DNA of 64,000 bases, counting the filler, from Perkinsus olseni (Eukaryota): assembly GCA_013115125.1 (NCBI GenBank). It is 3 parts of 3 records of this genome, joined end to end, with 100 filler letters (N's around TTAATTAATTAA, not from the genome) between each part and the next. Parts side by side here need not be neighbours in the genome. Positions count along the whole stretch, not along the records: positions 24,377 to 48,514 come from JABANN010000512.1; 2 more parts are not named here. One strand, 5' to 3'. The position numbers and the translations under genes were made by a program. The notes below the pieces were generated by a model, which saw only the letters and a program-made list of their open reading frames with translations, had not been told where the DNA came from and ran no database searches. Of the stretch, positions 1-64,000 are shown one piece after another (position 1 is the stretch's first letter; the number at the start of each line of letters is the position of its first letter).

Positions 1-808
1 TACTATGCATCTACATACTGTGTTGGGAATCGGAGATATCGGGAGTATGCCTGATAATGCTATGTGTGGGGATATCCTTGGCGATAGTTCACGAGGATAA
101 AGTTAAATGGAGGAATGTCATCATTCGAACGCTGAAACTAGGAGCCGCTGCCGGGGCTCTCAGCGCGATAACGTAATCACCATCGTGAAGGGAGAGGACC
201 GCCCTTTATGGTCCATGACAGGTATACGTTCATGCCTAGGAGCCCGATCTACTTCGGCGCTATCCACTGCATAACGCTGAATACCCTGCTCACCATGTTC
301 TTCATCAGAGTGAGTCGTTGTGTGTCCTCTATTCGATGAGACTCTACTCGGTTGCTATTCAGGTCCCTCGCGTAGCCCTTCTTGGCTTCATCTTCACTCA
401 GCTATACACCATCATGGTCGGTCGCTTCCCTCTTGAAGTCCCCACCAACCGGCCCACAGTTGATGTCATCCCATGGTCACCCCACAATCTATCGACTTTG
501 GTCTGGAAAAGCTTCCCCTCAGGTTCCACAACCTCGGATACTGTTTGCTCGGCCTCTGGCTCCACAGCGTGGGGGCTCACAAGATTGCGGTGGTCGAGCT
601 CATACCGGGGAAGCCTATACACTTGGAAGACACGGTCTTCACTTTTTTCGGCCGTCATGTGAGTTCATCGCTGCTCCCCGTTCGAAGCCGGGGTGCTCAA
701 GACCTTATCGGGGTGTCCTTATCGGTCCCTCCTCAGTCCCTCACGGTCTACCTGGCCCATATGATTCCTGTACTGCTAATACTTGCAATCTTTGTCTACT
801 CTCAGTGA
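1..808 (+). CDS. DUF1624 / HGSNAT-like multi-pass membrane acyltransferase, 3' part (5' end outside window; spliced)
   Basis: Spliced exons read ..PIYFGAIHCITLNTLLT..VDVIPW|FHNLGYCLLGLWLHSVG..FFGRH..; clearly paralogous to the gene at 1095-2883. Confidence 0.65.
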
Positions 809-1094
809 CCAGTTCAATCGGCCCTTCGTTCAATCATTCCCTTTTCTTGCGACATTACCCCCGACCCAGCTGTGGTGTTAGCGAGCTCCAGGTTGACGTC
901 GCTGTCACCCTCCACTCCCTTCGGATCTACTCAGTTGGTTGGAGTTTACTCTTGCGGCTTGCGAGCTAGCAGATCTTCATACGCGTGTCGTTTCGGAGAC
1001 TAAGCTCCAGGCATGTCTTGACCCCCCCTGTTCCCACTTCTGCTGCTGCTCAACCCATCCACGGCTTCCCTTTTGGCAGTTTTCTATTGTTTCA

Positions 1095-2883
1095 ATGGAT
1101 GACCATCCGGGAGCCCATTCAATATCCCTCCTTTCTCGAGGGCAGCAGCTCGTGCTCTTCACTTGCTGCGTATTTTTCTCTGCAAGCCTTGTGGTGCTTC
1201 ACCGTACTACTCGTAGTGAGCGACAGTGGAGGTTGAAAGAATACGAGATGGTCCCCATCAAGGACTCTGAAGAGCCACGTGGGGGTTCTACCGAGACAAG
1301 ACGTTCAAGCGACAGTCCTGCGAAGGCTCGGTATCCCTTCATAGACTTCCTCCGTGGTTTATGCATATCCTTCGTGGTCGCCTTTCATCTCCTCTTCCTT
1401 TGCCGAGAGAGCAATCTACTCCCACTCGACGCATGGGTTGATAAAACCGTAGGATTGCCCTTGCTGGACTATGCAAAATTCATCTTCTATTTTATTGTGA
1501 CCTTCGTCCTTGGCTATGGAGGTTACCTCATAACGCCGTATATGGCTTATATCATGTGAGTCATGCACTCGCCGCTGCTGAGGGCTTCGCCGCTGCTCCA
1601 CGTATTATCCATTTCCTCGCTCGGTTCGCCAGGCTTGTGGGTTCTTGTAGCCAAACCACTGCACCAAGCAAGATCCGATAGATCCTCCTAGGCATAGCTC
1701 GAGAACTACCTCGCCTCTCGTGAACTCGGACGAAGGCTTCCTCTAACAGTCTTCGTCCTATCAATATTCTTCTATCAGTAGACCATACTGATCTCATGAT
1801 CTGCCGGAAGGGAGTGTGGTTTGAGATAAGCTCATCGCGTATTCACGGTCTTCTGTCGTATCCCCCACAGTTGCTAAGCTTCGGGCATAGTGGGTGGGTT
1901 TAGGGCCATCGCCGACAGTACGGCTTAGTTTGACTAGCACAGGCTTGGTGTGCATCGCTCCGCCTGCTGCTCCTCAGTTACGGGCCAGTTGTCACTTTAT
2001 GCATTTATTCTTATTGGTGGGTGGCGCAAATATCGGGAGTATGCCTGATAATGCTGTGTATGGGTATGTCCCAGGCGACTATACACGAGAATGGTATCAA
2101 CTACCGCAGTGTCGGTCGTAGAGCAGTAAAGTTGGGTATCGTCGCCGCCAGCATCACCCTTATCACGTGAGTCAGCCATGCGCTGTAGCACTGCGGAGGT
2201 CTTCATCAGGTATGTCCTCAATCGGGAAGAGTTCATTTACTTCGGGGCAATACACTGTATCCTAGTCAACAGTCTTTTAACTGTACCATTTACACGAGTA
2301 AGTTGTGCCTCTAGAGTTCAGCAACGACACCCCTCTACGGGCTCCATTCTACTGATGCTCCAGAGGACTGTTTCACGATGACGTGTCAGATTCCGCGAGC
2401 CGCCTTGGTCGGCTTTCTTCTCATCCAAGGCTACACTATGAAGTGGGGGACTGCTCCAGTAGAGGTACCACAGGATATTCCAACCCTAGACGTTATCCCG
2501 TGGTGAGTTGCAGGAGTTGCGTCTCTTGATGCTTCAACGAAACTGGTTGACAACTCCCTCACCCTGTGCTCAGGTTTCATAATTTCGGCTACTGCCTGCT
2601 CGGGGTATGGTTGCACAGTAGAGGCCTCCATAAGCTTGAGTCGATAACGATCATACCTGGCAGGCCAGCGGCTCTGGAGGGCACCGTCTTCACGACCTTC
2701 GGTCGCCACGTAAGCTTCGTCTTGGGTTGCATCTTCTACCACATCTTCTTCTCATCGTTCTTCATCCTCGCTGTCGCACTGGTTGTTGTGGCCTTCATTC
2801 ATCCCTTTCAGTGCCTGGCTATATACTTGGGTCACATGCTCATCGTCCTTCCCGTCGTGTGGGTCGTCTCCACGGGAGCCTAA
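1095..2883 (+). CDS. DUF1624 / HGSNAT-like membrane protein (spliced), tandem paralog
   Basis: Motif RYPFIDFLRGLCISFVVAFH; later exons IYFGAIHCI, LDVIPW|FHNFGYCLLG, TFGRH; several hydrophobic segments. Confidence 0.7.
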
Positions 2884-3558
2884 TCCGGATCGGAACTGAG
2901 GAGCTTCAGCTCTATTCTTATGCAGTTTCGAGGGTATCGAGGATTCCTTAATATTTTCTACCGACTCTGAGTTGCTGCGTTGAGTAACACGGTTGCGTCA
3001 ACGAGCGGCGGGGGCCTGTGCGAGTATGACAGCGCATGATACCAGGTGAATCACGAGGAGCTCACCATGAACTTCTCCTGAACTAGCAGGCTCGCTCATT
3101 ACCGGTTTCTGTCACCACCCATGCCGCCTAGTCAATGGGAGTGGAGAGTAGTGAAGACACGATGACACAAAATTTGCCATGGTGCCCAGACCTTAATATG
3201 TCAGAACACACAATAGGTCGCCAAGAGGTTCGAGACAGGTATCCGGAGCCGATCCCGGCAGTGGTTGTTCCTTGGCGCCGAGCGCGACAATTGTACTCTC
3301 AGCAGCCTGCGTGCACAAAGCGTTCCGTCTTCTAGCGTTTCGCTAGAAACCTTTTCATCATTACTCACTAATTACTCATCACACATATACTTTCTTGGTA
3401 CCTAACTGAGCTCCGGTCACTTCGCAGTTGAATGGCCACACGGACGCGATTTACGCTGTTTCTACTCTGTCCTTGCGTTGAGGTTGGGACAGGGGTTGAA
3501 TGGGCGTATTCTCAGTGACTATAAGCCTAAACAACGCGATGATTCAGAAACAACATCG

Positions 3559-5145
3559 TCATAGAATATGCTGCCGAACATCATTCAGTCTGGCGAAACA
3601 TGCATCAGGAAGCCAACTCGAGGAAGATTGTCCACCACCCGGTTGGAAGAAGTTCATCCCGAGCCACTCTCGTACCAAAGACGTCGCGAAGCTGCCAGGC
3701 GGGAGGACGAAGGTAACCGACAGTTTACCGTGTCGCCGCTCCCACTGCAAACGGCGCGGTTTGACAAGAAGCGGTCTGAACCTTCCGTGGTGTTTCAGAG
3801 GATCTTCCCTCACCCCCAGCCTGCTTGCCATGGTGGAGATGAACTCACCTGTCGAATTATCAGGACGCAGACCGAATCTTGTGGGTGTTGGCAGGACCAC
3901 CTGGCTGAAATCTGGAAGCTCCGACCCGGTTTCCGATGAAATAACGATTCGTCCATCTTCTCCCAAGCACAGGTCGCCAGAAACCCCAGTCATACCGTAG
4001 CGGCCGATTCTCGAGCTCACAGCGTAGTTCCACAGCAAAGATTCAAAAGCGTTATTGTAGGTGCTCCACAGCCTTGCCGGTATCTTTGTCCTCCACAGCC
4101 GTTTCGGATACTTCACGATTGCTTCGATTAAATCATGATCATCCCTCGAGGTAACGTCCTCAGGAAGATTTCTCTGAAGTGACTTGAAATCCTTCCCAGC
4201 GATCCTCTCCGCCACACGCCGCCGGGCAGGTTCCTGTTCTCCGGCCGCCAGCAAAGCCAGTACTGCTTCCTCTACCCTGCCCGTGTTGAGGTGCCACCCG
4301 GCCACTGGTGTCATGTACCTCGGAGAGCCAAACCTTTGGGTTCCAAAGTAGTTGACGAATCCTTCCTCGGCGATATGACTCAAGGCGAGGTCGTGCGCCT
4401 CGCTCTCGATGACCTTCGAGTCACCAGCAAATACTAGGCGGAAGTAGTTGCCGCTGAGATCGCTCAGCTTCAATGGTTTCTCGACCCCCAGGGGATCTCC
4501 AACCCGAAAGGGCAGTCGCAGATGCCGGTGCTTGCGGAAGAGTCTTAGAAAAGCTTCCCGCGGCATCGTGAGGTGCTGTGTGGTGTCAGCGTGCTTGTCC
4601 TTACGACCAGCATAGGAGATGTCCTCGGGGGTGCATTCCGAGTGATGAGCCAACAAGCGAACCACACTTTGAGTGTCCATGAGGTACTTCTGGACGGTCA
4701 ACTGGACGAAGGGGCACTTCAGCAGATGGGCTCCCAGCCGCTTGGTGGAGACGTAGCTACGCAGAGACCTGTGCAACTCCAGCGGGGTTTGGCTGTCGAT
4801 GGGGATCTCCCTCACGGCGAACCCATCACGGCCGATGACCAAGTCCACCTCTTCATGGACGCGGTCGTCATTGCGCGACCACCGTAGGGTTCCACCGAAG
4901 GGCCTTCGAGTGTCGTCGAGGACCGTGGCCGATCTCATACCAAGTAGACTCAGGAACTCACCGCTCGCTGTGCTTCGAGCTGACGGACATGCTGCAGCCA
5001 TAAAGAGGAAGGAAAACTCCGCAGCAAGGACGTGATAACCCGGGAGTGCCGAGCCAGATTCAATATCCCCTCCACTATAGGAACCCTGATCGGAGTGGCG
5101 TAAGAGGATGCTCGTCGCGAACAGACTGCCAACATGCAGTACCAT
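3559..5145 (-). CDS. PUS7: tRNA pseudouridine synthase TruD/Pus7 family, intronless; true start probably an internal ATG
   Basis: Motifs ISYAGRKDKHADTTQ (catalytic Asp), LSGNYFRL, GFVNYFGTQRFG, FVLPPGSFATSLVRE. Confidence 0.9.
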   Translation of the reverse strand: MVLHVGSLFATSILLRHSDQGSYSGGDIESGSALPGYHVLAAEFSFLFMAAACPSARSTASGEFLSLLGMRSATVLDDTRRPFGGTLRWSRNDDRVHEEVDLVIGRDGFAVREIPIDSQTPLELHRSLRSYVSTKRLGAHLLKCPFVQLTVQKYLMDTQSVVRLLAHHSECTPEDISYAGRKDKHADTTQHLTMPREAFLRLFRKHRHLRLPFRVGDPLGVEKPLKLSDLSGNYFRLVFAGDSKVIESEAHDLALSHIAEEGFVNYFGTQRFGSPRYMTPVAGWHLNTGRVEEAVLALLAAGEQEPARRRVAERIAGKDFKSLQRNLPEDVTSRDDHDLIEAIVKYPKRLWRTKIPARLWSTYNNAFESLLWNYAVSSRIGRYGMTGVSGDLCLGEDGRIVISSETGSELPDFSQVVLPTPTRFGLRPDNSTGEFISTMASRLGVREDPLKHHGRFRPLLVKPRRLQWERRHGKLSVTFVLPPGSFATSLVREWLGMNFFQPGGGQSSSSWLPDACFARLNDVRQHIL

Positions 5146-5173
5146 TCATAAATGGGAATCATGGTACGGAGGC

Positions 5174-6660
5174 TCAACAGGCTCCAGTCAAAGGCTCGCT
5201 GCCACAGGTCGGAGGAGAGATGGTCCACCGGCCTCGGACTAGCCCCCAACTGAGTTGACCAGAACAGACCTCCGCTCCGGAATCCATGCCGTGTAGCTTT
5301 GCTTGTATGGCCTCCAGCTCCTCGATGCGAACCTGCTTCGCCGGCAACGGCCAACAGCATCCAAGTTGCGTCGGATCAGCACGCACTTGCAGCAGCTCCT
5401 CGACCAAGTCCTCATCCACGTCGAACCTCAGCCCGCTGTAGGGCGATGGGGGAGGCCTCCTGTTTCTGGCGAGCCAATCCTCGAGTACCTCAGGGGTGCG
5501 GAGTGAGGGAGCCACTTGCACGAGGCCACTCACGATTATTCTATCCTGCAGCTCACGGCATGCTAATGCAGCCGATAACGTCCGCTCCTCGGCCGCTGCT
5601 ACCTGAATAACCCAGGCTGTGTCAAGAGACCGGAAGGCCATACCTGATCGTCATACCGCTCAACCAGGACAGCCGAGGGGTTGAACGCGTCCACTCCGCC
5701 GATGGCTAGGCTGTCTGCAGCATGACGGGTATCCAACACTAAACCTGTCATAGACGACCAGCGGACCTTGTGGGCCTACCGCCACGACGTTACTGCAAGC
5801 GAGGGACTGAATGCGAAGTAGCGGTAGAACCTCCACCAGAAGCAGTCTCTGCCGCCTGAGCATGCTCGGTCCCTAGAGAGGTGAGAGAGCAAGGCCCGCG
5901 CGATAGTTTCGACCCCTCCCTGGCCGGATCAGTGACACTAGGCATAAGCCCAACGAGTAGGCCCTACTCCGTGCCATGTCCGCCTTGTCGGCCCAACGGT
6001 GACCCTCCGCCAAATGCTCTTCGAGTGCATCCTTCAGCTTCCTCAACTCATCCCGCAGTAGCCGCCTCTGGACAAGCCGCACCCTCCGCTCCATGGATCC
6101 CTGACCGCGGTGGTAGGGCAGCGGAGGGACCGTCAGAACGGAAGTCGACGACAGGTCGCCCGCAACGCCCAGCGCCATCAGTACGCAGTCAACAGCCGAC
6201 GAGCCCACCTGGCCGGCATTGCCCTCTCGTGTCTCCGCCAGGATGTCCGCGTAGCGGCGCAGTTTATGGCAGTCCGTGATGAGGCGGCGGACATGATCCT
6301 GCAACCGCTGCTGTCGGCTCGGACAAAGCCTCTCCCTAGCTCTAGTGGAGCGTTTCTTGAGAGGGAGGAAGCTGGAGTGTTCGCCACAGCGGTCGGAGGA
6401 CTGACACCGCCTGCAAGGACGAGGGCCTGCAGAGTGGACCGGCAGAAACCCGAGAGAAACGACATCCGAAAGAGTTGGTTTACCCCTCAGTCGCCGAAAC
6501 AGTCGAGCCTTTTTTACGGAGCCTCATGTTACGGTTCCCGACTACTAGCGCGTCCAAAGCATCGATACTACCTAGGGCTGAGCAGCCCTTCTCTGTGACG
6601 CTCCACAAGAGCCTCGGTACGTCGTCTCAGCTCGGAGACCGTCGGTGGGGGCGTACTCAT
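5174..6660 (-). CDS. Hypothetical spliced protein with a coiled-coil-like segment
   Basis: ATG at 6660 (MSTPPPTVSELRRRTEALVERHRE) followed by a GT donor; minus-strand ORF blocks at 5873-6304 and 5174-5641. Confidence 0.4.
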
Positions 6661-7174
6661 CGACATACTCAGTGACGGATATCTCAAACCCGGGCTGCAT
6701 TGCCTCCTCGGTAATCAACACAAATCGAAGCTCTAGCGCCAGCAGAGGCCAATAGCGAACCAAGAGGAGAACACAGGAGGCAGTACTGGCCCATGGCCAA
6801 GCAGCGGGTTGCTTGAGAAGGTTGATAGCTATGACCGTTCCAACCGAGCAGGGGATAGCCTAGTGTGCACTCCCTCGGAGCCTTGTAGCAGCCGGTAATA
6901 CCAGGGCCTACTCCGGCATGCCTCCCGCTCATACAACAAGAGTTTATTCAGCCACTCAAAGTGTACTGTGCTACGCCCGCTGCTGCTGCCTTCCTACCGC
7001 AACACCCTCGGACAGGGCGGCATGGCAAGTCGTCGAGCCCCTCAGCATTCCGGGCTGATGCTCAGCGCTTCCCCCCTACCCGGTAGACTATGTACAACAC
7101 TACAACATGAGAATGAATGAAGATGATGATACTGAATTGCGGTGCTGCTGCTGCTGAACATACTGATGATGACA

Positions 7175-7855
7175 CTAAAGAGCACCTCGGAGCACTTCGA
7201 CGACTGCCTGGTGGCCTGAGGAGGGGTAACGATGAGCCCCACTGAGCGGCCCTGCCCCGCCTTACCCGCCTCTTCAGCGATGGCCAGTGGCATCTGCCCC
7301 TTCCTGCTACTAGCGTTCGGATTAGCCCCTTTATCGAGCAGGAATTTGACCACCTTAGGATTGCCAGCCAGGCAGGCCGCCATCAGTGGTGTGAAGTCTA
7401 AAGAGAACAGCAAGGTGCACAGTTGGCCTGCCAACCAAGGCACTACTGAGGCTGTTCTCTGCCTCGAGGTCTGCACCATGCTCCAACAGCAGACCACACA
7501 AAAACAGGGAGCATTCCTCGTCAGGTATAGACGCTGCTGCATGAAGGACGGTACACCCTAAAGGCAGCACAGGGGATGAATACTCGTCCAGCAGCCAGCT
7601 GTCTGACTACCCCCCGAGCCCTCGGCATTGATATCGCCGCCACTCCGAGGAAGCTCCTCCAATGCGGCCTCCACGGCCACCTTGTCGCCCGCTAATACCG
7701 CTCTCATCAGAGCTCGCTCGGACTTAACCTGAGCTGTGCCACCTTAGACCGCGGTAGAATCTTCGCGTGCGAATTGCCTTTGCCTTCTCCTCCTCAGTGG
7801 GGGGTTCGTTAGCCCAGGTGCTGTGGAACTTGACGGGATGCTTTTCCGCGGTCAT
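7175..7855 (-). CDS. Small ankyrin-repeat protein (spliced, about 5 exons)
   Basis: Exons ALMRAVLAGD, GCTVLHAAA..LLLEHGADLEAEN, FTPLMAACLAGNPKVVKFLLDKGANPN, GQMPLAIAEEAG|HQAVVEVL. Confidence 0.85.
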
Positions 7856-8017
7856 GGGTGACAATAGCATAAAACCAGATCGCCCCTGCCCGGGCGATTG
7901 ACTCACTACCAACCCCAAGGCTGCATCATGGCACTTAGAACCCAGAAGGGGCGAATGAAATTGATATTAGCAAAAGTGAATGCGCGGGGAGTCTTCAATG
8001 ACGCTGGCCGCCGCCCT

Positions 8018-8862
8018 CTACTTACTAGGGGCGCCTCCGATGGGAACATCCATGCATTTAAGGTAGTCGAACAGCTTGAGATGGTCCAGCGTAGAGCTCA
8101 TCGGGCTCTGTGGGTCTGAGGAGGGAGATGCCCCATCACTACCTGCTGGGCCGGGGTTACCTGGGAGACCGGCCTGCAGCCCTCTCCTCACGGGTAGGTG
8201 CAGACTACGGCCGATGACAGGCAGCATGGGGACGTTGATGGGCACTTTGTGTTCTCTCAAATGCAACTCACGCTTCACCGCTATCTGATGCTCGCAGATA
8301 CGCTGAGTGTCATCAAGGTCGCTCAGCAGCGCCGCAGCTGACGTCGGTGAACTGAGGAGAGAAGATCGTGCAAGGTAGACGAGCCCACAGAGGTGTGCGT
8401 GGTATTCTAAGAATTTCTAAAGGAGCTCGAGGAGAGGGACACCGAGATAAATTACCCTTCGGAGCCGTGGGCAGCTGCAGCCAGCGGTGGAACAGTGAAC
8501 TCCTCCATGCCTGAGGGGAATGGGCAATCGACTGTGCGTCACCGAAAAATACCATTGCTACTGTGATGGCTGCTGGGAATATCCAAGGTTGGACCCTGCC
8601 AAAGACAAGGAGGTTGATGATATTCAAGGTTAGAGCTTAGCGGTCCTACCGCAATCTTAACAGCAGAGGGAGCCCAAGGCATGCCGGGCATGCTATAGGA
8701 CCTCGGTCTCAATACGTTGTGGGTTTCCATTTCTATAAAGTCCATTACTACGATGCACGCTCGATTGAGCGACTCCAACGCAACCGCTGAAGGGCCGTTG
8801 GCGGGAAAAGCAGAAAAACTGTACTCGGTCGTCGTGGTGATGGTGGTCGTGGTGGTATTCAC
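8018..8862 (-). CDS. Hypothetical spliced protein
   Basis: ATG-led ORF at 8862, short GT-AG introns, terminal ORF ending at 8018; no recognisable domain. Confidence 0.35.
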
Positions 8863-8934
8863 TAACTATCACTGATGCTACTACTACTACTACTACAGAT
8901 CCATGATAATATCATACTACTACCACCGTCCTCC

Positions 8935-10089
8935 TCAATGCTGCTGCTGGCCGCCAGATGGAGGCGCCCCGGCCGGCGGAGGGGCACCACCTCCCTGCGG
9001 AGGGGACATGCCCTGCTGCTGCATGTACTGATAATACTGCTGATAATATTGTTGGTAGTATTGGTACATCTGCCAGTACTGTTGGGGGTCCACATTCTGC
9101 GGGGTGCTGCCGGACGCGGCCGCGGCAGCCTCCCCCGAGGGGGCAGCAGCCGCAGCGGTGGCACCAGCCGGAGGGGCTGGATGGAAGACAGCAGGATCGA
9201 GAGAGTTCCTCGGGCCCTGAGAGGAGGCCCCCAGTCTCATCTGGAAGCCCGAAGCAGAACTGCCCCCCTTCCCAGACGGAGGAGCTTGCTGCGGTTGCAG
9301 AGACGCTGCACTGGACGGGGGTGGTTGATGATACTGTCCAGCACCATAACCCCTCATGGGCTGTTGTGTCGTCATAGTACTCGGCTGGGTGGCCATAGGC
9401 TGTTGCTGTGCTTGTGGCTGTCCCATAGTAGCGGGTATAGACACAGCCCCTCTCCGGGAAATAGGGTCGAAGGGCTGACTACCCCCAGAGCCCTGATAGC
9501 TGCTCCTACGGTCCCCTCTACCATCATCTCTTCTGCTGTCACGACGACTTCTGCTGCGGGATCTGCTGCCACGTCGATCCCTCCTGCTCCTGCTGCGATC
9601 TCTATCCCGTCTGTACTCACGCTCCGACCGGCCATGATCGCGGTCCCTTCGGTCTCTATCACGACGGTCACGACCCGAGTCATGGTCCCATCCCCGAGGG
9701 GCAGCAGCAGCAGCCGCCGAGTCGCTCCACCCTCGCGAGGGCTCCTCCTTAGACCAGCCCCGGGACCCGCTCCGATGCCCGCCTTCGCCGTCCGGTCTAC
9801 TACTCTCACCGCTGATGCTCGGTCTCGAATTATCCCCGTTGTTGGAGGGCAGCCCGCCAGGAGACTCGCCACTGCCGCTCTGCTTCTTCATCCAAGCTGG
9901 CATGGTCAGGCCTCGACCGCGGCCCCCCACTACAGGAGGCGGGCCCACAGGCCTAGGGGTCTCGGATCTCTGGGTTGCCTCGGAGTCAGGAGACGGCGTT
10001 GGGGTGTTGAAGGTCCGCATGCGGCCGAGCGGAATGGCGTTGCCTCCCATACCGGAAAGATGCTTCCCTTTCTTACTTGGTGGGCGCAT
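8935..10089 (-). CDS. Low-complexity RS/RD-rich, Q/Y-rich protein, possibly an RNA-processing factor
   Basis: Long ORF with GRGRGLTMPAWM, RDRDRSRSRR repeats and a QQYWQMYQYYQQYY C-terminus; ATG at 10089. Confidence 0.65.
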   Translation of the reverse strand: MRPPSKKGKHLSGMGGNAIPLGRMRTFNTPTPSPDSEATQRSETPRPVGPPPVVGGRGRGLTMPAWMKKQSGSGESPGGLPSNNGDNSRPSISGESSRPDGEGGHRSGSRGWSKEEPSRGWSDSAAAAAAPRGWDHDSGRDRRDRDRRDRDHGRSEREYRRDRDRSRSRRDRRGSRSRSRSRRDSRRDDGRGDRRSSYQGSGGSQPFDPISRRGAVSIPATMGQPQAQQQPMATQPSTMTTQQPMRGYGAGQYHQPPPSSAASLQPQQAPPSGKGGSSASGFQMRLGASSQGPRNSLDPAVFHPAPPAGATAAAAAPSGEAAAAASGSTPQNVDPQQYWQMYQYYQQYYQQYYQYMQQQGMSPPQGGGAPPPAGAPPSGGQQQH

Positions 10090-10128
10090 GATGTACGGAG
10101 GACGCAACTGAGAACAACATGCGGAGCG

Positions 10129-10211
10129 AAAAAACACCACAGCCGAGGATCGAACCCGGGACCTTTACACCCCATCCTAACGCAACCTGCATTCCCCGTT
10201 CCATTCTGGTA
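10129..10211 (-). other. tRNA-derived Pol III-like module (A-box, B-box, T6)
   Basis: Minus strand: TACCAGAATGG (A-box with 1 mismatch), AAGGTCCCGGGTTCGATCC (variable loop and T-arm), then TTTTTT. Confidence 0.5.
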
Positions 10212-10256
10212 ACTGACGTGAAATGGACGATCAACTGTGACAGTAGGAGTATCAAC

Positions 10257-13200
10257 TTAGTATCCACCATAGCCCTTCCCCCAGCTGTCATAACCCTTCC
10301 CCTTCCCACCATATCCGCCGCCCTTCATGAAGCCTGGGCTAGGGGGTCGGAAGCCGGCCATGAACCCCTTGCCGGGAGCGTACCCAGCAGGGGACGGGCC
10401 GCCCTTGCCCCCGTACCCCTTGCCACCCCAACTGCCCTTCCCTTCGCTATACGATCCCTTACCATAGCCCTTCCCTGCGTTATGGTAATAACCACCTCCC
10501 TTACCTCCACTCGAGTAGCCTTTTCCGTACCCTTTGCCACCCTTCCCGGAAGCTGGCGGGGGGCCACTCAGGGATGCATTACCAAAGCTAAGCTGCTGTC
10601 GTGTTTGGAAGCCCAGCCTCTGGAGGCATTGCAAAATCATCCGCTTCGCGGGCTCCCCTCCGAAGCCTCGTAGACGGCCAGTCTCGCTCAGGTCGCCGTC
10701 GTTGAGGGTAGGGGTCGGCTCCCGAATGCCTGGCAGCAGCTTGGACTCGTGCAAGCGCTCAGGGTCGGGCTTGACTGGGTCCAGGAGCACTGTTGATACC
10801 ACTCGAGGATTCTTGACAGGGAAGCCATGGACCAAGACAGTCGGGACAGACTCCTGCTTGCCACCCATCGCGTAAGGTTGTGCTATACCGAACAGTGTCG
10901 AGCCATGGCCGTTGGGGTCGGTATAGGGCAGGTCCGCAATAGTCGCTTCCTTGTGAGTATCATGAACACTCTGCAGCTGAGGGGCCAGCGTGTCATTCAT
11001 GTGGACGAACAGCCTCGCGTCCTTGGGAGTGTTGCGACGCTTGCGCTCACCATCCAACTTGTCAAGGTAGGGCTGTAGGGCGGCTATAAGACGATCCTGG
11101 ACGATGAAAGGCAGCAGGATGACCGCTTGCCAGGTGAACTTCTTGCCGTTGAGGTCGAGGGCGAAGTCCTCTGGGTAGAAGTCTATGATACCTGATACAC
11201 CGCAGCGAGGATGGAAGAGCAGCAGCCGCAGCGGCAGCAGGCGGGATTGGGGCTCACAGGAGTTGGGCTCTGTCATGAGCTTCTGCATCTCCAGAGGGAT
11301 GTCCGCCGGCGGGCCAGAGCGAGGCGGCAAGACTGCCATGAGCTGCTGTAGTGGGAGGAAGGGCTGACATCACAAAGCGATCGAACGGCCTCGTGTCCGA
11401 GTTGACCGCCCACTGACCTTCCCCTTGGTGTAGTAGGAGGCCTTGTTGCATTCCAGAGTCGAGCAGCCTACCAAGTCCGTGGCGAAGGGGGCATAATGGT
11501 AAGGGTAAAACCAATCCCATGATACCACGCCCTGAGGGGAAGTAGGAGCTGGACAGAGAGCAAGAAGGCATGCTGTTACCTGGTAGTAGTACTGCAGCAC
11601 CCAGCACATGCCCTCAACATAAGCCCTCCTTATCCGAGGTATGAAGTCAGCAAAGTCCTCCTGGCTCACGTGGAACTTATCCGTGTAGTATCTGGAACAC
11701 GTGATGAATGGCACGATGGTGGGAGCTTCATGAGCAACTAGAGAGCTTCATAACCTCCCGCGGGTTCGAATCTACCCCACGGAACTCCCTCTTACCTCTG
11801 CTTCCACGAGTGCTCGCCGCCCTCACCAAGACGAATCCTATCGGGGTACTTCTCTCCAAGATCTTGCTTATCTCTCACACGCTGTCGAACTGTCTCTTGG
11901 AACTCGATCACCTAATCACCCATTATGCCAATTCCGACCTCAAAGATTCTCAGCAAGCAGCAAGCTAAGATACGATCGAGCCCACCTCTGCCGAATCCAA
12001 GTGCTCCTCATTCTTCTCCTCATCACTCTGAGGGAACACCGGCGGGGTGGCATTTTCCTCCTCCGTGAGCGTCGTGCGGTGCCTACAAGAAATCGCGTCA
12101 ACACAGCCCTGCCACCACCCACACGGGATGCCTACCTTCCCTGCTTCCCAGTGGGGACCTCAGCTGGCTCCGCAGGGACCTGACCGTGCACTATCACACA
12201 CCAGTCAAGAAGAGGCCGCCTACCTTCTTCGGTTTTTCCTTCTCTGTATCGCTGGTCGGGTCAGCAAGGGCTGCCAACAGCTTCCGCGCCTGCAGCACGT
12301 TCGCGTCCTCCAATGGGCGTCTGAAGGGGAGGAGAATTCGAAAGGAATAGAAGACTCCTTAGACCGTACTTCGTCCGACTGGAGTTAGCCCCACCACCCT
12401 TCTGATTGATGTATCTCCCCTGAAGACGCTGCTGCTTAAACCTGACCAGAATAGGGTGATGATTGTGAGCGTCGAGGGACCGGGGAAGCCACCGGCGCCG
12501 CACCTGTCGTCACGGGCAAGTCTACGACGGAAGACTTCATCCTCGACCCGTCCAAGGTAGTCAAGGAAGACCTCTACCTGAAATAGACGGGGAAATCAAC
12601 AGGGAGAGAGAGCGAACAACGCGGTGAATCCTAGCAGAAATGAGCGGACATGGTGAAACATGCAATAGCGAAATATCTTTACTTCACCCGTGCACATGAC
12701 GGAGAGGTTACGGTGTGTACTACCTGTACTAGATTGACCTCGCCTTGGCAGGTAAGATAATCTGTGAGGGTTGGGAGGATCTCAACGTAGAGGCAGATCA
12801 TCTGGTCGATCGACCCATCGCGGATGTTGAGGGATGGTAAGTGGGGTAAGAAATCATTACCGACGAAGAAGCACCTATCATGGTACATCACGAAATAAAA
12901 GATACTCCTCTATTACATGAATACAAAGTCATCAATGACTCTCTCTATATCAAACGGGAATGGCAGAATACACTTCTGATTGGGTGGGCAAAAGGCTGTG
13001 GTGAACTGCTCGATGAGATACTCTCGGAGAACAGGTAAACTGAAACTAGGCAACCTCACGATCGCCGACGCCCCCACGCCTTATGATCCACCTTATTATC
13101 TGGAAGGGCTTCATCTCGAGCATGTTCTCGTCCTCCTCAGCGTCATCTCCCAAGTCGGGCTGCTGATCATCGCCCGTACATTCTGACGGTAGATGGCCGA

Positions 13201-14632
13201 CTTTGCCGCACAAGTAGCACTTCCGTTCCTCAGGCTTCAACACAACCTGATACCACTCCATCCGCACATCCTACACTGATGATGGAGGGCCTACCTCACG
13301 GATGATGTAGAACGATATCTCGTGCGTCGCCAGGCCGAGCATGATGAGATCCGCATCAGCCCCGTACAGCATGTGAGTGGTGTTAGGATTGTAGCCCTCC
13401 TGACCACCGATAGAAGAATCGACGGACGGAAGGCGGACGACGACAAGTACTACCATCATTCTTTGCTTCCTAATGAAGTCCATAATCTTATGTTCACCCT
13501 CCCCAGGGGATCCAGCATCACTAAGGATACATCGGAAGCCCAGCAGCTGCCACAGCGGGTCGTTGGTCATCCTATCGCTAATGTACCTGCCGTCGTCGAG
13601 ATGTCCGTAGCACCAATACAGTCGTCGCAGTCGACAGCCCACACTACCATTGAAGCATCTGGGCTACTCTATCAAGGAAGGGAGTGCCGGGTGTGATGAC
13701 GTTGCTGTCCCAAGGGACACCCTTCTTGCTTGGCGGCTCTCTTCCCTCCTTCACCATTTGCCGTCGGAGCTTCTCCTCTTCTTTCATCTGCTCGGAAGAA
13801 ATACCCGGTCCGCGCCGGCCTTCATCAATCCCCACTATTAAAAACGCGCCGATCATATTGTTACAATACTGACTGATAGTGCGGTTTTGTGACAAGAGAG
13901 GGGATTCACTAACATGACGGTGATAGGGATAATCATCATACTGTCATTCCATCAGTATGGTTTGGTATGACCTGATGACCGCCGCCGCCGCCGCCGCCGC
14001 CCCTTCCCACCTGTTCCGTAGCCTCCCGGGCAGCCTTGAATCTTCTTGCCCTCTGTTGATTCATCTTAGCTCGTGGTGCAACACCATCGATAGCAACGTA
14101 CAGTAACTTCCGTGGACGAACGATACGCACTAGCCTGAACCAGCGATCATCATCATCATCATCATCATCATCATGAGCAGCGGGGGGGAGAAGCGATCGT
14201 TGTCGCATCAAGGAAGGCTCTTCCCTCCCCGGCGACCTACCGATCGACGTAGCGCATTATATTAAGGAACATGACATCTTCGTTCTCAGGGGTCATACCA
14301 TCTTCCGGGTGACAGCAAGGATGGATGATACCTGATCATACCAATAACCAGACAGATATCTTTCCAGTCGAGAAAGAGCCCACTTACCGTTAAGATCCAA
14401 GTACAAGTTATCGAACTCAATCCCATTAGGATTGGGCTCTTCGAAGTCAACTGGGATATCGTACGTATCTGAGATGGCCACAATCAGAGGGAGGCCTGGC
14501 ACAGGGAGGGGTAGTAGTACTAGCGCCATCTCCGCCTTCGCCGGGGACCTCAATACAAGCCTTCTCTACTGCATCCTTGATAACCTTCGGGTATCGTGTA
14601 CAGAGCCAACGGAAGAATGTGGGGACTCCCAT
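10257..14632 (-). CDS. XRN2: 5'-3' exoribonuclease 2 (XRN2/Rat1), multi-exon
   Basis: [79 protein letters not shown] knuckle, [30 protein letters not shown]. Confidence 0.96.
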
Positions 14633-14762
14633 ACAGTGGTGGCGGTAGTAATCCCCTCAAGGAAGGATGAATACACCAACAAGGAGGGCTGCAACGGATG
14701 GACAGTCGAACGAGGGCAAAGAAACGCAACATAGGGTCATAAAATGCAGAAAGTGAGCATTC

Positions 14763-16005
14763 TCAAGTGGCGGGTTGTGGTTCGGCTGTTGCTGGCGATG
14801 CTTCAACCTCTTTTGCCACTTTTCCTTGTTCGGTTTGCACGGGCGATACCTGACGGCAACGCTTGAACGGCGACACGCGAGAGTTGGAATTCGACAGTAT
14901 AGAGCCCACTGATCGAGGCGCGAGCATCTCACTCAGACTGCCTTCAAAGTAGAACAGGCGATAATAATTGGATAATAGAGAAAGAAGAAACGTATGATAG
15001 CTGATACCATTATCACCTCCGGAAGAGGTTTCTTGGGGGCAGCTGGTATCCTATTCGTGGCATCCACAGCCAGCTCCTCATTGATGCGATCCAACTCGGC
15101 CAAACAGTCAGCGTCATCTTCCGGTACTCCCGCACCTTGAAAAGGACACGTTCCCCTCGTCACAGAGGGGCAGCAGCGTACCAGTAAGGGCTGAGCTGAT
15201 CTCCGCCATCTCTGCCTGCGCATCAGCGTTGTCCTGCAGCAGCTGGTCAACATATTCGACACCTGCCCAAGTGACCAAAGATACCTCAACCGACCTCGAA
15301 GATACGCCCTACCTCCGATTTCATTCTGGATATCTTTCAAAGCCTTCGTGCCGGTCGCCAAAGCAGACACTACATCAGCTTGGACCCGGGCCATCTCGAC
15401 CGACCCTATCAACTCTGCCACCTACAATTTACGATTGGAGTGGTACCGGCTGGCACGCATGCACACGGACCTTGGCAAGATATCCTTCCGTTTCATCAAG
15501 CAGCTGCTCGTGGTGCTTCTTCTTCCTTAGGGCTAGCAACGCTACTTGCTTGTTCTTCTCTCGAATGCACCTTCGAGCGGCCTGCTCGTCCATACCTACC
15601 TGACACAGTCCAACATAGCGAGACCAATGGCTGTCGGGTGATTCATCAAGCCAGATTCGGTAATATGCACGCTTCAACCTCGGATACCCAACACTAACGC
15701 CTCAGGAATGACGAGAGAAAAACTACACTGAATATGCGTGAAAACGTACAGATCTCATGCCAGGCTTCGTTTCAATTGCGTCTTAGGAACCCCTGGTCTC
15801 CTCCGTCAGGATACGAACCCCGCCATAAGAATGCTACTACCTGCACCCGCAGCTTCCTCTTGTGAATCTCCAGCTGATCTCTCTGAACTTTCAGGTCCAA
15901 TATTGCCCGGTCATTGTCATCAGTTCGGACGGTCTTCGGCGGCCGTCGTCCCCGTTGCCTCCCATCCTCACTATGGGAACGCCGTCGGGAGAAGAGCCCT
16001 CCCAT
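14763..16005 (-). CDS. VPS20: ESCRT-III subunit Vps20/CHMP6 (Snf7 family), spliced
   Basis: Myristoylation-type start MGGLFS; DRAILDLKVQRDQL; ALLALRKKKHHEQLLDET; IGSVEMARVQADVVSALATG. Confidence 0.88.
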
Positions 16006-16184
16006 TCAACCCGAAAAATCAGAAACTGTCAACGCTGAGCCCTGCCCGTCTGATCCACGACTCCACCCAAACGACGGCGGGATGGACGAAACGTCACTGG
16101 TGCTATAAGGGACGCGAGCAACAGTAACAGGACAGCCTTTCGAGATATAACAGTGGTAAAATACGTTCGGGAGGGATGGGCTCA

Positions 16185-18604
16185 TCACTCCTCAGCCTCC
16201 ATATCAATATCGTCTTCATCATCACCCATGGGGGCCGCCGCGGCAGCATCGTCGTCATCCTCATCACGATCCGCGCGCCGGACCTCACTCTTGCCCGCAT
16301 CTTCATCTTGCGCACCCGGAAGATTTGGGAAGGCCGAGCAGATAACGCCTGTAAAATGAACCCTTCTACCCTGATAAGCCGCAGCGGGGCAACTTACCGG
16401 TATCAGTGACATCCCAGAGTACAGGGGCCTGGCCAGCGAAGACGCAGTAGTTGGGGGCATCATCGGAGCTTTGGGCTTGGAAAAGCGGGCCCACGCCAAG
16501 GTTACGTTGATACACCTATAAACACGACGGCTCCGAGACCCTAGTCCACGTGGACCACTACCAGCTTCGGTGCGGCGGTTCCAGCTCCCATGTCCCAGAT
16601 CTTAGCGTACCCGTCTACACCGCAGGTCAAAAGCATGGAGCAGTCGGGAGTGGCCGTGTCGGCCATGGAGGTACCTAATAATAATAAGATTCTTAGCGGA
16701 GCGATGCAGAGTGGTGGTTGGTCCTACAAGCAATATCGTGGGCTTGCATGGTCCAGATAGGTTTATCCAGCGACCCCTTCCGAGAGTCGAAACACATGAC
16801 GTGACCGAGCTCAGTAGAAAGTAGCAGCTCGTTGGGGTTCCTCCGCAGCCACATCATCTACAGCAACACAGGCCACTACTAGGAGCCCTCCCCTATCCAG
16901 GGACGGCTTTGAGCTTGCAAAGGCAGAGACCCCCCGGCCAGCAAACCGTCCACCTACCGCTTCCGGGTCACCACTGCCCTGCGGCAGGGTTGCCTTAGCC
17001 ACCGTCTTGCCGGCTTTGATGTCACTGACAGTGACGGTGCGATCATATCCAGCCGAGGCTAGGATAGAGTCCTGCTCCAGACTCCATGATACGCACTGGA
17101 CCTTGCCGTTATGGGCTTCCTCCAAGGTACCTGGTACTCAATCTTGCCCATCTCGCACCTCCTCGACATTCGTCTATCGTTGCTAGTGAACACGCCGCTA
17201 CAACGCATCAAAGACGTTCAAGGTTGACCCTGGACTTACACACAGGCTTAGTCGTCATCAGATCCCACACTTTAACAGTCTCATCAGCACTACCGCTGGC
17301 CAAGGCCGTCGGGGCAACTCGGCTGACATCCAGGCACATGACAGGGCCTGTGTGGGTTTGCGGCGAGATGCCGTTGGCGTTCTTAGTGACGTTCTGAGAC
17401 GGGAGGTGGGCTCCAATGGCTGCGGGATCGGACTAGTGTAACAAATGGATGCAAACAACGAGTGCCGCAAACCATACACGCCCAGTGGGAATATTATCCT
17501 CAGAATAAGCCAGTTTCGTGGTCTGCGGGCGAACTGAACCCACGACCTTCAGCTCAAAAGCGTGACACTCCACCGCTCTGCCAGAGCAGTTGTTCCCGGC
17601 CACAGCTACAAACTAGGCTCTCGACGTCTAACGGTTACTCTAGTAGCATATTACTGGTGATCCCTCTATGACGGAGAACCCCTCTGAAGACACTATCCAT
17701 CCTCCTAGGACTGACCTTCTTCTTATTCCGTCGCTTCTTGCTCTTCCCCTTCATCTCAGCCTTGCACACTCCCAGGGTCGCCGTTGGCTCCATGCAGTCC
17801 ATCAGAGAGACGTCCCAGATATCAATGGATTGATCGAACGTGCCTGGAAGGAGGCTACCACAGCATCGCCCTCGGCTCCGGTATTACCAACAGCGAGGAA
17901 GGACTCCGAGCCCTGAGCTGACCCAGCCACCTTAGGCAGCCATGCAGTGCACAGCGGATAGGACGTCAATAGGAGATCGTGATGGACGTACCTCAACCAG
18001 GGGCAATGAAACCCTCCTCGATTCCCCCTCCCTCCCTAGTACATTCCGCCCTGCTTGGTGTCGTAGAGGTAGACCTCCAAGCTGCAAGCATCATCCTCAG
18101 CATTGGCAGCAACGAACATGAGGTCACTGTCCTTGATAGTGTAGTAATCATCGGGGCCTTCTGATCCAGCCTCGCTGCCAACATCATCATCACCGGTCAT
18201 GTACGGATCCTTCTCCTTCGTCAAACGAGCATCCTACAAGGCCCCTCTCGTCTGCGCACAGCGAAGATTTAAGATACTCTATCACCTGATCGAGCTCCAC
18301 GAAAAGGTTGGCAAATCGATCCGTCTCCACTTCGTCATCATAGTCGTCCATATTGAACTCCTTCTCGATGCTTTTAGCGGCAGCATCATCCTCAGCATCT
18401 ACGCCAAGTCCAGCATGCCTCCCGACCCCAACCACCATCACTACTACTACCGCCCTCGTCCCCATGGGCCTTCTGCTGCTGCAACTGCTCCTCCAAAAGC
18501 TTCTTCCGCTGCTCCCGAGCTGAATCGGCGGCCTCCACGTTGCCGCTGTTCATGGCCGCTCGAGGCAGCCAACGGATGGAGGTGATGGTGGACTTGCTAT
18601 CCAT
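16185..18604 (-). CDS. PWP1: Periodic tryptophan protein 1 (WD40), spliced
   Basis: ITSIRWLPR, FNMDDYDDE, LEVYLYD..MYVHHDLLLTSYPLCTAWL, LASGSADETVKVWDL, ILASAGYDRTV. Confidence 0.9.
17519..17590 (-). pseudogene. Degenerate tRNA-Lys(TTT)-like sequence or tRNA-derived SINE head inside a PWP1 intron
   Basis: Perfect A-box TGGCAGAGCGG, CTTTTGA loop, AAGGTCGTGGGTTCAGTTC; stems pair poorly. Confidence 0.55.
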
Positions 18605-19101
18605 TGACTAGGAGGAACTGCTGTGCCAGGAGTTGAACCGGGGACCTCTTTCTGTGGTTGAAAGGGCCCTGCAGGGACCAATGGAGTGCTCCAGGGCCAC
18701 CGTGGGACCATTTGGGATACGATGGGCGATCCACGATTTGTCGAAATGCATGCCCCTGAAGATGTGCAACGGACGATTAAACATCGCGCGAATTCGTTCG
18801 AAAAAGTTGAGTTTTTACGCAGGCTAAATCGGCGCATGTCCGATTCTCTTAGATTGCATTCTTTTCGTTCATAGGTTCGAAGCTGCTAACGCTTCGACCT
18901 CAGTGCGAATATCTTAGGTTAAGTTGTAGTGCAATATATTGCACGAAAATACAATTCGACAACCTGACACATTGCTGTGTAATTGAAGTATTATTGTGTT
19001 AGCTGAGCTATAAGGTTTCGGTTGTTAGTTGTCCGTTTAGCATGATAAGTTTACGTTTCGTTTTTTTAACCCACCCTCTCCGCCCGGGGGGGAGTTTTGG
19101 G

Positions 19102-19306
19102 GACTAAGCTGTAGTACCAGAATTTATAGACTGTCTGTATGTGTACTGGTCCGCCAATCGGTGCTCGATTTGGTTAGCCTGATCGTGACTGCTGATGTGT
19201 TGGGATGGGATTCAGTATCCGCATCAGTACGAGTAACATCAGCGGTGTTGGTGTGAGCGATCTATCGACCATTGGCGGCCACCACCTTTACTACTACAGC
19301 TGAGTC
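19102..19306. repeat. Fold-back / MITE-like element with 15-bp terminal inverted repeats
   Basis: GACTAAGCTGTAGTA (19102-19116) versus TACTACAGCTGAGTC (19292-19306), 14/15 complementary, plus nested inner inverted repeats. Confidence 0.5.
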
Positions 19307-19521
19307 AACACGTTACCGGGTTTCGGATATGGGCCAATTACTGATGATATATGTGTGATTGAGTTGATGGGTTCTTGAGTAGTGTGGAGGGAAAGGATTG
19401 TATGCTGAAGATACAGAAGAGGTCGGATCCGAGCTCATCCGAAACTGACTACTCACGAGCATTCTACGATTCTCCGCGCTCGGAAAGTGTCTTGTAGGCC
19501 CCTTCAAACTACATTGCCTCA

Positions 19522-21306
19522 ATGCCTTCGTCACTGCCACGATTTCCGCTGCTCCGGATATCAATGGCGCTGCTTTCAGCATGGACTGCCAATGCCTACG
19601 AGTTTGATGCGTAGCCCCTTTCCCCTGCGGCTGCTCACCCTTCCACTTTGGCGTCCGTCAGGTACAGCGGCAAGAGAGGCTGGTTGGAAGACCACAACTA
19701 CTTCCGCTGCTTACACGGTGCCCCTCCATTACACTGGGACGAAGCGCTCGCTCGGAGATCAGAACACTGGGCACGACAGTTGTCATCATTCAGAGAGCCT
19801 CGGCACTCGGACAGCTTCAACGACCCTCCACCCTCTGCCGAGAGCATCATGTGGTACACCGGCAAGGCCTCCCAGTTCTGTCGCCGCAACGAGGAAGACT
19901 ACAACCAGCACTGCGCGGTCTTGGGCTGGTACATGGAGTACGACGAGTTCTACCGTTGCCACAGTGAAGTCGATTGGTGGAAGCTCGACATCAAGAACAT
20001 TGGCCACTTCAGTTCACTGGTCTGGACTAGTATCGATCGTCTTGGCTGTGCTCAGCATGGCGACTTCTTCGTATGCAACTACGGCAACAGCAAGTGCAAC
20101 AGACGGCCCGAGGATGACCACACTTGTCTGTGGAACCAGCCCGAGGCGCCCCTCCTGCCCAACGTCAACAGAGCCACTCGCTGCAACGCCTCCTACGATC
20201 ACTGCATCAAATGCCGAGGTGACGAGAAGTTGGATAAGGGGACGTGTGGGCCCTTGAAGGTTCAACTGGTGAGTCCCTCCAGCTTTGGTGAAGCCGTTGC
20301 CAAGGGGCTGGCGGTAGTGTACCTTCTCAGACCCAACCCTACGGGCACGCTCGAGGCAAGCCACTTACGGTAAGAGTCCTTCACGAGCTCTGATTCGTAG
20401 AAAGTCTGAATTTTCTTATCCTCTCTGAGCACCTTGGCCCGGCTGTTCGTTTCTGTGCGCTGGATGACTCGGCGGAGTTGATTTGCTATTGCTCTCAGAA
20501 CGTCTCGTGGGAGCAGTTTACGAGGAAATCGAAGATCGAGGTAGGCTGAATCACCAGAGGGTCTTTCTGCAAAATTTTGGGGTTTCAGGCTGTCAACTTC
20601 GCCGTGCATGGAGACGAGTCCTTCAAGAGTCGGGGTACCGTGGATGTAGGGACTCAATCTAGCCGGGGCCCCGCTGGTATGATCGATCTCCTTGCCAGAT
20701 GCCACCGGAACTGGAGCATGAGCGATACAGTTCACCGACTCCCTCACTGAGGACAAGTGCTGAAAAAGAAACAACAATCACAACGAGGGCTACCACCACG
20801 ACTACTACCATTACCTCTCCCACTATGACGATTACTACCTCCACTACTCCCACTGTTGGCGCTACCATACCTCTGCATGTGGCAGCGACTACTCGTGCTG
20901 CTCTTCCGAGAAGGATCCAGCCCTCGAAGACGGTGCCACCACCCAGCGGTGCAACAACGGAGAAGGCCAGAATCAGGACCAGGGATAGTCATGACAGCAA
21001 ACCACGCCCTAAGCGTCGAAGGAATAAAGACACTCCGAGTCAAGTACTCCCGAAGGGTATCACCACTCCGGTCCATAGCGGTTGTCGTTATCTCAGTTCT
21101 CCCGCGGTGGACGTCCGATCGCTCCCGAGGTGGCTCACAATGTGAGTGAACTCATGACGGAGTCGTTTATTCTTATGCCTTCTGCTCTTGTTCAGGTAAC
21201 GAAGGCCAGGCTGACCTTCGCCGAGATATTCAACCTGTTGAAGGCCCAGTTCGGTGATGATGATTTGGTGACCCTGATATCAAATGCTTCGCCCTCGGTC
21301 CTATGA
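19522..21306 (+). CDS. CAP/SCP (PR-1/allergen V5-like) secreted protein 1 with a Thr-rich stalk
   Basis: Signal-peptide-like N-terminus; WLEDHNYFRCLHGAPPLHWDEALA; IGHFSSLVW; LGCA..FFVCNY; Thr-rich exon. Confidence 0.85.
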
Positions 21307-21736
21307 ACAGTCCTCTCAGGTGCCAAGGAGACCAAGAAGGGCCACTGCTATCAACTCTAGGATACGAGTACACGCAGACCCCGGGGTGGCCACCCCCTCA
21401 AGCCGTGGAGGGGTTTGGGAAAGAATTGTCGATCGCTCCCACGCTACAGTGAGCGAGCTCTCATACACCCTCACCGTGCTTCTGCCATTCTCCTTTTAAT
21501 ATGGCTGGATAACCTTTGTATCCTTGTCCTTCGCTATGTTGACTACAGTAGCTGACTGTCCGTGCCCCAGCGTCGTGTCACATGATCCACGTGTATTGTA
21601 CTGAGCCCTTCTGTGCTCACTTGCCGCCTTCGGCGCTACCTCTCATTCTCCTTGTGTTGTCAATACCATTACTTGATGGGGGCCGGCCGTGTCTTGTGGA
21701 GTTGCTGCTCTCAAAGGCCCCTTTCTACACTTGTCA

Positions 21737-23261
21737 ATGTCCGCTCTCGGAGGAGGTCTCCTCCCTCGGGCCCTCCTGTTTATTCTTCTCTTCCCGCTCC
21801 CCTCTCCCGCTTGGGAGTACCAATCTGTTGGAGGTAAGGAGGGCTGGCTGGAGGACCACAACTACTTCCGATGCCTTCATTACGCCAAACCCCTCATGTG
21901 GGATAACAAGCTCGCTCATAAGTAGGAGGCCCATCAGGCTGCGGCCATCGGCCAATTGTTCCTCTTCAGGGCAAAGATTGTCGCTCAGCACATCCAAGAG
22001 GTCAACATGCTGAGCCACTCGCCAAGCTACGATCAGATCCCTCCTTCGGGGGAGAACCTCGCCAATGGCACAGCCGGTGCCCCATCCTGGTGCAACAAGA
22101 GAAGTCAGCTGTTCAACCAGCATTGTGCTGTGGGGGCATGGTACAAGGAATACGAACAGTACTGGAACTGCGATCCTAGCAAGGACTGGAAGACCATCCA
22201 CCGACTGGGTCACTGGACTGCCATGATTTGGAAGGGCACCAATACCCTCGGATGTGCCGTATCCTCTTCGGGCCATCACTTCGTCTGCCACTACGGCAAC
22301 AGCAAGTGCGACTCGACCAAGGACATGTGCATGATTGAATCCCGAGCTCAACAGCCGATGGGGCTGCCCAACTTCAACACTCCACAGTGCGAGGGCGAGG
22401 AGTGCGTCGCTTGCCTAGCCAGGTCGGAGCCGCAGAGGCGAGCGAGGGAGAAGTTCTGTCGACAAGCTCACCTTCATGTAAGTCCGGAAGGGTTTTTCGG
22501 GATGAATGTTGTCCTCTCTTCAGAACGATCCGCCGCATCAGCTGCCTGGGCGAGATCCCCGTAAGGTTTACCGAACCCTCCGCCCGCCCAGGATCGCAGG
22601 CAGCCATCCATCGACGTGGAACGTGAAGGACGGCGGCTGGCGGGAGACTTACACCAGAGGAAAGGATGGCAAGCCCAGCAGGCATGTTCCGGACCCTCAG
22701 TACAAGCCTGAGCTGGATACTAAACCCCCTCGCCGAGCAACGACTACTACTACCACCACGAGGAGACAGCCTATCGTTACCAGGACCACTACCACAACCA
22801 CCACTACTACTACAACCACTTGGACAACCACTACTGCTGCCTCTACTGTCCGGACTAGGGCTTCGACTCGTCCGGTAAGGTCTCCTCAGACGACGACACA
22901 GCCTGGGTTCTCTCCTCGGACCATCGATGTCGCCGGAATAGTGAGGAGCTCACTAGGCGAAGATACGGCCCAGCTGTCCAAAGCAATCAGAGCCTTCCAA
23001 AAGAACCCACGGCTGTTCGTACGACAGCTCGCTGCCTTCCTCAGTATAGTACAATCTCTCACCTATCGCAAGATGAGGGTAGATGAGTCTTATCTCAGTA
23101 GTGTAGCGACCGAGGTGTTCGGCACCAGTCCTTGGCAGTGCCGTTTTCGGATCGTCAAGGCTGGCAAGCACTTCAAGGCCCTGGGGCGGAGACGGCGATC
23201 TAGGGCTGTTATGAGGGTCGGAGAGCTTCTCATACAGCTAGCTGCTGCCATCCCTCGTTAA
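21737..23261 (+). CDS. CAP/SCP secreted protein 2 with a Thr-rich stalk
   Basis: WLEDHNYFRCLHYAKPLMWD, SGENLA, LGHWTAMIWK, LGCA..FVCHY; poly-Thr region. Confidence 0.88.
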
Positions 23262-23404
23262 TTGTCCACACATGTTCATGTTACCTTTGTTAAGGCACCT
23301 TGTGGATCGTAGTGTACTCGGCCTAGCGTTGAGGGAGATCCATCTACGGGCCTTCGCTCCGCTCCCTGCGAGCGATTCCACTTGCACCAGACCTGTTCGA
23401 TATA

Positions 23405-24276
23405 ATGTCTCCTCGTAGTACGACTGTCGTCGTCCTCCTTCTCCTCTCTGTCCTGCCCATCGTGGAAGGATATCAGCTGCAGGCTGTGGAAGGGAAGGAG
23501 GGCTGGCTGCAGGACCACAACTACTTCCGTTGCCTCCATCATGCCCCTCCCCTAGCATGGGATAACAAGCTCGCTGAAATGTGAGGCGTCGTTGCTCATT
23601 GGTGGGCGCATCTGCTGTCAGGTCGAAAGACTATGCCAACGTTCTAGCTCGGAAGAACTCGTTAGTTCACTCGCCCAGCTACGACCTGTCACCTCCTCAC
23701 GGCGAGAATCTCGCTTTCGGCTACGGCCGGGCCCCCGATTTCTGCAATGACCGTAGCGGTACCTACAACCAGCACTGTCCTGTGATCAGCTGGTACCTCG
23801 AGTACGAGCAACTGTGGAAGTGCCGCAACGGCGTCGAGGGGTGGAAGCGGGGCGGCGAGCCTCTAGACGGTCTAGGCCACTTCACAGCGATGGTCTGGAA
23901 GGGCATCAACATCATGGGCTGTGGCATCAGCGATGACAAGAAGTACTTCGTGTGCAAGTATGGTCATACTGGTTGCAAGACAGACAAGTTCCAGTGCGCG
24001 GAGTACTTCGACTACCGGGCCCCCTTGGGGCTGCCTAACGTCAACGTTGAAGACTGTCGAGGGACAGCCTGCTTGCAGTGCCTGGACGATAGCTCCAAAC
24101 GAAGGCAGTACTGCGAGGCACAAGGCGGGGTAAGTCTCGGTTATGAGCTCGAGATCACCCTAGGCTCCGCTGCACTGTCGTTTATCGTCTCCCTGGGGTG
24201 GTCCTACAGGGTGTTCCAATTCGATATGCAAATCACAAAAATCAGTCTAATTCAGCACATACTACGTGTTTGAGGC
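23405..24276 (+). CDS. CAP/SCP secreted protein 3 (3' end probably lost in the gap)
   Basis: Signal peptide; WLQDHNYFRCLHHAPPLAWD, HGENLA, LGHFTAMVWK, MGCG..FVCKY. Confidence 0.88.
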
Positions 24277-24376
24277 NNNNNNNNNNNNNNNNNNNNNNNN
24301 NNNNNNNNNNNNNNNNNNNNTTAATTAATTAANNNNNNNNNNNNNNNNNNNNNNNNNNNNNNNNNNNNNNNNNNNN
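24277..24376. other. Artificial contig-join linker
   Basis: N run + TTAATTAATTAA + N run, exactly 100 nt; the same linker recurs at 48515. Confidence 0.97.
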
Positions 24377-24479
24377 GCCCTCCTCCTGCCGCCGCTCCTG
24401 CAGATGGCTGGTCCGATGCCGCTGCTGTTGTTGTTGTTGTTGTTGTTGTCGTCGTCGTTGTTGATATTTGGGGGTCCAT
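24377..24479 (-). CDS. 5' end of a hypothetical gene running into the gap
   Basis: ATG at 24479: MDPQISTTTTTTTTTTTAAASDQPSAG; a trinucleotide microsatellite encodes the poly-Thr. Confidence 0.35.
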
Positions 24480-25932
24480 ACTAACTGTCGGTCGGGTACA
24501 AACTTACTACGAAGAAAGTGGCCTGCAGGACGGTAAACTATTTCTCATCTTCCTTTCACGAAAAATAAGATCAGAATTACAAAGTAATTACCGATTGGAA
24601 CATGTATCGTCAGTTTATGCTACTTTCACAGCTACAACCTCTCATCAACTATTATCCAACGTATCTTTCTACGACAGGCTCTCCGCAAAAAAAGTTCCGT
24701 AAACTGTCCCGAAACTACTGATAGCAAAACCATAAAATTCCAACGCCACCGCGAGGCCTCCACGATCCACCCGCGCCTCTCTCCGAACATACTTAAGCGG
24801 CCGTCGCCCGATAAACAAATTGCCAATTTTCCAAGATACAGAAACCGTTAATTGGGCTTGCCAGGGCGCAGAGCATAGTACATGTCCGTGATCTGATCGG
24901 CTATGGCCCTCTCCCAGGCTGGGGGGAGTTCTGCCAGTAGAACGAAGCCTGAGGAGGAGGGACAGCGAGAGAAGGCAGAGGAGGAGGAGGAGGAGGAGGA
25001 GGAGAGGGCTTCAGGCGAAGGAAGCTTTTAAAACTGGACATGGGTATAGTGTACGAGATAGACAAGATATGCTAAGTGTATCTTCGGCATAAAATATCTT
25101 CGACCTCGGTAAAACACCTTCCATTTCATGCGAATCAGCCACCTCCCTCCTCCCTGGGAGCCATCATGCGGACGACCGAGACAAAATACGCCGGCCGAGC
25201 CCAGCTGCGCCTCCCTCCTCCCTTACTACCCTCCCTTCCCTCCGCCGCCGCCGCCGCCGGACCAACAATATGGAAGGGCGGTACCGTAGATCTCGGAGGC
25301 ACCTGCAGCGGCCTTCTATCGCCGGGCAGAGCTCATGAAGGCACCTTCGTTCCTGCTAGAATGACACTGTGGCCCTTGACGACACAACCCTCGCCCAAAC
25401 AACAATCCTCCTCGATCCGCCTGAAGCGATACCGGCTGCGTCGGGCTGCCTCGGTAGACGACTTACACGTAGTTCCCGATTGATGCGGCCTTTACCACCG
25501 TCCTAGGGCCGACATGGACGTATTCACCTGGGGAAAAACGTCCGATAATCGGAAACGACGAAAACATCAAGGAATTGGATCCATAGACACTGTTAACTGA
25601 TAACAAAAAATGGGAATTTTCCATCCAGGCCATGGCCGTCCATAATGCGGGAGATTGCCCTTACCTTCTTCAAAGAGGCCCGCAAGATGCTCCGTAAGAG
25701 CGGCGAAGCATCAGCCATGCGTTCGAAGATACCGATGGATAGACTACCGTGCGCCACGAAATTCGGCCCAGCCCTACCTAGGAAGAGGTCAGCTCGATCA
25801 TAGTGCTGTTGTTGCCGACTGGCCCCGCTGTCCAGACGGTTCGCCGGTGAGCAGGGCATCAGTACCACATCGTCCCCCAATACCACCCATTTACGGCACT
25901 CTATTCTGCCCAGATCCCCATGTAATACGCAG

Positions 25933-26293
25933 CCCTTATGCACTATGCTTCGACCTAAGATTCATTCCTTATGCACTATGCTTCGACCTAAGATTCATTC
26001 CTTATAAACCATGCTTCGACCTAAGATTCATCCCGTGTGAGCTATGATTCGACCTAAGATTCATCCCTTATAAACCATGCTTCGACCTAAGATCCATTCC
26101 TTATGAACTATGCTTCGACCTAAGATTCATCCCTTATAAACCATGCTTCGACCTAAAATTCATTCCTTATGAACTATGCTTCGACCTAAAATTCATTCCT
26201 TATGAACTATGCTTCGACCTAAGATTCATTCCTTATGAACTATGCTTCGACCTAAGATTCATTCCTTATGAACTATGCTTCGACCTAAGATTC
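25933..26293. repeat. 33-bp tandem minisatellite, about 11 copies
   Basis: Unit CCTTATGAACTATGCTTCGACCTAAGATTCATT; the core CGACCTAA recurs exactly every 33 nt from 25951 to 26281. Confidence 0.95.
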
Positions 26294-26379
26294 TCCCTCT
26301 CTGTCATAACCCCATGCCCTCCACATTACTACCCCCTATCCTTATATTCTGCGGACACAACGCCTCGAAATGGCGGCAT

Positions 26380-27463
26380 ATCTTATTGCCACTCGTGGAA
26401 GATTCGAGATAGGTCCCCTTCTCATACCATACAGGAGCTGGTAACAGCAAGGACACGCTCTCCGCCGCCGCAGAACAAGTACTTCCAGACATGATCACCA
26501 CCAGGCCGAAACTGACCGGGTGCCCACTAGACTGCCTCTCCTCAGTCCCAAGGCCGCTTCCTGGACCGTCTTTGACTCGTTAAGCTCAATCCTAGGAGCG
26601 CTCCTAAGACTGAGAGGAGGCAGCAAGGTATTGAACACCGTTTTTTTTCCAAAGCATAGCGGAGAGGAAGATTCTCCCGCACCGCCAAGAAAATAGGAGA
26701 ATCACTATCACTTTTCTCTTCAGGGGCCGCGAACTCAACATGACATGGTGAATCACAATATACAGTGTATTAACGTTGAGGGGGTATGTAGGTGATGTTA
26801 CGGAACCTCCCCGGTCGGGCCCCCTTGCCCGCCCCCTTGCCGGCCCCCTTCCGGGCGTGGGCGGAACCAATGCCAAGATGCTTCTGAACGACCTTGTTGA
26901 TGCCAAGGTTACGCCTGAGATTTGCAGACCATAAGATATTCGACTCAGTAGAACTGTAGAGGAAGTTTCAAAACCCACGAAGTTTCATTTGGCACGCTCG
27001 CTCGTTGAGGGAGCGTTCGAAGTTGTTCACGAAGTTTGGAAACCCCCTCCACTGCGACCAACGCGCGCACGGCAAAGATTTTCATGACGTATCCTTTAAA
27101 AGCCTACCGGGGCTCGCCACGCATGTCCTCGTCCGAGTCCTTCTCCTTGCCCTTCTTTTGAGTGGCCCTGAGAGAAATCCAGGTAGCCCAGGTAGGTAGG
27201 AAAGCGCAAAAGATACCACCCGGCTACTACCTCTGTCGTCGTATCATCTCCCCTCTGGACAACCCCTTCCTCGGTGGTCTATTATTGGGCTGTTCGTCCA
27301 ATGCCGAATCGAGATTGCCGTGCATCTTTACTTGGAATGCTTGATACTGCGTCCTCCAGGCTGCCCTTATTAAAGCATCCAACGACATACCATCCTCATA
27401 GTACGCCGGGGCTGGCGGAACTGGACAGGCGGGAGGGGCCTGGATTACCACCTGCTGTTGCAT
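26380..27463 (-). CDS. Hypothetical spliced protein; 3' end uncertain
   Basis: ATG at 27463 (MQQQVVIQAPPACPVPP..MSLDALIRAAW), then GT-AG introns and further exons (ATQKKGKEKDSDEDMRGEP). Confidence 0.4.
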
Positions 27464-27873
27464 AGTGTACAAGTGAAACTGATAATAGTAGAAATGAGAT
27501 GCCAAACGACCATCTTCAGCAGAAAAGATCCGAATACTACCGGCCTCCGGGATCGAACCCACGACCTTCCGGTGATGACTTAGAAATACAAAAGCGCTCG
27601 CCCGCCAGCGCGGCTTCGCCTTCGCGAGCGTAGAAGATGTCATATTCAAGGCTGTTGTGGGAACGTTGGCGATGGGGTAGAGATAACCGAAGAGGGAGTA
27701 GCCGGTTAGTGGTGTAGATCAATCAGCAGCGCACGCCCGCAATGGTAACAGCACGACCGTTCGGAAGAGTTGAGGGTTCACGTGTGATGCGTATAGTCTA
27801 CCATGTCGGACGTGTATAATTCCGTTCCCATTCAAAAAAGATCTTTGCCGTATCACAGTGCAAACTGCTCGAC

Positions 27874-30800
27874 ATGTCCTCTACCGCTTTTGAGAATCGC
27901 ATCGCGGCTCGTCGACAGAACTTCAAGAAGGCCTCCGGGGACTCCCAGGCCATGCGGAGAAGGAGGGAGGTGGCCCCGTCTGCCCTCCGCCGCCTTCGAC
28001 TGTCGGCTGCTTCAGGACGCTACACTACAAATAAGGAAGAAGGAAAAGGCCGAGCAACTGGTCAGGAGACGGCGACTCGAGATGGATGATGATGAGGGCT
28101 CGAAGGCGACGACCAAGGACAACTCTAGTGCTCCTACCAAGAGTGCTCCTCTTCTGTGGCTGGCACCAGCTGATGGTGTAGTTGCCTCAGATGATATCCC
28201 CAGTTTGGTTGCCTTGTTGGAGTCATCGGACCCTGATACGGCTCTGGAGGCCCTGGTCAGCTTCAGGAAGATGCTGAGCAAGGAGGACAACCCGCCCATT
28301 GCAGATGTCATCGCTGCTGGGGTGAGGGGGTGCCTGTGGCCCCTGTCAAGCATTGGAGTGTTCAGGTCTTGCCTCGCTTCAAGTACCTGCTAGATAACCC
28401 TACAGTCAGCAAGATGCAGTTCGAGGCAGCCTGGGCCCTCACCAACGTCGCCAGTGGCAACTCCGAACAGACTAGGGCTGTCATAGAGCTAGGTGCTATT
28501 CAACTACGATTTTGGGGAGTTGTGGTACGGGGTGATCCTCATTAGGTGCTGTGGACTCCTTTCGTAACCTTCTCAGCTCTGAGGATACCGATCTTCAAGA
28601 GCAGTCCATCTGGGCGTTGGCCAACATTGCCGGTGATGGCGCAGGTAGTTTCTGGGGTACAGATCTATTGTAGCTGTTGCAGTAGCATAAAATGTGGACC
28701 ATTCGGTGGAGGCAGCGTCGTGTGTGGTAATAATCACGCTTCGCGGTAGTCGACGATGACATCCTCAGTTCTGCTGCTCTGTAGTGATTATTATGGTAAT
28801 ACCGATCGACAATGCTAATCAGTGACAGCGGTACGAGCATACCAATCATATGCTACTCCCATGATCTTCTCTCTGTCATTGTCCGCTCACCTCCTTCGTA
28901 TTTTCCGCTCTTAATACGTTTTTTCTCTTTCTCGCTTTCTTTTTCGTATTTTTCGCGAAATGCATGCCGACTGGCGAGGCTGTACCGTGGTCATTGCCTG
29001 TAGTGGTCCGAGACGCCTGCCTGGAGAGAGGTGTCCTCCCACCCCTCTTGGCCGTCATTCGGGCGGGGAAGAACATCAACATAGTTCGTCTCGGCACTTG
29101 GGCTGTCAGCAACTTCTGTCGCGGGAAGCCGGTAAGCGCATGCGGAATTTCGTGGCGCGCGGTCATTTCCCTTTCCGTGTGTAGGTACCAGCTCTTGACC
29201 GCATCGTCGGTGCATTACCAACACTAGCCATGGTGATGCCCTGCTTGCCCCCTCCCTCCCAACCCTTGTCAGGTCCTAGGCTTGGATGATGTTGAGGCCT
29301 TGGCGGACGCTCTTTGGGCTGTGTCCTACATCTGCGATGGTCCGACAGAGCGGATCGATGCCATCCTGCAGAGTGGCATGGTACCGCGCATGGTCCATCT
29401 ATTGGGACATGACAGTACACAGGTAGGTCGGGAAGTATCTTTCATGCGGGGATTTGGCGGGATAGGTTTATACTCCGGCGTTGAGGGCGATAGGCAACAT
29501 TGCAACAGGCTCGCCACATCAGACAGGAGCGGTGGTAGGGATGGGGTGGGGGCCATCGCGGGTTAGGAGGGAATCACTGCGTTTGATTCGGAATGTCTGG
29601 CGGGAACGCACGGAGTGTTCAGTGATGGTCATCACCGATCATTTTGTTATTGCGAATCGAGGCTCATATCTGATCATCAATAATTTACTATCTAATATTG
29701 GTGATGAATTACTTCATAGTATACTAGGCCTTCGTAACGAAAAAAGCGGAGCTCGGCTCGAAGTCTCGGGTTCGAACCTCATCCAGGGCTTTTTCTGCAT
29801 TTTTTCGGGTTCATCTACAACGGTCCACGCTGGTTTTGGTTGGTTGAACGAGGATGGGCGCGATTTCGTATTTTTTATAGAGTATATGAATCGAGACCTT
29901 TCCATTGGTATGCGTCCCATGAGTTCATTCAGTATAGTCGTGGAGAAATAATATGAACGAACGAACGCACAAAAAAGCGCAGAAGTGACAGTACAGTATA
30001 TGCTTCGCTCGCTCCGCAACGTTGATAATACTATTCTATTTCTGTACAACTGATGGTTTCCATGACGGTCAGTATATTCATAAAATTAGTACCGCACCAC
30101 GCAATACTCAATCTGAATGGAGCATCATGGCCTCCACCCCGGATGCATCATTACCGGCTTTGGTATGGTGATCATCCTAGGTCCCAGATTACTACAGTTT
30201 AGAGTTTTTTTTTCTCTCTTCTGTTAGGTAGATGCGGGGGCTCTTCCAACTCTGCTCAAGCTCATCACGAGCCCGCGGAAGACGGTCAGTGGTGCCGTGT
30301 CGTGTTTTTTGGACCACCATCCTCAGGTTCGAAAGGAGGTCGTGTGGACGGTTAGCAACATCTGCGCGGACCAGCAAACGCAGATTCAGAAGGTTCGTCA
30401 TCGTCTCATCTGAAGGCCCTCGTTCGCCTAGAGTAATTTTCGCCTTCTACGTGGGAGTGCATTGCCTGCTTGAAAGCACTGGTTTTCATTGGGGCAGCGG
30501 GGCTCTTCAGTAGCTGGCGGGGGGATACCTTAAGCATCTTGGAAATGGTTGATCGTGAATCGCTTCGCTCCGCCTACAGGTGATAGAGAGTGGTATCCTT
30601 GGGCCGATCGTGGAGATCCTCAGTGGTGGTGCTGATTATGACGTTAGGAAGGAAGCGGCCTGGACTGTCTGCAATCTGTGTTCGGGAGGGAGTCCTGAGC
30701 AAGTGAAGTACTTGGTGGACAAGTACCCGACCATGGCCGCATTGAGTAGGTGGCGGGAGTCTTATCATTATTTCCGTTCTGGCGATATGCTCCACATGAG

Positions 30801-31668
30801 TACAGGGTAGGGTAGTAGGAAGTCAATTATTGATTTGCCCATGGTCGACCCTGGATGTATGTCCCTTCCTCGCGATCGTTGGGGGAAATAGGTCGGCTGA
30901 GCAGGGCGAGACGGACTAGTAGATCAACTAGTTGAACTATTCAACATTTTGCAGTTTACCCCGGCGGTCCTTTTTTCAACATAGATTTTGCAGTATAAGC
31001 ATCGAGTATGTAGAGCGACGAAGCTGCTTGCCTGGCTGGTTTGGGCAGCATACAGAACGTGGTGGTGACGGTAAATGCGCAGTAGGACGTTGACCGAACA
31101 GGGCCACCTGCGTGTCTACCTTGCACATCGTGCTCACCAGGTTCGATACTCGACATCAAGGACACGAAGATGGTCCAAGTAGCCTTAGAGGCGTTCGAAG
31201 GGATACTCAGGACAGGCGCCTATGAGCAGGACAAGAGGGACTCTTCGACCAATCACTATGTTGAGTAAAGCCAGCCGGTCGGGAGCTGGTGGATCTAGGC
31301 GATCTCAGAGCGCTTGAGGAGTGCGGGGCTTTGACTAAGATTGAGGAGCTGCAGCAGGATGAGAGCGAAGATGTTTATATACGGGCTGTCAGAATATTGG
31401 AAAAGTGAGTGAAATATGGTATTAGCCTGAAGGGGATCGAAAACGAAATCGCCTGGCTTATTTCTGGTAATTTCATGCAGACGGTTGGATGCTGAGGGGC
31501 TTCCCAGTTCGAGCCTTCATTACTGTGGAGAACGCAGGACTTGACTCCCTCGAGATCAGTTACTGTGACGTTGAGGACGAGAACCAGGCCGCGGATGGCA
31601 ATGTTCACGGTGATGGCCTGGGGGCTCCTGCTACCACCACGAGTCATGCAAGATTCGCCTTCGCTTGA
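27874..31668 (+). CDS. KPNA: Importin subunit alpha (karyopherin alpha), multi-exon
   Basis: IBB domain ([14 protein letters not shown]), [63 protein letters not shown]. Confidence 0.95.
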
Positions 31669-31952
31669 CTACGTAATTAGACATCTTTGCATGACAGTAG
31701 CATTCAGTATCTCGATCATGCCAGCTTTTGGTTCAGTGTCATAATAATATTTGCTTGGGGAGATAAGGGAGAATCTTGCGGAAGGTTGAAACTGAAGGAT
31801 ACTCGCTGTGGAGAAAACTTCCGGCTCCGCCAGGTCGTCGTCGTTCGTCTGCATTGAAAGGGAGGGGTCACTGCTGTCACTGCTTGCAGTCCTTCTATGA
31901 GCACTTGATAGCTCAGCTCAGAATGGAGTAGGGCGTGGAGTAGTTTTTTTTG

Positions 31953-33764
31953 ATGACAGAACAGCTGGATGAATCTCCGCCCGACGAGGGTCGAAGGCCT
32001 CGAAGGGACGGCGTCACGTCAAAGGGGCTCTTCTTTATGGCACTACTAGCCCTGCAGTTCGGCAGCCAACCTCAGTTGCAGTCACAGTTCATAAACAGGT
32101 TGGAATCTTAGGTTGGTCAAGGGTGTTAGCGTGTCGCCAGGTCCGTGAACACTACTATGGTGGTGTTGTTGACGGAGATCGTCAAGTTGCTCTTTGCCAT
32201 TGCCTTCATGCTTCTCGAGGGTAGAGGGCGGCCTTGCTTCGCTCCGCTGGGTATCTTTGGTCCATCAGGGTCACTGGTGGGGTGCCTGTCTACGTGGCGA
32301 CCCCTTCCGAGCTTGGCAGTGGCGGCCTTGCCAGCCGCCACGTACGCCCTTCAGAATCAATGCATTCAAACAGCTTATCGGAATCTCGATCCTCTTGTTT
32401 TCAACTTGGTCAACCAGACCAAGCTTCTGTGGGCGGCGGTAGTACCGGGGGACAGGGGCCAGGCGAACTCCTCGCGGGACTTCGGCCGCCGAAGTTCGGC
32501 GTGTCACGTCCCAGATGATTAGCAGCTCGAACTCGGTGCAGCGACCTTCGCTAGCCTGTGGGGATCAGGTGCTCACCTACCTCATATTGGGTAGGCGGCA
32601 AAGCTCCATGCAAGTCCTTGCTTTGTCCATGCTGTTCGTATCAGCTGTCCTTATATCTATCGGTAGTAATGAGTTGGGTTGACGTCATCAGAGCCGATGA
32701 TAGGTCAGCAGTCTGAAGGCCCCAGCGAATACACAGAGAGGGATCCAGCCTTGGGGATGTTTTCAGTAAGGAATAACGGGTTGTTGTAGCGTCAGCCGCA
32801 TGTCGCTCTGATGGAGTATGGAGATCCTATTGCCAGCTAGGGCTATCGACGACCGTGTTTTGCTTGTCCTGGTGTAGATAATAGTGGCCAGTGCGTTGTC
32901 CGGCATTGGTGCTGCTGTATCGGAACTCGCCTTGAGGTCCTACAACCGCAATAGGTAGTGACTGGTCTCTAGGGGCGTATTGATCGGACGAATATCCATC
33001 ACAATTCTATGGTTAATCATCGTCAAGGAGAGATCCGTTTTCTCTTGGGGTGCACTGCGCTTCCTTTCTGGGCTATTTCGTGGCGCGCGACGGTGGGATA
33101 TCGGTAGCGTTCGACTCAGTTACCTGTTCTCTGCTGAGTTAGCAATGTACTCAGCTTTGTTGGTGATTGGCGTAGAGGCCACGGCTAACGGTGGAGTGCC
33201 GGAGCTCCATCCGGATTTTTACACGGGGTTGCCGTTGATACCCATACGTGAGTACACAAGAGGCAGCAGAGTTTTTCAGCAGCTCTGCCTCAGTTACTCA
33301 AGCATTGGGAGGTATTGTTGTAGGACAGGTCACTAAGCATGCGGGCAGTGTAGTACCGGAGGGAGAGGAGGCTCTGGTATCCTGGGGGCTTCCTGTGATT
33401 TTACGTAGGCTTCGGTTGGTAGATTTTTACGTCGAACTATCGGCGGCGAAGGGAAGTGCTGCGCGATTGGCCGGCGGAATTGTACCCTTAGACGCTAGCC
33501 GATTTGGCCGGCTGTAGTTTGGCTGCCTCCCCCGTGATGTTGTTTCCTAGGAACGAGGACGATAGCAGCTCTCCTCGTGATAGCTCCTCTCTGTATGCAT
33601 GGCGGAATCGGAAGAATCTTTGTTTGGTTCAGGTGCAAAAGGGGTTCTCCATAATAGGAGGTATCATCCTCACAGCCATTCTACGCTGGGTTTTTGTAAA
33701 TGCACCGTTGACGACAGAGCTATGTTTGGCAGTGCCACTGACACTCCTCGCCACTTATATGTGA
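31953..33764 (+). CDS. Nucleotide-sugar transporter (SLC35A, UDP-Gal/CMP-sialic acid type), spliced
   Basis: LLALQFGSQPQL, VVLLTEIVKL, ALPAATYALQN, FNLVNQTKLLWAA, GGIVVGQVTKHAGSV, KGFSIIGGIILT. Confidence 0.88.
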
Positions 33765-34095
33765 GACAATTTCCTGTAAGGGTGAATATTGTTCATTTAT
33801 ACGCTAAGATACGCGAAGTATCCTCCGGCACTCCGGCGATCGAAGATGAAAGGCCAGTAGGCTGGGCATCATCAGTTTTTGGGTCCATGAGGGAATCGAC
33901 CGTTCACTTGTTTACGTTGACCGTTTCAACTGCTATAGAGGAGATCTAGTGTGGGACGGTGTGACAGGGCGGGTCTTCCTGTGAGTAGATTTGCTTGAGC
34001 CGTATGGCTCCGCTAGGAGCTTTGCTTCGTAATGATTTTGCCAGCTCTGGAAGAGGCATCTCAGCGGCATTTGGCGTGGTCAGATTGTTTGTTGA

Positions 34096-34846
34096 ATGGC
34101 GAATGCCAGTCGGCGGCCGGTCGGAGAACGTCCCTTGCCAAGCAAGCGGCTGCGTCGACAGAGGATCCCATTGGGGGTGTCGGCAGGAGAAATAATAGCT
34201 GTAGACGCCTTGCCAAAGGATAACGAGGGAGACCTAATACTAAGGGTAAGATTGGAAGACAAAAAAGATGGAGACAATTTCTAGGACATGGACAGTGCCG
34301 ATCTTCGGGGCTGATTTCGGATACCAGAAACGCGTTAGATCCGTACTGTACTGAGTTTCCACTGTTGTCTTTCAGACGCTTTCGGTATTGCCAGCGGCTC
34401 TGAGTACTAACGTTATGGCTTGCCTACCGCGAGAGCAACGATTGGTTCTCGCTATAGATCTTGATATGCTCGTGGTTTGGTCTTTCGAACCGGCCACCAT
34501 CGCTTTGATGGCTGGGTCTAGCCACAAGCGTTTGCAGCAACCTTCCCGCGCTAGTGGACTTGGGCAGGTTTCAGTAAAGGGGCTCAACTCCGAATATCCT
34601 GTCTGTGTGCGGCTGCGGCGAGGGGCAAGTGAATTTGTCCACAGGGCGGCACAGGCGTACGACGTTGGTGTCATCTCGACGAAATTGTCGAGGTCCATGG
34701 TGGCTGCTGTAGCCGGGAGTGTTGATGGCGGTGGAGGAGGGATAGCGTTTGTGAGAGGCAATGATGATATTGGGCTTGGGCAAGATTACAGCAGTATAGT
34801 GCCGAGAGATAGGGGAGAGATCATTGTACTCAGCGATGATAAGTAA
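34096..34846 (+). CDS. Hypothetical protein, 2 or more exons
   Basis: ATG ORF at 34096 with a GT donor, and downstream ORF 34388-34846. Confidence 0.35.
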
Positions 34847-35268
34847 GAGGGTGGTGTCTCGAACCACTTATTAATCTGCACTGCAGAATATTCTTCATTC
34901 CGATGCAGAGACTCCGGCGCAGTCGCACGGCCACTCGCACTGTGTTAAGATGTCGCTCGAATTTAACCAATAGATCCGTATGACTTAAGACGCTGGTTTC
35001 ACTATAATGGTGAATAACCGTTGGTGATTCACTTAGTAAATTTCACTAAGAATCGCTGTGAATATCGAATCACACACTCGTGTACTCGTACTGGGGTACT
35101 CGCTCTCACAACGCGCCGCCTCGAATGATACAAGCACAGGCTGCTTGTCAAGTAGCCTGTGAGGCACGGGCTGTGACAGGCTGTGCCAGGCTGCGTAGCT
35201 GCTGCATGTTGTATATGACCGTTGATGAGCGCTTTTAAAAGGCCAGAAACTACTCCTCGGTTCGCGCG

Positions 35269-36400
35269 ATGTGCGAGAGGGCTCCGAATACGCTGAAATC
35301 AGTGCCGCGTCGCCGGTGTGGGTCGACGCGCAGCGGACGTTGCGGAGTTCCCGCGGGACTTCGCATAACCTTCACGCCGAAGGCCGGGACTATAATCAGC
35401 CATGAAACATTATCTCCCACCGAGTCTTTCCGTCCTGGAACTCTCGGTGGGTCACCCACGGTGGGTGGCCGTGAGATTTGGGCCCCGGACCTGAGTGCTG
35501 TTGATGCAGCGGATTCTTTGGGTAGTGTGGTACTCTGGCATTGTTTGAACGCAGCAACGCACATCATCTTGCCCCCGGTGTCAACTAAAAGGTCCAGCGT
35601 GAGATGAGGACAGGCCACTGAGAAGAATTCGCTATCGCCTACAGATATGTGTGAGTCCCTGCTTCGCGAAGGACAAAGGTCGGCTTATGAATCAGTCACC
35701 CCTTCTTCGATACGGAGAAGGCCCAGCTAAGGGTCAACCGTTAGCGTCGAAGCAGCCGTGATGATTCCTGCTGCTCCCCGAGCAAGGGACCTGATGTGCC
35801 TCTCTATTGGTGGCCGTACCTACCGCAGCAAGGTCGCTTCACTGGGCTTGGGGCTGAGGCCTCTCTCGCCGATGAGGACCCAGAAGGGCGCACGTCTTGG
35901 GAGGATCATACCTCTACCAACGGCGATTGCTCTCAACGCAACGGCGGTGAGGCTCGCCGCCGTCGCGGCTCCACACTCTCATACAGCAACAACTACTTCC
36001 GTTATCATCCCACGTTAGTGCCGTCTTCATCGACGGCTTTCTCTTCCGGGAGTCCACTCCGCAGGTGTGTGTGTTATGGTGTCAGTTCATAGTAGCTGCC
36101 TTTGCAGTTCGTCAAGCTGTCACGGTCTGGAGAAGATGTCAAGACTTGCTGTCGGTCGCACCGAAGGGCTTGACAGTCAAGCCCTTCGGTGCGACCGACC
36201 TGAGAGCTCTGGCTTCAATCCGAATTCTGGACCGAGGATCGGAGCCTCCCTATCACATGGCTATTTGGATACCTTACCGAAGAGATGGCCGGACGTATAC
36301 ACTCTGGCGTTATGCATCGTTGTCAACAGGTTCGGTACTAAAGAGGCAACTAGCAACTAGCCTCGCGAGTATCACTACGAATGACATTGATATTGAATAA
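35269..36400 (+). CDS. Hypothetical spliced protein
   Basis: Successive plus-strand ORF blocks (35269, 35796, 36065); no recognised domain. Confidence 0.3.
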
Positions 36401-36708
36401 CCCTCGGCTAAATATCGGCGGGCACTAGCTGACTGATATTGAAACCGAGACCCCAAGCTTGGGTCTCGAGAAACACCGCGCCCGTGTCTAATAAGTAACA
36501 CTGACCGGCGTTCGAATCTCGACGAGAACTTCCCACTGCAAGCCATTCAGTGCCTCCTCGTGGGCGGCAAGTAGCTTGTTAAACTGCTCATGTTGCGTTG
36601 TGACGCCGTCGTACCGAGTTGTGACCTAAGGGTGACCTCTTAATCGGTCGGAGCCTATCACTCCCATCACCTCACTAAACTTTAGTGACCAAAGTTACTT
36701 TGGGGCGA

Positions 36709-38020
36709 ATGATTCGCCGCGAATCTATTTCTTACCTTGATGTGTGGTCACCTATGATTCGACTACTTCCTCAGGACCGTCTGTCCCGCTGGAGGAACGC
36801 TGATTGAGACGGATCCCTACAGGTTTCCGGCATTAGAAGACCTAGCTCAAGAGCTGATCTCGTCGACGCGAGCGGGTCACGTTCCCGCGGTTCTCAAGCA
36901 CATAGATGAGAACGATCACGATGGAGGAGTCCTCAAGGAGGTCTGGATTAACTGCCTTCAGAGGATACAGAATCTTCGCGTGGGATTATGGCAGCAGTAC
37001 CAGCTATCGGGGGCGAGGGCTAAGGCGGAGGTTCAAAGAAGTGTACTTCAAGGCTGTGTCATCTGCCTTGGTAGGCCCGAGGGAGGGAAAGGATGGGAGA
37101 TGAGGGCCGATGGACAGCCCGTCATGGGCTCCCTGCCATCTAGAGTTGATTCGTTCGAATGGCGTCGTAGTCTGTACGAATAGGGTTGCTGTTGATTGCA
37201 GGGACGCGGATGCTCATGCATAAGGCATCACGAGGCGCGAGTCGCATTGGCTCTGATGATCTTCGTCCGGGTTCGAGCTCCCTTCCGAGGTTGGCATGCG
37301 TCGCAGGTCCTAAATGGCCAAAGGACTCTCGGAAGGTTGTCGAGCGGAGGTTAACGGAGTTCGGAGCCGCGGTCTGGCATAATCCTCTTAAGGCTAGGTG
37401 GGAGGAAGTGACACATATCATTTGTTGGCGGCCAGAGGTTGATGATGAGGTAAGACCTCGTTCGGGGGACGCCGGCCTCGGATCTTGCTAGCTGGATATG
37501 TCTCAGTGGCGGAAGAAGGTTAACCTGCCGGCCGACCTGTGGGCAGCATCTAAGATAAGCGTCGTTCACAGGGCGTGGGCGGCGAGAGTCTTTGCCTTAT
37601 GGATCAGGCCGCTGGAGGAAACATTCAAAGTAGGGCTTAGGACTGGTGGTAGATGATTATCGCTGTCACTTGTAGATGGACCGTGTTAAGAGTGTGCTGG
37701 GTGGCGAGGGAAAGAAAGCGGCGGCTTTAGACTGGACTGAGGCGTCACACTGGACGATCATGAACACTATGTTATATTGACAAGTGCTAGTGACGACGAG
37801 CTTCTGTACGAGGTGATTCAATAGGATGGTGAACTGAGTATATTCCCGTAGGGGACGGAGTAGACGAGAGCAGGGTGGGCAGTTGATGAACTGATGCTGT
37901 ACATAGCGCAGCGGGATCCGCTCACAGCGGAGTCTCTCAGCGAAGTGAGTTGCAAGAGCGTGTTAACAGTCTTGAGTTAGTAATGTAAATCTGGCTGCAT
38001 ATCCTTCGGGCTAATCTGAG
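36709..38020 (+). CDS. BRCT-like domain protein (spliced; boundaries approximate)
   Basis: KVVERRLTEFGAAVWH..EVTHIIC and a later AVVHRAW fit the BRCT pattern (G-x-V, THLI, VV-x-x-x-W). Confidence 0.45.
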
Positions 38021-38070
38021 GAGGCGCTTCTCGACAAGACTGCATTCAAGTACCTAGTTTTGTTGAAATC

Positions 38071-40574
38071 ATGTCGAGCAATTCTCTCCCTCCACCTGCA
38101 CTCACTCTAGCGGAGTAAGCTGAGGAGGCTCCACGCTACTGTAGAGGGTGGAACAACGCTAAGGGGACCAAGCTGGACATGTGGATTGAGGATGTCAAAG
38201 GAGAGATCCCTGAAGATATTCGAGGTGACTCCGGAGGGCCATCGTGATACCGTTGGCCGGCGCCATCGTTCGGATAGCAGCCGCTCTCGGCCTTCGGAAT
38301 TCTGTAGATTCCGCGTCGTGATCAGTAGCCTTTCCGCAGCCCCTTAGCAGGCGGCTTGGCAACGCCATAGACCTTCTCTTAGGCACATTCATACGTAACG
38401 GCCCTGGTTTACTCAATGTGTATGGAGAGGAGTTGAAGCACCCAATAGACGGCGATGGCCTCGTGGTCGCCCTGGCTTTTAATAACGGCCGAGCTCACTT
38501 GAGAAGCAGGTGATAGTCGTCATGCTCTCTGTATTTTGTACAGATTGGCTACCACCACATTCTGGTTTATATCAGATTTGTATCCACGTTCTCCCATCGA
38601 GCTGAGGAGGCTGCTGGGAGAATGCTCTACCCTGGTCAGATGGGCTCCGAGCCAAAGTTGCCGGCAGTACCAAGGAGGTTGGATACTGTTTCAAGCCCTC
38701 CTTTCGGAGCGTATCTTGGTTCAGATGGCGCGACCCGAGCCACACTAATGTCCTCTGTTGGGGAGGGAGGGTTTTGTCATTCCACGAGTAAGCCGCTTCT
38801 GGGCTCTTCCTTGATAACTACATCCCACTTGAGCGCGTGGATAGCGTGTAGTTCATAGTGGCTAGGTATGCTCTACCACATCGCCTCTGTCCGAGAACAT
38901 TGGAGACTGTCCGGCAAAAGGAGGACTTGGGCAAATCACAGGTAATGATGTGCCCTGGGAACCATTATTCACCTAATCGTTCGTGCAAGCGAATGAGCCC
39001 AATGGTGGTCGTTAGAGAGTAGTGGAAATGACAGGAATCCTGTCACAGGATATTCACTCAGTCCCCCTCCCGATTGCTTCGGCCAAACATCTCTTATGCC
39101 AAGTCCTCAGACCTTACGACGAACGAGCGCCCATTTCCGGGTCGACGGTCATTCGAGAAGACTCGTGACCGTATCTTTCGAGTCCAAGTCGAGCCAAGTG
39201 CAGTTCAATGAGTATGACCAACACTGGAAGCATCAAAAGCAAATTACTCATCAAATACCCGGCCTGACCTACGTAAGGCGTCTATACCTTATTCTTTGAC
39301 CTTATAGAGTGGGAACGAAACCGCCTTAGGTCCATGACTTTGTCCTTACTCCCGATTTCTATATTGTCCACATGACACCTTTCGTCTCACTAGACGACTT
39401 CAAGCACACGAAACAGGCCCCTGGACTGCTCATGAAGTCATAACAACCTCTCACACTGGTGGGCCGGCTAGCTCATACTGTAGGTATCATCCGGAACTGC
39501 CCAGTCGGCTGGTTGTCATCCCAAGGAGTGGCGATGGCCCGGTGGGCTCAGGGCCCTGACCAAGCGAGTCCGTGGCACCATCCGAGATCAGGTCCGGCAA
39601 TGCGGCATTATGCCGTTTCATATCTTTCATTTCGCGCACTGCGACCAGAAGGAGCGGAACGGCAAAGTCGCCATTGAGCTCTCGGCCCTTTGCTTGCCTG
39701 AGGAGTTTACTATGGAGTTCAAGGACAAGTTCTTCCTGTCCAACTCTAATGACGCGCCAGGTACAGATCATGCCATATGGTGGTCCCGAACCCACTTCGT
39801 GCGGTGGCCGGACCATACTGCAATACCTTCACGGCTCGGACTTTCTCAGACGATTCAATCTCCGAATCGGATCGGGCTCTCTCCTGTCTGCGGTGCCTTT
39901 GTATCACGTTCAGTTTCATCTCTCTCAGGTCAGATGTTCCACTTCTCATTAACGTTTTCTCCGGGAAAGGATTCAGTCACAGCAGAATGTGTCGGAACCC
40001 GCAGGCTGGGTGGCCCAGCTTGCGGCGAGTTCCCCACTGTTCATCCTTTGAGCCACGTTGTACCTGGTAGGCAGGTCTACTCAATCACGCGCTGTTATCG
40101 CAACTTTTGCTCAGCGTCGAATCGATTCATCTACCTGATGGGAAATACCAGCAAGCGAGTTCCCTTCACTTCTGTCATCAAAATCGACAGGCAGGCTCCT
40201 GTAGGACGGGAGGTCCATGATTGATTCAGTTGCCGGATTTGTGAAATTCTCGGTCGTCGGGCTAGGGGAAGCGCAGTTGGTACCTCTCCATCGCCTCTTC
40301 AGGAAACTCCGGTGAGCATGTGGAAGAGCCCTCCAGGATGCACAGTGGGCGAACCGGTCTTCTGCCCGAGGGTTGATAGGAAAGGGAAGGTCCCGCGTAC
40401 TGCAGCGGAAGAGGAGGATGGTTACATAGTCGTAGGTTGGGGGTTCGATCCTTGGCGGCTACTTCTGGCGGCGTATTCCCGAATTCTCAGGTACAAGTTT
40501 ACGACTCTGGGAGGCACTCTACATATTTCGCTCTTCTAGACGCGAGAGACATCTCTATAGGGCCTATCTGTGAA
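38071..40574 (+). CDS. Carotenoid cleavage / lignostilbene dioxygenase family (RPE65 fold); last exon not found
   Basis: GTFIRNGPG, HPIDGDG, SAHFRVD, YVHDFVLT, HIFHFAH, CEFPTV, GEPVFCPR, EEDGYIV, FALLDARD. Confidence 0.88.
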
Positions 40575-40599
40575 GTAAACCGTGATCGCTCTCGCGAGC

Positions 40600-43500
40600 G
40601 CAGGCGCAGAATTTCGATTTCAACTTGAATTTTTGAACCAACTTGGATGAGCATAGTGAGGGGCGGCTCGTTCCGTACAAGCCGGTCCTGACCATAGGAA
40701 ATCCAGTTAGGCTAGGATTCTTTTTTATCTTTCGTTGATTGTCCGCGAACCGTTACGTTGATGGTTGATACGACGCTTTCGCAACGCCAGAGGGATGGAA
40801 TCAAATCGAATTCTCGCGCTCCCCATCTCTTGCACCTCGTGCCCCAGTTACATACCAACACTTTCATTACTAACGGATTCCATGGGACATGGTCTGACGA
40901 GCTGCTGGGTGTTGGAGAGCCCGTCGGGAAATTGTGAATCGCCATTTTCAAGTATGTTTTGACCTTCTTCTCTCTAAAGCGCGTTTCGTTCCATTCAATT
41001 AGGAGCTTCTTTGCGGGTCCCAGTTTTATATTATAATGTCGCGCTGGCTTGTACGGACTAGGTTCCTCCGCGAGCAAGCGAGTCCGCGATTCTCAGCGTC
41101 AACTGCGATTATCCCGCGGACCGAGAAGAAGCAAGCAGGAGCTTTTCAATGGCCATTCATCCACCGCAAATCGATCACTAATGGCATACAGAAGGCCATA
41201 CTCGGAACTAAAGGTAACGGGATTATATTTTCTCCGAGATCCTCGTCGGGTCTTTCCTGGACATACGGCGCTATCGGGTTGAGCAACGTGCCCTTCATCG
41301 TCTGATTGAATCAGAATCAGATCGACTCAGCAAAGTTACTACTCAGGTTCATCGGATACTTCTATTACGTGGGTTGTCGGTCCCAGAGGGTGCGGAAAGA
41401 CTACCGCCATTATGTCTACTCCTGTACAGGCTTCACAAGCTGTCGCCCTCCAATTCGATTTCCTGAGCACGGAAGAGTAAGTCTGGTATCGAAGTAGCGG
41501 CAATGCTGGTTGTACATTCCTCTCCCGGGGGTTTTCATAACTCTGGAGGTTTGCTCGCCGACTCGAACCGCTGCCTCGTATTCACGCATCACGGTGGACT
41601 CCACGGGGTGGAGAGAGACTACTTGTTGTAGTTCGGTCTGTCGGGAGTCAGTGCTATCCGATTAAGCCATTAGACGATCAATCTACTATTGCTGAAAGCT
41701 CTTGCGGATGGCCTACCGTCTATAGGAAGAAGTTGGGTAAGATATTTGGAGATAGTTCCGATATTACCTATGGGCCTGACAATTCTACGGAAGAGGGAGC
41801 CCCTGTAGGTCTCACTTTCAATTCATTTGATGTCGATGATAACCAGAACGGGTCCCCCATTATTGACACTCAAGTTTGTCGGATGAGCGAGGCCATCCGT
41901 CACGAATGATCCGTATCAATCATGGCCTGAATGCGCTCCATCTAACAGTTAGGAGACATTTCTAAGAAATGATTTCTTCGTTACGAAAAAATTTGAACGA
42001 GAGTAAGAGTCGGAGGAGAAAGTAATCGGCAGTACCGAGTCGGAACATATAGTGGTACTCAAAACTGGCGGAGGCTGACAAGGATCGACTGCGGTACAAG
42101 CAGTGCAAGAGAGATCATTCTGAAGTCACAGTAGCCGAGTTCAAGGGCGGGGTAAGAGCGAACCTGAAGGCTCAGGCTGAGCGACTCCGTCCCGATGTTA
42201 CTGGAGGATGAGGCTAAGGTTCGTTCAGAGGGAAGTTCTACTCGACGTAAAACCGACCAAGGGTGTAGCGGAACGCTTGGATATTGGGAGTTATGGACAG
42301 ATGTCGAGTCTGTTTGTTACGAATCTCCTGCTCTGCCGTACACCATGTTCCGTAATGCGTTGATAGCAGCTGGTAGATTCTACAAGTTGAACGAAGACGT
42401 CATGGCAGACTACATCTTCAGAAATCTATCCCCTGGTCTTGCTTCTTCATACAGTCTTCACGAAACTGCAGTGCATGATGCAATTTGCCTCGCAAGTTTC
42501 GATCCCATGCATTCTCTTGAGTACGAATCGCTAGGCGATTTTACCACCCATCGAGCGCGTCGCTGCCTCACAGTCAGCCGTGTATTGTAGCGGTTTTGAT
42601 ATGCCGTTTTACCACTATTCGACTGTGATGATGTTGGGATTGCTCAGGCAAGACCTCGACGAGCTGAGCGCTGGCATGGAGCAGTCGTTACGGAAGCAGA
42701 TCCTTCGGGCTTGGTTCAAAGAGTGGACGGTTCAAGGCGTTTATCAGGGCATCTGCGACTTCTATCGAGAGCATCTAGGATGCGAGTTCGATGAAGTAGG
42801 CGCTTGGCAGCTATCGCGCTTATTCCCTGTGGTCGATAGGTCCTTCCTGAGTATCTCGCATCTTCACACTTGTCGCAATTGGTGCGGCAGAACGTCACAG
42901 GATACAAGCTGTGGGCACTGACGGTGCAGCACGGCGGCAACAATTCGGGAGAGGGCGCATTAGAACTCGGTAGATCTGCGGCCCATCCCTCGCTCGTCCG
43001 TTCCGTCCTGCTACGGGGCGGTAGGGACCAGGGCGCATTCCATCGGATGCTGTCAACCTTTCGTGGTCTGGGTTGATGCTCAGGAGTCTTCCCGTGTGGC
43101 CGGGTTTTCCTTTGCAGTATCAGCTTTCAACACCTTAGTGGCTGCAAACAGTTAGTTGTGTTTTGTCCTCAGGAAGCAAAATACTAAGCCACTACCTCCT
43201 GGCGAACAATGTCGTTAACAGAACATCTGTGCCGGTGAAGCTGCTGCTTCTCCTGTCCAACCGTATGCTCAAAAAGGACCAGAAGCTAGCTCTATGCCTG
43301 TATGTCATGGGTTAACGGTACCACTGTAGCTGCATACCAATAGTATCGTTTAAGATAGTCTGCAGTACCCAAACTAGATCCGCTATCGGAGTGAACGCGA
43401 CGGTCGCGGAGTTTTTCAGCTCTTTCGTGCGACCCTAAGCTTCTGCCACAACGCTTCGCTCACCTGCTAGGTTCCACGTCGATGTAGCTGATCGAAGTCC

Positions 43501-46385
43501 TAGGTCGTCTAACAAGGCTGGCCATTCCGAAGGGACGGTATAGCCTGCGCCAGCTGTTACTCTGCCCGACATGCTGCCCTCCTCAGAAAGACTTCCTTCC
43601 CCAACTGATGGCCTGTGCTGTTGACACTGGAACGAATCTAGTGTTGGAGTGCGACGACAACATAACGCAGATCTCACTGATAGATCCCGAGAGCCACAGC
43701 GTCGTAGAATTGGCCGATTTCACCATGGAATCTGTGAGCCTTGGGCCAGTCACGACCGCTGGAACCCTTGCACTAGGTTCGCCACGTATTCGTTCCCAAT
43801 CTTCTCTCCGACCGTCCGACAGCAACAGCCGAAGGTACCTGCTGCCAGGACGTGCTGATGGCGCATTCGATTGGATATCAGGCCGGGCTGGCGATTACCA
43901 GCGGGACGATGCTGGGCACTTCGACGCCCTCTGGAGGCTGTTTGGCGGTCATCCAGCCACTCTCAGAAAACTCAGCGAGTGAGCCGGAAATCCGCTAGAT
44001 TTTTCGATGTGTTACCACTGAGGTACTTCGACGAGGCTACGAAGATGGATAAGGCGGAGCGGACGAAAAAGGAGATGGAGATGCGGGAGCATCGGAAGAG
44101 GGGCAAGATGCGGGACATAGTGTCCCCTTGCGTGTTTGAAGGGACGATACGAAAAAATGATGCGCTTAGGTGGGCACTTCCACTTACTCTTCCGGGGACT
44201 TGCGAAGCTAACTCGATCGCTCGGGAGCACCCGTGGGTTATCTGCTAGATTTGTCAGATTCCCTCGTTCGAATGGAGGAGGCTGCATGTCCTTTCAGGAA
44301 CTGCGCGACCGTTTTGATGAGCACCGACCCAAGTGCGCCGCTCCGTGCCGATCTGGCAATCTTCGACGAGCAGATAGCCGAGTTGATGAACAGTCGGCCT
44401 TTGCAGAATATTCGACGAGGACTCGCTGACTTGAGCTCAGGCTCTATGTGTCCGGTGAGGACCGCATCTTCCCGGACGGGAGCTATCTTTCTTGAGACTC
44501 TCAGGTGGAGTACAAAGTGATCGTGCTCGAGAGTGTCCGACATATCGTCAAGCGATGTACCAGGGATGGCGGGATAGTGGTGCCCGCAGGTCTCACACGT
44601 AGCTGGAGGGACCCGTGTTTATTCTTCGTGGCAAACTTGGCCACGTCACAGATGAGGCGCCGGTCGAGGGTCTCGTGAATAATGCGGCTGGCGATTTTCA
44701 AATAGGAGAAAGACCCAGCGTGAGTCGAGTGATGGAAGGCAGCTTCGTCTGTCAGTTGCTGATATCCGTCATCCAGTCGTGGTCGGCATGCTGCATGCCA
44801 ATCTCCTGTCCTGTAAATGGAAGCCTGTGCCAAGAGTCCAAGTGGCGAGTGTGTTGACGAGACGCCTCTTGCTCGACTGGGCCGACTCAGAGTTCGATGC
44901 GATGACTCCCATCGATAAGGCCAAGTACTAAGGACAGCAGTCAGTCGTTCTGTTCCATAGACGTCCTCGTTCGAGTCTCACGATCGCCGCGGCTGGCAGG
45001 TATAACCTCACAGCGATGCGAAACCGAAAGGACATCATCAATCAAGTTGATCATCTTGGGTTACGAGGAAGTCATGCTTTCACCTGACTCTTGTGCCTTT
45101 CCGACGTTACTGTTTCGGACACGTTCGTTTGAGTATTTTTGTTACACCGAGTTCTATGGTTGAGTCCGAGCCAAGGATACACGATGTTGTAATCAACTTC
45201 AAAGTGTGAACTGCTGGGAGGTTATGAGAACTGTCAATGCCACGTGGTAGTTGGAGCCCGTTGATAACTTGACGGACTACGAAAATTTTGATCGATATCA
45301 GTGCAGGGCCCAAGTTTCGCGGTAACAAACAGCTCCCACCTCACGATATAATTCCCGTTGAGTAAGGTCTGTGAACAATGTCTTTCGGTTTACTGATGAA
45401 AAACACTATGTTGGGTTGACACTAGAACGACCTCAAACGCGAGGACAGCATCAGTCATGAAGGCATGAACGAACGCCATTTTTCGTCAACAGCACTCAGA
45501 CTGTACGGAGGGGTTGCTTCAGAACAGGACGATCGATCAACAGTGACTGAGGGAAGCAGACGGAGCAACGGATTATGGGCATCTGGTTTCGTTTGAAGGT
45601 GTTGCACCTATCTCGTATTTCGCTCCTGACGGTCTCCCTGCAGCTCCCGGCGCTGTTAAGGTCGTCGTAGAAGTCGAGTGGAATCCTACCTGATGTTATG
45701 ATCTCCTAATTATGACGCGATAGAACTCGCATGATCGTGTTACAAGAGCAGCGAAACCTCGGGAATGTGAATCTTGAGCTTACTCTATTTCGTGTATGTA
45801 AATTGGAGTTGTGTTGCCCAGTCAACCTCCCACCAGGAAGGGTTGTATCAGACATGCCGTTACAGTGAATACTACTGAGTACGAAGGTCAGCCTAGCAGC
45901 TGAGCCTACTCCTCTCTTGGGGATAATGACCCCACCAGAGAAGGAAAGAATCATTAATCCGTAATCCGACAATCTAATCCGTAAATCTACACAATCCGTA
46001 ATTCCTTCGTTAGAAATTGTTCAACACTGTTTCACCGTCTAGATGTATAGAACGTAACGTCGCAAACATGCTGGACATACGAAGAGGTCGACACGGCTAT
46101 CCTGCGCACCCACTTGCCTTCATCATTCGGGGATACATGAGAACGCTGAAACAAACTGATACATTCCGATTTAGCTTTGTTCTCACACAACTGTTAACTG
46201 TTAGCGTTGTGAATTTGTGAGCAATCGTCGAGAAGAAGAACTCGTACTCCGATGAGCAACGGACTGCTTACAACTTTCACTACGTTTCAACACTGACAGC
46301 AATCGTTATTCGGAAAAACGAGCACCCTCAAGGTTAATTCGACCTCAACTATCCGGTGTATTGGTTAGAGGCTGAATTTTCTATG
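40600..46385. mobile_element. Degenerate repeat/transposon-derived region, possibly LTR-retrotransposon remnants
   Basis: Intron-poor broken ORFs; aspartic-protease-like CAVDTG at ~43610; integrase-like LIDISAGP at ~45290; many stops and frameshifts. Confidence 0.35.
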
Positions 46386-47869
46386 CAAACCCCGCGCTGA
46401 AAGTGCGTCCCACCCAACACTCGCAACTAAACTCGCCCACCCTTGCCAGAAATGTAGCCTGCGGCTCCAAATTGGTACTGTCGTGGCCCCACCACCGACA
46501 CACCCAATTTGGACAAGTAACTTCCCCCCAAACCCCGCAGGCTAACATTCGGCACTCTATCCGAAGTCTGTCGCCGAGCTCGTCGAGGTCACCTTTGCCA
46601 CACCGTGTACTACAATACTTATACAATCTATACAACCGCTCATCACCAGCTCTCCGGCTCCTGCAGCCAATCATCCCCCGGCCTCGAAATCTCGTTGTGG
46701 AAGGTTAGCTGTATCATCTCCGGCGCACCGTTAATCGAAGACGTGACCGGTGGTAGTTGTCGCAGGTTGTAGCCGGGATCGTCGTCGCGTGGCCACTGCT
46801 GATACTCGAGGAAGCGGTCGTCGTTAATGACACCCAGGTTGTTTGTAGCTCCCATTCCGCCGGCATCTGGACGCGCGGCGTCAGTACTCGGTAAGTAGTG
46901 CTGTAGCCTCGTCGTAGTAGAGTAGCAGGGTTCCGCCCATGAGCCAATTGCCCGAGTTGCGTAGCCGGTGCCGTAAGTCACCAGCATCGACTCCTGAATG
47001 TAGAGGTCGACGGCAGGGCTCCGCCAACGTCCAAACACTTGTATCTCCTCCCTTGTGAGGCCGGCTCGCACCAGTAGCCATGCCCCACCCCGTCTCATAG
47101 AATGCGTGCCCCAATGGTACTTGTCATTATCGGTGACACCGACCCGACTGAGGTCTCCACGCAGGTTTCTCAACCAGGTGCGCTTGGCCCAGGGTTCGCC
47201 AGATGCTCTTGCAAACAGCCACTCTGTCGCCGGTCTCCCTATCCTCCTGGCCAGCTGCAGGAGGTCGTCCATAGTGTGTACCGGGCAGAGGCGCTGCCCC
47301 TCAGGGCCCGCCCCGCAGCAGCATCCGTGGGTCCTAGTTACGCCTTCCCCACCTATGTCGGTCTTGCTGCTGCTGATGAATAGTGATACCGAACAGTCGA
47401 CCAGGTTCACCGTGGCGTCGCTCAACTTGAGCCGAACCAATTCGGATACTCTCAGCATAAACCAGCACCCAATGATGTAACCCCACGATCGCTGGCAAGC
47501 CTCGTAGCCATCAGCGTCTTCACCCATCGCCAGCAGCTGATTCACAGACAGCGGCCTTACCTGCTTGCTGGGGCCGATCCCTCGTGAGCAGGCACGTTTC
47601 ACCCGCTTCAGGGCCTGCTTCTCAGCAACGCCCAGCGGGTAGCCCGCATCGGCGCTGGTGGCGGCGGCTTGCCGTATGTAGGAGTAAGCGCTACGGTACT
47701 TACACTCCTTGAGGATGGCGGCGACTTCTTCGATGGATTGCACCGTGAGGGGGTACTCCGCGTGGCCGAGCCGCTTTGTCAGCCTTTGCCAAAGTCTTTG
47801 CCGCGATCGCCGGGGCCCAACCGTTGTAGCGGCGTACACGTCGGCTCGCAGGACAAGTAACTTCCCCCC
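46386..47869 (-). mobile_element. Compact tyrosine-recombinase element (DIRS/Ngaro/PAT-like) with short split direct repeats
   Basis: A = GGACAAGTAACTTCCCCCC at 47851-47869 and 46511-46529; B = CAAACCCCGC at 46386-46395 and 46529-46538; YR ORF lies inside. Confidence 0.8.
46643..47839 (-). CDS. Tyrosine recombinase (phage-integrase family, DIRS-type)
   Basis: FMLRVSEL (R), SSKTD (K), LCPVH, THSMRRGGA (HxxR), FGRWRS (W), VDLYI (Y): complete catalytic set; intronless. Confidence 0.92.
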   Translation of the reverse strand: MYAATTVGPRRSRQRLWQRLTKRLGHAEYPLTVQSIEEVAAILKECKYRSAYSYIRQAAATSADAGYPLGVAEKQALKRVKRACSRGIGPSKQVRPLSVNQLLAMGEDADGYEACQRSWGYIIGCWFMLRVSELVRLKLSDATVNLVDCSVSLFISSSKTDIGGEGVTRTHGCCCGAGPEGQRLCPVHTMDDLLQLARRIGRPATEWLFARASGEPWAKRTWLRNLRGDLSRVGVTDNDKYHWGTHSMRRGGAWLLVRAGLTREEIQVFGRWRSPAVDLYIQESMLVTYGTGYATRAIGSWAEPCYSTTTRLQHYLPSTDAARPDAGGMGATNNLGVINDDRFLEYQQWPRDDDPGYNLRQLPPVTSSINGAPEMIQLTFHNEISRPGDDWLQEPESW

Positions 47870-48041
47870 TACGAGGAAAAGAAAGAAAAAAAAATGATGG
47901 GCTCAGGGCAACTGAGAGACTACGAATCGACAATGGTACGCTTTAACGGGGCTCCTCCAACCGAAAGGACTCGCCACGACACTGTAGGGTAGTCAGAGCT
48001 AGTGCTGGCGCGCGCGCTCTCATCGCTGGATTTGCACCACT

Positions 48042-48514
48042 CTACACTTTGTGTAGCGTTACAGGCAAGCGGCGGTCCCACTCAACGAGCTCGTCCCGAT
48101 GAAGTTTTCTTCTCACATCACCGGCGTTGCAAAGGACGTTAGACTCATCATCGGTGGCCAGCAGACCAGCACCCTCCTCATCATCACTATCAACAACATC
48201 AGCGGCGGCTTTCCTTCTACTCCTTCTGAACCGCGAAAAGATACTCGAACGCTCTTGGTTCTCAACCCTCGACTTTCTCAAGATCACATACTCAGACGTT
48301 TCTCCCAAGGGCGAGTCCATCCCTGGCACGATGACGGATATTACTCCGTTACAAAGTCGATGATATGTCACGTAGTAGTCTTCCTCGTCGTCTGCTTCCC
48401 TCAGAGTAAGGCTTGCTTCGCTAACCTGGCTCTTCTGGACGCCGAGAGAGACGCTTCTTCTCATTCGGCTACCGGTGTAGAAGCCGTCTTCCACTGACGA
48501 TTGAGGGAAGGGAT
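48042..48514 (-). CDS. Hypothetical intronless ORF fragment next to the gap, possibly transposon-derived
   Basis: 150-aa open frame; no recognised domain. Confidence 0.25.
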
Positions 48515-48614
48515 NNNNNNNNNNNNNNNNNNNNNNNNNNNNNNNNNNNNNNNNNNNNTTAATTAATTAANNNNNNNNNNNNNNNNNNNNNNNNNNNNNN
48601 NNNNNNNNNNNNNN
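48515..48614. other. Artificial contig-join linker
   Basis: N run + TTAATTAATTAA + N run, 100 nt. Confidence 0.97.
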
Positions 48615-49359
48615 CAGACAGATCTTGCTCAGCTCGCTCAGCGCTTCGCCGACGCTGGTCGGTCTGACAAGAAGTCCTCTTCTGCTGCTAAGCAGCAATC
48701 TGCACAGTGACAGTAGAGCAGTTGTGAGGATAACTTGCCTCTTTGTCACAAATACACTTATATAGGCTCTTACATATGAATTTAATTCTCCGACTTTTTC
48801 GTAATTGCAATTCGAGTTTTGTTGATGTGTGTACGAAGAAGTACTCAATGATCCGTTAGTGGGCCAACGTAACTTGACGGATGGCTGTGCCGTCATGACA
48901 CCATATAGAAATAGCTAGCAAAGCTGCTGTGATACAGCATGCATGATTGGAGCGCAGTCTAACGTGGTACTACGGCAGCTAATATCAAGTCGAGTGAAGC
49001 GATTCCAGTAAGCATAGTTGTCCCGACGGATTCTTTGAGACGCACGGTCCCTTCTCAAGCTTCTTAGATATACTCCGTTGTCCGTCAACGCAAAGAGATG
49101 ATTTCCGTTGTATCGAGGGAGTGGGCCAGGGGACCGATATCTACTATGCATGGCCGCCGCAGGCCCTCACTTCCTCACTGTCTCAATTCCACGCAAATGT
49201 CATCACATGTGAGTGCGGAAGCTTCGGAGGGCTCCAAGCCCATCTCCACTCAACGCAACAAACACTGTAAGTACAGGTAGCCGACACGTCATACTGCAGA
49301 TGAACACAAAGGAAAAATAGGACGCCGTGCTAGCTGTGTGCTAAGAGTTGAAGACGACT

Positions 49360-50997
49360 TCATTGGGGATTTTCACTACACTTCATCATCTCCGCAACAG
49401 TAATGAACTTATGCGACACTGCCTCCTCACTGACGTCAACTTGCCGGAGCCCGCACCTAGTCCGGCAACGCAGACAATGATCAATATGATACGGGAGCAA
49501 TCTTGCGAGCAACTCGAAGGCGGCTCCGCTCCTTACCGATTCTCGTCCATGACGAATTCCCCCATCCCACTGAGCTCCAAGGGGTCTGCTCCGGACCCGG
49601 TACTTGAATTTATCTGGCATCCTATAGCGGTAGTAGTGACGACTTCGAGACGATGTCCACAGGAATCGGTGTACCTGAACATATAGCGTCTACTGCGAGC
49701 GTCCATCGGCCCTGTAGGAGTCTCACCATCCTCCAGCGTTACGGTGATAATGACCAGCGAATATTGCCTTTACTCCCGCCTCTGAAGCGAGTCGTAACAG
49801 GCGTTTCCTAACCGGTAGCGGCATATTAAAGTAACCCTCATGCTCTTCAGGATCTCTTATAAAAGGTGAAACATGAGTCAGAAGTATCTGTAGGTCCATC
49901 CCGGTACACGGTACATCAGCTAGGCCGGCCAGCTTACTATGTGCGTATACTTGGCTGCAGATGCTTCCTTCAGGGTGCCTTCAAGCCATTCCCATTGCTT
50001 TTTGTCCAACTCCTCGCCATCATCCGGTCCGACCTCACCGTCACGAGCCTGTTTCGTTAGACCCCAGGGCAGGATCGAGTTGGTAACCACGAATAATACA
50101 CCGCCAACTACACCACAGCCGAAACTAACTTGACTGCTACATTCCAGCCGCGTAGTTACCCGTGAAAGTGTAGTAATCATCGCCGAAGTCCTTCGAGTAG
50201 AGTGCTATGGTCCGACTGTTGGGCCGGTTTCCGACATCGTGGTTGCCACAGAGGCATAGTAGAGGAATATCTTCGTCTATTTGGCCCATCAACTCTTTAT
50301 ACGATTGCACCTAGTCGACAGAGGGAGTCATCGTACGCTGAATCCTATTACGAAGAGGCGAGGGCCGAGTATTTCACGGCAAGGGATGGTTTGGCTGTTT
50401 TACCTGCTCTTTTCGAACGTCAGCTTGATCAGGCCAGGCGTTGATGAGGTCACCACATACCACCACAAACTTGGGCTTCAGTCTGTTTATGTAAGATATA
50501 GATCTTGAGGCCATCTCCACCTACAACACCACGAATCAGGAACACCTCCATCGAGTCCACCCATCGATCGAGTCGAGCCCGTCAACCACTCTTATCGTCT
50601 CTACAGGTTCGCGGCCATACAGCTGGCTGTGATACCGAGAGGAATGCACCACGCAGAGGTGGGGCCGTTATGCCGCGTGCCAGCAGCAGTGGCCGCGGCT
50701 CTACTGGCTCAGTATCCTCAGGTATTTCATGAATCCTCAACTGTACCGTTCTCGGGGCGCGTGGCATAACGGCCTCACTGTCGGCTTTGCTGAACGGCTT
50801 TACTCGCCGTTTAGTGCGGGAGGAGCCTCACTGGTGTGATCTCTGACTACCTCTTCGCTCCATTCTTCATCAGCGCGGTACATGCCCAGCTGAGTGTCCG
50901 CCATCTGCACGAAACTGAAGGGCCCCTGCCATTTGGTCGAAGGGCCTTCAGATGCAGCGTGCACTCTATCAGTCACCACTCGGAACCTTTCCGCCAT
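49360..50997 (-). CDS. CPPED1: Calcineurin-like metallophosphoesterase (CPPED1/CSTP1-like), spliced
   Basis: WQGPFSFVQMADTQLG, VVCGDL, LCGNHDVGN, FGDDYYTF, QWEWLE, AGHYHRNAGG, VVTTTAIG. Confidence 0.9.
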
Positions 50998-51407
50998 CAG
51001 TACAGAAGAGGCGCCAATCAGAGCAGAACTGCGGCAGAGAAGATTCGGCCCACCCAACAACGGTCAGCCAAAGAGATGGCTTGAAGACGGAAACGGGTAA
51101 CTTGGGCATGGCAGCAGAGGTCACATTTGGTATATTTCGGGTAACAACCAGTAGTTCCACATCGCCTTGCGAGCCCCTCCTTCAGCTGAGCTAATCTGAG
51201 CCTCGCGACTGCTCTTCCACACACCACCATTACGCAGGGGTCGGCGAATGGTGAGTGGGCGCAGGTTGGCTTTGACGTATCTACACCGCCACAAGAAGGG
51301 AGTGCAACAGGGCGACTGACGGCAGACGTGTTGCGTTCAGAAAGGCACCCGCCCCCCTCCTTACGGATCATCTGCCCGATTGTATCGCCTTCTTCGCATG
51401 TAAAGCA

Positions 51408-53147
51408 ATGGGCGTCTGTTCAACTTGGTCTCCTGCTGCCCACCTGTTGGCGCAAGCTTTCTCACAAGACACTCTCTTTGGCCCTACCCCTGCTGCCCAC
51501 GAACGTCCTCACTGCCTTGTGTAAAACGTGCTTATTGTCCGCATCCTTGGCACCAACACCATACCTACCACCGAGAGCTCGAGCTAGACGAACTCGAAGG
51601 CGCTACTCTTGACAGTAGTCTACGATGAGTGCGAGCTCTCGTGCTGTAGGCCGCCTCGAGGTCCTGGACGTCGGTCGGTATACAGCTACACGAGCCCAAG
51701 CAGCCATTGCGCTCATGAACCGCCTGATGCTGGGGATTTTGAGCCAGTGAAGAGGTTATTGCGTTACTTGTCTAGTCGTTTGTGCAGGCGAAGGAATTGC
51801 ATGAAGCTGACGGGGTCGGACACTTCATCGACGTGCAGCTCGTTGTAAAACTGGAGGGGGATGGATGAGCGTGGATGACAGCGAAAGGACACAAACACAC
51901 CTTGCTGGTTCTCCTACTAAGCTCGTCCCATATTGATCGCTCATAAGGCTTCCAAGAGTACTGCAGGGACGGAAGATACCTGCACCAGCAGCTGCCAAAC
52001 TAAGATGCATCGCTTCCTACTTGACTGTATCCCAGACTTCCTCAACAGGCATCATCTCAGCACACATCTTCATACGGCTATCCAAGGCAACATAGAAAGC
52101 AGAGTTGTCGTATCCCAGAGCTGCCATTGCCCCGACCAACTCGCAGCCATGAAGGTATCTAACGGTGAGAGTCATGGTGGAGAGCCGTCAAGAAGGGTAC
52201 CGTATGTTCTGGAGCTGATTATGCCTAATGGAAGCTGCTATTCTGTCTAACATTGCTGGGGACGATAGACCAATTCGAGCCATAGTCACCAAGAGCCCAG
52301 TAAGCTCATCGGGATACCTGAGCCAGGAGGCCGTCGGTGTGGCAGCATGTGGTGACACACAGCCTCACATGGCCGTGGTCTGCCGGACTAGCTGGTGCAT
52401 TACGTCTACATACAGGGCCTTAGGCCGTATGTTGAGGACTTCGAAAAGGCAGAGAGTGTCGATTAACGTACGAGGGCTCATTTGCTGAAGTGAGGGCGGC
52501 GTTAACAGGACACGGATCTGGCAGGGATACTACCGAGGTGCCGAGAGCATGGAGATGATCAGCTATGTTGAGGAACAGAATATCGAACCTGGTGAAGCCT
52601 GGTGCCGGGCCGCTGTCCCCAACACGTAGAATACCTCTGGTCCTGTGGTGATGCTCTCAGTGTAGCAATACTCTGAGCTATCGCTAATGCATCCCATAGC
52701 CTGAGCTCTCCTCTTTCCATGCTCTTCAATCGGTCCACTATCCCCGCTATGTTCTCCTGCCGGTCGTCTCTGGACTCTGCCAGATACCTAGGTTGCTAGA
52801 TACTGACTCCAAGGGCTGCCTTCCCCTCACTACTCAGCGAAACGGCGTAGGGACCCCGACTTGGCCGTGGGTAGCTGAGAAGGCGTTGATGGACACTGTA
52901 ACGCGGATGGACAATACTACCGCAGCTAGCTCAGCAGACAGACCCGGGCTCAGAGTAGGGCATCCTCGTTTAGAGACATTACGTGATGCCCGTGTAAGTC
53001 GAGTGGCGACTGATGATGTCATTCAAAACATGAAGAGACTTGACGACGACGCAAGATGACAACAATTTCGTGGCGCGCGACGCTGCTGAAGCTCCGCCGC
53101 AGTCGTCGTCGACTGCTAGTGCGGGTCCTAAGTGTGAAGTAGTGTAG
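51408..53147 (+). CDS. Hypothetical spliced protein (boundaries approximate)
   Basis: Chain of plus-strand ORF blocks separated by short GT-AG segments; no recognised domain. Confidence 0.3.
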
Positions 53148-53187
53148 ATCCATCGTGCATGCCTTTGAAGGATCTGCAAGCCTGTTG

Positions 53188-56100
53188 ATGCCATCCTCTG
53201 CTAGTGAGAGAGGGCAACACGGCGGGATGTGAACGTCATCAGCAACGACCGCTGCAGTACACCCGGGCAGCGAATGCTGGCACTGAGCAGCCTTGGCCCT
53301 CCTCAATCACGCTGTCATTCCCTTAGTTGTTTTATGCTATCGGCACAACCCAGCAGCCAATATTCAGAATGTTCTCGAACAGCTCAACAGAGGAGGCCCG
53401 ATCCTAGGAGGATTCCACGGGCTGCCGATAAGGTACTATCATATTGAAGCTGGAGGGGTGATGAGGAGGGGTTCCTGTGCGTTCAAGAAATAGAGTCCGA
53501 TAGCGAGTCCCAACCTGCAATACAGCAACTGAGCATGGCGACTTGTTCGGTTCGTCGATAGTAAAACCAACTCCCTAGCGTCGATAGGAACATTAACTTC
53601 GATAGCATCTTCACGACATGTTCGCATAGGGCTGGCTTATCAGACAACGCAGTTGCGATCGCTCTCCGAATGTGATTCCCTAGAGGCAGTAGCGTCGATT
53701 TTGGAGAGGGGATAGACGTGAGGCTGTTGTTAGCACGAGAGAAGCCTGCGGGAGAGGAGTCGTGGTCGGCCTGCGGCGTTCAAGCTCATCACACCGGCGA
53801 ATCTCGAGGATTTGGCCGGCCAAACATAAAGGCTCAAAGAATCAGTGAGGAAGCTGGATACCAAGTAAAGATTACACCACTGCTCTCCTCTTGCACGCTA
53901 CTATCTGTAGATTTTCTGTCCCGTGGGAGGATGTGCGGGGAGCAGATCAACAACAGCTATATCATATCCAGGTAAGAGGCAGTGGTCCGCTGCTAGAGAC
54001 ATCTCCTTCGACCAGGCCGCCACGTCTGTAGAGATGCTCAAGGCAGCACTGGCAGCGGATGAATCCCAAGCTGCGCTACTGCCTAGTCCAGAAGGTACTA
54101 TTCAATCCTCGTTGCAGCCGCCAAGGAGCAAGGGGCGAGGAAACTAGTCTTTAAGGATCTTTTTATACCGTCGCGTCAGGCTCCCAGGCTGTCACGCCGC
54201 TAGAACCAGCGTCCCCATCTCCGCCATCACCTGGGTCGGAGTCGATTCACAACCCCCTTGATTTGGTACCAGCACTTGGTCGCCACGGTGGCTGTGGTGG
54301 TAAGGCAGGGACCCTACCGGCCGTTGGTAGGGGGCACTTCCCGCTCAGATGGTCCCCCTGTTAACACCGTCATCTTCGACGACTCCGCCGATACCACTCC
54401 TGAACCGTCTATTCTGAGTACCGGCAGCGCGACTGAAGCGCTCCCTGGCGTCGATGATCAGGGCGATGGTAATAGCAAATCTTCACGCTGGGGAACGGGC
54501 CCAGAGTGATGGAATTCAGATACGGTCTCTCGGAGCGGGTCAGTGTCTAGCTTTACGGCGCGCGGTAAAAGCATCACGGGGCTGCATGTAAGTTTGGACG
54601 CTTCATATTCGTTTTCGGACATCTAAGCAGGTTCGTCATCGTCTAAAGAGTATCTTCAACAGGGACAGGCGTGATTCTGCCGGGAATGAGCTCACTGCCA
54701 GCGGGCAGGCATCGATACCAGTGGTGCCCCTGCTCACCAGCGTCCCCTTTTCCAGGACTTCATGTGTGAGTGTAGATCGAGAGAAAATGGGCAGTTAGAG
54801 TTGTTGTTGGCCAGGTTCTGCAACTCAGCGAGATGAGCCTTCCGATCGACTGTGTAGTATCCCAGCTTGCCGTTTGTGAGGCCTCCGGGGACGTTGCTGC
54901 TGGTAATAGACTGGACGGTGTAAGGCCCCGCTAGGGACAGCGTTCTCTCGGGAGGATGGATATGCTACCCGCCGTGTGCTACACTTCGACTCGCCTCAGT
55001 GAACTCTCACGACAATCGGCCGATGTTTTTGTTTGACAAGATAGATGAAACGCGTGCGTGCGACGTTGCGCCTCGTTTCCATGGTGTCGCCGAGAAAATT
55101 CTCACTATGATTATCATCATCCTCGATGCGGATATTTCCGGTCCACATCATCATCAGGCTGCACCAGTGGCGAGATCTATCTTTGGATCAGAGAGTACGG
55201 CTCGGTGTATACCAAGAACGCCGAAACCGTATTGAAGGGTAGTGCTAGTAACGGGCTATCATGCTAGTTGCACGCCGACGATGTGACTACTGATCAGGCC
55301 ACGTTGACAGTATAACCTGCTTGCACTGGGCAGCCCAGGGCGAGCTCATGAGTTGCTCCTTGGATGCTTCCACCTCCATTTGGTTGCCGAGAGAGTCTAA
55401 CCCGAACCCCATCCACACATTACACCACTTTGCACATAGCAGCTCCTCTCATAACCAGGGGGCTTTGATACCTACCTATGCTAGTAAGTCGGTGCTTAGG
55501 CGGTGTAGGCGGACATCGGTGGGATAGGTACGGCGGCTGGATCGAAGGGCTCCACTAACAGGCTTCTTATGATAGCCTGCGCAGATGGGACCATTGAAAT
55601 GTACTGCTTTTGCGGTATGATAGCGCGATTCAAGTTTCAATCTAGTTACTCTATGGGAGACGATGCGACGCCTTATCTGAGGCATCGCGTGAAGATCGAT
55701 CAGATGGCGACATGCGTGGCGCTGTCTCCGGACGGTAGGTTCATTGTCATAGGATGATCCTATTAGGATCATTCTCATTGTTACTCACGATCGTGATGAC
55801 CAGGCTCCCAGATAGCAGTCGGATCAGCAGTTGGGACGGTATCATTGTTTTTGATGAAGTCCTTGAGGGGCGAGGGTGTATTAGACTGCCGGAATAGAGC
55901 AGGAAAGCTCCGTAATGGGAGGAAGGTGACCTCCATACAGTGGGATTCCTCGGGACGGAGGTGAGTCCTGCTTGCTGTTGCTGTGGAGAGGGTAGTCGCT
56001 ATGGCGTCAGGTTACTGGTGTGTTGCGGAGACTCTCGGGTGAGGATAGTGCATCTCAGAGATCTATCGAAAAGGACTAAGTTCAAGTCACCGCTTTACTA

Positions 56101-57167
56101 CAGCAACCAGAGCATGATGCTGATGGCTGTATGGTCAGCTGGACCAGCGAAGAGGGTTCTTTCTGTTGGAGAGACTGGGTGGTAAGTCCTTTCAGCATGA
56201 AGCGTATAGCATTTGAGTACTTGCCCTAATCCGTCCTCATGGCGTCCTATTTGATCTAAGTTCATTCTACTGACTACTTACTCATCTCCGGGGCTGATTC
56301 ACGGCCATCTCGGTGTAACCGTTTCAAGGTTCTGTGGGTGGAACGTGGATTATGCTGCCAAGGACACCAACCAGACCCCCCTTGTATGCCATCTGTTAGA
56401 TGGTATTGGTAAGATGCCTGTGTTCACCAGTTCTGGCAGTGATATAACTGTTATGCAGGTCGACGACAGTCCGAAAGGGCAGGGTCCATAACGCCGCCTG
56501 AGTCGCCCTCCTTGCAACCCCTGCATCCATCACAGCCTCTCGCATCGCCACGTCACGCGTCGAACTCGCAGTCCGGCCCGGTCTCCTGTACGGCATCTTT
56601 CGTTTGTAAGCAACCGTCCGTCCCACCGCTCCAGAGTCACAAGTATCCTCCAGGCCCGGTGAAGCAATCACTGGCTGGTCACCCCTTGGTTGATACGGTC
56701 TTCGGTAGAGTCGGCCGCAGTGCTGAAAGTAGCCGCAACCGTCTGAGGTTGGATGAGGGCATCTTGCTCTCCTTCAGATTTTTCCCTCCTTGCTATTGCC
56801 ACCACGAACGGTGTGATTCGTCTTTGCCTCGATCTGACGGCTCCTGAATGGCAACAGGATCGAGCTCACCGCCACCGGCTACCCATCGGCCATAGCGCCT
56901 TCGACATCCTCTCATCTCGGTCGAGCTAAGCCCACCGATCTCTGCCTCCACAATTTTTGTAACCATCATTTCATTGCCATGCATGTGAATGAATATCCCA
57001 CTGCCCCCACCGGTATATCGCACAGATGCAGCATCAGGATCAGCAGCAATCCCTTCTATTACGCCCCAGGCGGTGGTCGACTGTGTTCGGCCACACTGGG
57101 CGTTGTGACTTATTATCAACCTCTGATGAATCTGACGGAGAGTGTTGTTATGCTACCAGCTGTTTAA
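53188..57167 (+). CDS. WD40-repeat protein, WDR44-like (5' boundary uncertain)
   Basis: HADDVT..LHW..LMSCSLDASTSIW; MATCVALSPDG; RNGRKVTSIQW; LLVCCGDSRVRI..KFK. Confidence 0.65.
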
Positions 57168-57279
57168 CGCTGCATTTCCGCTTCATCTGTGGTGGCGTCC
57201 TTGAGTCGTAGTAGCGGAATGCCGGTGTGGTATCTGAGGCATCCGAGTTACTTTGTTTTTCGAGGACGCACGACCGTCT

Positions 57280-58172
57280 ATGTCCACTACTGCTACTACC
57301 ACGACCACAACCGCCCCACCACAGAGGGAAGCTGCTGATACCATCGCCCCGTCCGCTGGTATCGACACCTACGACTACCATACCAAGGAGCAGGGCGATG
57401 TTCTGAGAGACACCCAGCTGCGTTACCTCGCCTTCGCGCAGCGCATCCTTCGTGTTGTGAGTGATGATGGGTATCTCGCTGTCTCTCATCCCGCCCTTGC
57501 AGGTCGCGCCCTCAGCCAAGCAAGTGAGGTATTTGGCCTTCACTTCTGATGTGGGGGAGGCCTTCCGTCCCGTAGTGCCCAGATGGATCGTCAACGCCTC
57601 CTATGCCACTACTGTTGGCTACATCTTCGTAAGGGAGTAGCAACCCGTCAGATCGTTCTTGGACGCTCCTCCGCGTTAGGGTGATATCGGTTACTCCACC
57701 TGGCTAGAGTATAAGCGCACGAAGGACCTTGCTGACCATAAGATTCGCGTTTGGACGGCGGCTGCTAAGGCTACCACCTTCCAGATGGTGGCCAGCTTAG
57801 CACTTCCTTTCGCCATTATGTAAGGCTGCTGCTCTGGGAGATACGCTGTGTGATAGCTCATGCCCCCTTCTCCTCTCCTCAGTCATTCCACTGTTCATTA
57901 CTCTGGTGTTATGCTGCGGCGTATGGCAGTTAAGAACACACGACTGCTCCAGATGGGCCCTACCATGATCGGCTTGGCTATTGTTCCTTGTAAGTGGTGA
58001 CACGCCTCTGTATCACCACGCACGGTGCCGCGGCGGACTTCGCTTTCTCTCTTCAGTCCTCCCCATCGTGTGCGATAAGCCTATCGAGCATGGCGTTGAT
58101 CTCATATTCGAGAAGTGGGGTCCGAAGATAGCCAGCGAGGAATCTGCCCGGGCCAAAGAGAAGGCGGAGTAA
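57280..58172 (+). CDS. MTFP1: Mitochondrial fission process protein 1 (MTP18 family), spliced
   Basis: DVLRDTQLRYLAF, RYLAFTSDVGEAFRPVVP, FQMVASLALP, PIVCDKPIEHGVD. Confidence 0.85.
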
Positions 58173-58316
58173 CTCTCTCACCTAGACCTGCGATGATAAT
58201 AACGACAGTGTTTATCGTTACTATGCTTATGTTAAGAATACACTCGAACCTTTTTGCTCAACGGTGTGTGGCCTGTTGGGTTACCCTTTGTTAATTCATT
58301 CGTCTGTTAGTTCAGT

Positions 58317-60029
58317 ATGAGCTGGAACCCTGTACCGGGTGGTACGCTGTCCCAGCATGCCTCAGCAGCAACAGGGGGAGGTGCGCCTTCGGCTGCTGAG
58401 GTGGCTGTACTGCGTGGTAAAATCCTCAGCATGGAACAGGAGATGCAGTCCCTGAGGGCGCAGAGGGACAGTGTTAGGACCATCGAGGTGGGCCGCCATC
58501 ACCATCATGAGTTCACCTGCCATCGCTCTGGGTTACGGCAGGTTGAGAACGAGCGTTTGAAAAATCAAATTTCGGCCCTGCAGAAGGCGGCTTCCAAGGA
58601 GAGGGCCGACGCTCTCGAGCTTCAGCGGAAGGCGATGGCAACTGGTGACGTCACTTCAGAATGTTACCAAACCATCCTCTACCCCTACCAGGGCCTCCCG
58701 CTGCGCCACCGACGCCGCAGTCTCAGTTCCCCACGTACCAGCAGCAGCCAAGTCAGCCGTCGATGCCCGCGGGCGCCTCGCCTCGGACGCAATTCTCCCA
58801 AGCACCACCTAGCCGGCCATACGCGACCGACCATAGCCGACAAATGGGTCCGACCCAATTTCAGGATAGGACAACTCCCAGCGTGGGTCAGCGGTCAGAT
58901 TATCACTGTCACCTGGGATGCTTCAGCGCACGTCCCCTATACCCTCCTCGTCACCACAGTTGATTCGGCACCCCACGGTGGCGGTCCCTTCTCGAGGCAC
59001 CAGTGTCAAAGCCTCGAGAACGGTCTCCGAGGCGTCCGTGCGGCAGCCTCTCCCTCAGCCCCTCAGCGAGCGAAAGGTTGGTGATCGCGTCCGATGTCGT
59101 TGTCTTCTTTCCCCTTCAGATGCGTTTCATCGAGCGAGCAGCCATTGCTTTGGAGGACTGCAAGAAGAAGAACTTCGGGGAGGGCGTCCACCCTGCCGTG
59201 AAAACTGAACATCTACAACGCCTCCTGCACAGTCTACAGAGGGGAGAGGCCCGCGCTGAGATCAATGCCAAGTGCAGAGCTGAGACTCTCGGTCTTGGGA
59301 GTAATGGCCGGCAGTTCCTGGAGGTCCTCGCTCTTCTCGTACCGGTCGATTCTGAACTTTTGGACGGTCTTCCTCTGGCTGCGATGGCTGGTACTTTGGG
59401 TTACCAGTCAGAGACGATGGAGCGGGTGGCAGCGAAACTGATAGCAGATGGTGATGGTAGAAGCTTCTTCGAGCCCTTGCGTTCTGGAGATGAGGCCGAC
59501 AGGGTGGCGTTGCTACAACTCCTGTCTCGAGTGTTGAGGGGCCATCGAGGCAGCAGCTCTGAGTTGCTGGTGGAATCACTGAAGAGAGAGACAGACTCAC
59601 AGCACAGCCTCCTGACACTCAGTATGTCTGGGGCTTCGGTTTCAGTTGAAGATCGTCTGAGCGGCTTCTCGTCTTTTCCCATCAGCATCAGAGTTCATCG
59701 ACTCGGCCGAGGCTCCCATCCCTTCCAATACGTGCCTACACGTCCTCTATTTTCTCTCCTCGATGGCAGCTGAGGACAGCATAGAGTATATCATGTCAGC
59801 GAGGGTACTGCGCGTTACGAACTTCCCGCCCGCATGTCGCTTTGTCAGCCCAGCGCTCCTGGCGGGGGAACGCGGCCAAACATCGCCTGTCGTGTGGGGA
59901 TACTCGCTTTCCAGCTATCACTGCAAGAGATGGAATTCAGGTCTCGCAGGCCTGCATAGCCTGGTGATTACGCATTCCCCTCTTTCTCAGAACGCTCTCT
60001 CGTCTGCCCGGCTCCGTCATCTACAATGA
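58317..60029 (+). CDS. Hypothetical protein with an N-terminal coiled coil and helical C-terminus (spliced)
   Basis: ATG at 58317; LRGKILSMEQEMQSLRAQRD..ENERLKNQISALQK; long ORF block 59003-59773. Confidence 0.45.
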
Positions 60030-60635
60030 GTACCAGGCAACGGCGTACCTGCGAAATAGCATTTTCAGAACTGCTATTCACTTGGTGATCTCCGAGTCTC
60101 ACTAGTTAGCGTTCACTGTTCCTGCCTCAGTTGTCATCTTTAGCGGCTGTGTGCCTCCAGAAGCGTGCTTCCTATACGAAAAGAGAGATACCAGCTGAAT
60201 GCGAGGCCGACTGTCAGGGTATCTCGAACATTGACTCCTCGAAGCGCTAAGCATGCTATCCTCCGCGATTCTCTTACGCTGAAGAGAATCTCCTCGGTTG
60301 CCTCGGTTTTGCTTACCTTTTCGCCTAACTTATTCTCTGCAGGTACGTCGGGGACACGCTGCAATTGCTTAGCGTCGTACTTCGGCAAGTACCGTTGGGT
60401 TATAATCTCTTTGTTGTCTGCTCTGAGGCTGATTGCGAGGGATCCGCTGGGCCACTGTGAGCCTATCAAAGACTTCACAATAATGATTCGGTGAGAACTT
60501 TCGTGCGCGAATCACATACTGACGCCTCGTGTATCTACCGTTGGGTACCCGTGAAGGGCTCACTGCTAATGACTGCTCTCTGCTCATCTGGCCTTTGACC
60601 ATGTCCGGCTCGGGATTGCTAGCACTCGTGCGCGC

Positions 60636-60708
60636 GGTTTCTATGGTGTAACGGTTAGCACTCCAGACTCTGAATCTGGCGATCTGGGTTCAAATCCCGG
60701 TAGAACCT
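60636..60708 (+). tRNA. trnQ: tRNA-Gln (CTG)
   Basis: TGGTGTAACGG A-box; anticodon arm CCAGA-CTCTGAA-TCTGG; T-arm CTGGG-TTCAAAT-CCCGG; 3' end TAGAACCT. Confidence 0.9.
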
Positions 60709-61057
60709 TCTCTCTGTCCTGTCCCTACTGAATCCGAGATGATTTACAGCGTTCTTGTTGAAGGTGTGAACTTATGAAGGAGTTGAAATTTATTAAAGAG
60801 TGGTTACGCAGCAATGGAGAATATGAACTAGACACAAATCTCACTCTCGGTTATGATGACGACAAGAAGATTCGATAAGAGAAACCAGGTTTCTTTGCAC
60901 CGTATGATTTGCGTTGCGGTATAGTTGCTCGAGTGCTGAAATATTCACCATTGGAAGGGGATTATTAAATCCTCAAGACTTCCGTATTGAACACAACACC
61001 TCTCGAGGATTTTACGGTGAGTTTTTAGCAGAAACTCTATTTTAACAACACCAGTGT

Positions 61058-62297
61058 TTAAGCCTTCATAGCGGTCTGAATCTCCTCCCAAACCTAAGAA
61101 AGCGAATACAGCGTGTGGGTTAGTGTTTGGGCAGTTAAGTCTACGCATTACCTTCTCCATGCCCTGATTGGCGTTCACGTGCTTGACGACACCAGTGGGA
61201 GCGTAGTGGGCAACGATGGGCTCGGTTTGCGAATGATAAGCAGACAACCTGACAACGAGCGAATGATGGGGACAATCGGCAAGACTTGTGCAGACCGGTT
61301 CAATGTCATCATTGGCGAATAGACGGAACGCAGGACTACCTGGTCTTGAGTGCATCAGCAGTATCGTCAGGACGCTGGATGAGAGCCTCGCCGGTCACAT
61401 CGTCGAGCATATTGCTGGCGTCGGGTGTGACACCAGCGGGAAGAGATTTCGGAGGGTTGAACCTGTCCAAAGAAGCCTGATGTAACAGCGTATAAGGCTG
61501 AAACTATTCCACAGTGATACTGTGGCAGTGTAGTCTCGCCCCCGATACGCATCCAAGCGCTCACGTACTTGACATGGTAAGAGCGTCCACTAGGCTTGTG
61601 GATCCATCGGCCGCAGATCCTCTCTTCAAGGACCGAGTCGGGCAAATCGAGAACGATCACCTGTACATGTTAGACATGGGGCTTAGCGGAGGAGTACCGC
61701 TGCCCACTCGGACGAGCAGTAATTCGAATTCATGCTACAATCTATACCACTAGCCATATCACCTTGGTAACACGCTCTTCATTCTCAGCAAGCATGGCAT
61801 CGAGAGCGCTGGCTTGCTCAACAGTTCGCGGGAAACCATCGAGAATGAATCCCCAACCGGCATCCATCTCCTGGATCCTGATCAGACACCAAGTTCAGCA
61901 CAGCGATGAAGGACAGTAGATTCTGCTTTCAGGCTGGCCTTCAGTTTTTTATTACCTGTCCTTAATGATTCCGATAACAATGTCATCGCTGACGAGCTCG
62001 CCGCGTGCCATCACATCCTTAGCCTTAAGTCCAATGGGGGTCTCAGCGGCAACGGCAGCACGGAGCATGTCACCGGTAGAGAGCTGAGGGATCTTGTAGG
62101 CTGAAAATTCACACGTAAGTCGCGCATGGCATCACACGAGCTTCAACCGCGAACGGTCCGAAACGTCTCATCTTCGTATTACTTTCTTCCATCTTGGGTC
62201 CCTGAGTTCCCTTACCGGCACCCGGGGGTCCGAAAAGGATGACGATCTTTCTCCACTGCTTGGGGGGCTGTTCAGAACCACGGAGATTGGCGGACAT
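61058..62297 (-). CDS. ADK: Adenylate kinase (spliced)
   Basis: [74 protein letters not shown]. Confidence 0.95.
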
Positions 62298-63074
62298 ATC
62301 TATCGATTGGAAGGAAGAAAACTGACGGTTCCGATTCAGTAGACTCTTCCGAGAGCGTCGAGTATTCCAATTCGAAAACAAAATTCGACATTTTACCTCT
62401 GCAATTAGCGAAGCATCAAACCTCAGCTGTTCAAAAGAGACGCCACAACCCCTCCTCATCACTCCCTGATCCGACGTACTAAAAACGACTGGGCTTGCAT
62501 GTACTTGACTGAATTTGAAAAACTTGCGTGAATTCTTTGGGAAAGCCTTCTTGATGACCCGCAACATCATATCATCTTCGTCGAATAGTCGTGTGCATAT
62601 GTGTTTCGCTATGAACTCGATTAGGGGGCGTTGTGAGAATCACAGTAAAAGCGCATCTTCTTTAGCGCGCGCCCGTTGCTCGCTCAAGGTTATTGCCATG
62701 CACGGTTTCGCATTGTGTTCTGCTGAATCGCCAGAACGACTGCATCGGATGCAGTCGATGAGAATGACTCATTTCCCACGATTGCGTGAATGCATCTGCA
62801 CTCGAATGATTCGATTAGGGAGCTCTCGATTAGATTGCTTTTACCGATATCCTTCAATTATGTGGAGGACCTCGGCGATGGGGTTGCGATAACCAGAGGG
62901 AATGCTCGGGTCGACCGAGCTGTCCCTCTCGTGGTCCTTAATTGACCAATAAACTCAATACCGAGCTCCGCTCTTTGGTAGAACAATGAAGAACAAGGGG
63001 CACGGAGTCTCCCCGTCACCTCGCCGTCGTTGGTAGTCCAGGCGGTCGAGGGGGTCTACAAACTACCTCTCGAG

Positions 63075-63148
63075 GCCCGATTAGTTCAGCTGAATAGAAT
63101 GTCTGCCTACGGAGCAGATGGTCATAGGTTCGAATTCTGCAACGGGTA
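63075..63148 (+). tRNA. trnR: tRNA-Arg (ACG), with some stem mismatches
   Basis: Anticodon arm TCTGC-CTACGGA-GCAGA; GGTTCGAAT; acceptor GCCCGAT/AACGGGT. Confidence 0.7.
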
Positions 63149-63194
63149 GGTTATCAACAAATTACGACGTTGCCATTTGTCAAATGTACGATGA

Positions 63195-63276
63195 CGACAC
63201 CTGAGAGCTTCGAACCCTCTCGGGCATAGCCCAACGGCTTAGCAGGCCGCAGCCTTAACCACTCGGCCAAAGTGTC
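63195..63276 (-). tRNA. trnS: tRNA-Ser (GCT) with long variable arm
   Basis: Minus strand GACACTTTGGCCGAGTGGTTAAGG..GCGGC-CTGCTAA-GCCGT..GGGC-TAT-GCCC..GAGGGTTCGAAGCTCTC. Confidence 0.85.
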
Positions 63277-63567
63277 TACTGTTATTTGTAGTCGACTCAT
63301 CGGAGGTTTCCGACTCAAAAAATACGTTACTCCCTCTACTATGCGGAAATTCGGAGGATGCTTTCGGTGTGGGCCTAAGGACTTGTGGTTCATCGACTGT
63401 GATCAATTGGTCAATTGATCAGGTGATGTATCGCATAATCATTATTTTGAATTTTATGCTGATTGATGATCAATCGATCAATTTATCGGTCAGCGAATGA
63501 TTGATTCCTCAACTCCAATGACGAAAACGTCCAGGCCGGCGAGGAGGTTTACAAACTACTTCTGGGT

Positions 63568-63634
63568 GCCCGATTAGTTCGGCTGGATAGAATGTCTGCC
63601 TACGGAGCAGATGATCGGAATCCTGCCTCGAGTA
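63568..63634 (+). pseudogene. tRNA-Arg(ACG) pseudogene with the T-arm partly deleted
   Basis: Near-identical 5' part to the 63075 copy but lacks GGTTCG. Confidence 0.75.
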
Positions 63635-63679
63635 GGCTATAAGCTCTTGCCGAAGTTGCCATATCCCTCGGATAGACGA

Positions 63680-63761
63680 CGACACCGGAGGAATTCGCAC
63701 CCTCGCGGACATAGCCCAACAGCTTAGCAGGCCGCGGCGTTAACCACTAGGCCAAAGTATC
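63680..63761 (-). pseudogene. tRNA-Ser(GCT) degenerate copy
   Basis: Aligns to 63195-63276 with multiple substitutions, including GGGTGCGAAT in the T-loop. Confidence 0.7.
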
Positions 63762-64000
63762 TTGCATTACCAGCTAGTCAACTCATCGGAGATTTCCGAC
63801 TGAAAGAATGCACTAATCGCTATCAAATAAAGAAACTGCCTCGGCCAGAGCTTGTTGAGTGCTGGTGGGTAATCCCGCTTATTGAGTTAACACGAGACAG
63901 ACTTGGTTAGCCTGATTCTAACTTATAAATTACAATTACAATTACAGTACTAGCGCGAGGCTAGATATCTTAGCGTAGCACAAGGGGGAGCGACTCCATA

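Follow-up and report, generated by a model that had tools for sequence, protein, structure and literature searches.

Just past the open reading frame (ORF) of a tyrosine recombinase (YR) in Perkinsus olseni, a parasite of oysters and clams, lies a two-stem hairpin whose 21-nt bulge is made up of parts of two short direct repeats, and together the hairpin and the repeats look like a miniature version of the repeat layout known from YR retroelements. Our tentative reading is that the bulge corresponds to the point where B1 meets A2 in a miniature split direct repeat, and that it lies within a structured 3' module belonging to a relic copy; we regard this as quite possible though short of probable. 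An earlier note made from the sequence alone had proposed that the hairpin displays the end-junction sequence of an element, and had likened it to the internal end copies of DIRS elements and to the bridge RNAs of IS110; the present analysis supports that interpretation in part, since a split-direct-repeat junction fits but an internal complementary region (ICR) or a bridge RNA does not.

The window, by which we mean the whole stretch of DNA analysed (64,000 nt, filler included), consists of contigs chained by N44-TTAATTAATTAA-N44 linkers at 24277–24376 and 48515–48614, and the contig carrying the element ends at 48514. The features discussed below are listed in Table 1.

Table 1. Features of the P. 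olseni element, with positions counted from the first letter of the window.
Feature	Position	Strand	Basis or remark
Mobile unit, 1680 bp: 5' region, YR ORF and 3' module	46383..48062	-	Contig joint and diverging flanks
Conserved 5' region occurring in multiple genomic copies; small hairpin (48041-48055) at the terminus	47902..48062	-	Contigs
32-nt spacer: polypyrimidine tract ending TAG, annotated 3' splice site	47870..47901	-	Forms local pairs with the A1 G-run
A1: 19-nt copy opening the annotated YR exon and encoding GGKLLV	47851..47869	-	Exact match to A2
YR exon, within ORF 46643-47902	46643..47869	-	Pfam, protein match and alignment of relatives
3' module: last 19 YR codons, stop codon and hairpin	46384..46700	-	About 99% identical to at least one copy with other flanks
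Hairpin: outer stem, inner stem-loop and asymmetric 21-nt bulge	46444..46554	.	Folding, RNA and DNA parameters
Outer stem, left arm, TAGCCTGCGG	46455..46464	.	Partner is 46535-46544
Inner stem, left arm, TCCAAATTGG	46466..46475	.	Partner is 46504-46513
Inner stem, right arm, CCAATTTGGA	46504..46513	.	3 nt in common with A2
Bulge, 21 nt	46514..46534	.	Folding
Outer stem, right arm, CCGCAGGCTA	46535..46544	.	4 nt in common with B1
A2: 19-nt internal copy, GGACAAGTAACTTCCCCCC	46511..46529	-	Repeat family D2, 100% identity, spacing 1340
B1: 10-nt internal copy, CAAACCCCGC, adjoins A2	46529..46538	-	Repeat search
B2: 10-nt copy of CAAACCCCGC, 2-3 nt short of the 3' end set by the reads	46386..46395	-	Repeat search and contigs

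Fold of the hairpin

The two pairings claimed in the earlier note, 46455–46464 with 46535–46544 and 46466–46475 with 46504–46513, are both present as perfect 10-bp stems. Also present are the inner TGTCG/CGACA pairing, which caps the inner stem as a small stem-loop, and the outer TGCC/GGCA pairs; the outer stem is lengthened by a few outer pairs. Folding of both strands, which the note had proposed as a check, bore the structure out: as RNA, the + strand folds with an MFE of -47.6 kcal/mol (z -7.4) and the - strand with an MFE of -53.8 kcal/mol (z -3.5), with none of 200 shuffles folding as well on either strand, and the z-score of the hairpin with DNA parameters is -6.9. When folded within the 317-nt 3' module, both stems have pair probabilities of 0.9–1.0 on both strands, and most positions of the bulge on the sense strand have probabilities of 0.8–0.96 of being unpaired (five positions go down to 0.11–0.40 and one is at 0.56).

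One perfect 10-bp inverted repeat is ordinary in this DNA, as perfect 10-bp inverted repeats within 120 nt occur at 10 loci in the window compared to about 6.6 k-mer matches in block shuffles, and the fold is exceptional because two of them are nested. [quoted passage not shown] Rfam gave no match to a known RNA family at the site at E ≤ 10 (a lone, chance-level snoRNA match was found elsewhere), no tRNA was found at the hairpin site, and a protein search across the hairpin module gave no match. A literature search, conducted mostly at the level of records, found no hairpin-displayed junction in YR retrotransposons.

In the IS110 system, the recombinase has DEDD (RuvC-like) and Tnp domains and the RNA has separate target- and donor-binding loops. 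The analogy drawn in the earlier note, in which the hairpin would be a programmable guide whose loop pairs with donor and target DNA, did not hold up and we consider it extremely improbable. The only likeness is that a folded strand carries element-end sequence in an internal loop, whereas the enzyme here is a tyrosine recombinase and not a DEDD/serine IS110 recombinase, and the window fold has a single bulge with no target-matching half in place of two loops with paired guide halves. The absence of an Rfam match at the site also counts against a bridge RNA, as does a comparison by eye of the bulge with four flank sequences taken from contigs, none of which matched it.

Ends, copies and derivatives of the mobile unit

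Other copies were seen through Logan contigs of four public runs on the interval 43000–48514, noting that contigs drop rare forms. X1 and X4 are DNA runs, and X7 and X8 behave as RNA; we read them as RNA because their contigs of a neighbouring gene are GT..AG-spliced, and strand, ends and level are not readable from such contigs. A joint from 46382 to 48063, seen in both X1 and X4, skips 1680 bases and represents a paralogous site lacking 46383–48062. In the contigs, sequence matching from 46383/4 rightward is joined to two or more other left flanks, and a copy that is 93% alike diverges past 48068, and we place the unit between 46383/4 and about 48062 because of the 1680-base joint and the copies diverging at both edges. 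The 10-mer B2 is 2–3 nt from this true 3' end, and position 47869 lies 193 nt short of the DNA 5' end, the mobile unit continuing past A1 for 193 further bases (47870–48062). The earlier note had taken the bulge to be the core of a copy of both termini, and here the 3' half of the claim stands but the 5' half does not: 19 nt and 10 nt do recur and the 10-mer is found at the 3' end, but 47869 is not a DNA terminus, as the joint skips the whole of 46383–48062.

The element has no TIRs and no target-site duplication (TSD) beyond a 1-nt ambiguity. A repeat search of 46300–48150 found no terminal inverted pair, and the best inverted match between the ends covers 18 of 24 nt with a score of 23 (shuffle mean 19.4, maximum 33).

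A second joint seen in both DNA runs, from 46533 to 47902, skips 1368 bases and represents a YR-less derivative that is broken inside the bulge; it has lost the right outer arm and retains 4 nt of internal context before the 19-mer. Because of these 4 nt, the YR-less form fits a deletion of the filled form better than an empty target, and as this derivative is broken in the bulge with the right outer arm gone, the complete hairpin is not present in all copies. A third joint, from 48514 to 46091 and again in both DNA runs, steps back 2424 bases with a shared piece of only 47 nt, and so the flanks are themselves a repeat mosaic. Taking the left-flank contig 43000–46244 as the baseline depth (X1 200, X4 76.3), the YR body is single-copy (178.6 over 46671–47909 in X1 and 69.8 over 46671–47884 in X4), and the summed bins of 46215–46700 and 47884–48514 have depths of 229–1431 in X1 and 101–453 in X4, which is about 1.1–7 times the baseline in X1. 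Loose contig ends among those listed are found at 46137, 46215, 46481, 46700 and 48068, with 46384 and 46700 recurring in all four runs, and the neighbourhood is a patchwork of pieces repeated 2–7 times with many breakpoints, one copy breaking in the hairpin loop at 46481.

The only other complete copy of the hairpin among the contigs listed is on a 453-nt contig of X7 (with a counterpart in X8) that carries 46384–46700 with other sequence on either side, giving about two near-identical full hairpins. Compared to the window, this copy lacks one C of the bulge and differs by two substitutions, both located beyond the hairpin, and the stems are unchanged, which suggests either youth or constraint, the two being indistinguishable here. 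No parent (full-length) copy was found among the contigs listed from the four runs, and among the joints listed there was no circle, tandem or excision joint at the 19-mers, the B repeats or the unit ends (again noting that contigs drop rare forms).

The hairpin might also be a relic palindrome without present function, part of a decayed fragment in a repeat mosaic whose repeats are leftovers of rearrangements. The patchwork neighbourhood with its five loose ends, a YR without a start codon, and copies broken inside the hairpin loop (46481) and the bulge (46533) are all consistent with this, but neither 10-bp stem contains a mismatch, and in the second full copy the stems are unaltered while two positions outside the hairpin differ, and we consider such a relic rather unlikely.

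Repeats carried by the bulge

A2 makes up the left part of the bulge plus 3 nt of the inner stem, and B1 the right part plus 4 nt of the outer stem. The complete 21-mer of the bulge occurs once in the window, even when up to three mismatches are allowed. The 19-mer is the sole repeat with 100% identity and a length of 19 nt in 46300–48150, all others, both direct and inverted, being imperfect or of 11–14 nt, and we estimate that about 5e-7 chance matches of a 19-mer would be expected in the 128 kb of both strands. The 10-mer, which is C-rich, is alone within chance as there are many 10-mer matches window-wide; it is notable by its location near the true 3' terminus and not by itself, and we put at about 1e-3 the chance that a 10-mer from the bulge would land only a few nt away from a terminus defined by other evidence. 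Viewed by eye, the 19-mer is an imperfect palindrome (GG..AAGT.ACTT..CC).

Both repeat pairs are direct and not complementary. Read in the sense (-) direction, the order is 5' region, polypyrimidine-AG, A1, YR, B1|A2 (the bulge), 115 nt, B2 and CAT, with A2 and B2 separated by these 115 nt and not adjacent. Two other origins were tried and rejected: a TSD or TPRT origin of the 19-mer (there is an A-rich tract but it is outside the repeat, and the YR-less form retains the 4 nt of internal context), and a supply of the YR N-terminus across the B|A junction (there is a stop codon 6 codons upstream of A2 in the frame of A1).

As the YR ORF lies between direct 19-nt repeats with a spacing of 1340 bp, the 19-mer could alternatively be the recombination core of the YR; the enzyme could then excise a 1340-bp circle, and the hairpin would represent a single-strand att site in folded form. 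The imperfect palindrome noted by eye would suit such a core, and DIRS-1 cDNA, which is single-stranded (PMC7192593), could gain a duplex substrate from a folded site. However, the joints listed include no 1340-bp deletion and no back-joint at the 19-mers, the YR-less form skips 1368 bp and retains 4 nt of internal context, which fits a deletion and not an empty att site, and the unit ends elsewhere, at 46383/4 and 48062. Furthermore, crossover at folded att sites takes place in duplex DNA, whereas the 19-mer here is mostly in the bulge, and on balance we find a recombination core improbable.

The recombinase and its relatives

The YR was identified by Pfam as PF00589 (Phage_integrase) with an E-value of 4.3e-6, at the gathering score. 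In a 30-sequence alignment of relatives, R130, K159, H246, R249 and Y280 are invariant and W272 is conserved in at least 90% of sequences; judged by these residues, the YR is a genuine catalytic-type recombinase in which the catalytic R-K-H-R-[H/W]-Y set is retained. The ORF has no ATG before residue ~127 and is without some 35–40 N-terminal residues found in relatives, and A1 sits where the homology to the N-termini of these relatives fades. It is identical to the P. olseni protein P0001 (500 aa), the gene model of which splices two small exons from 48464–48120 to 47869, which is base 1 of the 19-mer, and immediately upstream of this position there is a 25-nt polypyrimidine tract ending in TAG. 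The nearest protein to the YR is 55% identical, and there is no sequence relative in the PDB at E ≤ 1. We found no match to an RT family by Pfam in 11 neighbouring ORFs, and in a tblastn search the P. olseni relative P0003 matched the window by its YR part only.

An exhaustive profile-free search gave 2500 representatives at E ≤ 1e-3, most of 350–650 aa, in which the named YR relatives are from P. olseni and P. chesapeaki and the others are from marine metagenomes. From an 8-sequence alignment we obtained 21 metagenome loci, four of which gave near full-length matches (L001–L004) and were analysed, with the 17 short C-terminal matches set aside. In two of the four (L001 and L002) an RVT_1 ORF is directly upstream of the YR ORF and overlaps it, and the other two have too little upstream sequence. 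In the L001 and L002 pol ORFs, RVT_1 was the sole domain found by Pfam. The N-terminus of P0003 matches the C-terminal part of both (E 3e-6 and 2e-5), which by our reading may be the RNase H position, though Pfam gave no RNase H match there, and P0066 from P. chesapeaki shows weak collinear matches to a pol ORF (E 0.015–0.06). A search of 8000 candidates for longer, fused forms of the YR gave none at E ≤ 1e-10, a weak line of evidence. We assign the YR to the DIRS-order retrotransposons, with the order RT-RH-YR, because the relatives with context have RT upstream, and the window copy is at most a deleted derivative because it is without the RT and RH that these relatives carry. For Perkinsus marinus, PMC3266345 lists DIRS1-like elements by a GenBank entry only.

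Strong folds are found past the YR ORF in two of the four distant relatives (z -5.2 and -5.3), but a repeat or hairpin layout like that of the window was found in none of the four (seed 10, length 14), and the 3' regions of L001 and L002 did not align. Such folds could mean that the hairpin works as a structural signal at the 3' end of the RNA or first-strand cDNA, in RT recognition, self-priming or the formation of the transcript 3' end, with the repeats being by-products of a deletion or template switch. The position of the fold, with the stop codon 90 nt before it and the 3' end 60 nt away, is in keeping with such a signal, and a 3' hairpin of DIRS-1 is cited as a possible primer of reverse transcription in PMC7192593. 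The RNA-run contigs of another copy have depths of 20.7 and 52.1 on the 3' module compared to 2–6 on the YR body, and A1 is placed where the N-terminal homology fades and the 35–40 residues are missing, as it would be at a deletion junction. Nevertheless, this explanation needs two coincidences, as the 19-mer would have to fall in the only long unpaired stretch and do so beside the 10-mer of the true 3' end, and it also needs two template jumps to place the 19-mer at the deletion junction. We therefore judge a 3'-end signal with incidental repeats to be somewhat unlikely.

A proposed split direct repeat in the 3' module

In PAT, Ngaro and VIPER, split direct repeats have the order A1-B1-A2-B2 and the internal repeats are downstream of the YR, as described in PMC4157794. 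Both this order and the adjacency of B1 and A2 are present in the window, with B2 near the 3' end and A1 193 nt inside the 5' end. Under our preferred split-direct-repeat reading, the hairpin would be part of the conserved 3' module of a decayed, YR-only copy of a DIRS-order retrotransposon, and the gene order of the family would be RT, RNase H-like pol C-terminus and YR, as in Ngaro. By analogy with the logic of split direct repeats and the ICR, the internal junction could act as the template or acceptor for the reverse transcription that rejoins the 3' end to the 5' part of the RNA, and the two perfect stems would hold the B1|A2 junction single-stranded and accessible. We infer a role in strand transfer or circularisation from this analogy. 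The more specific proposal, that in this alveolate family a bulge clamped by the two stems displays the end-joining sequence, either as an RT acceptor on RNA or as a folded single-strand cDNA site for the YR, seems to us improbable, to the same degree as the recombination core.

Because A1 coincides with the annotated acceptor, the bulge might carry copies of the ends of a processed RNA and not of DNA ends. Since the window copy is devoid of RT, its YR is without a start codon and the YR body has single-copy depth, the site there is most probably a relic. In DIRS-1 the ICR is essential and the cDNA intermediates are single-stranded (PMC7192593).

Several observations were counted against the split-direct-repeat reading, and these are that A1 is 193 nt inside the 5' end, that the repeats are of 19 and 10 nt, that there is a gap between A2 and B2, and that no parent copy was found. 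Published split direct repeats are far longer than 19 and 10 nt. Also counted against it are the derivative broken in the bulge, the single-copy YR body, the nearest protein being only 55% identical, and the relatives without a comparable layout.

Comparison with known systems

The absence of a methyltransferase domain is a criterion for Ngaro-like elements; the window copy is without the pol region, and in the pol ORFs of L001 and L002 Pfam gave RVT_1 alone. With the YR retrotransposons that carry split direct repeats (Ngaro, PAT and VIPER; PMC4157794), the window shares RT-linked YR kin and the A1...YR...B1A2...B2 order, as well as the lack of a target-site duplication, here beyond the 1-nt ambiguity. 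It differs from them in having repeats of 19 and 10 nt, with A1 193 nt inside the unit and A2 and B2 115 nt apart, and gag, RT and RNase H are all missing from the window copy, whose junction sits in the bulge of a two-stem hairpin.

The DIRS1-like elements, which have ITRs and an ICR, have in common with the window an internal site of end sequence past the YR ORF. The ICR of DIRS-1 is experimentally essential according to PMC7192593, and it overlaps on a short circular junction according to PMC3266345. In contrast, the copies in the window are direct and not inverse-complementary, and there are no inverted terminal repeats. A DIRS1-type ITR/ICR arrangement was rejected, as both bulge copies are direct and the inverted match between the ends is below that of the best shuffle. 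The suggestion in the earlier note of an internal end copy as in DIRS elements thus survives in the A1-B1-A2-B2 order, which fits, but not as a DIRS1-type ICR, given the direct copies and lack of ITRs, and its 5' half is off the DNA end.

Cryptons are YR-only DNA transposons with a YR that does not descend from retroelements, and the window copy resembles them in encoding a YR only and in having no TIRs and no clear TSD. It differs in that those relatives of the YR with context have RT upstream, and in that the window ORF is without a start codon and N-terminus.

Integron attC and CTX phage attP are folded single-strand att sites of bacterial tyrosine recombinases. They share with the window a YR beside an imperfect hairpin with extrahelical bases, and a parallel can also be drawn with the single-stranded cDNA that is the replication intermediate of DIRS-1 (PMC7192593). 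In this comparison, which is a likeness by description, they differ in being bacterial and in having a duplex core, whereas the 19-mer of the window is mostly unpaired.

Significance

The kind of repeat layout described here is already known, and the structural twist is that the junction is shown in a bulge. To our knowledge, the rebuilding or joining of ends by YR retrotransposons is known experimentally only for DIRS-1. If other families display an internal end-junction in a hairpin bulge, the end-joining step would become directly testable, and if true, either of the roles considered for the bulge, as an RT acceptor or as a YR site, would give DIRS-order circularisation or integration a concrete and mutable structure. 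A folded single-strand cDNA site for the YR would, if true, be a eukaryotic counterpart of integron attC and CTX attP. The locus itself documents a DIRS-order relic of P. olseni that retains the YR only and carries split direct repeats of short length, ends present in multiple copies along with derivatives that have lost the YR, and a gene model, P0001, that joins flanking exons to the YR ORF.

Window make-up and neighbouring genes

The window consists of three contigs in an artificial chain, and the neighbourhood across either of the two linkers (see the table below) is therefore not real. The palindrome listed there is the longest inverted repeat of the window.

Features of the window and of two marine-metagenome loci carrying relatives of the YR (tyrosine recombinase); positions for L001 and L003 are those of the loci.
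Feature	Coordinates	Strand	Details
N44-TTAATTAATTAA-N44 linkers	24277-24376 and 48515-48614
Element-bearing contig	24377-48514		24138 bp
Perfect 24-nt palindrome	36151-36199		1-nt centre
Well-expressed neighbouring gene	43299-45000	-	RNA-run contigs X7 and X8
Small perfect hairpin	48041-48055		CTACAC AAA GTGTAG as read on the - strand; 7 nt separate it from the 5' end of the element
Four-gene tRNA cluster	60636-63761		Gln-CTG, Arg-ACG and two Ser-GCT
Strongly folded region after the YR ORF, L003	2510-2639		z -5.3
Strongly folded region after the YR ORF, L001	4010-4139		z -5.2

The well-expressed gene neighbouring the element contains nine short GT..AG introns of 43-171 nt, as seen in contigs from X7 and X8, two public runs behaving as RNA, in which its depth is ~109 and ~266, respectively. 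A further X8 contig stops at 45873 (- strand) with nine loose letters, TGAGCCAAG; we take their reverse complement to be the 3' portion of the Perkinsus spliced leader. A gene of low expression, encoded on the - strand and interrupted by an intron at 45687-45780, probably has its trans-splice acceptor at this position.

Relatives of the recombinase

The fold which follows the YR ORF in L003 is made up of two similar hairpins within an outer stem, with the arm GGCGTGCYGAGG common to both. Among the proteins recovered by the YR search, the representative P0019 (1729 aa, from ENA, on a contig of 138467 bp) matches the query over 28 short stretches, each separate from the others, yields odd fragments in Pfam and seems to be either repetitive or mis-called.

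The P0001 gene model and the element ends

The first two exons of the model for P0001, the P. olseni protein identical to the YR ORF of the element, lie at 48120-48464 (- strand), which is outside the read-defined element and in a flank repeated 2-4x. The model may for this reason be a chimera in which flank exons are joined to the recombinase ORF, with the 5' region of the element spanned as an intron. The G-run of A1, the 19-mer copy with which the annotated YR exon begins, can form nine pairs with the pyrimidine tract preceding it (47861-47881, - strand), and so this 5' copy, too, adjoins a local fold.

[quoted passage not shown] From this comparison, ATGCAA/AGGCAA may represent a short core common to the element junction and the target, which would be a candidate likeness to other tyrosine-recombinase elements, where junction and target have such a core in common.

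Follow-up and report, generated by a model that had tools for sequence, protein, structure and literature searches.

A stretch of 64,000 nucleotides from the genome of the shellfish parasite Perkinsus olseni (here called the window) carries a tyrosine recombinase (YR) gene bounded by short exact repeats, and the question that this locus raises is whether the recombinase is the only gene of a minimal mobile element or a remnant of a retrotransposon. A preliminary description of the locus proposed a 1.48-kb element with the arrangement A1-YR-B1A2-B2, in which a 19-nt repeat (A) and a 10-nt repeat (B) were miniature split direct repeats and an internal B+A fusion was the junction of a circularised form; it considered both an internally deleted non-autonomous derivative and a distinct minimal YR-only element. 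We find the former option to be the better one, and the element is best explained as a non-autonomous, rearranged derivative of a Ngaro-like split-direct-repeat retrotransposon, close to SIRE/VIPER. (The window consists of three contigs joined by two 100-nt N/TTAA linkers, at 24277-24376 and 48515-48614; the latter linker is 450 nt away from the element.)

An empty site fixes the boundaries of the element

The whole element occupies 46384-48063 on the minus strand and is 1,680 bp long, as fixed by an empty site together with the other copies in the genome (a position shifted by one base, 48062-46383, is equally compatible with the empty site). When the contigs of four public runs were compared with the locus, a contig of run X1 was found to contain a joint from 46382 to 48063 that skips 1,680 nt; note that X1 is possibly not independent of the assembly and that a tandem paralog could account for its empty site (joint from 48514 back to 46091), the insertion site lying within a tandem repeat of ~744 bp in this run (46091-48514). 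In run X17 a contig passes from 48063 directly into the right flank, with flanks that differ from those of the window at many sites. An empty site, which the preliminary description had suggested looking for, is thus present in contigs of both runs, and it places the left boundary at 48063, 194 nt beyond the end first proposed (47869), and the right boundary 2 nt beyond the proposed one. A shorter form is also found in X17, where a joint from 46510 to 47851 with 19 shared letters bridges the YR part at a depth of 147, compared with about 25-85 on the flanks; the X17 contigs give no cover over the YR part itself.

The features of the element are listed in Table 1. Its left terminal segment, U, opens with a short palindrome in which the window copy carries a private substitution, and its right terminal segment is composed of A2, 115 nt, B2 and a final CA, so that the terminus reads TTTGCA. 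Each of these two segments is single-copy within the element, and the A1...B1-A2-B2 layout of Ngaro and PAT termini is not seen. No gag, RT (reverse transcriptase) or RNase H is present in the 1,680 bp, in agreement with the earlier statement that RT is lacking, and the YR is the sole ORF inside. A terminal inverted repeat was not found among the 25 longest of 36 repeat pairs. A search for structured RNA in the element ends gave no Rfam match and folding z values of -1.16, 0.89 and 0.22, that of the right segment being only -1.16 despite the hairpin in its centroid fold. An end-to-end circle joint was not among the five joints listed for the contigs of the four runs (contigs lose rare forms).

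Table 1 Features of the element and its insertion site
Feature	Position	Strand	Basis or remark
Host-derived target core TTGCC	48064..48068	-	In empty site; resembles the last 5 nt of the element, TTGCA
Host ORF, about 150 aa, last codons interrupted by the element	48042..48494	-	No Pfam match
U, true left terminal segment, 194 nt, parent-type A repeat	47870..48063	-	4/4 left ends of the family
Pyrimidine tract and AG, candidate splice acceptor closing U	47869..47894	-	Sequence; deposited model P0002
A1, second copy of the 19 nt that open the right terminal segment	47851..47869	-	Identical to 46529-46511
Tyrosine recombinase ORF, uninterrupted	46643..47842	-	Pfam match, alignment, homologs
Tail, YR stop to B1, 104 nt	46539..46642	-	Common only to the window copy and C1825
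B1, internal 10-nt copy from the right end without the final CA	46529..46538	-	Also on C1825
True right terminal segment, 146 nt, parent-type B repeat	46384..46529	-	Sister homology, right junctions
Hairpin in right segment, 18-nt arms, 83%	46466..46513	-	Repeat-pair scan; in centroid fold

The short repeats A and B are exact but are not the ends of the element

Read on the minus strand, A (19 nt) has exact copies at 47869-47851 and 46529-46511, and B (10 nt) has them at 46538-46529 and 46395-46386, with one G common to B1 and A2; the two repeats and their fusion are therefore present just as they had been described. A has no further match in the window when up to 3 mismatches are allowed, and B has one more exact match in the window, at 4782 (+), so that B alone is near chance. 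The placement of B beside A2 and at the element end is non-random (p about 2.5e-6 per placement, or 6e-5 with 25 offsets). In the assembly there are six A sites with at most 2 mismatches, all in this family; four of them follow U, two follow B1, and none has host DNA directly before it.

Because the 146-nt right segment is homologous to the right ends of sister families (see below), A and B belong to one and the same right repeat, which begins with the 19 nt of A and has the 10 nt of B almost at its end. Moreover, since these families insert after TTGYH and end in TTGCA, the junction of a true circle would be TTGCA joined to TGTA, a string that is absent from the interior of the element, and B+A is a different joint. 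The fusion can thus no longer be taken for a circularised junction, the termini being the start of U and TTGCA, and the supposed miniature split repeats give way to real terminal segments of 194 and 146 nt. A 1.48-kb A1-YR-B1A2-B2 element with 19- and 10-nt split direct repeats would be conceivable if splicing at the AG made an RNA that starts at A1, and the exact, non-random repeats and the position of the AG acceptor at the first base of A1 speak for it. Nevertheless, we regard this model as very improbable: it is largely refuted by an empty site of 1,680 rather than 1,484 nt, none of the six A sites has host DNA just upstream, and A and B are the two ends of a single 146-nt repeat homologous to the right ends of the sisters. 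The boundaries of the other copies, like those of the empty site, do not fall at A and B, an outcome that the preliminary description had itself named as fatal to its split-repeat model.

The families insert after TTGYH without target duplication

At 37 distinct left junctions in the fetched loci the host bases were T (29), T (36), G (33) and T or C (23 and 9), followed by a mixed fifth base, and in all 24 right junctions scored there was no bias after TTTGCA. None of seven loci with both ends had a target duplication, the aberrant copy on contig C1825 being the exception. Elements of these families are inserted after TTGYH, duplicate no target sequence and have TTGCA as their right end. A short core common to element and target, with no duplication, is what characterizes insertion of the YR type. 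The element end TTGCA mimics the target, as expected if a YR recombines the joined ends of the element with a host sequence that resembles them; recombination of this kind is the model put forward for DIRS (as described in PMC7192593), and the same integration model is given for Cryptons (as described in PMC3212892). TTGCC and TTGCA form an imperfect terminal direct repeat of 5 bp, which lies within the 4-6 bp that define Crypton ends, yet the same repeat occurs in the RT-linked sisters.

Short copies lack the recombinase and a second locus shares the internal junction

Comparison of the element region with its own genome gave nine matches on six contigs. On C381, C3121 and C746, U is followed by a single A and then directly by the sequence that comes after A2 (order U-A-C-B); the copies on C381 and C3121 end at B2, with lengths of 342 and 341 bp, and that on C746 breaks off after 49 nt. 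The family therefore includes three recombinase-free copies of ~340 bp, with precise ends, and one 5'-truncated copy, whereas the only complete YR-bearing copy in the assembly is that in the window. Four informative sites, none of them conflicting, place the window copy and C381 together against C3121 and C746, which argues that the YR-bearing form is nested in the family of short units. The short copies have no spacer of the CCACCC type that is found in the solo copies of sister families.

The fourth of these copies, on C1825, retains 322 nt from the right end of the element, among them the end of the YR, the tail, B1 and A2, and shows 3 differences. It is 5'-truncated, its right end lies at a TTGTA target, and a 93-nt target duplication starts right after the core; a duplication of this kind was seen in one of the 11 right ends tested. 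This copy shows that the odd internal junction was copied to a second place, and it is a precedent for a 5'-truncated insertion accompanied by a downstream duplication, with the same geometry as the 19-nt A1/A2 pair. The window form is not purely a one-off, since a second locus has the same YR-end/B/A junction. The element is a recent insertion.

The genome search that had been proposed did yield further copies and RT-bearing sisters; a full-length parent with exactly the same ends was not found in the fragmented assembly, where only sister families were seen. (Repeat counts are lower bounds, as the assembly breaks at these repeats.) Neither a full-length parent nor a fused RT-YR protein was found among 8000 longer candidates, which is weak evidence, and the left-end motif had no match in metagenome contigs. 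A search with an 11-mer for other right ends that share B gave 12 matches versus 10 for the reversed control, and the eight new ones looked unrelated. The possibility that the tail is a sister right repeat was not supported: the two are alignable by eye, but the pairwise p was about 0.17 (338/2000 shuffles), the anchored score was reached by 289/1000 shuffles and by 41/344 genomic windows, and there was no nhmmer match between the tail and right repeats.

Both ends are homologous to those of sister families, one of them linked to RT

The terminal segments were compared with those of two sister families. Neither U against their left ends nor the right segment against their right ends was equalled in any of 2000 shuffles (four scores), and two cross controls were not significant. 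Both termini therefore have their homologs in the A and B repeats of a YR family that bears RT, as in SIRE-like elements, and the kinship with split-direct-repeat YR retrotransposons that had been proposed holds. On contig C255 a gag-like ORF, an RT (RVT_1, E 7e-7) and an RNase H precede the closest YR. The leader in front of a gag-like start on C3311 resembles U, and C3311 overlaps C255 by 83 identical nt; it is on this 83-nt overlap that the link from a U-like leader to gag-RT/RNase H-YR rests. No contig overlapping the 3' end of the C255 element was found, and the internal repeats of this family, the closest autonomous one, were accordingly not observed. The C3311 leader motif occurs at 37 sites in the genome, compared with none for a reversed control, and left ends with this motif define at least four sister families. 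Most of these motif sites are found where contigs end, so that they represent repeats nearly identical to each other at which the assembly is interrupted.

Two more distant relatives of the window element are full elements with the A1...B1-A2-B2 layout: that on C222 has an A of 142, a B of 314 and a spacer of 24 nt, and that on C2780 an A of 162, a B of 127 and a spacer of 14 nt. The terminal segments of the window element, 194 and 146 nt long, are within the range of the full elements of this genome and of VIPER, and the 104-nt tail may be compared with the YR-to-B1 gap of the full elements, which is 47 and 108 nt. Of the 22 further YR loci, an RT/RNase H ORF immediately precedes the YR in 13 (translations read by eye), and the remaining nine have at most about 750 nt upstream before the contig ends. 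Split repeats were detected in two of 16 YR loci scanned, several of the others being cut by contig ends. No methyltransferase was found by Pfam family matching in seven ORFs from the relatives, a search that could miss a divergent domain, and the RT ORF of C255 ends about 45 aa after RNase H.

The recombinase is clipped at its N-terminus

The recombinase ORF (46643-47839) matches Pfam Phage_integrase (PF00589) with an E of 3.6e-6 and 27.3 bits (cut-off 27.1), and R130, K159, H246, R249, W272 and Y280 are in the conserved columns of a 71-sequence alignment. The full catalytic set noted earlier is thereby confirmed, and it agrees with the R-K-H-R-W/H-Y pattern of Ngaro and PAT recombinases. A search of PDB sequences with the window YR gave no match. 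The ORF has no start ATG, and no ATG occurs before codon 106. Similarity to the relatives starts 8 nt after A1, at residue 35 of sister protein P0003, so that about 35 N-terminal residues, corresponding to two helices, are lacking. At least 20 residues upstream of this start are present in 58 of 69 homologs, with R9, G10, A15, A28 and L32 conserved. In the predicted model of P0003 (mean pLDDT 83.6), helices 11-20 and 22-36 have a pLDDT above 90. This model matches Cre (Foldseek E 3.6e-10; VIA Z 20.8, rmsd 3.2 over 285 residues, model 28-336 to Cre 28-341) at 16% identity; note that the fold match is that of the sister's model, and that the window protein starts at about sister residue 35, so that the missing N-terminal part reaches into the region aligned with Cre from residue 28. 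The recombinase of the window element is thus clipped at its N-terminus, a feature that the preliminary description had overlooked.

The closest YR is the RT-linked one on C255, which is 61% identical and is its sister with a support of 100/100 in a tree of 31 YRs (Perkinsus and unnamed rows, with no named DIRS, Ngaro, PAT, VIPER or Crypton). In this tree the end branch of the window YR is 0.26 and that of its sister 0.5. The short branch and the intact frame would fit a recent capture, and also continued function. Identities of 64, 74 and 39% at the three codon positions of the window and C255 YRs show purifying selection somewhere on the path between the two.

In the deposited gene model P0002 the AG at the end of U serves as the acceptor for host exons, which are thus fused to a recombinase, an annotation that is hereby corrected; P0002 forms a cluster of one. 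The candidate acceptor at the end of U could feed the YR ORF. No splice joint from host exons or from U to this AG was among the joints listed for contigs of the four runs, which cover the locus incompletely. Contigs of X7 and X8 cover parts of the YR ORF (these runs are not on record as RNA), and the one intron-like joint in X7 is in a neighbouring gene.

A composite origin is the favoured explanation

We consider it reasonably probable that a SIRE-like A+B unit acquired a truncated YR cDNA, or was rebuilt around one, with a sister family's RT acting in trans and a YR carrying out integration. As its backbone the element would have a SIRE-like unit in which the parent's left repeat (194 nt) is combined with its right one (146 nt). 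These two would flank a fragment of a family YR gene, shortened at the 5' side and still joined to its tail, which is delimited by the duplicated first 19 nt of the right repeat. Copying would proceed via RNA and cDNA with RT supplied by sister families, and a YR would join the TTGCA end to a TTGYH target. This YR would most likely be that of a full-length helper, since the element's own is clipped. The 19- and 10-nt repeats may be scars of template switching or incomplete integration rather than working terminal repeats. Such an origin is argued for by the empty site, the sister-homologous ends, the C3311/C255 link and the two full split-repeat elements, by the RT/RNase H upstream of 13 of 22 YR loci and the existence of YR-free short copies, by the X17 joint across the YR part and the nested grouping with C381, and by the geometry of C1825 and a YR that lacks a block present in 58 of 69 homologs. 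As described in PMC7192593, the cDNA of DIRS-1 is mostly linear and its RT acts in trans on a truncated construct, and an internal junction is needed in cis to complete retrotransposition. Against the composite origin it can be said that the element has no internal junction of right end to left end of the kind that DIRS-1 requires, that no full-length parent with exact ends was found in the assembly and the short copies have no CCACCC-type spacer, that the YR has kept its frame and shows a short end branch, and that the tail is not assignable to a right repeat and the joint of B1 to A2 lacks the CA expected of a clean YR joint.

A YR-only element could instead move as DNA in the manner of Cryptons, its own (spliced) YR or that of a helper making a circle that reinserts at TTGYH, and the ~340-bp copies being deletion forms (A1 x A2). 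We think this unlikely, even though the uninterrupted frame with complete catalytic residues, the resemblance of TTGCC/TTGCA to the 4-6 bp repeats of Cryptons (as given in PMC3212892), the lack of an internal junction template, the candidate splice acceptor directly before the ORF, the precise ends of the short copies and the X7 and X8 contigs over parts of the ORF (from runs not recorded as RNA) all agree with it. There is a single complete YR-bearing copy in the assembly, its YR has no start codon and lacks two conserved helices, the private substitution falls in the left terminal palindrome, and the C1825 copy, 5'-truncated and with a target duplication, is unlike the product of circle integration; moreover, the 5-bp end rule is the same in an RT-linked sister family and hence is not specific to DNA movement. 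There is a still smaller chance that a retrotransposon is turning Crypton-like, having shed gag, RT and the internal junction and kept its parent's ends, and that a clipped but active YR, made via the acceptor at the end of U, mobilizes both this element and the ~340-bp units, which would be excised and reinserted at TTGYH. Such a conversion would be the reverse of the proposed origin of DIRS from Cryptons, which is discussed as open in PMC6681497.

It is likewise improbable that the locus has simply decayed in place, a full-length insertion having lost gag-RT and the internal A2, so that B1 is left over from a B1-A2 junction, the 1.68-kb form has at no time moved as a unit, C1825 holds a captured piece and the short copies are solos. 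That there is one complete copy, that sister A-spacer-B solos exist (one of them in the window at 18924-19403), that the 104-nt tail fits the YR-to-B1 gap of full elements and that the YR and both ends point to the same sister family are as such a history would have it. However, at least two deletions would be needed, the succession of U and A in four of four left ends is not explained by decay itself, no junction of U to gag was seen for this family, and C1825 has a core-type right junction of its own.

Comparison with known systems

SIRE, the companion of VIPER in Trypanosoma cruzi, is likewise a short non-autonomous unit of A and B repeats. According to PMC6681497 it consists of A2, about 30 bp and B2, the A and B repeats of VIPER are 173 and 219 bp, and the mobility of SIRE is an open question. 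The Perkinsus short unit differs from SIRE in having no spacer, and in one form it carries a clipped YR and 19- and 10-nt internal repeats. Whereas the ORFs of VIPER are listed as gag-YR-RT/RH in PMC6681497, those of the Perkinsus relatives are in the order gag-RT/RH-YR. With A1...B1-A2-B2 repeats, of which the internal ones are downstream of the YR, and with no methyltransferase detected, these relatives are Ngaro-like by structure, under a definition from PMC4157794 whose features are homoplastic according to the same paper; the window element differs from Ngaro in lacking gag, RT, RNase H and a B1-A2 junction. Split direct repeats and a YR are also common to the PAT-like elements PAT, TOC and kangaroo (as described in PMC3266345 and PMC4157794), but PAT-like elements encode a methyltransferase, and none was found after RNase H in the RT ORFs of the relatives that were scanned. 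The inverted terminal repeats of DIRS1-like elements were not found in the window element among the 25 longest of 36 pairs. Cryptons resemble it in having a YR as their sole gene, terminal direct repeats of 4-6 bp that mirror microhomology with the target, and non-autonomous forms with internal deletions (as described in PMC3212892 and PMC13465315), whereas the ends and the YR of the window element come from an RT-bearing family, the YR is clipped and there is no sign of DNA-only spread. The element can be filed neither as a Crypton nor as an autonomous element. No SIRE-like unit that retains a YR was found in the open-access literature consulted, PMC12477816 and PMC8498967 included.

Implications and further observations on the sister families

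The likely reading makes the window element an ordinary outcome of retrotransposon decay; the wider and more useful by-product is that Perkinsus has a group of YR retrotransposon families with split direct repeats that were mobile recently. P. marinus is listed in PMC3266345 as carrying DIRS1-like elements, and we found no description of the present families in the open-access literature. Their target rule is sharp and spans 5 bp, an empty site is available, and the spacer between A2 and B2 is conserved; they make the movement of SIRE-like units and the priming of reverse transcription testable, and their insertions are usable as markers for isolates. Should the element prove mobile as DNA, one way in which YR retrotransposons give rise to Crypton-like elements would be documented.

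The solo copy in the window (18924-19403, plus strand) is an A-spacer-B unit of 480 bp, 98.5% identical, of the C222 gag-RT-YR family. Four RT-YR elements of another YR clade, at L045 and L046 (C3013), L047 (C1216) and L044 (C3076), showed no split repeats and no long inverted ends within the ~10 kb retrieved for each. On C3135 (L155:5530-6510) and C1297 (L094) the left repeat is followed by a short hydrophobic ORF-like stretch that gave no match to the gag of C255.

The A repeats of C2780 (L048:2405-2450) and C222 (L043:1765-1800) end, like U, in a pyrimidine tract and an AG, which in these two elements come just before the gag-like ORF. As mRNAs of Perkinsozoa are trans-spliced (PMC9399869), this tract and AG at the end of A suggest that splicing might remove A1 from the RNA of these elements.

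On C3053 (L156:2600-2700), beside tRNA-like repeats, there is a degenerate junction of right end to left end of a sister family, which could be an internal B1-A2 relic or, as the right end is itself a perfect target, a nested insertion. Finally, four families that otherwise diverge have in common a C-rich spacer with CCACCC that separates A2 from B2 (L043:6628-6651, L048:7639-7652, L071, L105 and L134), and GGGTGGG is found near the end of several right repeats; the spacer is a candidate priming or fold-back element of split-direct-repeat retrotransposons.
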